Shown here: positions 1 through 64,000 of the stretch, in pieces | Numbering within the stretch: position 1 is the stretch's first letter | How the letters are laid out: each line of letters opens with the position of its first letter | Source of the DNA: Octopus vulgaris | Taxonomy: Eukaryota | Assembly: GCA_951406725.2 (NCBI GenBank) | Contig: OX597816.1 | Location: 89,466,001-89,530,000 of the forward strand | Length of the DNA stretch: 64,000 nt | Direction: 5' to 3' | The notes under the pieces: model-generated | The model's input: the letters and a program-made list of their open reading frames with translations, nothing else | What the model was told of the DNA's origin: nothing | Database searches by the model: none | Program-made: the position numbers and the translations under genes

Positions 1-96
1 CCCTCGTATATACAAACGCATGCATATAATGCTTTTGTCGTTTTATGCAAAACCTTTCCTGTATAAAAATAATTATTACAGACTGAAGCAACATTA

Positions 97-540
97 GTAC
101 CAAAAAGCAATCTTTAATTAGCGTGGTTGTTTTGTTTGAACAACGAATACTGTGGTGTTCGCCTTGAGAGGACCTCTCAATCATATTTGTATCGTTGGCA
201 GAGGAAAATCATCTGCTATTGCCGCTGGACTTGCTGCGTCTCTTCAGTGACATTTGTCCGCTCGTTGAATACCAGCCAAATCTAGACACTCACGTCATAA
301 ATAGCCTGCACGTTTTCTAAATGATAACTATTAGCGACATAAGCAGTATCAATACCAAAAGCAATCTTTTTATCCATCTTAACGTGGATACTTTGTTAGA
401 ATGACAAATCTGTGGTATTTACCTGAAGAGAACCTCTCAAGGCGCTTCATACATCTACAGGAGAGGTCTTCTCAAGACCAATACTGCAGTATTCAACGTT
501 CGAATAGAACATCCACGTTAAGCTGAATATAAAGATTGCC
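97..540. repeat. Three diverged copies of an ~85-bp unit: two direct (~97-180, ~352-440) and one inverted (~461-540)
   Basis: Shared motif gcaatcttt...cgtgg...tactgtggt...gaggacctctc; the third copy reads gagaggtcttctc...ccacgttaag...aaagattgcc (reverse complement). Confidence 0.7.
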
Positions 541-2302
541 TTTCACATGTACTTTTCGTTTCGATCAATCACTTAGTTCTCTAATGTGTCCAAAAGATAG
601 AGTAATAGGAGTATACCTAGAATATAAATGTAACATAACAGAATCTGGAATGTGACTATGAATGGGGTCAGTTGATTAAAAATTGAATATATATTGAGTA
701 AAATTTATTTTCCAAACAGTTCTGTGTTTGTAACCATTCGCGGATTCTATTGCTTAGTTCTGGGGAAAAGTAACTTATTTGTGGCTCCGTAGGATCCAAC
801 AGAAAGCATTGGACTTTTTAAAAAATTAATCCCCATCGGTATCAAAGATGAGTAATCAGTTTTTTCTTATCAACGGCTAAGTATTCGACAAATACGTGTA
901 CCGTTGAGTTTATCCTCAAATTGAATCCAGCATAAAAAAATATGCAAAGGCTGGACTTTTTGAATTATAGTTACAGTCAAAATTATGACTGTCCATACAT
1001 TTTCCGTCTACCCTGCCTCGCAAACAAGGCTCTGATTCACTCAGATAAAGTAAAAGACCCTTGCCTAAGATGCTATGTTGTGATTGTGAATCAGGTTTCG
1101 TTTATATATTCGGTAGTGTTGCGTCCATGGAGACGTTTATAAACGAAGCATACTTCATATATGCATTACCTCTGCAGTTTGTTTTCACTAAATGTTTTTA
1201 CTCGGAGCTAACCGTTAAGCTAAATCTGATTACGTTGAGTCAATGTTCTCTATTTAATTAAACACAAGACCAGGTGGGAATTTAAATACGACCTGTTGAC
1301 TTCAGAAATAGTAACCACATGTCCATCGAATCAAAACCTCAACCATTTTTAGGGCGGAAGGACATATTGTACGATGTAGTTCTAGATAGCCTTAAAAAGA
1401 TATGAAGGATTATGCTTAGAATGATTTCAATCAACGTTGTTGTGGAGCTTTAAAAAACATTATTAAACTACCAATCTTTTTATTTTTGCTTACCTCTGTC
1501 GGCTTGTTTACGTATTTATTGACCTGGGTTTGCTTTTTCATCCATCTGTGTAACTATGTGGCTGCACAGGAAAAGATTTGTCTAGTTTTCGAAAGATTGA
1601 TAGAAGTAATTCAACAAAAATACAAATGAAATAAAACAAACTATTAATACAGAAGATAAAAGAGGGTCAGATGGAAATGATAAATGACACAAGACATGCG
1701 TTTATGAGGGGCTCGTTGACTGCAGCAACCTTGGATTTGTTTTACAATTTTACTTTCATGCAACTTAATTGCATTAACTGCAGTTGCCTGTTTGAAGTGT
1801 CTTGTGATATATAGTTATCTAGCAAATGTTCTTCAAAGATAAATACCAAGAGCAAATCTTTTGAGGGTTTCTTCAGAAATGAGAAACATTTATACATGTT
1901 CATTTTCATACATCAAATGCTAATGTATATCTGTGTAATATTTAGATGTGTATGAATGCGGTCATAAATCCATAGGTACACAAATATATAAGCATATGTA
2001 TGTGAAATTATATGTAAAATTACAACTGTAAACAATTTTTGCCTCAAAATATCGAAATATTCGCATGTATCAATATGTAAATATGAAAGTTAGCGATGAG
2101 AATAATGATAATCGGAATCCACCAACGCGATTTAGCCTAGAAATGGTTGTTGACTGAACAGCATCCTGCATCTCCCCTTCTCGTTATTCTTTCCCTACAC
2201 CCTTGCCGATCTCGCTTTTCTTTCTCTCTCTCTCTCTCCTTTACCTATACACATAGGATAAAACAATAAATCTGTATAAATATAACTCAGTGAGCGTGTG
2301 TT

Positions 2303-2306
<4 letters not shown>

Positions 2307-2400
<94 letters not shown>
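2307..2400. repeat. (GT)n microsatellite
   Basis: Directly visible. Confidence 0.98.
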
Positions 2401-2401
<1 letters not shown>

Positions 2402-2584
2402 AAGAGAGAGCGAGAGAACGAAATAAGGACACATACGAATTTTATATTATAGTTCCTACGCGTGTTTCGCCATTCTGGTTACTTGGAACTCTACAATAGG
2501 TGTCCTAAGCGCATTTAGAAGCTTATCACCAGGGAACACTTTTCTTCATTAAATTACAGATACGAAAGGATGCTGCTACAGATA

Positions 2585-2801
2585 CGAAGGGCTACTGAAA
2601 AGTTCCTGGATTTAAAGCCATCGCGAAAGGCCTAGTTGGAGGCCCAGCGTTACGAGTTCTTTTACAGGGCTTAGAAAAGCTGAAGGACTGTTGCAATAAG
2701 TGTGTGGATCTAGGGGGGGGGGTATGTTAAATAAAGTCAAAATTAACTGATTCCTCTTACTCTCTTTTACCCAAAACCAGGAACTTTTCAGAAGTCCCTC
2801 G
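2585..2801 (+). mobile_element. Mariner-derived MITE (internally deleted), TA target duplication
   Basis: TIRs TA|CGAAGGGCTACTGAAAAGTTCCTGG and CCAGGAACTTTTCAGAAGTCCCTCG|TA. The interior resembles a mariner transposase C-terminus (GLEKLKDCCNKCVDLGGGYVK*). The window start ccctcgta looks like the end of the same TIR type. Confidence 0.8.
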
Positions 2802-2857
<56 letters not shown>

Positions 2858-2958
2858 CATGTGTGTGTGTGTGCGCGTGTATATATATATGTATATATAT
2901 ATATATATGGAAAAAAGTCAAGGTAGAAAATGCTAAAATAATTTTATAAAAACCATTT

Positions 2959-2994
2959 CAGTACCGGTTTCAGTCATCGAGACTTTTTCAACTG
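2959..2994 (-). ncRNA. Minimal type I hammerhead ribozyme motif, U3-A8 core variant
   Basis: Minus strand: cag-UUGAAAA-agtc(tcgat)gact-GAAA-c(cg)-GUA-ctg. Stem I cag/ctg, stem II agtc/gact, palindromic ACCGGU stem III. About 50 nt from a (TA)n tract. Confidence 0.65.
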
Positions 2995-4010
2995 TAAGTA
3001 TGGAAAAGAATTCAAGTTTGAAAAAATTAAATGAAAAGTATTTTAAAAGAATATTTGCATAGTATTCAAATACAAGAGGCATTTTCTACCTGTCTTTGTC
3101 TCTCTTGTTTACTCTTGTTGACGCCAATCGAGCAGAATAAGCCCCACTTCTATTCACTACACTTAGCCCTTCCTTCTTAGAATGTTGGCCTACTTAAATC
3201 CCTCATCCTCTTCTCTTCTCTTTCCCACCAGGTGTTGACAATCATCGGTTCAAGAGGGACACTAATGACATCAATCTCATTAGTTAGCAGTAGATATCCA
3301 TACCGATTAAGTAAAACAAAAACAGCAATTCAAGTGAACATTCCTTTACCAGTAATCAATAACTACAAATTCGCTATCTTCTCTTCTCTTCTGTTTTCCT
3401 TCCCAAAACCGGCAATCTATGATCCCCACTTGCCCAAACCTATTCCATGCAGTAACCAGTTCGTGTCTTTTAATTCTTACAGTATGAAATCAAGCACAAC
3501 TGAAATATTCAGACATTTTTGTGGTCCAGCTCTCTTCAAGTTACACCTATGTACCGCTGCATTTGAATGAAAACGTATGGTAATACTCACTGGTATTTAT
3601 TTACGGCCAGATGAATAACATTGTTTAAATAGTGTCTTAAGCACTTGCACTGCGTAGCACGTCTCACAAAACTCGAACCATTAAATACTCGATTTATGTT
3701 ACTACAATCCTCATTTTCGGTCAACTAACTGCAGCACTTCGCTAACACGATACAGACCTTTGTATGTGATTCCTGCTTTTGCTAAGTCATTATCCTACTG
3801 ATTCAACCAATGGCGGTTGAAGGCATAATTTGGAATGGTAATGAGATAACGACAAAACAAATGTTTATAATTCTTTCCTGATTTGCTGTTTTAAATTTAA
3901 ATGATTCCATTTACTTTTGTACTTTTATTTTGGGTGCTTATTTGTTGTCTTATTCTTTGTTTACCTGTTTTTTTTTGTTTCTTTCTTGTTATTGTCTTTT
4001 ATTATTTACT

Positions 4011-4067
4011 CGTTGTTGTTGTTGTTGTTATTGTTGCTGTTGTTGTTGTTGGTGCAGCTGCTGCTGC

Positions 4068-4099
<32 letters not shown>

Positions 4100-4132
4100 C
4101 TGTTGTTGTTGTTTTTGTTGTTGTTGTTGCTT

Positions 4133-4167
<35 letters not shown>

Positions 4168-4217
4168 CTTGCTGTTGTTGTTGTTGTTGTTGTTGTAATC
4201 GTCGTCGTCGTTGTTGT
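4011..4217. repeat. Compound (GTT)/(GCT)n microsatellite
   Basis: Directly visible; explains the poly-V/L/C/N ORFs. Confidence 0.97.
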
Positions 4218-5989
4218 TTACAGTTTCTAAAGTCATAATTTGACTGAAGATTAGATGTCTCTGAAATCCAGCTGCCAGTTTTGTTGTAAGTAATGAGAAA
4301 AATGTGTTAACTTTAACTAAATGAGAAAACGTTTCCAACGCTCTAGTAAGACTTAATCAACAGGTTGGCTAAATTAGGTCTTAAATGGGCTTTATTATAC
4401 ATTAGCTTAAGGGAAATCATAAGATACCTGCTGTCATTCTATCTGTGCTAGCACCTCGGAGACACTTCTGAAAAATAGAAACAGAAAATTTCTTATTCAC
4501 AATATTATTCTTATTTAATTTATCGCCATTTCTAAATGTGAATCTGCTTCCCAAAATAAACCAAAGTTTTGCGAATGCCACAAAGCAAGAAGCAATCTTC
4601 CTTGATGAAGTCACTGTATCTCGTGTTCAATTCCTGATTGCAAATATTTCTTGTTAAATACATTTAGATATAATTGGGAGAAGGGATTAAAATCATACTT
4701 CAGTTAAACTGAAAGTTTTCGTCTTTATGAAGTAAATGTGCAGGCAAACTTTGTAAAACTCAAAGCTTAAACCTAGTGTGTGTTAAAATTATATCTGATT
4801 TCTCTACAGGCTTGGTTTTGAAAAGGTGGGAGTGCTCGTGACCTCTTCATGCCCTCAAATCAGATCAAAACATTTAACATGCTCCTTGAATATTTGCGAG
4901 TCAAAAGCTCCAAAATAGGGGAATTAAGGAAATCCTTGCAGCTATTGTTCTAAGTAAGAAGAATTAAGTTTAATACTTAGTCCGTGGCCTGGAAGGTGAA
5001 CATAATTGGTGCGGAGAGGGAAGAGATGATTCATCCACTTAACAAAGAGCATAAGCCAGAGAAATAGCAATAGAAAAAAATGGAAGAACAGACGGCACAT
5101 TTGTGAGCATTACGTTGAAATGTGCTAATCAAGCGTCATTTCATGTCTTTGGATGTGAACCAAGTTGACCGTGTGGAGCTACACCATCTATGACTGAAAT
5201 GCAGGCCATTATATTCTTATGGTTCGTATAGGCTTTGTAGAGAGATATTAGTTAATGACCGAAAGTAGGATGTACATGCGCCGAAATAGAACACAGACAT
5301 AAGAAACCCCAAAATGTATGAGTCGAATTGAGGTTTCTTGCTGAGTTTTATTAATATTCGAACCCAGAGGAACACTAGATTTGATAATGTGCCGGTATAG
5401 ATCAGCAAATCCCACAATGGTGCCGCATGAAAAACGCTAACAGGATAGCTCTTATAAGTGAACAGGTTTTACAAAAAGGTTTCAGTTCGACTTGACGTTG
5501 AACACGCTACTAATGTCGACAGCAACAAACACTAATTTCACAAAACTTTTGAAAACTAGAGTCCACTGGTAAGTGAAATTGGAGGATAAGCCTCCAATAG
5601 ATTTTACTTCATGAAAGCAGTAATGGTAGTAAATAAAAAAGAACATGGATCTAAAATGCTGGGGAAGGTTAATATTATTCCTTTTAAAACGGTTGAAGCA
5701 AATTTATGCACGCAATGTACATGCTTTAAATCGGTCGACGTAATTATATGCCGTCTGACTTAGAACATGTTGCCTGAGTTTGTACTACTCCACCTGCCAA
5801 CTGATAGGCCGATTAGATGTTTCATGTAAATATTTACAACCCCATAGGCTGGTCCTACCACTCCTGCTCTCTCAACTTCGTCGTCGCATCCTACCATTCC
5901 GGCTCCGTCAACTTCGTCGAGTTTACGGTCGTCGCGCCAAGCTACTCCAAGCTCCACCACCTCACCAGTTGTTGCTTACGGTTCGGCCC

Positions 5990-7358
5990 ATTACTCAGAG
6001 AGTGAGTATTTTACTTGCTCAGGATCAGATGATTCTGATAGCGATGATGATATTCTGGTGAATCAAAAGTACAGGCGGGCAACAGTGAGTGGCCCTGGAC
6101 AACAGAATGTCGTTTGGCGAACGAGAGACAATTTTGTCCGACGGCATGGGTTTACTGAAACGTCTGGCATAAAGGCAAACCTTGGACATAGATATCTTCC
6201 ACGAGTTTTTGGCAGATGAAATGTTCCAATATATAGCGGATGAATCGAATGACTACGCTGAAAACCATCCCCCAGCATGTCAGATACGGGCATGACGGTG
6301 ATTAGTTTCCAACCACAGAGGACAAAATCAAAGTCCTGTTTGCCCTGTTGATACTGATGGGTATCGTGGAGAAATCGACCCTGGCGTCATATTGGAATTG
6401 GGATCCAGCCACGTCGACACCTTTCTTTCCGGAAACGATGCCACATGAACGATTTTTGGCGTTTCTTCGAAATCTCCATTTCAACTCAGGCGAGAACCAA
6501 GATGACAGGCTGCACAAAATACGCCCTGTCGTTGACGAAGTGGCTGAAAATTTCAGATTGATGTATGTCCCCACACAGGACATTTGTACGGACGAGAATT
6601 TGTAGAAATTCAAGGGAAGGCCCCGATTCAAACAATTCGATCAAATACGCCTGCTTTGGAGTCAAAGTTTATGAAGTATGTCAGTGAACTGGCAGAGCCT
6701 GTGGATACACGTGGAATTACAAAATCTACTCTGGTCAGGACAGACTGGATCTTCCAGCGTCTGTTCTAGTTCACCTGATGTCGTGTTGTCGCTGAATGAT
6801 AACTTGCTTGACAAGTCTATAATATTTATATGGACAACTGGTTTTCCAATCCAGACCTCTTTCTGCAATTACAGGCGAGGAGAGCTAATGCCTGTTGGAC
6901 TGTGAAGACGCACAGGAAAAACATGCCGCCCGATTTTCACAAAATAAAACTTCTAAAGGGAGAAACAGCGTACCGATGCACCGATAGTGGCATTCTAGCT
7001 CTAGTGTGGCATGGCAAGAAAAACGTCAGCATGTTATCCACAATACATTAGGCAAGCATGAGGGACACTAGGAAAGAAGATGCGGATGGAAATGCCATAA
7101 TGAAACCGTGTGTAATTGTTTCATACAATGAAGCGATGGGCGGGTTCGATCGCTGAGATCGGCTGGCGACGACTCACAAATCGGTAAGAAAATTTGTGAA
7201 ATGATACCAAAAAATTTTCTTTTATATAGTTGACATGTGTGTCGTGAACTCACACTTGATTTGACAGATGCTTGACGGTGTGGGGAATGGATTGACATTC
7301 AGGAAACTATTGTTCCGTGAAATGATAGAAGCATCAGACCTACCAAAGTACAGATCTT
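5990..7358 (+). pseudogene. Decayed piggyBac transposase (PGBD4-like, DDE_Tnp_1_7 type)
   Basis: Fragments LILMGIVEKSTLASYW...MPHERFLAFLRNLHF...DRLHKIRPVVD...DICTDENL*KFKGR, MDNWFSNPDLFLQL...WHGKKNVSMLSTIH and YNEAMGGFDR*D cover the three catalytic Asp motifs. Stops and frameshifts are present; no clear TIR/TTAA ends were found. Confidence 0.9.
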
Positions 7359-8004
7359 GATCGAGTCATAACGGAGCTATCATCATGTTATGGGCATTTT
7401 AAATTCGGTGAAACTCAATCTTCTTTCGGTCTGATCACAACCGAATTTTCAGAAAGAAAGTTTGAAAAGGAGAAGCAAAGTGATAAAAAATTAAAGTTAA
7501 CCTCAACCGGGTTTGAACTCAAAGAACAGAAGGACGGATCTAATACAACACTTTAATGACTCTGCCAACTGACCGTATTAAGTATAACAAGTAGGAACAA
7601 CTAGGTCTTATAGGATCCAACTAGGGAACTTCGACGTTGTCACTCAACCCGATAAAACTAGCGACTACGTTTACTCTCAAACCACACTGCACAGTGGTAA
7701 AACGGAAAACCACATTGGATAATGTCGTTTGGATATACAATAATATGTGATGGTCACAGTTGGAACGCCTTTGTTCGATCAGTACTGCTCAATAGTCAAT
7801 CAACACAAGTTCTTATGAAAAATGACAACAAAGTAAAATTCTTTGGACCGAAGTTAATGGATTCCCCGGAGAGGATGTCCTATTTCCAGCCAGCCATTGA
7901 CCTTGTAAACCCACCTTACTGTTTGCACCGGACCAGGGTGAGAAATCAGATTCTGTATTATGCAATGAGTGTTGGCCTGTGACATGTGGTCTGTCCAACG
8001 ACAA

Positions 8005-8300
8005 ATACACCACCCAATATGAAACACGTGACACCTCAAACACCCCATCCAACCACCAACATATCACCCAACAACAAATGCACCATATAACATCATGCAC
8101 GCACCCAATATCGATGACCACCACCCACCATGAAACATATCACCCAACATCAAACACAGCACCCACCAATAAACACGCACCCAAAATTGAACACACAACC
8201 CAACATCAGATATTTGACCAACATTAGATACCGTATCCAACATCAAACACACCACCCAATAACAAAGACATCGCTGAACATCAAACACGTACACACACAG
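8005..8300. repeat. Degenerate CA-rich minisatellite (cacccaac / atcaaacac-like units)
   Basis: Recurrent cacccaat/cacccaacatcaaacac motifs. Confidence 0.6.
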
Positions 8301-8835
8301 ATCTTAAGCACTAGTTAGATATGATACACGACTAAGAAATATTATTCTTTTATATTCTTTTCTATTGCTGTCCTTTTATTTCACACACTTATTTTTCCTT
8401 TTAATTTATTGTTTCATTATAATCCTTTAAATTATACAACTTCAATACTTTTATTCTATTTTTGTTTGTCGTAATTTATGCATTCTTGTTTTTGTTCGGA
8501 TAATTTCAACGTAACAATGATTATTCTGACATGATCACTGCTAATAAATTTGATTAAGAGAACTGTCAAAGTGTGAAGAAAACAAACCTGACAGCTAATA
8601 TTTTTCATGATAATTTTAGTTCAGTTGGACTACGCATTACAACCTTATGATTAGCTTTTGAGAGTTGGATAAATGGAATATTGTGAATTGCATATCTTTT
8701 ACATGTATTTTAACTGCGTAAAAGAAAAACATTGACTACAAATGCGGATTGAAACCGTGTTGTAGACATTATTGGTAAACATATTAACCTTTGATCTAAA
8801 GTGATAGTTTGTAATACTAATATGTGTTGACATTA

Positions 8836-9150
8836 AAAGCGGCGAGTTGGCAGGGTTGTTAGAGCATCGGTCATAATGCTTAGCCGCTATTTGTTCTGGC
8901 TAACATTTTGCCATCGATGAAAATAGTACCAGTTGAGCACTGGGGTCGATCCTACTAAAATTGTTGATCTTGAACCAAAATGAGAAATTGGCTTCAAATT
9001 TTGGTACAACACAAGCAATTGCGGGGAAGAGGGTAAATCGAACACAGTCTTTCAACTGTGACTTATTTTATCGATTCCTAAACAAAAAATGCAAAGTCGA
9101 CCTCGATGGAATTTGAACTCAGAACGTAACGACGAGCGAAATGTTACATG
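8836..9150. mobile_element. Two old tail-to-tail copies of SINE family A (+ then -)
   Basis: Head gcggcgagttggcag...gttagagc; core gatgaaaatagtaccagttgagcactggggtcgat; reverse copy aaagtcgacctcgatggaatttgaactcagaacgtaa. Confidence 0.7.
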
Positions 9151-9419
9151 GAAACCGTGTCGAATCCCAGCATATGTATGCGAGCGTGAGTGTGTGTGTG
9201 CGCGCGCGTGTGTGTGCGCGCGTGTGTGTGTGTCTTTTAAAGCCCATGCCGACCAATATTTTCTGGGTAGCAGACGGAAACTGTGTGAAAGCTTATATGT
9301 ATACTATTGTATGTATATATACATGCATGTATGCTGCTGCACCAGATACATGCACGCATACGTAGACAAAAGTTGCACAGAAGTCAATCGTGTGTATGTT
9401 TATGTGCGCCTGTATGTGT

Positions 9420-9635
9420 GAATGTCTTTATCTTTTTATTTATTTATTTCTACGTGGCAGCCAGTGTTGGTTACTTTTGGTTTGTTTACATCCGCGTAAC
9501 TTAACGGTTCGACCATAAAAGGATGATATAGAATAAGTACCAGGCTTCAAAATAGTCCTGAGGTTGATTTCATCAAATAAACCTTTCAACGCATGCTCCA
9601 CTATGACCGTTTCTGGTGTGTGAAAACTGTAAAAG
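9420..9635 (+). mobile_element. Diverged 3' part of SINE family C
   Basis: gtaacttaacggttcg...atagaataagtaccaggctt...gtcctgaggttgatt matches the tails at 16.3 kb and 38.9 kb. Confidence 0.65.
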
Positions 9636-11942
9636 GCTATACTTTTTTCTCAGTAAAGTGTATCAAATCTGGACTAAAGAATTAGTAAGTAAGCATAATA
9701 GAGTGACCATTAACTTGGATTTGGACCATTAACTTTTTTTCTTATTTGTACAATCTACAAAGGACTTAAAGCTGTCGATTGGTTCTTTAGTCTGAGAAAA
9801 TGCATAAGCTATTATTTAATTACCGCTCTTAAATTTCTGGGTTCAAATATCACTCATGTTAACTCCAATTCTCTTCCTTCCAGAGTTGATAAGTCCTCAG
9901 TCAATTTAATTCTTTGCGTAAGGTTGTTAGTTATCCACCGAAAAATGAAATTGATATTTTCTCCTAAAATCGTTTTTCAGGTACATTTTTTTCATATCCT
10001 CCACTAAGAGTATTTGATTCTTTCTCTGTAAAGTTATATTTGATTAAATATGTGAAAAACAAAGAAAATCTTTTAAAAAATGCCTTTTGTAAAGAAAAAG
10101 TATTACTGAAGGTGTTCTGCTTCTCGTAGCAAAAGGAGGGATATTCTTCACAGCTGTTGAGTAAGACCGCTTTATGCAGCGAACAGTAATCATTCAACCA
10201 CGGTAATGGTTGAATGTATTCTTAAGTCCACCATTTCGCTAACCTCAGCAGCTTCGAAACTTCACCACTAATTTAGTTCTCAACTAAATTGTAAAATGTT
10301 AATAGTTTTAAAGGGGATAAATAGTTTGGCATAAATAGTTTGAGATTTGGTTCATCAGAAAAAAGTTACATCAAAATATCTGTGACCTCAAAGCAGATAT
10401 TCATCTTCAATTTATATAATTTTTTTAATTTTAAATTAAAAGTATACCTTTCTTAGGCTTAAATGATAGAAAAATGCACGAGGAATTCAGAATCGCTAGT
10501 CGCATTGAACAAAAATTAGTAGAAAAACAGTTATGAGGTAAAATGTTACGACATTTCATATCAGTAAGTAAGGAAGTAAGGGAGTAACGCTTAAGCAATA
10601 AGAATAAAGAATATATTTCTAAAATGAATGTATAGTTTCTAAGGCGGCGATCTGTCAGAAACGTTAACGCGCCAGGCGAAATGCTTAGCGGTATTTTAAG
10701 TAAAAAGTTTTAAGTAAATATTTTAAGTAAAAAGTAAATATTTTAAGTAAAAAGTTTCTTATTCTTTACCTTACTAGAAGTAATAGATTGTCCTATACTT
10801 TTACAGGTGTAATAACTTGTCCTGTTCTTTTCCCGGTTTATAATCTTAAGAATATTACTTTTCACGCTCGCATTTTTCCATGTAATAATATTTTGAGCAG
10901 ATGTATTCACTTTCCGCATTCAAAGGTTTAATGGTACTTCCTATAAAGAATCCCAGACGTGAACATAATTAGAAATGGAAAACATGCTTTAGAAACTACA
11001 CAGATTTATTCCAACACTGACTGACAGAGAATAAGTAATTGTGTTTGACTTAAACAGTGTCATCACTTATCGAAACTGCCACGCGACTTTCTAACGAGGT
11101 AGTTATTAAGCGTTCGCTTGTAAGAAATATGAGCCACATCTGCCATAAATCACACTCTGTCGTAATAAAAGAGGAATGACAGGCTTAAATACACTGGAAA
11201 AATTAAACGAGAGTATCATGACGAAATTCTTTTTCTCAATTGTTTGCTCATTTAAGTTTGACCTCGAGTCGAACGAAACTGCATCATAGACAATTATTTG
11301 ATGAAAAAGCGTTACATCCACTACCTCACGTCGTTCTTTTGTCTACATTGTCTCTCATTTTTTAAAAAACAGTATTGTATATACTATTTTTTCCTTGTTG
11401 AGCTACTGCTTTCTCTTCCTCCCTCTATGTTTCCCCCTTTCTCTCTTTCTCTATCTTTCTCACACTATACTCTTTCTCTATCTCTTCTGTCTGTAAACAT
11501 AACAGGCTGGATATTGTTGTTTGAGAAAGACAAGAAAAAGTATGCGCTGTCTTAGAGGTCAGCTACCCTGCTAATGTAAATATCTCTTCGAAAATGAAAG
11601 AGAAAAAGGATAACTAGGAACAACTGCTTCGAAACCTACAGATTTTACAACCAGATTAGGATTATAAATTCATTTATACCAATTGGTGCACGTGGTTTTG
11701 TGAGTAAAGGCCTAAGTGACAATCTGGAAAAAAGTTTCGGAAAGAGAAATCAAACAGCTCACTTTACAAATGCAATTTGTACGTGAAACAATAAAAATAC
11801 ACAAGACTTTCCTCAAGTTTAGAATGTGAAACTATTTTGGTTATCTACATTCGAAAGATGAAGCATTGTATCTTGGCTAGAAACAAGTCCCTTCCTTACA
11901 GAAAGATTTCAAATAATTAAAAACAGAAACGGAAATAGATTT

Positions 11943-12244
11943 ATACATACATACATACATACATACATACATACATACATACATACATACATACATACAT
12001 ACATACATACATACATACATACATACTTTCGTACGTACGTACATTTGATTTTGTCTGTGTTGACTACATCCTAAAGATAGATCCTTGTATCTTTGTTGGA
12101 AACCGGCTCCCTCTTCAGTAGAAGATTTATAATTATTAAAAAATAGAAGACACATACATACATACATACATACATACATACATACACACACGCACATACA
12201 TACATACATACATACATACATACATACATACATACATACATACA

Positions 12245-12272
<28 letters not shown>
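11943..12272. repeat. (ATAC)n microsatellite interrupted by an ~125-bp insert (12027-12152)
   Basis: Directly visible. Confidence 0.9.
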
Positions 12273-12278
<6 letters not shown>

Positions 12279-14038
12279 CATGGTGAGTAGTACATCCTTA
12301 TTCGTTAAAATTACAGATTCACTGTCTCCTTCAAATAGTTTCCCGTGTTGACGAAAACATACCAGAATAGGTTAACATCATAACTAGCTCTTAGATACCC
12401 TCGGCACTTTGACGAACGATGTGGCCTAGTAGACAACTGGAGAATTACGTCCGCTGCCGTTAATCTTACACCTTCCCTATTGTCATAAGTGGAGAAGTTA
12501 CAGAAGTATCGGTACTTCATGCTCACAGACACGCTTGTTATCCTGACCGCCATAACGAAATATCTGACGTTTATTTTCGTTTCTAACAAGCTTCAAAACC
12601 GATTTATGACTGCGGTAGTTGTGGAAGGGATCGTGGAAAGTGACTGCGTATAAATTTTAAGACTGGGCAACAACCAAAAGCAGAAAAAATATGTTGCAAA
12701 CCACAAACACTGCATGTTACAAATGAGAGTCACTTTTTGCTATTTGCATTTACATTCACACACACTCACATTTGTGTTGGGGTGAGCGTATACATGTAGG
12801 TACATGTAGGTACACGATATATATATGTATGTATGTATATATATATACATGCACGTATGTAGGTGAGTGTATGTCTGTGTGTGGTTGTGTGTATGAGAGA
12901 GTAAAGATCCATATATCATTTTGAAGAAGTGTCAAGTTCTTTTTTACTTAAAAGCGAGGTATTCACTATCTTAAACATCTTGCCAATGCTCCAGAAGCAT
13001 AAGCGTTGAGGAATAGCCCCAACCCAGATATAGAAGCTGTATTAAAGTCTCACTTTACTTCAAGTTTATTTCTTTGACTTGCACGCTCCGATACACGAAA
13101 AATCTGAAAAATTTATTAATCTGTTATAATAGTATCAGATTCGGAGTGAATTTCCATTGTAGAGAACAGTATTGATTATATGAAAACCAGTAATTGATTG
13201 TTTATTTGGATATTTCTTCTGGAGATATGGTAGCTTACGTTTCTATGGCAAGTCGGCCCAAACTCGGCGGTTCTGTGATCAAGGTTATTCTAGCAAAGAA
13301 GAAACTGTCTTTTGTGATAAAAATAGTGATCCAAGTACATTGTTATCCTGTGTCCTTTCGATTTGGTGGGGGAAAAGTTCATTTGAATTTGGTGTCTATT
13401 TCTATTTTCCTGAGTAACTATATACCAACCCCCTCATTAACACCTAGAATCCTAAGTTTAATCAACTCGTGATTGAACGTTGTACGAAGGCGGTGAAACC
13501 AAACTCTGCAAAATGCATACTGTTGCACACTTCTACATTTTCTCTCACACTACGGACATTTTAGATGAGCAAATATTGATTGACTTAAGCATGACATTCT
13601 AAATTAACACTCTTCGTTGAAGCTTTATAAACTTTCCAGCTGTGTTTATATTCTAGTAGATGGCGCCATAAGTTACGTGCTAAGTGGGTAAGTAATCCGT
13701 TATTACAAATATTATTTCATTCATCAATTCTCACATGTCAAGTAACATCGATTAATTTTAATTAATTAAAAACTACTTTTTATGTATTTTTGTTCTTTTT
13801 TCTTCAATGTAATAATTGTTATGCTTTCCTCTTTGAGTGTATCGGGATATGAGAATTAAAAGCAAGTACTCACTACACACATAGATACGCAAAGAGCAGT
13901 GTGTGTCTGTGTCTGTGTGTTTATGTATGCGTGTGTTGTATATATATATATATATATGTGCGTGTGTGTATGGATATATATATATGCATATATATATATG
14001 TATATGTGAGAATATATGTGTGTATGCATATATGTGTG

Positions 14039-14084
<46 letters not shown>

Positions 14085-15161
14085 ATATATATATATGTAT
14101 ATATATACATATGTATGTGTGTGTATTATATATCTTTTTATATTTTAGTTGTTTCAGTCATTGGACTGCGGCCTGTGTGTGCCTGTATCGACGTATATAT
14201 GTATATACATACATATGTGTGTGTGTCCGTGTATGTGAATATGTATTTATGTATGTATGTGTATATGTATGCGTGCTTCTATGTATGGTTGATAGAAAGT
14301 TTTTATAGACTCCTACTGAGATTACATACAGATTAACCTTAAATAGTGAAAAGGAGACATAGCGTTTTAAATAAGAAAGAGCCATCAGGATGTTAAAATA
14401 AAAGTTTGCAGCAAAATAAATTATTGGATAATTAGTCTGGAGAAAAGTGCTGTCGGTTGAAATGAAGATTGGCCTTATGAGTAATGGGTTTTAAGTATGG
14501 GGTTAATACTTAGATAATGAATAGCTAGGAAGACATAGTAATGCAGCTGTATGTGTATGTTATCTATGTATTTATGTACGAACATACGCGCGTGCGCACA
14601 TTATATACATGTGTGTAAGTGTGTGTAAGTGTATGCGTGCGTGTGTGTGTATGCAAATATACACATACATGCATACATCATAGAGCTTACTCCGCTAATT
14701 ATATATCGGATAATTGCATACATTTCCTTTTTTTCCGAATTTTGCGTAAAATGTAAGGTAAATGTAGCATAAGATTAAATATTTATTTCATTAGTTATGA
14801 ATAAAATGAGGTTTCGATTTCCTGATGAGTCAAGAAGAACAGCACTCAAAAGAGTCAGGTGTATTCAGATTTTTCTTACCATTTTGTTGAATTAAAGAAT
14901 CTGAACTACACTGGATTCTGAATGAATATCCAGATTCCGTTAATGGTCGAGTTCTATCATACTTTTCATATTTCTGGTTAAGTAATGAATTTTCTTTATC
15001 TATAAATATATTTCTATGATGGATAAATTAGGACTATGTGATACGAACCTCAGTTTCTGACCCACAAGCGCGTACCCTCCCCTCTCTGCCTTTTTCTCTG
15101 CAGTTATAAACTTATAAAAGCCTCTGCTCTTCCGAGCTTACTCCCCGTTCAGTCAAAACCG

Positions 15162-15227
<66 letters not shown>

Positions 15228-15230
<3 letters not shown>

Positions 15231-15345
15231 TTTATTATTTTACTTGTTTCAGTCATTTGACTGCAGCCATGCTGGAGCACCACCTTTAGTCGAACAAATC
15301 AATCCCAAGACTTATCCTTTGTAAGCCTAGTACTTATTCTATCAT
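15228..15345 (-). mobile_element. 3' end of SINE family C next to (TA)n
   Basis: ttgtttcagtcatttgactgcagccatgctggagcacc...agtacttattctatc is the reverse complement of the family C tail. Confidence 0.8.
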
Positions 15346-15379
15346 AAGACTTACGACAACTTTATCTCTTGTTCTATTT

Positions 15380-16090
15380 ACAAAACTACAGGAGAAATTA
15401 TTGGAACTTGATAAATATCATCAAAAAACTGGGTAAAAAGATAACTTCCAAGCTACTCACCGATGACCACAAGGAACCCCTTTCGAGAAAGAACCCCTTC
15501 TTTTCGTACAAGCTTCATAAGACTGATTTCGACTGTAAACCGACAATCAAACTGATCAGTACTATTAGACCGATATATGACTGATCGATAAACATATCTT
15601 TGGTGTATATAATATTCTGAGTAGAAAAGGTTTCACATTTACTTTCAGGAAATTGTACATTAAACCATTAAACGGTTTAAAGCATTCTCCAATAGAAGCA
15701 GATGCAAATTTTTACAGTGTGACATTTGCGATTGTTATACATCAACCATTCTAACCGTATTGATTAATGCAATCAAATACGTTAAATCGATCAGACTTCA
15801 CAGGGAAAGAAATTAAAATCATTAAACCCGATCGAAAAATGGTTCCTAAATATAACAAAACTTTTTCTAACAATGAAAAATACAATGATTCTTTTAACCT
15901 TAGCATTGGTACCCAGAACTCCACGTTGAAAACAGCAATTTCATTGCTCTCTACAAACAACACAAAATCTGGAATCATATTTTGTGTTTATTGAAACGAC
16001 CAGCGGTTAATTGTGAATACCTTCAACATACGTGCCACCGATGTCCATAGCAAAATATTTCATATACCTTTTAAAGATTTGCTTTCCGAA
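15380..16090 (+). pseudogene. Highly decayed Penelope-like (PLE) reverse transcriptase fragment
   Basis: Colinear remnants PFFSYKLHKTDFDCKPTIKLIS / CKFLQCDICDCYTS / EIKIIKPDRK / SFNLSIG / CVY*ND. These resemble, from recollection, PLE RT motifs (F.TLKDHK.NF...P..RLIN, F.QFDI.DFYPS, FDVTMG, GLYRDD). Many stops. Confidence 0.55.
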
Positions 16091-16189
16091 CAACCATTGA
16101 AGCTCTTCTCACAAAAGCAAAGACTTGAGACAATACCTTCGACATTCACCTACACCATTCCATTATTACTCATCATGGATTGAACCTGA

Positions 16190-16220
<31 letters not shown>

Positions 16221-16457
16221 ATTTATGTGTGCCTTTGTGTCTGTGTTTTCCCCACCCCAACTCCGCCATTATCGCCTGACAACCGATGTTGGGATGTTTA
16301 CGTCCCCCTAACTTAGCTGTTCGGCAAAGGTGACCGATAGAATAAGTAGTAGGCTTACAAAGAATAAGTCCTGTAGATTTCTTCGACTAAAACCCTTTTA
16401 GACGGTGCTTCAGCGTGGCTACAGTCAAATGACTGAAGAAATTAAAAGAATAAAATA
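16190..16457 (+). mobile_element. SINE family C, microsatellite plus tail portion
   Basis: (GT)n, then gacaaccgatgttgg...aacttagc...gatagaataagta...agtcaaatgactgaa...aaaagaataaaa. Confidence 0.8.
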
Positions 16458-17114
16458 ACACAATTAATTTCTCTCTCGCTTCAATGAAAACAAAACCAGG
16501 AAAAGAAATATAGCACGTTGCTCAACTCCATACAGTACCATAGACACTTATGAGAACAATAATTCCTGCAATCTTAGTATCATGGACAGTTGCCATATTG
16601 TTTTTGTTAAGACCCCATTACTCAACTGTCATCCAGGAGCTATTCCAAACTGAATTTAAACATTTAAGTCGTATAAATTTTACAAGTCACTCATCTTCAC
16701 GCATCGCTAACAATGGCCTACGTCTCTTTATGCGTGCAGATGTCAGCCAGTATGCTTACGCATTTTTCTTTCTGTTATTTCAATCATAAAATATTTAATG
16801 TTCTTAATTCATCACATAACTAATAACTTTTGACCTTCACCAATGTTAACGGTGCCAAATCCACCAAGGTTAACTCCATGCTAATGTGCGTGAAAGCTTT
16901 GTTTAGTTTTCTTTTAACTTTAATTAGTTACCATTTTAACCAGCATCCTTCACATATCGTCTTTGCTTTATTCTAACTTGACATTCTGAAGATTATTAAC
17001 AAAAGAGTATGACCTTCAAATGAATGTGAATTATGTCAAATACAAAATATTTCCACCTTGTATACTTCATGCACAAACTTTCTACACACACACGCATATA
17101 TGCATACATATATA

Positions 17115-17151
<37 letters not shown>

Positions 17152-17160
17152 ACACACATA

Positions 17161-17333
17161 TCCTCCGTCTTCCCATCCTTGGATATTTTCTTTTTCTATG
17201 TTTCTGATGAAGAGCTCCGCTCCAAGCGTTAAATCCTCCTTCTTTCTTTCCTTTCCTGAGGGTCCAATAACACTATACATGTTCCACGTCCTCGAATTGT
17301 GTTTTCCCTTTGTGCTTTCATGTTTGGATTAAC
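17161..17333 (+). mobile_element. Short element between (CA)n and (TA)n with a mutated hammerhead-like motif (17201-17233)
   Basis: ttt-CUGAUGA-a-gagc(tcc)gctc-CAAG-cg-tt-aaa. Stems I and II are intact; CAAG stands where GAAA is expected. Confidence 0.5.
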
Positions 17334-17358
<25 letters not shown>

Positions 17359-17364
<6 letters not shown>

Positions 17365-17874
17365 GTTATTTTATTCCACGCGGGTAGAAATATAGGAGAA
17401 ATAGAAGATGAAAATGCACTGAGAATAGTTTTAAAATGTTTATTGATATATTTAAAGGTTTAACTGGTTTCACACAGGTTGCACTGATTTTCAAAAACGT
17501 TCAGATAGAAAGATGTGGTTCATGTAGCAGCTGTCTTGCTTCTGAATAGTGTTTGGAGTTCATGGCTCAAATAATTATATGTTTTGAACAGGATTTGATT
17601 AGTAGAGGATAGTCACATGACTCACAGACACACACTCACACCATTCTGACCACTAAGACCAGTCTCCAAAACCACTGAACCATGAAAGACTAACCCGAAA
17701 CAAAAAATCCTTTTGGTTCCACACTGCTCTTTTCACCCAATTAACCTCCCACACTATCCCTTAAAATAGCAACCATTCCTTAGCTACACAAAAACAGAAA
17801 ATGTCAAACAGAAAATGTCAGACAGGTCAGTTATTCCTCTCCAATTTTTTGTATATTCTTAAATATATCTCCTG

Positions 17875-17878
<4 letters not shown>
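17359..17878 (-). mobile_element. (TA)n-flanked non-coding element with a decayed U3-A8 hammerhead motif (~17458-17498)
   Basis: Minus strand: gttt-UUGAAAA-tcag...ctgtgt-GAAAC-cag-tta-aac. The downstream segment cagtgcattttcatcttctatttctcc is homologous to 48540-48566. Confidence 0.5.
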
Positions 17879-17915
<37 letters not shown>

Positions 17916-18094
17916 TACCACACAAACATGATTTTTATTGAACTAAAAATACTAATTGCATTCCCTTTCTTGAAACTTTCATGTAAACTGTTTTTAACAT
18001 TTTCTTATCATTATCAGACTGTATAACTGTATTTTAATACTTTTGTGATAACCTTTTTTTAACACAGCAAAGCTTATACACAGCTTTACATTTT

Positions 18095-18136
18095 GCTTTT
18101 GATAATCTTTTTCTAAAAAAGTGAAACCGGTCAAGT
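18095..18136 (+). ncRNA. Minimal type I hammerhead motif, U3-A8 variant, GUC cleavage triplet
   Basis: gctt-UUGAUAA-tcttttt(cta)aaaaagt-GAAA-c(cg)-GUC-aagt. The base of stem II is a U-U mismatch. About 50 nt upstream of an AT/GT tract. Confidence 0.55.
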
Positions 18137-18461
18137 CAATAAACAGCTCTAAAAGACCTTTGCATTTTCAAACCTTCTTTCATATATACATATATACATA
18201 TGTGTGTGTGTGTGTGTGTTTTTGTACGTGTATGTGTGTGTATATGTATGTATATATACTTTTATTAAAGCTGTAGAATCTCCACAAAACTGTTTACGCG
18301 TAAATCAGCCGTTTCAGGCATCATTTAAACATTTATCAGGAACAAAGACATGATTCTTAATGAGCTGCTTTGAAATTCCTATTGGGTACTGAAACACACT
18401 AGCAATTAGTTGCTCGCGCGCACGCACACACACACACATACATACACACAAACCCACACAT

Positions 18462-18665
<204 letters not shown>

Positions 18666-18879
18666 ATTCAAATGCAAAATGGCTGGCGACTAACATCCCG
18701 CTTGAAACTCAAGAGTGCCGACGAATTTGAATCACACTGTTTTGAACCATACATGTAACGCCTAGTAAATTTGTTGAGTGCCGTCTTTCGTTTGTCCACT
18801 CACTCGTATGTGTGTGTGTTTCTGTGTGTCTGTGTGTGTAAAATTCATATAGATGCATATATCATCTCAGATATATATA

Positions 18880-19110
18880 TATTTCTTTACTACCCACAAG
18901 GGGCCAAACACAGAGGGGACAAACAAGGACAGACAAAGGGATTAAGTCGACTACATCGACCCCAGTGCGTAACTGGTACTTAATTTATCGACCCCGAAAG
19001 GATGAAAGGCAAAGTCGACCTCGGCGGAATTTGAACTCGGAACGTAACGACAGACGGAATACGGCTACGAATTTCGCCCGGCGTGCTAACGTTTCTACCA
19101 GCTCGCCGCC
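18880..19110 (-). mobile_element. Young full-length SINE family A (tail type A) with 20-bp TSD
   Basis: Head ggcggcgagctggtagaaacgttagcacg, B-box-like gttcaaattcc, core gcctttcatcctttcggggtcgataaattaagtaccag. TSD tatcatctcagatatatata at 18860-18879 and 19111-19130. Confidence 0.92.
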
Positions 19111-19471
19111 TATCATCTCAGATATATATAGAAGTAACGTTCGCGCTGTTCCGTACGAACCGACATTTCTACCATTTTTTAACACCAAGAGGATTTCTTC
19201 TCTAGCTGGTTATCGATGCAATCTGCACACGATATATATTGCAAACAGGAGAGCGAACCCCCATCATCTTCCTACTCTTCCCTCCTTGCAATATATATCG
19301 GCTGCAGATCGCATCAATAACCATTTAGAGGAGGCGTTCTTGGGCTAAAAAACGGCAGTAATATTGGTTCCTACGGAGCAGCCATGTTGAAGTGCCGACA
19401 AACATTACTCCTCGGTATAGTTACTACTTTCATCTCTTATAGTTATTTTCTAACTATCTACTTTGTTTTTA

Positions 19472-19519
<48 letters not shown>

Positions 19520-19969
19520 CATTTCGGAAAATGAATTTTAAAATAGTTTATATTGATGTAAATTAGTCACGATATTTGAAAACTCAAAACATGGGACATT
19601 TCAATAACATTATTTCATGATACTTGTGAGGCCGTAAATAGTTAAATTAAATATTTGATAAGAATATAGTAATAGTTTAAACTAAAATCGCCACTCAAAA
19701 AATTATCGATTTATTACACTGAACTATTTGAGATAAAATTGGAAAGAACTACACACTACCATTAAACGAAAAAGTTAAAGTCGATCCGATTAATAGAATC
19801 GGTCATCAGGGAATTTTCAAATGAATCCGAATCCCTTTTAATTGATATGCAGCCATTAACTGTCCTTGAATTAATCTATATATGATATTATGTAACTTTC
19901 CAAAAAGATATGGTGTTCAAGATTGTTCACTAAAATCCCAATGTTATAAATTTGAACCGATCAAATATC

Positions 19970-20779
19970 TTTTACTTTTTTTTCAGTCAGTTGACTGCAA
20001 CCTTACTGGGATACCACCTTGAAGGCTTTTAGTCAAACAACTCGACCCCAGACTACTTTTTAAACCTGAGACTTATATTATCGGTCTTTTACCGAACCGA
20101 TAAGTTTCGGGGACGTAAACAAACGAATGCGTTTTCAAGTGGTGGTATGGAATAACACAAATACACACACACACATACATAATACATACGTACAAAATAT
20201 ATATATATATATACATATTAGAGGGAAACCACTATGTGGACACCCTTATGCTAGAAATAGATCCGCTATGGTCTTACCACAAATAAATGTTCTCAAGAAA
20301 AATTTAGCAAAGCAACAAAAACGTAATCGAGCAAGACAAAAGAAAAAGCAATAAAAATATGGATTATTCGCATACATGTTTCACTATTAACATATTACGT
20401 AATTTTACTTACATAAATGTCCGTAGATCATCGGTGCGACCGTCCAGATGAATATAATTTGCAGGACTTCATACTAGGACTTCCGCACAAAGTCAGATTT
20501 GTAAACAGTTCTACCCATTACTCTCGTGGTTACTATTTCAAATGTTCTCGTTTTAGCGCGCTAAATTACCGGAGAAACTGATGCTGCAGATAATACTTTA
20601 CTGCAGTGTCCTTTGTCGGTTAGAGAACGTATTAATTTAAATTAAATTTAAAATGAGGGTGAGAAATTAGATATTAATTTAATTAATATCTAATTTCTCA
20701 CCCTCATTTAAAATTTATATTTATATATATATATATATATATATATACACAAACATATATATTTATATGTGTGTGTATG

Positions 20780-20837
<58 letters not shown>

Positions 20838-20932
20838 GTAGTCATGAAGTCAAACCAGTCATATTTTAAAAACAACACCAGACGTGTGTGTATGTGTGTG
20901 TGTGTTTGTGTGTGTGTATGTGTGTGTGTTTG

Positions 20933-20967
<35 letters not shown>

Positions 20968-21160
20968 GCATCCATGTACGTATGTAATATACATGTATAC
21001 GACGGGCTGCGTTTTATTCTATCTACCAAATCTACTAATAAGTCTTGGTTCCTCCCGGGAACTGTAGTAGAAGACACTTCCCCAAGATACCACGTAGTAA
21101 GAGTGAGCCTGGGACCATATGATAGGAATGCAAATTCTTTTACAGCACAGCCACGCGTGC
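19970..21160 (-). mobile_element. SINE family C probably split by insertions in its internal microsatellite (tail ~19970-20150, head ~21001-21160)
   Basis: Tail tttcagtcagttgactgc...; head gacgggct...tagaagacacttcccaag...cacagccacgcgtgc. Both are on the minus strand in the expected order. Confidence 0.55.
20651..20709. repeat. Perfect 29-bp inverted repeat with 1-nt spacer next to (TA)n
   Basis: aaatgagggtgagaaattagatattaatt-t-aattaatatctaatttctcaccctcattt. Confidence 0.95.
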
Positions 21161-21771
21161 ACTTTAAAAAATATAGAAAGCTTCACGAATTTACATGTCC
21201 AAATCAAAGATACATTTCCTAAATCAAATTAGGTCCTGAGTAGGTTACAACTCCATAATAGATATCTGTTACTTAAAAAATTAAATCAGTCGTATTAAGG
21301 CCAAAATTAAGCAGTATAAGAAGGATATGTGACAATTGAAGGGAAGCATCTAAACTATTAGCGATATGTAATAAAACTTAGCTATCTCTCGAACAACGAG
21401 AAATATACACTATTTTCTATAATATCTATTGTCTCTTCAGAAAATGAACCTATCACATATGAGTAAACAATTATAGCACACCTCGAACAAAAAATTATCT
21501 TTGCGAAAGTAAATAATACCTTTACACAAGGTTAAGTCCGTTAGCTATAATTATTGGGTCCGCGTGTACTTTCATATTAATCTCGACAGAAAATTTTACA
21601 TAAGTTCTGGAAATATTGAGCGGTAGATGGCCCTCTCCCTCTCTCTCACTCTCTGTTTCTCTCACTCTCTCTTTCTGAATGTATATATATATATATTAAC
21701 GAGAAATATTTCACGGCGCTGGAGGTTTTATACTTTTTTTTATTTTCATATACGCATATATATATATATAC

Positions 21772-21840
<69 letters not shown>

Positions 21841-22159
21841 CCTTCTGTGTAGTAGCGTGTAATATATATATATAATATTATAAAATGGTTATTATTCAAA
21901 ATGGAAAAAAAGAGAAAAAATCAAGAATATCTGTAGTAAACATATATATACCAACAAACCCACCACTAAGGAGTAATTGGTTTTTATAGAAATGAGTGTA
22001 AAATGCATTTTCGTTACTGCTGAGTCTGACATTGTAGAATTTGTAACACCTTACAGTAATGACTAAAGACGATGCTCTCGTGGACTTAGGTGGAAACATG
22101 AAAAAGTTGCTGTCAAAGGCAGACATATCTCTCTCCCTCTACCCGTCTCTTTCTCTCGC

Positions 22160-22192
<33 letters not shown>

Positions 22193-22545
22193 CATTTTTT
22201 TAATCTTCTGTCTCATTCTCTCTTCACCACAACTGCCTATGCTAAAATGTACCTAGAAAATAATTTTACAAAACGTTTTATATTGCATAGTAATACAACT
22301 AACTCCTGTACCTCGTAATACTTTGTACACAACACATTCAACCATAAGAGAGACCCACGCATATAAAGAGTATCTCAGCCAGAGCAGTCATCGTCTGACA
22401 GAGCTGATGACCAGTCAAACTTCGAAGTCACTGTCACAAGGCTTTCTTGTAAAATAAAACACTATATTCTGTGTTTATATATTGAGTTCTTCCTCAGTTA
22501 ATGTCCGATTGTCTTTACATACATTTATGCATAAAGGACACACAT

Positions 22546-22617
<72 letters not shown>

Positions 22618-22669
22618 ATGTGTGTGTGTGTGTGTGTGTGTGTACGTGTGCATGTATCCATATATATAC

Positions 22670-22701
<32 letters not shown>

Positions 22702-24134
22702 ACACACACGTCTATATATATATGTGTGTGTATGTGCGTCTGATGTTTGTGATTTATTTCATTCATCTCTATGGTCTAGTGATTGGTTCACATCGATGGC
22801 AATCTTGTATTTTTGCACAAAAGTTTTCCAACCGCGATAAAAACAACGAAACACATAATTGAAACACAGAAGATAATTATTCTACGAGATGAATATGACT
22901 GATAGGAAAAAGAACATTCATAAATCCATTTTTTTTTTCTCTATAGAAATTTTCATTAAATAACAACTTTATAGCCTGCCTATTTTGTCATGAACGTGGC
23001 TGTAAACTAACTCCATAATAATGTAATGTCATGACATTGTTCCGAAATGCAAGTTTATCTAATCGACTAGAACTTACTGAAATAATTTGGTTTCTGCTTA
23101 TTCCTTATTCCATACGATATTGAATAATTTTTTGTTTTTGGTTTATTTGTACATGGGGTTCATGTCGGTGTGGTGTAAGTTACTTTCATGACTGATCATG
23201 TGACAGCTTTCTTTATATAACAGCCATCAAACAATAGCAATAAAGATACTGAATTGCTAGTATGTATTTCCGTATATGCGTTTGTGTGTATACCTTTGTT
23301 GATGGATGTGCATACATATAACATGTTATGACATCACATGATTTTGCACCTGGTTACGAGAATATATGAGGAGATACTATTAAATTATAATGTCAACCTA
23401 AAATTGAATAAATATATATTGGTATTTCATAAATTTTCGTTCTTGTCTAAGATACTTCGTTTTAAACGTAATAAATTGGTTTACTTGGAGAAAGAGGAAA
23501 AGTTTAATGCTTCGCTTTTATCCTTCGTCGGGGATAAATGTTTTCTTATGTACCGAACATATATAATAGATGCAGTGAGGATAACAAAACGATGGGAGAG
23601 AAGAATGAACTATAAGAGTGAGAAAAGAGAAAATATCAAAGAATAAGTGAGAACAAAAAATACATGAGATGGAAGAGAAATAGAAAGAGGCAACATAACG
23701 GAAAACGCTAGCAATTGCTAGAGAAAAAAGAAGTGGGTAAATATCAGAAGATGATAGGGATATGATTATTAATAAGCATACTAACAAACTGTGAAGCATA
23801 GTGATAAATTTGGGTTGCAAGGATTGGAGAGTGTAAAGTCAAGAGAGGAAAAGTAAATTACCTCGAAACTGTTCAGTTATTTCCCGTCGACAGATCTCTG
23901 CTTCCTGTAATCCTAGCCTTTTAGGTTGTCTTCTAATTTGGACGGTCAAAAATGAGCTGTAATCTTAGTAATGGCTAGCACGACTAAATTGTAATTTTAG
24001 TATATCATTACTATACATCTAATAATCTGACCTGCCGATGTTTGTTATTGCAGATTGAAGGATACGGTTGTAACAGCACTATGAACACACCCAGATAAAC
24101 ACTACTTTGAAAAATGCAGTCGGAACGTGAAGAG

Positions 24135-24935
24135 ATTTTAGAAGCTCGCTATGCAATGGTTTTGTGTTAAACTGGGCAAAAATGCTACAGAAGCATATGA
24201 AACGTTCTAGAATACTAATGGATTAACTTGTATAAGCCGAGCATGTTTTTCACTGGCACAGGAGGTTCAAGGATGGTACAGAAGAGATGAGAGATGATGA
24301 GAAGTACGGGAGGAAGAGGGAGATCAGAACATCAGAGCTGACTAAGAAAATTCGCAATTTTCTGAATGAAGACAATGAGCATACAGTCTGGAGTTGATTG
24401 GAAGCTTTACACAGAATTATTCATGAAGATCTAACATGCGCAGAATTTGTGCGAAGTTTGTTTCTAGGATGTTCAGTGACGACCAGAATGAAAACTGCGT
24501 TGGCGACAGTAAGCGGATGGTTGAGCTCATTTCCTCTAATCCAAGAGTAATTGAGTTTCTGGAGACCTGTGATGAAAGATGGATCTACTGTCAGAGTGCC
24601 CAATGGAAACATTCTGGCTCACCCATACCTAACAAGTTCAGGTAAAGCAAGTCCATCGTGAAGCTCATCATGAGTTTCCTAACGGACAGCAAAGGCATAA
24701 TTTACATCCACTCAGTAGCCTCTGGCCAGACGATCATCAAAGATTTGTAGAGGTTTTGAGAAAGTTGATGGAGAGATTTCGTCACAAAAGGCCGGAAATC
24801 TTCTGCTCGAGCCGGTGGCTCCTGCACTGGGGCAATACACCAGTCCACGATTCTTTCCTGGTATCCAACTACTTGAAAAAAATGAGCATATAGGAGGGGG
24901 ATCAAAAATGGCACCCATGTGGCTCTCTTCACAGA
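24135..24935 (+). pseudogene. Decayed mariner (Tc1/mariner) transposase
   Basis: CVKLGKNATEAYET, WHRRFKDG, IIHEDL, MRRICAKFVSRMFSDDQ, TCDERWIY, SAQWKHSGSP, DSKGII. Stops and frameshifts are present. Confidence 0.88.
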
Positions 24936-25034
24936 GACTTTGTCATTAGGGTGCTTCCTGGTAGCAGCTCCATAATGACCCTATATGGATAGGATGGGTT
25001 CCTCTGTGAGCTTACCCGCACCTCCAATATCTGA

Positions 25035-25220
25035 ACCGAGCGACGCGTTGTGTTCTTGAGCAAAACACTTCATTTCACGTTGCTCCAGTCCACTCAGCTG
25101 GCAAAAATGAATAACGCTGCGATGGACTGGCGTCCCGTCCAGCTGGGGAACACATACGCCATAGAAACCGGGAATACGGGCCCATGAGCCTGGCTAGGCT
25201 TTAAAAGGGCACATTTATAT
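25035..25220 (+). mobile_element. 5'-truncated SINE family B (core gttcttgagcaaaacacttcatttcacgttgctccagtccactcagctg) with tail type 1
   Basis: The core matches the reverse complement of 45210-45278. The tail tgcgatggactggcgtcccgtcc...gaaaccggga...gagcc matches 48720-48800. Confidence 0.75.
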
Positions 25221-25947
25221 TTAGGTTTTTATTTTGTCAGACTACGAAAATATATAGCAGAATAGGAGCTATTTTCGCACTAAAATTCAACCATTTGTGA
25301 AAGAGTCTTGGGAGTTCCTGTTGGACGTGGTTAAAGACGAAGACTTTGTTTACCTTTTGATGAAGAAATCTCAAAATCGAAAATTTTGTCCCGAATCACG
25401 AAATCTAAGATATTAGTCTTGCCTTAAAAGTATTTTAACACTATTTACAGATTTAAATGTTTTGGGGATTGCATAGACGATATTTTTATGTAAGACATGA
25501 GCAGTTCCCATAAACACTATTTTTTTTAATTTCTTCCATTTTTGGATTTCCTAGTATCTGAGCTAGGTAGCAGTCAACCCCTTTTGCTATAGTTCCAAGG
25601 GCACTTATTAAACGGGTATTACTTTAGTCTTGAGGTTCCAAATTTTGCCAATTTCTATTTATGCACTTTATCAACTCTTCTTTATTTAATGTAATTTTTC
25701 AACTCTTCTTTATTTACTGTCTTTAGTAGTTTTTCTGTGCTATCCAGTATATACTTTAATAGGATTTCTCTTTCCATCTGTACAAGATGACGGGCAAAAT
25801 AGTTGAGTATTGTGGTCCATCTAACTGACATACTCCCTACCTGAAATTTCTGGCCTTGCGCCAAAATTTGAAATCAGTAGTAGTAGTAGTAGTAGTGGTA
25901 GTAGTAATAGTAGTTGCTGTTGTTGTTGTTGTTGTTGTTGTTGTAGT

Positions 25948-26137
25948 AAGGTGGTGAGCTGGCAGAATCGCTAGTGCGCCGGACAAAATAATTAGTCGCC
26001 CGTCTTCGCGTTCTGAGTTCAAATTCATTTCCTCTTTTCGGGATCGATAAAATAAGTACCAGTTAAGCACTGAGTCGATGTAATCAATTTACCCACCTAA
26101 CCCGGAATTGCTGGCCGTGTTACAAAATTCGAAACCA
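25948..26137 (+). mobile_element. SINE family A (older, tail type B)
   Basis: aaggtggtgagctggcagaatcgctagtgcg...gttctgagttcaaattc...gatcgataaaataagtaccag. Confidence 0.8.
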
Positions 26138-26859
26138 TTATGAATAGTTTTTTGTGTGTTTGTTTAATAAATGCTTATGCGGAGAAAGTGAGAATTTCCA
26201 TTCCATTCGTACTGATAGATAAGGAAGTTTCAGGTAAAAATAAGATTAGTCTTAGGAAGGTGAGTCATATGTACAACGTACATATGATGACGCCATATGA
26301 AAATACTATAACGCAGGCTTTCCGAAATTCTATAAGGCTGAGAAACGAATGGTTATAAGGTTGTCGTTTTAGATGATGATGACGACGATGATGATGATAA
26401 TGAATCAAGAGAAAAACGAAATAATTATAAAAAAATAAATTGAACAAAATGGCTGCCCTATTAAAACCCGATTGTATTTCATTCATAGTGACAGCACTTG
26501 TCAGAGAATTGGCTAAAATAGCAAGCAAGCTGAACTGTTTAACTGTATTTTTTAAAGCTAACTGATTGCTAAGACAAAATTGATAATAGAATTAGTCAAG
26601 TCAATTTCTTTACTTTTTTATTTTCTTTTTAGCTAGTTTATTTAAAGTTGTTTTTCTCATGCAAATAAATATTTCTTGTAATTTTTCTCTTTCCTATATT
26701 TTACTTTTAATTTTTTAAAGTGTAAATTGCGACAACTTTTGTTTCATTTAGTCATTTTTTTTATTTATTTCTAGAAAAATGCAATAATTCAATTCTTTTC
26801 TGTTCTTTTTCATTAACTTTTTTTGGTATTGTTTCCTTCAGAATTTTCCTTATTGTTTC

Positions 26860-27185
26860 ATCGTCAGCATCATTATCGTTAATACCAGCATTACCACCAT
26901 CATCATCACCACCATCAGCATCGCCACCATCAGCATCATCACCATCAGCATCACCACTATCAGCATCACTATCATCAGCATCACCACCATCAGCAGCATT
27001 ATCATCTCCGCAGTCGCCATCGGCATCTTTATTATTATTATTGTTGTTGTTGTTGTTATTATTATTATCATCATCATCATCATCATCATTATCAGTATAA
27101 TCATCGTCATCATCATTATCGTCATTATCATTATTATTAAAAGCATCAGTACAGGGGTCGAGATACCCACTAATTTCCCTCCCCC

Positions 27186-27242
<57 letters not shown>

Positions 27243-27245
27243 TAA
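26860..27245. repeat. Compound (ATC/ACC/AGC/ATT)n repeat
   Basis: Directly visible. Confidence 0.93.
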
Positions 27246-27957
27246 TTCAGTTCCTAGGGTATGTGCAGCATTGTTCATTGTTGTTTTATATAATTGTAAT
27301 TTACTATATCACTTTTCCTTTGCTGTGAGATTTGTTTTGTTCTTCCTCCTGTTATTTAGCTTCGGTACGAAAACTGAACAGGTGGTTTAAACAGGAGATT
27401 CCGCATCGTAAAGAGAGATTAGAACCGATTACTTCTATCTTTCTTTTTAAGACTCATAAAATATTACGTAACCTTCCTCCTACAATTGTTGTGAGTGCCC
27501 TTATTTGGCAAAGCAGTGGTAACCTCACTTCATAGAATACTGAGTTAACCATGCATACCTAATCTAGTAGACATGTATCTGGATTCCAAAAGTTGCAGTC
27601 TGGAGTGAGTTTTGCATTGGTATAGATGAAATAATGCTTTTCATATCAGGACCGCAACTGTGGCCAACCTTCATAGAGCCTCTAATAAAGTGTTTCTATA
27701 TCTATGGCTTTTGGGGACATGCTAATCTATGAGAGCTAGGCATTTTTTACACACCTTCGTCCTAACACTTAAGAAAAAGTGGGGCTGAGTGAATAATATA
27801 ACTGTCCGAGGTATATTTTAGGCCGGACTCTCGCTTTGGTCGGGGTGTATGAGGTTTTTTTCAAGTTACTATTAACCAGAGCTCTATTGTAGTTCGGGGT
27901 ATCTTATGTAAAATTTCAGTAAGTTTGCAAGAGGTACGAACACCAAGACAGGTACAG

Positions 27958-28770
27958 AAGACTGCTGGTTGTGAATGAGGAGGAGTGACCTGAAGATACA
28001 GATAGAAGCGATTATATGCACAGCTCAAGAACAAGCGTTAAGGACCAACTACGTGGTCCTTAACACTACCGACAGCGAAAAATGAAGAATGTGTGGCAGA
28101 AACACTACCGACGGCGAAAAATGAAGAATGTGTGGTGAGAGGGGTGAAACGGTATGGGAACATCGTTAGCGAATGTCCGAAATTGGCACAACCGGATTAC
28201 AAAAGACATGACAATGTGGCAACAATGGTCCATTGGGAGCTCTGTGGAAATCCCGGCCTACAAAGAACAAAGACATGGTATGAGAAAACCCTTGAAGGAG
28301 TCACCGAGAATGAGAATTGCAAAATTTTGTGAGATGCAATGATTCAGTGCGATCACTTGACCAGACATAGAAAACTTGACGTTGTTGTGAATAAAAAAGA
28401 ACATGCATGATAATCGGCATAGCATGTTCCGGTGACAACAGGTTCAAAGAGAAAGAAAATAAAATAAACAACTATGAAGATTTGAAGTGGGAAATACGAC
28501 GTCTGTGGTCAATGAAGAGAGTAGATGTGACACGAATGGTAATTGGTGCACTTGGAATTATCAGCACTCAAATACCAGCATAGCTCAAAAAGATTGATAC
28601 AAATGGGAAGGCAGAGCACCTACAAAAATCAGCATTGCTTGAAACTGCAAGAATTGTCCGCAGGGTTCTTGAAGCATGACCAGTAAACAAGTGTCGCTTT
28701 AGTCTGCTGGTTGTGGACAGCTGACACTACCCATCATACGCAGCAAAATAAGCTGCCAGATTTTATCATA
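27958..28770 (+). mobile_element. 3' fragment of an R4/Dong-like RLE LINE
   Basis: DLKIQIEAIICTAQEQALRTNY...IVSECPKLAQPDYKRHDNVATMVHWELC...WYEKTLEGVTENENCKIL...VIGALG...LQKSALLETARIVRRVLEA*, followed by a (GAA)/(CAA)n tail. Confidence 0.85.
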
Positions 28771-28929
28771 GAAGAAGAAGAAGAAGAAGAAGAAGAAGAA
28801 GAAGAAGAAGAACAACAACAACAACAACAACAACAACAGCAACAAGAATTCCTTCTAATTTTGGAGGAGGGATGAGTCAGTTACATCGAACCCAGTACTC
28901 ACTTTAGGAACCCAAATTATGAAAGGCAG

Positions 28930-29250
28930 GAACCAGGAAACACAAAAGTATCAGGACTACAAAAATTTTTTCTCATGGGCACTGCCCACATCTTAAGAAA
29001 TGCACTATCAGCCTGAGAATATTTGACACTTTTCAACTATCTTATCAAAATCACAAATATTATAAGAAACCTTGAACGGTTTCTAATTTCTCAATACTTG
29101 GAGTCCTTTCCATGTAACATAACATGTTATTTCCATGTAATAACCATATATAACATTCACTGTAAAATGTTCAACATGCTGTTACTTGAGGAGTTCGAGG
29201 TCTTTGAGTGAGACTTGGAACAGCTTGTATAACACAAAACAACAACAAAG
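28930..29250 (+). mobile_element. Extreme 3' end of an R4/Dong-like LINE related to the 31.2-33.4 kb copy
   Basis: LMGTAHILRNALSA*, plus a 3'UTR motif gaggtctttgagtgagacttggaacagcttgta shared with 31225-31265 (reverse strand). Confidence 0.75.
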
Positions 29251-29340
29251 AAAAGATGATGAAGGAGAAGAAGAAGAAGAAGAAGAGCAACAACAACAAA
29301 AACAACTGCTACTACTAGTAGCAGCAGCAGCAGCAGCAGT

Positions 29341-29405
<65 letters not shown>

Positions 29406-29471
29406 CTTTCCTCCTATTCCTAGCTGATATTTAAAGTACCGGTTAAGTACTTGTATTATTGTTGTGTTGTT

Positions 29472-29680
29472 AAAGGCGATGAGGTGGCAGAATCGTTAGC
29501 AAGGCGGGGAAAATGCTTAGCAGAATTTCGTCCATCTTTACATTCTGCGTTCAAATTCCGTCGAGGTCGACTTTGCCTTTCAACTTTTCGGGGTCGATAA
29601 AATAAGTACCCGTTGGTCTCCGAGTTCGATATCATCGGCTTATCCCGTATCCCGAAATTACTGGACTTGTGTCAAATTTT
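29472..29680 (+). mobile_element. SINE family A (tail type B)
   Basis: aaaggcgatgaggtggcagaatcgttagc...gtcgactttgcctttcaacttttcggggtcgataaaataagtacc. Confidence 0.85.
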
Positions 29681-29699
29681 GTTTGTTTCCATTTCTTGC

Positions 29700-30260
29700 C
29701 GAATGTCGTCCCGACAACTAGGGCCATTACACTAAACAAACCAGATTGTTCATTTTTAAAATGAAATGAAGTTATACGAAAAGAAAAAAATACATGGGAG
29801 GTAATCGTTCTCGCAGTGACAATGCTCTTCTCAATACGTGTGACGTACCAGTTAAAACAATCTTTTGCTCTTCTTGTATAGATGATAAACCACGGATCAT
29901 TCTCAAATAAATTTTAGTTCCTTTTTTTATCATTCCAACTGCTCCCATAATCACTGGTATCGTAACCGTCTTGAGATACCACGTTTTCAATTTCAGTGAA
30001 CAAATTTTTATATTTTCTGAGTTTGTCAAATTCTTTAGCCGAGATATTATGATCACAAGGAATTTTCATGACGATCAATAAACAAGCAGTATTGTTTTGG
30101 TCTTTTGAAACAATATCCGGCAGTTTAGCTTTGATCGTTCTGTCTGTATGTATTGGAAAGTCCCAAAGAGTCGTTACGTTTTCTCTCTCAGTTGCAGCCT
30201 CAGAGTGGTGATTTTACCATTTGTCAGCAGTTTTAATTTTATACTGCCGATGTATTAACC
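29700..30260 (-). mobile_element. 3' fragment of an R4/Dong-like LINE (RLE domain)
   Basis: LWDFPIHTDRTIKAKLPDIV...WYLKTVTIPVIMGAVG...QKIVLTGTSHVLRRAL. The 5' junction abuts (TAA)n at 30262-30280. Confidence 0.82.
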
Positions 30261-30280
30261 ATTATTATTATTATTATTAT

Positions 30281-30785
30281 AAACCAACTCAGACTTGTGT
30301 ACAATATCGTGAGGTTGTTCATTGCAGATATTGTCTACCGGGGTTTTCTACTGTTTGTGAAGTTACAACAAGGTCCTCAGACAGACAGAACCCTTACACA
30401 ATATGCGTGCAGTTCCAAGTAATGCCGACTTTTGAAATACATCTAGATTGTAGGGTATCTCTAAGGTTTTCAGATGGGGGTTTTTTTTTCAGATTGGGTA
30501 GTATTGAACCCAATGCTCCGATGACAATAGGGATAACCTTTATATAAGACTCTCGTAGCTGCCACATCTTAGCGATCTCAGTTAAACAGGTTTCCGTATT
30601 TATCAACATTTTCTCTTTCTTTCATGATATGTTGATCTCCTGGCACTGCTACATCGATTATTAAACACTCTTTTTTGTCCCTCCTAACGTTTACTATATC
30701 CAGCCTTCGGTGCTCTAACACTTTGTCTGTCTGGAAATAAAAGTCCCAGAGGATTTTTGCCTCCCCTTTTCGTCCATTACCTTTT
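30281..30785 (-). mobile_element. 3' fragment of an R4/Dong-like LINE (RLE domain) ending in (TAA)n
   Basis: ILWDFYFQTDKVLEHRRLDIV...EIAKMWQLRESYIKVIPIVIGALG...QKSALLGTARIL. Tail (TAA)n at 30262-30280. Confidence 0.82.
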
Positions 30786-31149
30786 AAGGTCCTGAGTTCA
30801 AATTCCGCTGAGGTTGACTTTGCCTTTCATCCTTTCAGGGTCGATGAAATAAGTACTAGTTATGTCCTGGGGTCGATCTAATCCCTCCCCCAAAATTTCA
30901 ATCCTTGTGCCTGTTGTTGTTGTTGTTATCAATTGTAGCTGATTGTTTAGTAGAATTAATAAAGCGTCGGAAATTTCTATGCTATATCTATTGACGGCTC
31001 TCTACATTCTGGATTTAACTCCCGCCGAGGTCGAATATGCCTTTCAAATAAAGTACGAATCAACCACTTAAATCGATGTAATCGGCTGCTTCTCTTCCCA
31101 AATTTTCAGGACTTGTGCTGTCAATGTTAAAAACAATTCAGAAATCCTC

Positions 31150-31203
<54 letters not shown>

Positions 31204-31204
<1 letters not shown>

Positions 31205-33385
31205 TAAGTTTGACTTTTGCTTTATGTCTGTACAAGTTGGCTCCAAGTCTCACCCAGAGACCTCAAGAGACAACAGGTTGGAAGTTCACGTTGTTGTTAT
31301 GCCTAGTGTGCCATATATTTGGGTTGCTTTTTTTGGTGTTGTACTAGTGAATGTCTAATACATAAATTTTTTTTAAAATGTTTGTTTTAAACCTTGGGAT
31401 TACATAGAGAGTATTTTGCGTAGGATATGAGCAGTTCCCATGAGCACTATCTTTTGAATTTCTGCCATTTTGAGGTTTCCTGGTATCTGAGTTAGGCAGC
31501 AATCAGCCCCTTTCGCTATCATTCCCAGGGCACCTGTGACAACAGGTATTGTTTTAGTCTTCAGGTTCCACATTTTGCTGATTTCTATTTCAAGATCTTT
31601 ATATTTGCTCAGTTTTTGGTAGGTCTTGACAGATACGTTTATATCGATTGGGACAGTCATATCAATGAGAAGGCATGTTCTTTGTCTGAAGTCTTTCACT
31701 ATGATGCCTGGCCTATTTGCATCTATCTTTCTGTCATTTTAGATGGTGAAGTTCCAGAGGAGTGAGATGTGGTCATTTTTAAGCACTGGAGGTGGATTGT
31801 GTTCCCACCAGTTTTTTTCATGGGGCAAATCCAGGTTTTTGCAAATTACCCAGTGAATATATTGTGCAGCTCTAACATGCCTGTTGAGGTACTCTGTAGG
31901 CGCTAGAAGACTGCATTTGGAGACAACATGATCAGTGGTCTCATTTTGTTGTCGGCATACACGACATGTTGGGCTACTGCCGTTCTTTAATATGTTGGCC
32001 GGGTAGTTTCTTGTTGGTAGGCATTGATCTTGAGCTGCTATGATAAACCCTTCTGTTTCAGATTTTAAGCCAGAGGCCATTAGCCATTGATGTGTCAGGG
32101 CTTTGTCAATATCTGCATTATTCACTCTCTTTGGGCATTTGCCATAGAGAGGTTTTTCTTGCCATTTATTATTCAGAATATCTAAGGCCGCAGTTTTGGC
32201 ACGGGTTTTCATGCGCCTAGCTTTTTCTGTGCTTGTTTCTTGTATGTCTATCTCTAATTCCGAAATTGGCTGTATTCGGAATTCACTTAGATATTCCTTT
32301 GCCTGTTTTGTTACTGAGTATGATGCTTTCTTGTTTTCATGTTTTGAGACAAGTTTTAACATCCAGTCCTCAGACTTTTTCAGGTAGGTGTCTAGGCCAA
32401 TTGAAGCAATCTTCATTGTTATTGCCAGTTGCAAAAGACCACGGCCTCCCTCGTTTCTTGGCAGATAAAGTCGTTCTGTATCTGCCTTAGGGTGGTGCAT
32501 TCTATGCATTGTCAACAGTTTTCTTATTTTTCTGTCGAGCTGACATATTTCAGTAATTGACCAGTTAACGATATTGAAACTGTAAGTCACGACTGGTATG
32601 GCTAATGCATTGATCGCTTCGATCCTGTTTCTTGCATTCAGCTCTGTCTTGAGTATTGCTCTCACTCTTCGATAGCATTCTCTCCTGATCCTTTACTTCA
32701 TCTCTGAATGCCTTATTCCGTTCCCTTCAATTACCCCTAGGTACTTGTAGCTCTCCACTGGGTCTAGTTCTTTTATATTCTGCTGGTCAAGGTTAACGTT
32801 AGATGTTTCTGTCATTTTTCCTTTGATAAAGGTAGCTTTTGCACATTTATCAAGGCCGAATTGCATTCTGATGTCGTCACTGAATTGTTTGACTATCGCT
32901 AGTAAGCCCTTGAGTTGTTGGTCATTTTTTGCAAAAAGCTTTAAATCATCCATGTAAATGAGATGATTTATATTTTTATCAAACATTTTATACCCGTACT
33001 GCGCGTCATTGAGCAGTTTTAAGAGAGGTATTAAGGCTAAACAAAAGAGGAGTGGTGACAGTGAGTCACCCTGGAAAATGCGACACGAAAGTTTTACATC
33101 ACCAGCATTTAGGGATTCATTGTCACTGTTCAGAGTTAGTGTGGTTCTCCATGATCTCATACTTACAGTCAAAAAGTTTCGCAGAGTCGGTGCTATCTTA
33201 TACATTTCCAGGCATTTCCTAATCCAGCTATGTGGTAGGCTATCAAAAGCCATTTTATAGTCTATCCAGGCTATTGATAAGTTTTTGTGTCGTTTGTGAC
33301 AATCTTCTAAGATCATCTTATTGATGAGTAGTTGATCTTTACAGCCGTAGGATCCACGTTTACATCCTTTCTGTTCATTAGGGAA
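31204..33385 (-). mobile_element. 5'-truncated R4/Dong-clade non-LTR retrotransposon (RT + CCHC zinc knuckle + restriction-like endonuclease) flanked by (TAA)n on both sides
   Basis: [91 protein letters not shown] region (NRPGIIVKD...LIDMTVP...KLSKYKDL...IPVVTGALG). Two frameshifts (~32690, ~31740). 3'UTR 31204-31399, then (TAA)n at 31151-31203. Confidence 0.93.
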
Positions 33386-33437
<52 letters not shown>

Positions 33438-33447
33438 GTTATTGTTA

Positions 33448-33485
<38 letters not shown>

Positions 33486-33531
33486 GTTGTTATTGTCATT
33501 GTTATTGTTATTGTTGTTGTTGTTATTGTTA

Positions 33532-33566
<35 letters not shown>

Positions 33567-33608
33567 ATTATTATTATTATTATTATTAATATTATTATTA
33601 TTATTATT

Positions 33609-33661
<53 letters not shown>

Positions 33662-33783
33662 TATTATCATCATTATTATTATCATTATTATTATTATTAT
33701 TATCATCATCATCATCATTATCATCATCATCATCATTATCATCATCATCATTATCATCATTATTATTATCATCATTATTATTA

Positions 33784-33830
<47 letters not shown>

Positions 33831-33885
33831 GTCATCATTATCATGATCATCATCATCATCATCATTATTATCATTATTATTATTA

Positions 33886-33943
<58 letters not shown>

Positions 33944-34054
33944 CCCTTGTTAGGTGTAAGATGTAACTCGCTTCCCTCTCATTCATTTCATCATCATCAT
34001 CATTATCATCATCATCATTATCATCATTTCATTATTATCATCCTATTATTATTA

Positions 34055-34101
<47 letters not shown>

Positions 34102-34118
34102 GTCATCATTATCATGAT
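33386..34118. repeat. Long compound (TTA)/(TTG)/(TCA)n array
   Basis: Directly visible; the N-terminal poly-I/M stretch of ORF 32693-33889 is an artefact of this array. Confidence 0.97.
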
Positions 34119-34341
34119 CACAACAATGGACAGCCGAAATAGCTAAGTCGATTTCGCCCGACGTGCAAACTTACTTATTATCGACAAAAGGTAATGGAGT
34201 CGAAATACCGCTAAGTCGATTTCGCCCGACGTGCAATGGTAGCGGTATTTCGGCTGCCATGACGCCGTGAGGCAAATTCCGACCTCGGCGGAATTTGAAC
34301 TCACAACGTAAATGTATGCAGCCGAAATACCGCTAAGCATT

Positions 34342-34548
34342 GCACGTCGGGCGAAATGCTTAGCGGTATTTCGGCTGCCATTACGTTGTGAGTTCAAATT
34401 CCGCCGAGGTCGACTTTGCCTTTCATCCTTTCATGGTCGATAAATTAAGTACCAGTTACGCACTGGGGTCGATATAATCGACTTAATACCTATGTCTGTC
34501 CATGTTTGTCCCCTCTATGTTTAGCCCCTTGTGGGTAATAAAGAAATA
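34342..34548 (+). mobile_element. SINE family A (tail type A) preceded by inverted and scrambled copies of its own head (34125-34341)
   Basis: Core gcctttcatcctttcatggtcgataaattaagtaccag; inverted arms 34280-34341 and 34355-34412. Confidence 0.85.
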
Positions 34549-35699
34549 GGTATGTTTGGCCAAACATACCGGTGCACTTAGTGCATCACTGGCCGTAGTA
34601 TCTAAAACTATTTGTGAGCTTATTTATTGAATGTATGGTAGTCTTTATCGTGTCCTTTTGATTCTTTTCTTAAGTCATATGCATTTTATACGTTGAATTG
34701 TGGCAGAGCATATTTTCATGTGTAATTTGTAGTTTTGTTTTCTTTTAAGTGTTGTTTTCTTTCTAAGAGGTATTCTACTTCAATTTTGGGGACTTTTTAT
34801 TGCCTGTTATAAATCCCTGTACACTCACAAATGTGTTCGCTGAGAATTTTTTCTCACTTCTATACTTTTTACTCCACAGCTCATAAATCTCCTTTATAGT
34901 ATTTCTGTGTGCTATATAGAGTGTTAATGGACAATAGGAACGTAACACTTAAATATAGTATTCATTGACCGACTTTCGCTTTTAATTTTGGATGCTAGCA
35001 ATAACAGACTGTCTTTTTGTTCGAAGTTAACTTTTTGAAAGGACGCTATTCCTAAACCACTTTTTATGTTAAATTTGCATAGTGGTTTCATTAAACTCAC
35101 TAGTTGTTGTCATTGATAATGAGGAGGAGGAGGAGGAAAAGATGGAGAATACTGTGCGAAAATGTTTTTTATTTAGCTTTTGTTGTTGATGAAGCTGATA
35201 TTTTGTGACGCTTTTTTCCCTGATGTTTTTATCCGAGCCATTCGTAATGCCTAATCTATGCTTATCTATCTTTTAAAATTCAGCCTTCTCATTACCCAAG
35301 TTACCCCATATAATGCTTTTGTTCGTAAAATAAAATAACAAGGTCTACAAGTAAGTCCAGTTCAAAATATTTATTTACACCAGGATTGGTGTCTTTTTCA
35401 ATAATTATCTTATTCCAAGTAGTGAATAGAAACATCAGGAACCGGCTATTGGTTTTTATGGTTGTGTATCCCCCAGAGAGGCGATTTTTGACCCGCCAAA
35501 TAATTTCGGTGGGCGTTCAATTTAATTGAACGAAATACAGCTCAACAAGATGGCGGATCGCGTTTTTTGAAAGAGTTGAGAAAAACAAAACAAATCCTCC
35601 TACCAATATGGTAATGGATGAAGGCTTCCTTCACCTTCCCTCCGTTACGGGCAACAATACAGAGGAAGAGGAGGAGAAAAGCAAGACAGTCATGGTACA

Positions 35700-35791
35700 A
35701 TGTCCAGTTAACAGTAACAACAATAGTAGCAGAAACACTAACAGTGGTAGAAATGACAACAGCAGCAGCCGCAACAGTGACAGCAGCCGCT

Positions 35792-35870
<79 letters not shown>

Positions 35871-35898
35871 CAGCAGCAGCAGTAGTTGCAGCAGCAGC

Positions 35899-35953
<55 letters not shown>

Positions 35954-36150
35954 ATAGCAACAACAACAACAGGAAAAAGACAGCAACGGCAGCGGCATTA
36001 GCGATAGCAGCAACAACGAGAGGAAAACTGACCACAGCAACAACAACAAAACCAGTACCAACAACATCGATAAGAACAACAACAACGGCAGCAGCAGCAG
36101 CAACAAGAGTAACAACAACAAAAACAACAACGAGGGCAATACCCGTAACA
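35700..36150. repeat. (AGT)/(AGC)/(AAC)n compound repeat
   Basis: Directly visible. Confidence 0.93.
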
Positions 36151-36344
36151 ATAACGAAAATGCATTCGCAACAGCAGTTGTGAAGAACAAACTACGCTTC
36201 ACCGTTGACCTCACAAATAGGGAGCAGATGCTACCACAGGCATGGAAACTAATAAAACAAGAGAAGACATAGCCAATCTGACAATCCCATCAGAGGCAAT
36301 TAAAGCAGAGGAAAGAAGAACAGTGCTTATCATCACCATTAAAG

Positions 36345-36545
36345 ACACGGGGAGCTGGAAGAATCATTAGCACACCGAACAAAATGCTTTGCGGCATTGA
36401 GTCCAAATTCCGCTGAAATAGACTTTGCCTTTCATTTTTTCGAGATTGATAAAATAAGTACCAGCTGAGCACGAGGGTGTGTCGAGGTAATCGACTATCC
36501 CCTTCCCACGAAATTTCAGACCTTATGCCTATAGCAGAAAGGATT
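36345..36545 (+). mobile_element. SINE family A (older, tail type B)
   Basis: gagctggaagaatcattagcac...gactttgcctttcatttttcgagattgataaaataagtaccag...aaatttcagaccttatgcct. Confidence 0.78.
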
Positions 36546-38599
36546 ATCGTTATTTGAACGGAGTCATTCTGTGATTGATATAACTCTTAGAGTAACGGAA
36601 CAAACGCACTGTGAAGTTTGTTTCAGCATATTCCGTTCTGAGCTCAAACCTTATTGGGGGCTACTTATCGTATCATCCTTTCGTGGTTGATACACTAAAC
36701 TGCCATTCAAGTACTGGAGTCGATATAATCAACTGTTCCCTCCGTCCAAATCTGAATCTTTTTACTTATGTTAGAAATGATTATTTAAAAGACTCGGTAA
36801 TGTATGAGAATTTAGTTTGCGTATTTGATTACTTCCCTTTATGTTTTGAGCTTAAATCTTGCTAGGATTGACGTTACTTTTCATCTTTACAATGTCAATT
36901 AAATAAATACTGCTAAAGTACTAGAATCACTGCAACTTCTTAAAACTACCCATTAAAAAAATGTAGCACCGTACCTTTGCTAAAAGTCATTATAATCGTT
37001 ATAACCATTATCATCATCACCCCTATTTCCAATTATTACCGTTACTATTATTGCCATTAGCTTAAAGACTTTTTCGAAACAAACACCAAATACTCCATTT
37101 CAAAACGAAATTAGATTTTTCTGTTTAAACTGCGATCACTTTGAGTTCAAAGATTGGCTTTTAAGTAGCCCTTTCCAATAACTTTAGGGGCTGTAACGAG
37201 TGACATACGGGGTCTTTTCAGGTCATTCAGCTTTCAGTTTTTTAATTACTTTTATGATTTTTTCAGAAATTTTCTTCCCACTGATTACGTGATTGATTAT
37301 TCATTTGAAACCTTAAGAAAACGCATTCATCTTTAATCGGTTACATTTTTAGTAAAATTGAAAATTCTATTGTGAATGTTTCAATACTGAAATTTTCTGT
37401 CTTTGTGGTGAAGGGGTCTTGTAAATCATTCTTCTTCTTTTTCATCATCATCATCATTATCAGCAGCAGTAGCAGTAGCATTTTCTTCTTCTTTCACTAC
37501 TACTGCTACAGCACTTTTTCTGTTTTTCCCAATTCTGTTCTTTATTCTTCTATCTTCTGTCTGCTCACCTGCTGTCTTTTGTCTTGGCTTTTTGTCTTTA
37601 ATTTTCTATATCCTTTATAAAATTAATTTTCAAACGACACCTGTGGTTGTGGTTTTCTGCTGTGTATATTATATGATGTCTTTAGTGTTGTCTACTCATA
37701 GTCAATAACTGAAAAACAAAAAATGGTTGAGGCGATCAAATCAACGCAGGGTGCCTCTGTACATCATTGACTGGCACAATAATGGTTTCAAATTTTGGCG
37801 TAATGATCAAAACATACTTTGATATAGTTGGAGTTGAACAGAGAATCTCACTCAGTCGGAATATAAAGATCAGCTTTTGTGGCTTTTTTTTCAGAACCTC
37901 CATAACTAGGAATAAGAAGAGTGGGAGGAAGAAAAAGTAGGTATATAGTATAATTCATTGGCCACCTAAAGATCGGAAACACATTTTTGAATAATTATCA
38001 TAGAGTAGACTCCACTAAAGCACCATGGCCAGGATTATCACCCATGGTGATAAACTTGGCCATTTCTGATATGATATCAGCTTTTTGTAACAGTAACTGA
38101 CAATCAAATTTCTCCCTGACACTTTCCTATCCTCTAGTCATAGAACGTTTTATTTATTTGCGCTTTATTTACTTCTTCATTTCTTACAGGATACTGTTTA
38201 GCAGCTATGGAGAGCGCATATAATTAAGCATTTGCGTGTCAAGGTGAAAGAATATTATTTTGATGCAAATATTCCTTCCCTTTATCAGTAACCACTATCA
38301 GTAACATAAAACTCAGCAATTCTCTAATTAATAATACTTAACTATGGTCTGTCTTGTGGCGGAGGTTTTCAAAATTAAATCATGCTTTCTTGAAATATTT
38401 GAGTAAGAAAACAATCAATTCTTTGTATCCCTCGCATTCCCAGTTCGTTAATCCTTTATTCTTATTTTCTGCTCTAGTCAAGTCACTTTCAGAGAGAGGT
38501 GAAAGTAACCGTATTACAGAGAGACAGGGTAACAGGTAACAACAATTGTATTGCCTTGCCAAACATGCCGTCAACATTTACGTTCTGCATATGCATAAT

Positions 38600-39090
<491 letters not shown>

Positions 39091-39475
39091 GAATATATAC
39101 ACATGTGTGTGTGTGTTTGCGTGTGTGTGCGCGCGCGTGCGCGCGTGCATACGTGCGTGTATGTAAGTGTGTTTGAGAGAGAGAGGGGGGTGGCTAGCTC
39201 GTATATAGTTTGCTTTGTGTATGCGTTTCGTGAAATGCATCATCAGAACATGGGTATTTTAAAGCTACATATACAAAGGTTGCACAGTTAAAATCTGAAT
39301 GAGACAAGTGACCATCAACTATGTCGGCAATGATCCTTAAACGATAAGCAATTTTCTAGGAGCTAAACTTAGTACAAACGCACACATACATATGAACTCA
39401 TGTGCACATATATTCACACAAACATACACTTAGACACACATAAATTTTCCACGCACACACAGAGTGACAGATAGA

Positions 39476-39514
<39 letters not shown>

Positions 39515-39517
39515 TTG

Positions 39518-39573
<56 letters not shown>

Positions 39574-39574
<1 letters not shown>

Positions 39575-39945
39575 GTTTCTTTATTGGCCACACGGGGCTG
39601 CACACAGATAGGACAAATTACAAGGTAGAACTTTTCTTTTGTGGGATGAAAAAAACACAAAAAAAAACAAAAAGTAAAAGAAACAAAAAAAAGTGGCGTA
39701 GGTTTTCGATCAAAAGGGATCGTAAAAGGGGAAAAAGAAAAAAAAAAAGAAAAAAAGAAAAAGAGAAAGGGAAAAAAACGAAAAGAAAAAGAAAAAAGGA
39801 AGAAAAAGAGGAAAAGAGGGGGAGAGGGAAAAAAACGATCAATAGGGATCGTGTATCACAGTGTCATGATGTACGGTGTAAAGGGGAAAGCAGATAAAGT
39901 TTATCCGTGGGAAGAAAAGCCTACGAAAAAGACTACGGTAACCTC
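39574..39945 (-). mobile_element. Probable 3'UTR of a non-LTR retroelement inserted in (GATA)n/(TATC)n
   Basis: Minus-strand AATAAA (39580-39585) lies just before the (TATC)n tract. T-rich body, two cgatc...gatcg mini-hairpins, GATA repeats on both flanks. Confidence 0.6.
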
Positions 39946-40004
39946 ATAGATAGATAGATGCATACAGGGATGGGTGTAAATGCTGATAGCTTCTTCATGT
40001 CAAA

Positions 40005-40047
<43 letters not shown>

Positions 40048-40097
40048 CTATACATATACATATATATATAATCCTTACATACATACACATACATACG

Positions 40098-40153
<56 letters not shown>

Positions 40154-40187
40154 CATATATATAAAAAAAATAAAAAATAAAAAAAAA

Positions 40188-40265
40188 CCTTGCCCAGACT
40201 TGTGCCTCAGAGGGTAACTCTCTGGGTGCAAACCCATGGTCAGTGTCTGACCGAAGGGGGTCAAC
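40188..40265 (+). mobile_element. Isolated tail type 2 of SINE family B (or its partner LINE 3' end)
   Basis: ccttgcccagacttgtgcctcagagggtaac...gaccgaagggggtc matches the reverse complement of 45020-45095. Confidence 0.75.
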
Positions 40266-40269
40266 AAAT

Positions 40270-40313
<44 letters not shown>

Positions 40314-40596
40314 CATACATACATATACAAATATACATACACACACATATATATGAATATATACATATACATACATATATATATACATAGATATATGTAT
40401 ATATACACATGAATATATATATACATATGTATACATATATGTGTGTGCATATATATTGGTAACTCGGACACACTACGCTTTCACTTTGGTTATCCAAGTG
40501 GCGGATGTCAACGATTTTCATTGGACATGAAGTTGATTTATTGGTGTGTCGAGGGGGGAGTGGGGTGTGTAACAGAGAGAAAGAGAGAGAGAGAGA

Positions 40597-40636
<40 letters not shown>

Positions 40637-41245
40637 AAATATAAATGTTTGTGAGGGTTGTGTATAGGAGCGCTTAAACGTCTGAAAGACCATTTTAGAA
40701 AAAGGTGTTACCCATTGATGTCGATATTGATAGCTTTCGGCTGATTGATTGCAAATAATGATTCCAATTCCTTCAGTCTATATCTGGCTAAAAGCTTCAT
40801 CTGTTGTGTCTCTTCTTCCTGAGTGCCTCGTTTAACTAAGACCATTGATCAAAACCTAACGACATTCTATCTATTTATCTGTCTGTCTCTATATATATAA
40901 ATATATGCCTCTATGTGTGTATGTGTGTGTGTGTGTGTACGCGTGTGTGCAGGCGTATAGTCCTTTGTTCGCTAGGTTACGATGAAGACAATTTTAATCC
41001 ATTAATTTATGTGTGAATTCCTTGTTTATACGGCTTTTAAATAGTGCTTGACTGAGTGTGAAACCTTACGAACACATTGAGAAAAAGCGTATTTAAGGTG
41101 AAGGTGCACGATGACAACACCTTCAATGACTACGACGGAGGTGACGTCGGTTAGCTGACAGTGGTTGTGGTGGTGGTGGTGGTGGTGGTGGTTGGCCCGG
41201 CGGTGTGATTGGTGACATGGCATGATGATGATGAGGGTGGTGTTG

Positions 41246-41281
<36 letters not shown>

Positions 41282-41673
41282 ATAGTGACGACAACGAAAC
41301 GACGACGAGGACTTGGATGATGATGATGAGGAGGAAGAGGAGGAGGAGGAGGAGGGGGAAGAGGAGGAGGAGGAGGAGGAGGAGGAAGAGGAAGAGGAAG
41401 AGGAGGAGGACCTCCGTTGATTGTAAGTATAGTCCATTGCCTAGATACCTGTGAATTATTGTATTATTGTTGTTATCCTTTCGTTTCTGTTGTTTATTTT
41501 TTTTTTTTTTTTCACTTTTCATCGACTTCGAATGGATGAAAACAAAAGCAATGTTGACACCCGATGTTATTTGATAACTGAAGCTTATAAGGAACGGAGC
41601 TAAATACAGTGAAATCATTTCGTCCGTAACTCTACGATATCCGCCGGAATCATTTATTTCAGTAATATGTTAT

Positions 41674-41732
41674 ATGTACGTGTGTGTATATGTGTGCATA
41701 TATATATATATATATATGTCCTTATTTTATAA

Positions 41733-41824
<92 letters not shown>

Positions 41825-42184
41825 CATATATATATATACAAAACACATACATGCGTATATATATATACACATACTTATATATATGTATGTATATACATAC
41901 ATACATATATGAATATATATATATATACATATATAAAATGTATATATGTATGTATATATATGTGTGTGTGTATTTATATATATACATATATATATATGTA
42001 TATATATGTATATATATGTATATATGTATATATATATTTATATGTATATTTATATATATATATTTTACCCTTTTTGTATATTTTTATACATATGTATATA
42101 TGTGTATGTATATATGTAAATGTGTGTATATATATGTGTGTGTGTATATATGTATGTATATATATATATGTGTGTATATAATAC

Positions 42185-42223
<39 letters not shown>

Positions 42224-42226
42224 CAT

Positions 42227-42268
<42 letters not shown>
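41674..42268. repeat. ~600-bp degenerate (TA)/(TG) field
   Basis: Directly visible. Confidence 0.95.
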
Positions 42269-42272
<4 letters not shown>

Positions 42273-42697
42273 GCTAGTTAATGCTCATCTGTGATACTAA
42301 TGATTTCTTACACTTAAGGGATGGCCCTAATCATCGAAGGTATCCTAAATGGTACATGACTATTCCTACTTAGCTTATAGATTTCAGCGAGATAAAAGTG
42401 AAGCTCGAGTTGTCGTTATTTAAGTATACAAGGTCACAAATAAAGAATGCTAAACAAAGTTTAACGCTTTCGCCGTAGCATCTACTATTCCATAATAATA
42501 ATAATAGCAAATACCTTTGTATTTTCTGACCTAGGAGGAACGTCACGTATTTTGAACGAGGAATATAGTCAGTTTAATCAACTGTTTAAATTGATTTCTT
42601 TTATCTACCTGGAAAGATGACAATAAAGTCAAACCTGAATGGGGTTATGTAACTAAATACTATAAGAATAATAATTATTATTATTGTTGTAGTTATG

Positions 42698-43010
42698 TTG
42701 ATAAGTGGTATAGGCAACACCTGGAGGTTGTAACTGAGGGGGGAAATATAACGATTCTTTGGGAGTTTCCTTACATACAGACAAAACCATCAAAACGAAT
42801 AAACTGGATATTGTTGTGAAAGACCAAAACTATAAAGTCTGTTTATTGATCGACATGAGTATTTCTTGTGATCTGAATATCTCGGCAAAAGAATGTTATA
42901 AGATCAGAAAATATAAAGATTTTCTCATTGAAATCGAAAAAATGTGGTGTCTCAAAGCGGTTACAGTACCAGTGATTGTAGGAGCACTTGGTATGTTCAA
43001 AAACATTTAA
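42698..43010 (+). mobile_element. R4/Dong-like LINE RLE fragment
   Basis: DKWYRQHLEVVTEGGNITILWE, HTDKTIKTNKLDIVVKD...LLIDMSI...KYKDFLIEIEKMW...VPVIVGALG, preceded by aataataattattatt. Confidence 0.85.
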
Positions 43011-43136
43011 GAATTTTCCCTTCAAGGCACATAGCCATAAATGTTCGGGGTAGACATAGTCAAGTATTTCACTCAGAGTTCTTGACTGGTAATTTTTTAG
43101 GCGAATTCCTCGTATTGCAATATGAACTATGTTGAA

Positions 43137-43718
43137 GGCGGCGAGCTGGCAGAATCGTTAGCACACCGAGCGAAACGCTTAGCGGTATTTCGTCTGTCTT
43201 CGCGTTCTGAGTTCAAATTCCGCCGAGGTCGACTTTGCCTTTCATCTTTTCGGGGTCGATAAATTAAGTACCAGTTACGCACTGGGGTCGATATGATCGA
43301 ATTAATCCGTTGTCTGTCCTTGTTTGTCCTCTATGTGTTTAGCCCCTTGTGGGTAGTAACGAAATAGGTATTTCGTCTGTCTTCATGTTCTGAGTTCAAA
43401 TTCTGCCGAGGTCGACTTTGCCTTTCATCTTTTCGGGGTCAATTAAATAAGTACCAGTTACGTATTAGGGTCGATATAATTGGCTTAATCCGTTTCTCTG
43501 TCCTTGTTTGTCCCTTCTGTGTTTAGTCTCTTGTGGGTAGTAAAGAAATCGGTATTTCGTCTGTCTTTACGTTCTGAGTTCAAATTCCGCCGAGGTCGAC
43601 TTTGCCTTTCAACCTTTCGGATCGATAATTTAAGTACCAGTAGCATACTGAGGTCGATATAATCGACTGGACCCTCCCGCCAAAAAACATTTCGGGCCTT
43701 GTGTCTAAAGGAGAAAAG
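43137..43718 (+). mobile_element. Trimeric SINE family A (A+A+B) inserted as one unit
   Basis: Three tandem cores; TSD aatatgaactatg at 43119-43131 and 43719-43731. Confidence 0.9.
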
Positions 43719-44496
43719 AATATGAACTATGGTGAGACATAACTAAATACCACAATATGTTTAGTAAAGTGACGCAATCAATCAGAGATAACAGTAATAA
43801 AAATAATGACAATTAACGCAGCTTTCGAAGAGATGCAGCCCTCCTCTCTAATCTGTTACATTATCGACTTAAAAAAACATAGCCATTAGTAACTAAAACA
43901 ACGTGTAGTGCAAAATAAATTTTTACCTATATGTGTTAGTGTATGTGTATACGTATGATCAGTATTTTAAGTGTGGTTTGATGGATGGGCAGAATCGGTC
44001 AAGTGTCTCACAAGGCCGTGTAGTGTTTAATACTTTATAATACTTTATGTTTTGGGTTTAAATGCTGCCAAAGTGACCTTCTTCTCTCTTCTTTCTCCTC
44101 TTTCTCCTGACCTTTCTTCTCCTGACCTCCCCGCTTCGAGGTCGATGAAATGAGTAATAAGCAAGTACCAGATCAATATAATCAACAACACTAATTTTCC
44201 AGTTTAAAGGCTTTATGCCTTTGTTGGAAATCAATATTTAAAGGTAATTTGCACAATTAGATATAATTTCAAATATCGGAAATAATTGGTGTTGCCATAT
44301 GCTTGAGTAAGGCTCTTCACTTTATTTTGCTTCAGTCAATTCAGTGAGTAACAGCAACAGCTGAGATCACGCTAGATCCTGCGACGAACTAGTGTCCCAT
44401 CCAGGAATAGTCTTGTAATCTAGAACCCGACTTTTGTTTCACCATATTTTTTTAACTATAAGGTTATATTTATAACTATATGAAATAGTGTAAATA

Positions 44497-44660
44497 TATG
44501 TATGTACGTATGTATGTATGTATGTATGTATGTATGTATGTATGTATGTATGTATGCATGCATGTATGTATGTATGTATGTATGTATGTATGTATGTATG
44601 TACGTATGTATTATGTATCTATATATAGTACACACACACACAACTAGATAGATAGATAGG

Positions 44661-44723
<63 letters not shown>

Positions 44724-44765
44724 GCAGACAGACAGACAGACAGACAGATAGATAGGTAGACAGAC

Positions 44766-44844
<79 letters not shown>

Positions 44845-44850
44845 CAGACA
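44497..44850. repeat. (TATG)n and (GATA/GACA)n microsatellites
   Basis: Directly visible. Confidence 0.96.
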
Positions 44851-45017
44851 GACCCTTCGATTTCTAAACAAGTCATTATATCACTGTTTTAAATATTACC
44901 TGATGCGCGTCATAATCACATAATCCCAAAATTTGTATTATATTTGCATCAATATAAAGATTGTTAACGAAACAATTGTCATAACATTTATAATCCATTC
45001 ATTTTGTTCGTTCATAT

Positions 45018-45345
45018 CGGGGACCCCCTTCGGTCATGAATGACCATAGGATTGCACCTAGAAAGTTACCCTCCGAGGCACAAGTCCGGGCAAGGTTGTT
45101 TATGGAGGACCAGCAGTCGCCCATGCATACCAGCCTCACCTCTCAACACCACTGACGTTATCCAAGGGAAACGGAAAGGCCGATACAGCTTGGCACCAGT
45201 GACGTCGCAACTCATTTCTACAGCTGAGTGAACTGGAGCAACGTGAAATAAAGTGTCTTGCTCAAGAATACAACATGCACCACGGTCCGAGAATCGAACT
45301 CACAACCCCACGATCTCGACGCTCGACGCTCTAACCACTGAGCCA
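45018..45345 (-). mobile_element. Full-length tRNA-derived SINE family B with tail type 2 and 13-bp TSD
   Basis: Minus head ggctcagtggttagagcg (A box) ...gtgagttcgattctc (B box). TSD tgttcgttcatat at 45005-45017 and 45346-45358. Confidence 0.9.
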
Positions 45346-45397
45346 TGTTCGTTCATATATATATATATATATATATTCTTCAACAAGAATGTTGTTC

Positions 45398-45442
45398 ACA
45401 GTGACTTCGAAGTTTCGGTCACCTAAGCCATCGTCGGACTGC
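45398..45442 (-). ncRNA. Hammerhead-like motif (CCGACGA core variant) in one arm of an inverted repeat (45375-45453 / 45477-45555)
   Basis: Minus strand: gcagt-CCGACGA-t-ggc(ttaggtg)acc-GAAA-cttcgaag-UC-actgt. Palindromic ACUUCGAAGU stem III; decayed mirror copy at 45488-45530. Confidence 0.5.
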
Positions 45443-48236
45443 GATGCGTTAGAGTTGGTCTTACCTTTAGATAATTCTAACGCATTGCAATCCGATGATG
45501 GTTTAGCTTGCCGAATCTTAGAAGTCAATATCAACAACATTATTTTTTAAAAATAACAAATTTGTGCTCTACAAAAGTATATACTAACCCATCAGATTAA
45601 TGTAAAATCATTTTTATTGCCTTTATCGAGTGAGATCCCTATATTTTCATGATTCTTTTCTATCGAATATCACACTCTCTATATGAAGGCGACTGTTCGG
45701 TAATGGTGGGTCACCAGTGTTTGGTACATAATGCTTTTATGAAAAAGTGTGATAGAAATTACCGGCCTTGAACTTTACTGTTTGCATTGGGGGTATCGAT
45801 GTGACCAGTTGTTCCAGACGGTGTGACTTTGCCCTTTTTCTTACAAAAGTTGCAGCTTTTCTGGTCTTTCCAATTCAATTTCCTCTTACATTTTATCTAA
45901 CTGTAGCAGCGTCTTGCTTCCATTTATTTTCAGAAACAATACTTTTCTCCAATTAATGAAAGAGACAGTGCTTGTCGCTAGAAGCCCTTCTGCTTTCATC
46001 ATCAAGCTATAACATGTCACCTGAAATCTGGAGATAGACTTTTCTCGGGATGAAGCCCTGTGTATACTTTATGATTAGACGCTGTCACTTGAGTACATAT
46101 TTTCTTAGTATCTTTTCTTTTGATGATGACTAACAAATCTACTGATTTAAAGTGATATTGTTTATTACTTAAATATTCTTCACTGGGGTTTGTCCTAACA
46201 CAAAGAGAGTTAAGTTTCACCTACACAGTATAATGATCTGAGATGCCTAAATGTACTAGGGCTATAGCTTCCGCAAAATTCTCAATCAAAAGAACATTAT
46301 GAATAGGGTCTCCTCTTGTAGGTATATTTACGATCAGTAGTCAAGCAAGACAGTCATGAAGCCGTTATCTGGGACGACCAGCAAATAATCGTGTGGTTAC
46401 TTAAACTCTACTTCTTCGACGCATTTGACATTCTTTTGAAATCCACAAATTAATTAATATTCTATGTCAGCAAATAGGTAGGCAATTACTACCTGAAGAA
46501 TAAAATGAAATAATATTGCTTGGGTTGTATTATGAAGGAGATATGAATTATCTCTGCTTGTTTCGTTTCACTGAATTCAAAAGTCTGCCAGGTTAATTCT
46601 TTTGGCATAAATCGGAGTCAGAGCTCATTAATTAATTAACTTACATATAAATTGCTATACATCAACTTTGTTACGCATGAGAAACTCGATCTCTCCTGAA
46701 AATCTGATTGTTCTGTAGTTAAGCTGAAGCTTCAAATTTCTCGTATAATTACAATGATCCCCTGATAATTACTGATAGAATCTAATCTAATTGGTGGAAT
46801 GTTTGTTCTTAATAATGAGTGATTTTCATAGGTATTAAGCCTGAAGTTTAGTTATTATGGTAAGTGGAATTTCGGAAATTGCAATGGTCATCTTTTTTTT
46901 CTTTTTTTTTTTGCCTGAAATACCACTACATGCGTACATGAAGCAATTTCCAAATGAGAATTAGACGGCCTTGATTCAATGAGAAATTATCACAGAACTA
47001 CGAAATAGCCACTGTAATATATCATTAATGTACTTTACGCATATCACAGCAATTTAAATCACCATAAGACAAGATTTGCTACCATGATTTTTTAATTTTA
47101 TTTTATATGTTGTTGTTCTTTAAATGTAGTCTACAATGTATGTATATGTTGATGAAACATTACCACAGGTTGTAATCACTTAGACATACTCTAATATAGA
47201 TCCCTACATGTGATTATACTAAAAAACAGTTCACTTAATTGGATCTGAATGTGTGTTTTTTGGAAACAATGAAGTTGCATCTAATCGAAGTCAAAGTTTT
47301 TACAAATTTTGCAATATTAAGGAAACCACTATGCATATTGAAAAAAACGTGCTCACCTATGCTGACTATGGTTTGAAGAAATAACAACTACGGCCTTCAT
47401 AAATAAAACAAATGCTAGTTGTTGCAGCATCGGATTTCTTGAAGTGAGCATATCTCCTTAACAAATCCTAAACTTTGCAACAGTTATTATTTTTTCAGGG
47501 ACTCCAAAACTGATGGAATTGGGGTCGGAAGTTATCCTGAAATCGGGGATCTGGCTCAAATATTTGCAATAAATTGTACTTACTAAATGTACCAAAAGGC
47601 CAGATTGCGGTGTCCACTGGATTAAGTCTACCTGCGCTGAATGCATCCTATTCAAAGTCAGGATTGACTGTGAGATTTTGAAATTAAATTCTCTAGCTGG
47701 CCGAATCAGACTTTAAGTATTTTTCTATATGATGTGAAAGCGTTAACTTCATTAACTAGTGTCCTCTACTTTGTGGTGTAGATTTGCATTTTCTATCTGA
47801 TGTCTCTAAACTGTTATTATTTTCTCTCTTTAATGTCAGTTTGTGATCCACAGATAGTGTTATGTCTTTACTGCTGTATTTTTATCTAAATGACAGGTGT
47901 GTGCGTGCGTGTGTCTGCGTGCGTGTGTCGGCGTGCGTGCGTCTGAGAGATAAATAAATTGAGTTAAACATTGGTAGTATTCCAGAAGGAATAATACCAA
48001 TGTTTTCTTCGAAACATATGTGGGAATTTAAAAGATTTAAATAGCACCTGCGCTTAACTCAATTTATTTAATTATCTATATCATACTAAGACATTTCACC
48101 TAAACCTGGAGTTTCTACCTCTATAAGTAGGTTGTTACATCCTTGGTACTTGCTTGAATTTTTGCTACCCTGGTAAATATTTATTTTTTCATTGTTATTT
48201 GTAAACATTGAAAAAACACATGCATTTATATATGTG

Positions 48237-48297
<61 letters not shown>

Positions 48298-48376
48298 TGT
48301 ATGTATGTATGTATGTATGTATATATGTTTGTATGTATGTATATGATAACAATCCTGTGATGGAACTTATAAATAC

Positions 48377-48419
<43 letters not shown>

Positions 48420-48568
48420 AAGCAAGACAGTTGCAGCAGAGCTCTACGTCTTTCTGCCTTAACGTTTGAAAAATCAGAGAAACCTGTGAAACCGGTAAAA
48501 TCTTTAAAAAAATTTAAACAAAATATCTAAAAAAAATCCCAGTGCATTTTCAACTTCTTTTTCCATAT
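48420..48568 (+). mobile_element. Short microsatellite-flanked element with a decayed U3-A8 hammerhead motif (48463-48500)
   Basis: UUGAAAA-atcag(agaaac)ctgt-GAAA-c(cg)-GUA with a poor stem I; homologous to 17390-17500. Confidence 0.5.
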
Positions 48569-48569
48569 A

Positions 48570-48607
<38 letters not shown>

Positions 48608-48609
48608 AT

Positions 48610-48832
48610 GAGCGAACCACCTGAGCTCCACCCGGTTCCGACAGAAGGTAATGCTGAACTTCTGCTGACTCTTTCGCCACAGCTTTCTTGATCTTTCCTC
48701 CTACATCTAGCAGCTCACATGCGACGGACCGGTGTCCCGTCCTGGTGGGGAACCTATACACCAATGAAACTGGGAATCCGGCCCTTCTGAGCCAGGCATT
48801 GCTCGAGAAGGAACAAACAACAATAACAACAA
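48610..48832 (+). mobile_element. Retroelement 3' end carrying tail type 1, ending in (CAA)n
   Basis: tgcgacggaccggtgtcccgtcctggtggggaac...gaaactgggaatccggccc...gagccaggc is similar to 25118-25195. Confidence 0.7.
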
Positions 48833-49382
48833 TATAATATATATATATATATCAGGTTAGTTTACCATTAAACAATAGATGAAACGGTGCATCGTATAAG
48901 AAATTACAGGGTAAATGTTTTTTTAATTTTCTCCTGGTTTGCGGAATTAATGTTATTTTGCGGTTGAAGCTTTGGCTGTTATTTCTAGTGGGTGAATGGC
49001 CTATTATGGCCGTTCCTTGATTGTGATGTTGAACTTATAAATGGTCTATGACTATTTAATTTTTTCCCACTAGGCCGCTGGTGGCAAAAAAATTCTACAA
49101 AATTTTTTGCCACCCTATATTGATTAATTATGAATTTTCTGGTTAATTCCGTAATGGAATCGGCGGCTTATATTTATTTGCTGCCGATAAATTTGGCGCG
49201 AGTGCGATGATTTGAAAATTTTAGGTCAGATATTACCGAGGCAGGGATAGAATCGTGAAAATATATATCCGATATATGTTTTATATATGATATATATATA
49301 TATGTAAGATTGGCTTGATTTAATTTAATCAGGTTAGTTTACCATTAAACAATAGATGAAACCGTGTGTTGAAAAAGATATT

Positions 49383-49723
49383 GTTATATTTCGTTGTGGT
49401 CATTTTATTCTTTTTTGGGCCAAATAATCACACACACTATATATTCGTTCTCCACTCATTTATTTCTGTTTTTATTCTAACTCATATCCAGTGTCCGGAA
49501 ATCTTTGGTCACACATCTGTGAACTCTTCAGCGACAGTTTCCGTCTTCGTGTGTGCTCTTGCTCCATCAAGGACCGAAAGTGTCGCTGAAACGGTCACAG
49601 ATACGTGACGAAAATTTTACGGAGAATGGACATAAGTTAGAATACAAACAGTAATAAACTAGTGAAGAACGAATATATAGGGCGTGTGTTTGTTTGGCAA
49701 AAAATATGACCGTCCCAAAATAC

Positions 49724-49725
<2 letters not shown>
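49383..49725. repeat. Diverged ~160-bp inverted repeat (49383-49547 / 49569-49725) ending at (TA)n
   Basis: For example ctatatattcgttctccact vs agtgaagaacgaatatatag, and cagcgaca vs tgtcgctg. Confidence 0.8.
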
Positions 49726-49763
<38 letters not shown>

Positions 49764-49766
<3 letters not shown>

Positions 49767-49893
49767 AAAACAGAAAATGGAGAAATATAGATGAACAGCA
49801 ATTGAACTGCAGTCTATTTGTATTGAATTAATTAATATTAATTGATGTAAGTCAATTGCTGTTCATCTATATTTCTCCATTTTCTGTTTTCTT
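49764..49893. repeat. Perfect 42-bp inverted repeat starting at (TA)n
   Basis: aagaaaacagaaaatggagaaatatagatgaacagcaattga (49764-49805) and its reverse complement (49852-49893). Confidence 0.95.
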
Positions 49894-50063
49894 CAAATTT
49901 TGATTCTTGATAAACTCATGTTTATCTTTGTCTTTACCTATAATTTATGAGCATAATATGCTTATATATTTCTCACCATGATTAAACATAGGTAATATAC
50001 CGGTAGTATAATGGATACTTCTATCCATTATTTTAACCTCTAATTCAGCTAACTTTATAATTT

Positions 50064-50120
<57 letters not shown>

Positions 50121-50146
50121 AAAAAAGCAACAAGAATGGATTAAAA

Positions 50147-50234
50147 TCTCGGTACGATCGTTTCGTACGATGACATCTTTAATAAGCTACAAAAAATGCA
50201 GTGAATACAGATGGCTCGTACTCGTCAGCCGAAA
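50147..50234 (-). ncRNA. Type I hammerhead ribozyme motif (mirror copy)
   Basis: Reverse complement of the 50713-50800 motif, with one stem II mismatch. Confidence 0.75.
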
Positions 50235-50712
50235 AAACATCAGAGAATTCCCAAACATCAAAAGGGGTAGATACAAAAGAGGTTGTAAGATTAACTGCAT
50301 TGAAGAAAGTTCGATTCATGGAGATCCGATGAAAGGTTTTAAACTTACAGAATTTGTGCATGTCTACATATAGCTCATATTGAATTTTTAATCAAGTTGT
50401 GTGAAGAAATTTTCGGATACAGTCATGCAAAATTTCTGAAAATCCGAGTAAGAGGCAAAGTGACTGCCATATCGATATGGCAGTCACTTTGCCTCTTACT
50501 CGGATTTTCAGAAATTTTGCATGACTGTATCCGAAAATTTCTTCACACAACTTGATTAAAAATTCAATATGAGCTATATGTAGACATGCACAAATTCTGT
50601 AAGTTTAAAACCTTTCATCGGATCTCCATGAATCGAACTTTCTTCAATGCAGTTAATCTTACAACCTCTTTTGTATCTACCCCTTTTGATGTTTGGGAAT
50701 TCTTTGATGTTT

Positions 50713-50800
50713 TTTCGGCTGACGAGTACGAGCCATCTGTATTCACTGCATTTTTTGTAGCTCATTAAAGATGTCCTCGTACGAAACGATCGTACCGAGA
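50713..50800 (+). ncRNA. Type I hammerhead ribozyme motif with canonical core
   Basis: tttcgg-CUGACGA-gtacgag[43 nt]ctcgtac-GAAA-c(gatc)-GUA-ccgaga. Stem I 6 bp (one G-U), stem II 7 bp, self-complementary ACGAUCGU stem III. Confidence 0.82.
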
Positions 50801-50947
50801 TTTTAATCCATTCTTGTTGCTTTTTCCTATTTGTAATCACCCCACTTGTCGTATGGTTAACGCCATATAGATTTCAGGTGCATCCTAGTTAAGGACCATA
50901 TTCATGTGAATTCTTTAGAATTCACTAGAATCTCAATTACTTAACCG

Positions 50948-51012
<65 letters not shown>

Positions 51013-51218
51013 AATAATACAATCAACAAACAAACGCATAACAACCAATGAGGAGACCAATGAACAAATGTTAAACAAATACACAACACTTGCAAGTCAA
51101 GACACAATTTAGCAAAACTGGGCAGGATTCTGTAATTCGACAAGCAAAGGCATAACAACTACTGAAATGACAAATGTGTAACAATATACAGATAAATAAT
51201 TTCAGATAAATAGTTTAG

Positions 51219-51262
<44 letters not shown>

Positions 51263-51571
51263 GCAAATAAACGTAAACGCAAAAAATAGAAAGGCAAATT
51301 CTCAAATAAAAGGACGACAAAAAATAATGTCTTAATTGAAAAGTATTGGAATCCAGCCAATGAAAATAATGCTTATAGTCAAAATAATGAAGCTGTTCTA
51401 TAGAACCTACATGAAAATCGAAAACAAAGTTCTCACCTGAAGACTGTAGGAATAGATGGATGGAAATATATGTATATTGACAAAAACTAAGATCACAAAC
51501 ATTCCACCTGTAACCAAACTATCTCCCAGACGTAATGTATCCAGAACTACGGAAGCAAATGTGTACTCTTT

Positions 51572-51636
51572 AAAGACGGTTATTGTTATTTAACTCAATT
51601 TAGCCTTAACTGGGCTAAATAACAATAACCGTCTTT
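51572..51636. repeat. 21-bp perfect inverted repeat
   Basis: aaagacggttattgttattta / taaataacaataaccgtcttt. Confidence 0.9.
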
Positions 51637-51672
51637 GAGTTGACCTACGATCAGTCAATACTGTTCTAGTCG

Positions 51673-51905
51673 AAGACGGCGAACTGGCAGAAACGTTAGC
51701 ACGCCGGGCGAAATGCGTAGCCGTATTTCGTCTGTCTTTACGTTCTGAGTTCAAATTCTGCCGAGGTCGACTTTGCCTTTCATCCTTTCAGGGTCGATTA
51801 AATAAGTACCAGTTACGCACTGGGGTCAATATAATCGACTTAATCTCTTTGTCTGTCCTTGGTTGTCCTCTCTGTGTTTAGCCCCTTGTGGGTAGTAAAG
51901 AAATA
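51673..51905 (+). mobile_element. Young SINE family A (tail type A) with 16-bp TSD
   Basis: TSD aatactgttctagtcg at 51657-51672 and 51906-51921. Confidence 0.92.
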
Positions 51906-52469
51906 AATACTGTTCTAGTCGTGACTAGCCTTCATTTTCTTACACACAGTGCACTTTTAATATCTAAAATGCCTTTCTCTTCTAAGGCGCTAAGGTGTGA
52001 TTTCGAGAATTATTTCCAGCGGGTAAGAAAACAAACCTCATATTTAACCCACCAGAGGACGATGTTCATGGTCTTTTGGATCAGTCAAGGCTGTGAAATA
52101 AAAAGAGCTCCTTCCTTTCTGTCATTTTTTTTTTTCCATATTTTCTGCGTAACACTAAATTCTTGTTCGTTTTTAAAACCTTTTATTCTCTTTCTTTCTC
52201 ATTGACTCTTAATTACCTTTACATTCAATCTATATACACTCTTCTTTCTTTCTCTCTCTTTCACTCTCTACTATCTCTCAGTTTCTCTTTTTTTTCCACA
52301 CTATATTCTTGTCTACCTCATCTTTTAGGTTTCTCTTATCGTTGCTTACTGACTCATTTTTACTTCTCATTGTTTCACTTTGCAGTCACACCTTTCATAC
52401 CTGTCTTTTTTCCTTTTCTCCAACACCCTTTTTCTCCAATCAACTATCCAATGTACCTTAATCTTCCCA

Positions 52470-52975
52470 TTTCTCTCTCTTTCTCTCCCTCTCTCTCCCC
52501 CTCTCTCTCTCTCTCTCTCTCTCTCTCGTGTTTTCATTTCAGCCATCCTACACGCATAAACTCTCCCCACTAATTTAAAATGTTTCTCTTTCTGTTGTAT
52601 GCCTGCCACTTTCTTCCACACTCTCTTTGCTTATTGCTATTTCAACTAATCTCTCTCTCTCCTTTCTCTCTCCTCTAACTCTCCCCTCTCTCTCTCCTCT
52701 CTCTCTCCTCTCTCTCTCCTCTCTCTCTCTCCCCTCTCTCTCTCTCTCTCTCCCCTCTATCTCTCTCTCTCTCTCAATATCGTCCATCTCATCTTCCCAC
52801 TCGACCTTATTTTCATTACCTTTCTCTAGTTTTTCTTTTTCCTAGGCCATTATTTCTCTCTCTCTTTCTTTCTCTCTTTCTCTGTCTCTTTCTCTCTCCC
52901 TTCTCTTTATTTCTCTCTCTCTCCTCTTTCTTTCTCTCTCTCCCTTTCTTTTTCTCTTTTCTTCTCTCTTTCTCT
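52470..52975. repeat. CT-rich polypyrimidine tract
   Basis: Directly visible. Confidence 0.92.
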
Positions 52976-55900
52976 GCACGCCCAGATTACTCATACAAGT
53001 GTCTTTATTAGACACGTCCGCTTAAACTAAATAAGCGAAAAAGGGAGAAACGTTCAGAAACGAAATGACGTGGTGGGAGGATTTGATTATGGAGGAGAGG
53101 CTAGCAAATGAAATGCAATGGCGGAAATGGAGAATTGGGGGAGAAAAAGAATAGTGGGAATTAGGTGATCAAAGGTCGTGCGTTCTTGACTGCAAGCAGG
53201 GATAGGACATTTGGCAGTAATGATATGAAGGCTGTGGTGTTGGTGACGGGGTGGTGACAACGGTGGAAATTAGGGTGAAAGGTGCTAAGGGTAGTAAAAG
53301 TGGTAGCGGTGGAGATGATGGTGACGATGGTAGTAATGAGTAATGAGAAGGGGGTGAATGGTAGTAGACTGGGGCTGGATTATCTGTTGATTAAGACATA
53401 GAGGAAAGAGGGAGAAAGGGGAAGCCAAGAGTAAAGGTTTTGAAGAGGTGTGGTGTTAGAAGCGGTGTTGTCTTAATGAATGAGTCAAATTGACGGTGGT
53501 CAGGTCATATGCTGTGGAGGGAGGTGCAGACGAATGTAGCTCTCTTTGATGTAGACGGTGGAGTGAGAGGTTGAAGTAGAGAAGAAAGGTGAGAGAAAAA
53601 ATTATGAGGGCACATTCACGCACATTCATACACACAAACACACACACGCACACAAACACGTACAAACACAAGCACAAACACACACGCACACAGATACGCG
53701 CACTCACACACACCAACAAACACACACATAAACATGCAGATGTATATATGAAGACAGACATATAGAGAGACACGCATGCATTTAAACAAACTCACAAACA
53801 CGTATTCACGCACATACACAGGTACGTAAACATTACGACACACTCACACATATGTACATAAGGAGACACATGCACGACCACGAACGTACATACATACGCA
53901 CACACATACACGCGCATGCATGCACACACATACATAACACCTTCCCACTCACGTGCAATCACTGAACTTAGGAAAGAACATGACTGTGGTAGTTAACACC
54001 TTTTCCTGCTCCCTAATAAAATCAAGAATGAAAATGAAACTTAATTTGACTCAGAGAATTCTCTTTTCATCTCAAAATACATTTCATGGCATAGAGCGGG
54101 GAGCTAGCGGTTAACTCCCAGAAATCCGAAACCTAGAATGAGTTTCTATCAACGTCTTGAAGTTCTCTCTCACATCGCTTACACTACCGTCGAGGATGCC
54201 TTCACATCCTCACTCGTCATATTACATATACAAACTTGCGCCATGTTTATATATTTAGGAAGTGTTCAACAACAAAACAGTATCTCTGCAGTCTACAAAA
54301 GGAGGTGGAAAACACACATTAGAAACTTATTATGACTTAGTGGTAGGAGGAGACGTTGAGAAGCCGTGTTCTTCATCTTCGCAAGCCATAACAGACTGGT
54401 GAGATTATTGATGCCATTGATGGTCTTTTTAAACGTTTGTTAGTAGACGTATGTGGAGAAATACGATAGACAATAGGAATTCTAAAGGACAAAGATTATG
54501 CGAGGTGTTGAGTGTAGGACATGTGTAGTGAAATACAGCAAGGATAGCTCATAAAGGGAAGTTGGGTATTTGGGAAAGACTTAGTACGCAACTATTTCGT
54601 CTGGAGGAGTCTGTCCTAGTCTATTGTTTACATATGCATCTGTCAACTAGTTGAGCTTTGGGTCTTTTGGTTGTGTTTTATTATAATTGGATAAACGTTT
54701 TTTTTTTTTTACTCCTTCTGCTCGTGACATAGATACTTAGATTCTAATTTCTGTTGTTTTATCATGTTTTATCATGTTTTGAATATTATAAGCGTAAATA
54801 AGCATCTAATAAAGGTAGAGAGACTATCTGAAACGAAGATTGGAGTGTCACGACTGGAACGCTTTTGATAAAATTCCTGCACGTTCAGCAATAATTTCAG
54901 ATGAATCAATAAGTAAAAAAAGTGAAATTATTTAGTATTGCCAGGCTTAATCATACACTTAGTAATTGTAAAGAATTATTTCTCACATTTATATCCTAAC
55001 TTTCGTTGCTTTGCCATGTCATGGAACTTTTTGAGCGTAAATATAGGTTTACGGTAAGAAAAAAATTAGAATGGGCTAAATAAATAGACTACACCCACCT
55101 TCAGCCCTAACTATTTATTTAACTACTCGTTGGAAAGGTCGTATATGGATTGAGAATAAGAGTAGTTAACACCATTGTAATCACTACCATCACCACCGCT
55201 ACCACCATTACAACTACCAACTCCAACAATCACTTCGACTAGTGATTGATTAACTTGCAATACAGAATGTAAATCCTCCCTTGAGAAAAATAAGAGTTGC
55301 AACAATATAAACAACAAAACAACTACGACATAGAAAAATGATGGCAAGCAAAAAAAAAAACTGGAAGTAAGAATTGTGTTTTAAAGACAGAAATAGCAAG
55401 TAACAACAAATGTGTGACAAAGATTTGCCATTGAATTTCTTTAAAATATCACGCTCTCTATCACGCTATGTCACGATCTGACATATGACACAGACTTTGT
55501 TATAATGATTTTTAACGAAGTTGCAATAACACAAAGTTTGTGGGGAGGGTATTTTACTTGACAGCTACTTATTTTAATAACCCTAGATAAATGAAAGGCG
55601 AAGGTAGTCACAGCAGGAATTGAACTAAGAACGTAAAGGTGTCAAACAGACTTTTCCAAGCATTCTCTTTCGGATTCTACAGATTCTACTATCCACCACC
55701 TTTTTCCCATATTAGGGGTTCTGGCTTTGTAACAAGACCAAATTTGTAGGAGCGTATAGTTCTATTTATAAACTGACACCAAATATTTCATTGTTATTTT
55801 ATTAAATTGATACTAAAATTATGAAAATTAAAATTGACCCTGACAACATTTGAACTAAAAACGTAAAGAAGTATAAATAAATACCGGAACTATATTATCA

Positions 55901-56241
55901 GCCACTCAACCGCTTCTACGAATCACCGCTTTTCAACAGTCATTATAATTATTTCCAATTTAGATACAAAGTGAACAATTTTAAGGATACAGAGAGAGAG
56001 AGAGAGAGAGAGAAATAGTTAGTGAATTACACCTACCCCACAATTTTGTCTAATATTCTATTTTATCGATCCTGGACGGAGGCAAAATTGATTTCGGCGG
56101 GATTATGCTCAGAATGTGAAGAGCTGGAAGAAATACAGCAAGGCTCTGCTAATCCACCGCCTTTAATTGAAATTATGATAATTAAAACAAAATGGTTTTG
56201 AGAAACCCAGATTGTAGATTCTATGTTACCATCTAAATATC

Positions 56242-56450
56242 GGCTTCAAATTTTGGCACTAGGTCAGCAATTTCAGGGAGGGAATAAGTCGATTACATCG
56301 ACTTCAGTATTCAACTGGTACTTTATTTCATCGACTCCGAAAGGAAAAGTCGTCTTCAGAAGAATTGGAACTCAGAACATAAAGATGGATGAAATGACGC
56401 CAAGCATTTTGCCCGTCGTACTAACGACTCTACCAGCACATCGCGTTCTA
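56242..56450 (-). mobile_element. Older SINE family A copy (tail type B)
   Basis: ctggtactttatt...gaactcagaac...gcattttgcccgtcgtactaacgactc; flanked by ttaccatctaaatat and ttatcatctaaatat. Confidence 0.8.
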
Positions 56451-56466
56451 TTATCATCTAAATATT

Positions 56467-56844
56467 CTTTTCTACTCTAGACACAAGGCCCGAAATTTGG
56501 GGGGAGAGGACCAGTCGATAAGATCGACCCCAGTACGCAACTGGTACTTAATTTATTGACCCCAAAGGATGAAAGGCAAAGTCGACCTCGGCAGAATTTG
56601 AACTTAGAACGTAAAGACAGACGAAATGCCTATTTCTTTACTACCCACACAGGGGCTAAACACAGAGAGGACAAGCAAGGACAGACAAACGGATTAAGTC
56701 GATTACATCGACCCCAGTGCGTAACTCGTACTTGATTTATCGACCCCCAAAGGATGAAAGGCAAAGTCGACCTCAGCGGAATTTGAACTCAGAACGTAAA
56801 GACAGACGAAATACCGCTTAGCATTTCGCCCGGCGTGCTAACGT
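56467..56844 (-). mobile_element. Dimeric SINE family A (A+B) with 16-bp TSD
   Basis: Two cores; TSD ttatcatctaaatatt (56451-56466) and ttatcgtctaaatatt (56845-56860). Confidence 0.9.
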
Positions 56845-58489
56845 TTATCGTCTAAATATTACTACACATTACTTATGCTATTATGATGCCAATACTATTA
56901 CAAGAAACTAGTAGCAAATAATAAAACTATATTCATTGTAATACCAAAAGCAACATCAACGGAAGAAAAGACAACAAACGCCATTAAAACTCGTTTGTTG
57001 AACTCTTGTTAGGTAAATGACGAGAGACATGTCAATATTAGTTAACTTTTATGAATGAGCGGAAACCACCATGGGAGGCTATTACATTAAGCATATTAGC
57101 ACTTGATTAAATTTTGTGATTCATAATCACATACACTCCTGTCATTATGTTTATATTTCATGCCAATTCGTATACATTTCTTGTACATCTGTACTGTAAA
57201 TATCTATCACAACTAGCAAGTATTGGACAGGTTTATGTTACACTGAGAAGGTTTAATAAAACCGAAATATGTTTCTGGGTGCCATTGTGCTTACAAAACA
57301 TTACATTAAGTTAATATTAGTTCTCGCGCTAATGCTTTTATCTCCTCATAGCGTGAGTAATTTGAATATTAATTTATCAATATTTCGGAGTTTTCAAATC
57401 TTTGCTTTAATCAAATTTTATTAACATTAGTTAATCTACATATATCCAACCTCTCATCATTGTAAATGTCTTATTCACTACGTGAAGTATATTAGCACGC
57501 ACCCATCTAGGTTTATGTTAGTTTTACTAGAAGTGGGCCATGGTAGATATCGTAAATCTCTTTTTATCTCAAAGTACATTAACATTATGTTTTTATTTAT
57601 TTACCGAACTGTATTCCTACCGATACATAGTACCACTTGTCTTTGTGGATTCGTGAATTTAACTTTGTTTCATACATAAATAAGCTTAACAAAAGAATCA
57701 ACAGCTCGTGTCAATTTAAGTGTGTAGTTGTACAGCAGCAAATCCTAATCAAGCCATTTTACCACACAATACAGCAGAAAAAAAGAAAGAAGAGAAAAAT
57801 GAAACAGTAAGGGAAAATGTAAAGCAGCATTAGAAAATAGGATGAAAATCAAGACTTGGTGAATGAAATTCAGAGAGTAAATAAAGAAAAGATTTGTGGT
57901 TCGTAGATTATGTTGAAATCTGAGTAAACTGCGACAGTAGATATGAAGGCACCGAAACATTGATTGTATTAGTTATTTATTAGCTTAAAACTATTGATTC
58001 GTTCTGAGGTTGCGACATTTTCTTCGGCAAAAGAAAGTGTAGGGTTTGGATGAACAGCTTTATTAGCTAAAACATACCTTTATGCACCTTTATAATTTGG
58101 TCTGAAAATTAGAAGAAATAGGAACGCGATGGAGACAAATATGGTTGTTGCTATTGAAGATTTACTGTGCGACAGAAATTATGACGAACATGTTTCGAAG
58201 TTCAAAATCTTGGCTATTTGTCATGGATACAAAAAAGAACACAATACAGTAGAAAATAAAAAGAAAGGGAAGAAGGAAGAGAAAATACGGAGTGACATTA
58301 AAAAAGAGATTGGAAATTTTGTCTAGGTAACCGGTTTCCTCACAGGAAATATCGAAATTTCTGTAAGAGTAAACTTAAAGCCATTATAAGGTCACTTTTA
58401 CTGTTTGATGTAATTGTATAAAGGACCTATGTAGATTACTTTTCCTATTTCGTCCACAAATTTCTCAAGTGGCAATCAACAATAAACAA

Positions 58490-58705
58490 ATGGTTTCAAA
58501 TTTTGGCGCAAGGCCAGCAATTTCGGGTGAGTGGGGTAAGTCGATTAGATCGACTCCAGTTCTCAACTGGTATTTATTTTATCGACTCCGAAAGGGTGAA
58601 AAGCAAAGTAGATTCCGGAGGCATTTGAACTCAGAGTATAAAGACGGACGAAATGCTGCTAGGGATTTTGCCCGGCGTGCTAACAATTCTGACAGCTCGC
58701 CACCT
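58490..58705 (-). mobile_element. SINE family A (tail type B)
   Basis: aaattttggcgcaaggccagcaatttc...tttgaactcagagtataaagacggacgaaat...cagctcgccacctt. Confidence 0.82.
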
Positions 58706-60055
58706 TGTTTCGCAAAAAATAAGTATTGCAATAGAGGAAAAACAAATAAATTAAACAGAATCCTAAGATAATATACGTGGGATATATATGCTAGCAAACA
58801 ATGGGAAATCTGAATCAGAAATTACAAGGATTGAGATAGAAAACGCTGACTTTATAATGTGACTCGAAGAAGATTGAAACTTTTCTGCAGTTTTCACAAC
58901 ATACTAATATCAAATAAACATTGATAACGAAACACGAAAACGATTTACAAACGTTATGGACGGTCCGTCCTACAATATGGAGTTGAAACACGGAAATTAA
59001 CAAAAGTATTATCAAACAGATTAACAGATTTATACACAAAGAGAAGAGTGTTAGGAATATGCTATGAATAGAATATAAACTGAATGATAAAGATCTGATG
59101 ATATCAATAAGTTACGAACATTATATTAGACAGCATCAAAGAGAGAAATCTAAAACATTTTGGATGCTTAATTGGAAAAGAATGGATGAGAAAAGAAGGA
59201 GAAACCTAGAATTACGTTGATAAATACCATCAAGAATGGGAAATACTCAATATACAATGAATGTATAAGAACATCACAAGAAAAACCAAGAAAGCGATCC
59301 ATGGTGAGAATGTGTGAGAGATATTTAACGATGAAGATCATAAGATATAAAATGTTACTACTTTAATGTAACATTCGGTTACTTTTTTTTCTTTTGTCTT
59401 TTTTTTGGAAACAATATCGGTATAGCAACATTGATATTAAGAAAACATATCAGAATTGCCGAGACATATGCATGCGCACAAAAACGCATTAGCGCGCACA
59501 CATACACACACATGCGTAAAATGAAAAGGAAACGGAATGGATCTTTCGTTGGATTCGACGATAGTTATTACAATCGTCCGATGATTAATGGAACTGCCAA
59601 CTCAAGGAATTATGTGTAAATATAAGTGGTTGGGTATTCCGTGCACATTTGTAATACTACTATAATTTTCAAGCAGAATTAGCATGGCGCAATGTATGAC
59701 AAAACTGTCCCCTTGAATTTCAAGTACAACCCCACACACGGTTTTCCATAATTTCCGTCCACCCATTTTCACCCAGAAGGTTTGGGTCAAGCTGAGACGT
59801 TGGAAGAAGCAACACATTTGATATTCCACAGTGAAAAGTAACCGGTAGTTTGAAGATTGCAAAACGATATGCTTACCACACTGCTATGACGGTAGACGGA
59901 CGCCACATACATTCATACAGCTACACACACACGGGCGCACGCAAACATTCTCAAGATAGTGATAGACACACACACACACACATATGCGTGTGTGTGTGTT
60001 TATATATATGATTCTCGGACAGGGCAAGGTTGCTTGGGTCAACTTTCATAACACT

Positions 60056-60454
60056 ATGCAATGAACATATGAGAAATAGGCTTACCTTTGCGTTGAATAC
60101 ATCAGTAAGTAATGTATATTTCAAATGATTTCACCTTCTGTATGTCCAACATACTCTGGGATTTTTAGTTGAAAATAACATTTTAACATCTATTTCTAAA
60201 ATATTCACTACATTAGCTCGTGTGCGTTTCTTACTTTAAACGTCCCGCTTCGTTTAAAAGAAAACTATCGAAGCGAGACGCAAACATGCTAATGTAGTGA
60301 ATATTTTAGAAATAGATGTTAAAATGTTATTTTCAACTTCAAATCCCAGAGTACGTTGGTCATACAGAGGGTGAAATCAATCGGCATTGAAATATACATT
60401 ACTTACTGATGTACCAACGCAAAGGTAAGCCTATTTCTCATATCTTCATTGCAT
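60056..60454. repeat. ~160-bp inverted repeat (60056-60217 / 60288-60454) inside a microsatellite-flanked segment
   Basis: tatgagaaataggcttacctttgcgttg vs caacgcaaaggtaagcctatttctcata; spacer hairpin cgtcccgcttcg / cgaagcgagacg. Confidence 0.93.
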
Positions 60455-60648
60455 CGCTCGTCTGTATATTTATTGTGAGTTTCTGGTGGGTTTCGAGCCT
60501 TGGCCCTGATTTTAGCAAGTGATATTATATACCCTACTGTATCTAAGTTGTCCTACATTGTGCCTGTAATGGTGTGAACTTGCTGGCCACCTTATTATTA
60601 TCTTATAAATATTATCAATAATGGTAATAATACATCTTTATTTAATGT

Positions 60649-60778
<130 letters not shown>

Positions 60779-61349
60779 GCATTTAAATATGCATATGTAA
60801 AGGACATTACGATATCAAAAATTTATAAAGAAAAAAAGTAACATTTTTCTCCGGATAATCCATATATAAGTGAAATGGATGCTGAACAAAGTGCAATGAG
60901 GAAAAAATAAACATACTTGAAACTATTTGCAGTCCTTTACAAATTATGTAGATATTTTACCTGGAAAAAAATAGCGAAAACATTTTACAGGCTTGAAAAT
61001 TTTTGATAGCTTCAATTTAAAATCGGTTTCTTAAAGTTTTTCCGCTTACAGAAAAAAATTTCCATTATCGCATCATGTATCATCAAGGCAATTTTTTCAC
61101 CAAAACCTTTCGATAATTTATATCGCCTGCAATTTTTATTTCGTATTATCTCGATAAAAATGCAACGAAATTTCTAGGGTTTTTTGGCTCAAATCGTACA
61201 TCAAAGAAAACTTTCGTTTAAATCGGTTTACATAGTTCAATATACAAATATTATTTCTTATATCAAATATACTCACTCAACTCACCCACGTAATACATGC
61301 ATATTTATGCCTGTGTACGTATATACATATATGCATATAGATAAATAAA

Positions 61350-61388
<39 letters not shown>

Positions 61389-61456
61389 CACACACATATA
61401 TATACATATATATATCATATATATAAATAATATAAATATGTATAAATTATATATAT

Positions 61457-61489
<33 letters not shown>

Positions 61490-61504
61490 CATACATACAT
61501 ACAT

Positions 61505-62560
61505 ACTAGTAATGCATCCCAGCGTTGCCCGGGTGTTATGATCTACAAGTACATTGTATTATTTGCTCCTTTCTTACAGGCAGAATGGGCACAGTTGATA
61601 CTTAGTTAATGGAATAATGGAACTTATTGTTTATTAAATAGTGAGGGGCGAGGGTACAATTTGCATGAAAATGCTTTCTGTTCTTAAGAAGAATCAGAAA
61701 CTATGTATTGTTTCATCGTATAAAAGAGGGGTTATTACGATTTTGTCCAGAAATTACGTTTTCAATATCTAAATTTCCCCCTATCCCCACCGCAATTTCT
61801 TAATTTAACTTATTTTTCGAATTTTTTTATCTACATAGAAAAATACAGAGATTACGAATCTGACATTTTTTATAGTTTAATTTTTCTTAAAGAAACAATC
61901 AATGCCCCCCTTCCCTTCACCTACCAGCTTTCAAAAAGCTAAAATCTCCCAATCTTTCACTTTTCGTTGAGGTTTCCAGCATGCGTAGAATTCTACTGAA
62001 ATAGTAGACTTAACAAATACCAGGCCACCACCAGAAAACCCGACATACTAGAAACAACAGGTAAACGAGATTATTTCTGAAGAAACTTCTCCGTTTTCCA
62101 AAACGCTAAAAGTGAAACATTGGGAGTGTGTAGCTTCTTGAAAGTGGTGAGGTAATGAGTATAATTCTTAAAAATTCGTATTGTTTTTTCTCCGTGTATT
62201 ACCAAGAATAAAAATTTGAAAAAAGTAAAAAATGAATTTGGTGTGGAGAGGGAGAAAATTAAAATATTGAGAACGTATTTTGTAGGTGAAATCCTAATCT
62301 TCTGTATCGCAAACATAGGAATCTGAAGATATTTAGGAAAAAAATAAGGGGGGCCCGGAAATGTCACCTCGGACATGCTAGAAAGAAAAGACAAAGGACA
62401 GAATTTCTGGGAAAACTTCCTTTTAAATTTATATCGAAGATCAGTTTTTTAAATACGCTGATCATAAACACAAATTACACAATAGAAAAAGATAATTTCA
62501 ATTGGATTTGAGCAGTAGATTTCCGCGTGCACACTGCAAGAAATAACATAATTCGCACAG
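61505..62560 (+). mobile_element. Possible non-autonomous Helitron/Helentron-like element
   Basis: Begins right after a microsatellite with tactag...cccagcgttgcccggg, reminiscent of rolling-circle element termini. The 3' boundary is uncertain. Confidence 0.3.
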
Positions 62561-62911
62561 AAGTTTTACCTAAAGTGCGTGTATGTGTGTCAAAGAAGTT
62601 ATTTTATGGCATTTTTTCGTTCGAAGAAGCAAAGTTGTCAACTCGACATACATGGGATCATATGATTATTCGTTAATTTCCGTAAAATTGTTTTAACTTC
62701 TGTATGCTTTGAAGAGAGCAGAAATTGAAAGAGGGGATAAAGTGAAAATGCGACATTTGCTTTGAAGTGAGAGGAGAAAGTAAAAGATAGGAGAAATTGT
62801 AAGATATACGTGTATATGAAATGGACGTGTGTGAGAGAGAGAAAGAGTGAGTGAGTGGTGTGTTGTGATGTATGAATTCTTTGCATGTATGTATAAGTGG
62901 TACTCACTCGC

Positions 62912-62958
<47 letters not shown>

Positions 62959-63125
62959 CACACATTATCTTTCATATACACATACATAGCGGAGGTAAAG
63001 AATACGCACATCACCCGTTTTCAGCCTAACCTTAACCTAAACAGCGGGAGTGCGTATTCTTTATCTTCGCCCATAAATACACATGCATACATCTTTTTTG
63101 TGCCTGAGAGATAGAGAGAGAGAGA

Positions 63126-63224
<99 letters not shown>

Positions 63225-64000
63225 CTGTATTTCCTCATAACATACAAAAATGGATGTCTTTTAATGCAATTTTTGGGGTGTGTGGCTTATTCTAACACAA
63301 TATTTATGTGTACATTTTCATAAATGTTTGTCTGAATAGAATTCTACTCATGCGTGAAACATCGGACGAAAATGAAACAATGAAAGAAAATCGAAATATT
63401 GTCAGATTATGACCTGAAAATTGTGCGACCCAACCTAGTTGCTGAGGTTATTTTAGTTGTAAAAAGTGTTGTTGAGCCAAAAACATAGTTTATTTGGTAG
63501 ATAGATAATAAACAGGTTTCTTTATTATAATAATGATGCGACTAATTCGGAGAAACATTACTTTTATTATTCACACATCGTCACTCTTGTAATGCAACAC
63601 TTTATAATTTTGGTTCCAATTGAAGGTGTATTTGAAATAACTATAGCTGGTTGTTGAGATAACGTAGAACATATGTAAATGAAAATAAAGTGTATTTGAC
63701 ATGTGTAATTGATTTGATTGTTCTGGTCTTAACATCAGTTGGTAAGAATAGAAGTCATTTGACGACACCTTTTTGCTTGTTATTGGCTATTATGTTGCAG
63801 GATTAATCCTTGGAATATTGAAATGATGCCCATCTTGTCCATTCCACAGAATAAGAGTATACCAGAGAGCGTGATAAGAGGGATGAGTCTGTGAAAGACG
63901 TTTAAGCTTGTTATCTCGAACACGAATGAGAATATTGTGATTTTCATGGGGATTACCAAGCATAAGGATGGCTACTTCATAAGATTAAAACAGCGTGAAA

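Follow-up and report, generated by a model that had tools for sequence, protein, structure and literature searches.

A head-to-head palindrome with a hammerhead motif on each strand in Octopus vulgaris, probably a young Penelope-like element insertion

The window analysed here, a 64-kb stretch of Octopus vulgaris DNA, contains a palindrome at 50116–50830 that is probably a young, coding-dead, 5′-truncated insertion of a Penelope-like element (PLE), with an inverted pLTR and a tail, in a (TA)n tract. The earlier note on this DNA had also proposed a PLE-type insertion with an inverted pLTR, and this explanation is supported by contigs of the same family in public sequencing runs and by the published anatomy of PLEs (PMC8557442, PMC3846280, PMC11167929). 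Membership in the PLE group is inferred, because no reverse transcriptase (RT) or endonuclease gene is linked to the family.

In the assembly, the inverted repeat is composed of two arms of 352 nt each (50122–50473 and 50474–50825) that are 99% complementary, with 0 nt between them. Three substitutions separate the arms (50171/50776, 50184/50763 and 50243/50704), and beyond the arms lies a T-run of six letters on one side and five on the other; when a gap is allowed there, the match spans 50116–50830. These values agree with the arms of ~357 bp with few differences that had been described before. The left arm (50119–50473, minus strand) is an inverted, 5′-truncated copy that ends at the short 3′ end of the family. 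As also described, it begins at a (TA)n tract, abutting a (TA)28 tract (50063–50118) that is the left half of the likely target microsatellite, and it has TAT in common with the TA target at 50116–50118. The right arm (50474–50827, plus strand) is a 5′-truncated sense copy containing a pLTR-like region without a recognisable coding frame. A tail of ~120 bp (50828–50949, plus strand), which is part of the element, follows on the right side only and leads into a (TA)30 tract (50950–51009), the right half of the likely target microsatellite. The head-to-head junction (50471–50476, centred at 50473/50474) is the 5′ truncation point of the element. Two claims of the earlier note stand in part: the palindrome has zero spacer in the assembly, and its perfect centre is confirmed there only and not in reads; the 118-bp extension is one-sided as described, but it is unique only within the window and is high-copy in public runs.

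The arm does not recur elsewhere within the 64-kb window. Partial tandem copies forming direct pLTRs were absent at the palindrome locus, the public contigs being too short to show them. None of the four stop-free frames of the palindrome unit that were scanned had a Pfam match, each of its frames of at least 40 amino acids either follows a stop or is antisense, and no ORF start was evident 3′ of the hammerhead. An intron around the hammerhead, with a donor-like site at 50599 and an acceptor-like AG at 50876–50877, was ruled out because C is the prevailing letter at 50876 in the family and the listed contig ends include no joint of this kind. A bacterial promoter scan, whose bacterial model is irrelevant to the octopus host, returned two sites against 3.8 expected, and an exact 21-base pattern had 0 matches in metagenome contigs.

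Arm and tail were present in 20 of the 24 public runs listed (10 studies, three organism codes), and 10 of the 20 positive runs hold at least half of 46 sampled words. None of the positive runs is on record as RNA, and the RNA label used below for one of them, X6, is a guess. For four public runs (X1, X2, X4 and X6), all contigs were aligned to 50452–50949, giving 522, 278, 440 and 134 aligned contigs in the four runs; of the loose ends and pieces from these alignments, 24 and 32, respectively, were listed, with 73 and 1358 more beyond the listing. The summed depth was 300–4000 times that of a single-copy-depth contig, a rough ratio that does not give a copy number, and it falls towards the 5′ end. 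Arm and tail are one high-copy element. One record of X4 (record 22), the sole piece listed that has 31 letters on each side, joins arm to tail (50779–50907). Its high-copy nature and its junction with the arm at other places show the extension to be a tail and not unique flank.

The contigs also place both the centre and the ends of the palindrome within a longer element. Among the loose ends listed, family copies run on upstream of 50474 in at least one contig of X2, at least two of X4 and at least one of X6, and this continuation covers at least 30–53 letters with nearly the same letters in the three runs. The centre of the palindrome is therefore the 5′ truncation point of a longer element, and the fall in depth together with the upstream continuation in three of the four runs describes a dispersed family with 5′ truncation. 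At the opposite end, the short 3′ end, where the left arm stops, is followed by a TA repeat in at least six contigs of X1, and the long 3′ end at 50947–50948 is followed by TA in at least one contig each of X2, X4 and X6. The ends of the insertion are therefore two recurrent family ends, shared with other copies that enter (TA)n at these positions. Loose ends also recur after 50640 (X2, X4) and before 50534 (X1, X2, X4) in the listed family contigs, which suggests subfamilies or further recurrent junctions.

The case for a PLE is based on a type I hammerhead with a short palindromic helix III near the 3′ end, an inverted 5′-truncated copy joined head to head, two recurrent 3′ ends and a microsatellite target; (TA)n flanks the palindrome on each side and follows either end in other copies. 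The general features of PLEs described in PMC8557442 include an adjacent inverted 5′-truncated copy, a one-ended tail of 30–40 bp and a bias towards microsatellites, and palindromes are reported to be abundant at PLE head-to-head junctions, for which self-priming was proposed (PMC3846280). As presented in these two papers, the insertions of EN+ PLEs (Penelope/Poseidon, Neptune and Nematis) resemble the octopus insertion in the inverted 5′-truncated head-to-head copy, the junction palindrome, the one-ended extension, the microsatellite target and the hammerhead in the terminal repeat. The octopus insertion differs in that its coding part is gone, the assembled junction is perfect across 352 bp and its tail is ~120 bp long instead of 30–40 bp. 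The length of the tail counts against the PLE case, as does the lack of an RT or GIY-YIG frame linked to the family; any target duplication would be hidden within the (TA)n. That the structure is exceptional is not supported, given that palindromes at the inverted junction are described as the usual PLE product (PMC3846280).

A further comparison is provided by PAc, the Poseidon of Anolis carolinensis (PMC11167929), for which cutting and extension of both target strands and two internal RT start sites that bound the tail are described. PAc shares with the octopus family two genomic ends downstream of the hammerhead, an AT-rich target and structured RNA 3′ of the hammerhead. However, the PAc ORF begins within stem II, with RT start sites 111–118 nt into the ORF, whereas the palindrome unit is without an evident ORF start and its two ends are ~120 nt apart. 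In Octopus vulgaris, 31 recently active PLE families have been reported, and hammerheads are not mentioned in the available part of that account (PMC13282606). Neither a PLE tail of ~120 bp nor a description of the family of this palindrome was found in the literature searched, the supplements of which may list either.

As claimed before, a canonical hammerhead lies near each outer end of the palindrome. The type I motif of the left arm (50147–50234, minus strand) has a stem II of 6 bp and a predicted cut after 50153, and that of the right arm (50713–50800, plus strand) has a stem II of 7 bp, a palindromic stem III and a predicted cut after 50794. CUGACGA is located at 50719 on the plus strand and 50228 on the minus strand, and the core is intact on both strands, with a stem I of 6 bp, GAAA and the self-complementary stem III ACGAUCGU. 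The hammerhead of each strand carries a structured 43-nt stem II insert, in which both helices named by the earlier note were recovered. A custom type I descriptor matched twice in the 64 kb, both times in the palindrome; order-2 Markov simulation of the window (100 copies) gave a mean of 0.03 matches per copy with the relaxed descriptor and 0 with stems of at least 6 bp. Rfam at gathering score gave 0 matches across the whole window, and none of the 38 weak matches at 48000–52000 was a hammerhead. A narrow scan of 161 bases identified Hammerhead_1 (RF00163) with 21.5 bits (E 0.0038), below the cut-off of 34; this model passes over the long helix II insert.

Compared with metazoan type I hammerheads (RF00163), for which a palindromic helix III and weak dimeric cleavage are described (PMC4209133, PMC6765202), the octopus motifs are alike in the intact core, the helix I of 6 bp, the helix II of 6–7 bp, the 2-bp helix III with a palindromic loop and the predicted dimer. 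They are unlike in the structured 43-nt helix II insert, in the Rfam score under the cut-off and in being placed on opposite strands, so that the two copies cannot pair within one transcript. Two family variants, 50788 G>A and 50791 C>T, match each other in depth (4330.7/4330.7 in X2 and 36.6/36.6 in X6) and together leave the stem III loop palindromic. This double change, both parts of which fall at CpG sites, may be one founder event.

Folding predictions place the active hammerhead fold of the monomer 4.4 kcal/mol above the minimum, in which the core pairs with stem III. With two strands, the unconstrained minimum-energy fold is a double hammerhead, at −62.8 compared with −56.8 for two monomers. 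The whole palindrome unit is predicted to fold at about −650 kcal/mol with the hammerhead wholly paired, against about −24 kcal/mol for the hammerhead fold, consistent with the earlier proposal that the hairpin competes with ribozyme folding. The prediction is thus that the hammerhead requires a dimer and that read-through RNA would hide it within the hairpin. As a transcript would contain one sense hammerhead and the hairpin would pair all of it, the palindrome copy probably has no ribozyme activity, except when transcription begins within an arm. The PAc hammerhead is reported to require protein (PMC11167929). In the octopus element, the RNA 3′ of the cut site (50795–50949) has a predicted fold with z = −3.73 (0 of 200 shuffles as good), a property that would fit a region of protein binding and RT initiation like that of PAc.

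No contig of X1, X2, X4 or X6 contained the exact zero-spacer centre. One contig each in X1, X2 and X4 crosses the centre without three letters at 50471, forming a stem-loop-stem with a 3-nt loop. These contigs are 624–632 nt long, have single-copy depth and show one or two other changed letters; they probably represent another locus and suggest a preferred junction site. The natural upstream sequence of the element ends in CAT, giving CAT-GAT-ATG, a tiny inverted repeat at the junction. The absence of the perfect centre from contigs is no disproof of the zero spacer. The zero spacer may nevertheless be a consensus error, which we regard as possible but not probable: the true centre would be the 3-nt loop, the two orientations of which were merged by two-way read mapping or polishing, and the insertion would be real. 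Apart from the loop contigs in three runs, this explanation is favoured by a window centre that equals the 3-nt loop written in both orientations, by a first depth bin (50452–50468) that contains the 3-nt-loop contig alone and by the upstream CAT, which gives microhomology for the loop version and none for the centre of the window. Its force is reduced by the probable origin of these contigs from another locus, with 19–22 letters left of the centre aligned and ~556 letters not displayed. Moreover, rare variants are dropped by contigs, and the palindrome copy seems to be absent from the three DNA runs. A zero-spacer centre would also result if two cDNAs that end at the same base were joined bluntly, or if a CATG-centred palindrome lost two central bases. 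Such a consensus error is compatible with a PLE insertion and alters the centre only.

Other origins of the family or of the mirror were also considered. The family could be a non-autonomous PLE derivative or a non-LTR retrozyme, mobilised in trans without a coding gene of its own, as no coding frame was found in the palindrome unit and the hammerhead is of type I. Retrozymes are described as related to pLTRs and as occurring as dispersed monomers, and they share with the octopus unit its non-coding nature, the type I hammerhead and the relation to PLEs (10.64898/2026.07.22.740005). However, the octopus unit is inverted and not tandem, and it is part of a longer 5′-truncated element; no tandem hammerhead units, as would mark a retrozyme, were found at the palindrome locus, the 3′ ends of the family enter (TA)n and not a next unit, and copies extend at least 30–53 letters upstream of 50474. 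We therefore consider this origin unlikely. Less credible still is an origin as a MITE, a fold-back DNA transposon in which the arms would be long terminal inverted repeats, the TA a target duplication and the extension flank. Although 50119–50827 has TA on both sides and other inverted repeats occur within the window, X4 record 22 joins the high-copy extension to the arm, and other copies pass through the position of the centre into different sequence. A fixed unit bounded by terminal inverted repeats, with unrelated flank, was accordingly not what the family contigs showed, and a MITE would leave a hammerhead with a conserved palindromic stem III unexplained.

It is similarly improbable that a single-armed insertion was later duplicated in inverted orientation by host replication or repair, or that the whole mirror is a fold-back read artefact. 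Both fold-back artefacts and template-switch inversions are documented (PMC12870357, PMC6218980, PMC10766183), and the palindrome locus itself is unconfirmed in reads. Yet the mirror ends precisely where other copies also have a 3′ end (at least six contigs in X1), the flanks beyond it are unlike each other, and the arms differ at four places, with the family state alternating between the left arm at 50763 and probably the right arm at 50776, where no difference was listed. A wholesale fold-back artefact is unlikely on these three grounds.

The PLE insertion appears to be recent, as had been proposed, because the arms differ at only three of 352 sites, corresponding to 0.43% per arm (95% range 0.09–1.2%). 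With the octopus time scale of a distance of 0.09 for 25 million years (PMC13282606), its age would be about 1 million years (0.2–3.5), if the arms have not been homogenised. Both arms have the same state at seven polymorphic family sites (50548, 50557, 50602, 50609, 50744, 50788 and 50791), in agreement with a single event. Of the four arm differences, two (the C at the 50704 position and the 6-T run) also occur in other family copies; the 6-T run makes up 18–36% of the DNA depth, and the C is found in loose ends of X2 and X6 among those listed. Arm differences that are common to other copies are not predicted by a single RNA template. The palindrome copy's own allele at 50763 was in no contig of X1, X2 or X4, so that the palindrome locus is neither confirmed nor refuted by these three DNA runs.

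The contigs also contained a possible signal of RNA editing. Across the four runs, 23 differences were listed, eight of which reach at least 10% in X6 and are below 0.1% in each of X1, X2 and X4. All eight are A>G (five) or T>C (three), compared with four of the 15 others (Fisher p = 0.0013, from sites that share contigs and hence are not independent), and seven of the eight are within 50754–50780, the region of hammerhead helix II. This suggests that the RNA of the family is A-to-I edited by ADAR, with X6 taken as RNA by guess and without matched DNA; the proposed ADAR substrate is thus hinted at for the family only and not for the palindrome locus. The combination of A>G and T>C on one stretch is expected of an edited hairpin or of two-way transcripts. 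Hyper-editing has been tied to inverted and palindromic repeats, and a palindromic repeat in frog was described as an ADAR substrate (PMC5625713). One X6 contig switches strand (50706/50783), representing either another inverted junction or a library artefact.

The surrounding window is AT-rich, with 89 rows of microsatellites and with dispersed repeats, and inverted repeats are frequent throughout the 64 kb. An older inverted repeat at 49411–49726 has 133-nt arms that are ~80% alike, a 26-nt spacer and a 22-bp extension to a (TA)19 tract. Both arms carry a minimal hammerhead-like motif that has decayed, with the core disrupted at positions that differ between the arms; there was no Rfam hammerhead match and no folding signal, and this repeat is likely a second, unrelated PLE stump. 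Where the (TA)19 tract ends, a hairpin begins (49764–49893) that has perfect 42-bp outer arms and no hammerhead. In a 55-bp direct repeat (48851–48905 and 49328–49382, 87% alike), a short (TA)n run immediately precedes the first copy. Self-inverted segments with spacers, 68–88% alike, are located at 60056–60454, 19145–19382, 357–543, 51572–51636 and 34185–34421, the last made of the common SINE-like repeat. This SINE-like repeat is present in many copies, including 43184–43666, 56462–56846, 18876–19111 and 51674–51909, with 183-bp tandem units in places. A broken non-LTR retroelement at 31403–33340 (minus strand), with RVT_1 (E 2e-21) and zf-RVT and split by a long (TAT)n, is unrelated to the palindrome.

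On the basis of these features, a pathway for the PLE insertion can be proposed. A longer dispersed element contributes its 3′ part, the arm and tail, and its copies end repeatedly at one of two 3′ positions ~120 bp apart. By analogy with PLE biochemistry, a GIY-YIG endonuclease would have cut both strands of the (TA)n tract, and reverse transcription would have begun at two internal RNA sites, so that one side received the long end and the other the short one. Both cDNAs would have stopped early, at or near 50474 (CAT-GAT-ATG), and would then have been joined head to head, and the joining of two cDNAs with long and short ends would account for the mirror arms and the one-sided tail. In a tandem precursor RNA, the hammerhead is predicted to act as a double-hammerhead dimer, whereas transcripts of the palindrome would carry one sense hammerhead buried in a 350-bp read-through hairpin. 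At the family level, such hairpins may be A-to-I edited.

As a single locus, the palindrome carries little weight, being an expected by-product of PLE insertion. The manner in which PLEs make inverted junctions and tails is, however, still open according to the published accounts (PMC8557442, PMC11167929). We tentatively raise a broader and rather doubtful possibility, that a PLE family with an unusually long (~120-nt) structured tail makes perfect palindromes when two cDNAs, primed on opposite target strands and possibly copied from two RNA templates, are joined at a fixed hot spot marking the RNA 5′ end, and that the resulting hairpins are a genome-wide ADAR substrate with editing that reaches helix II. 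If this is true, thousands of such junctions would be a natural record for reading the mechanism of PLE integration. The family is young and high-copy, its two 3′ ends are sharply defined and its junction site recurs, and junction counts could separate the self-priming and two-cDNA models. If the editing signal holds, PLE palindromes would be a built-in source of double-stranded RNA for ADAR.
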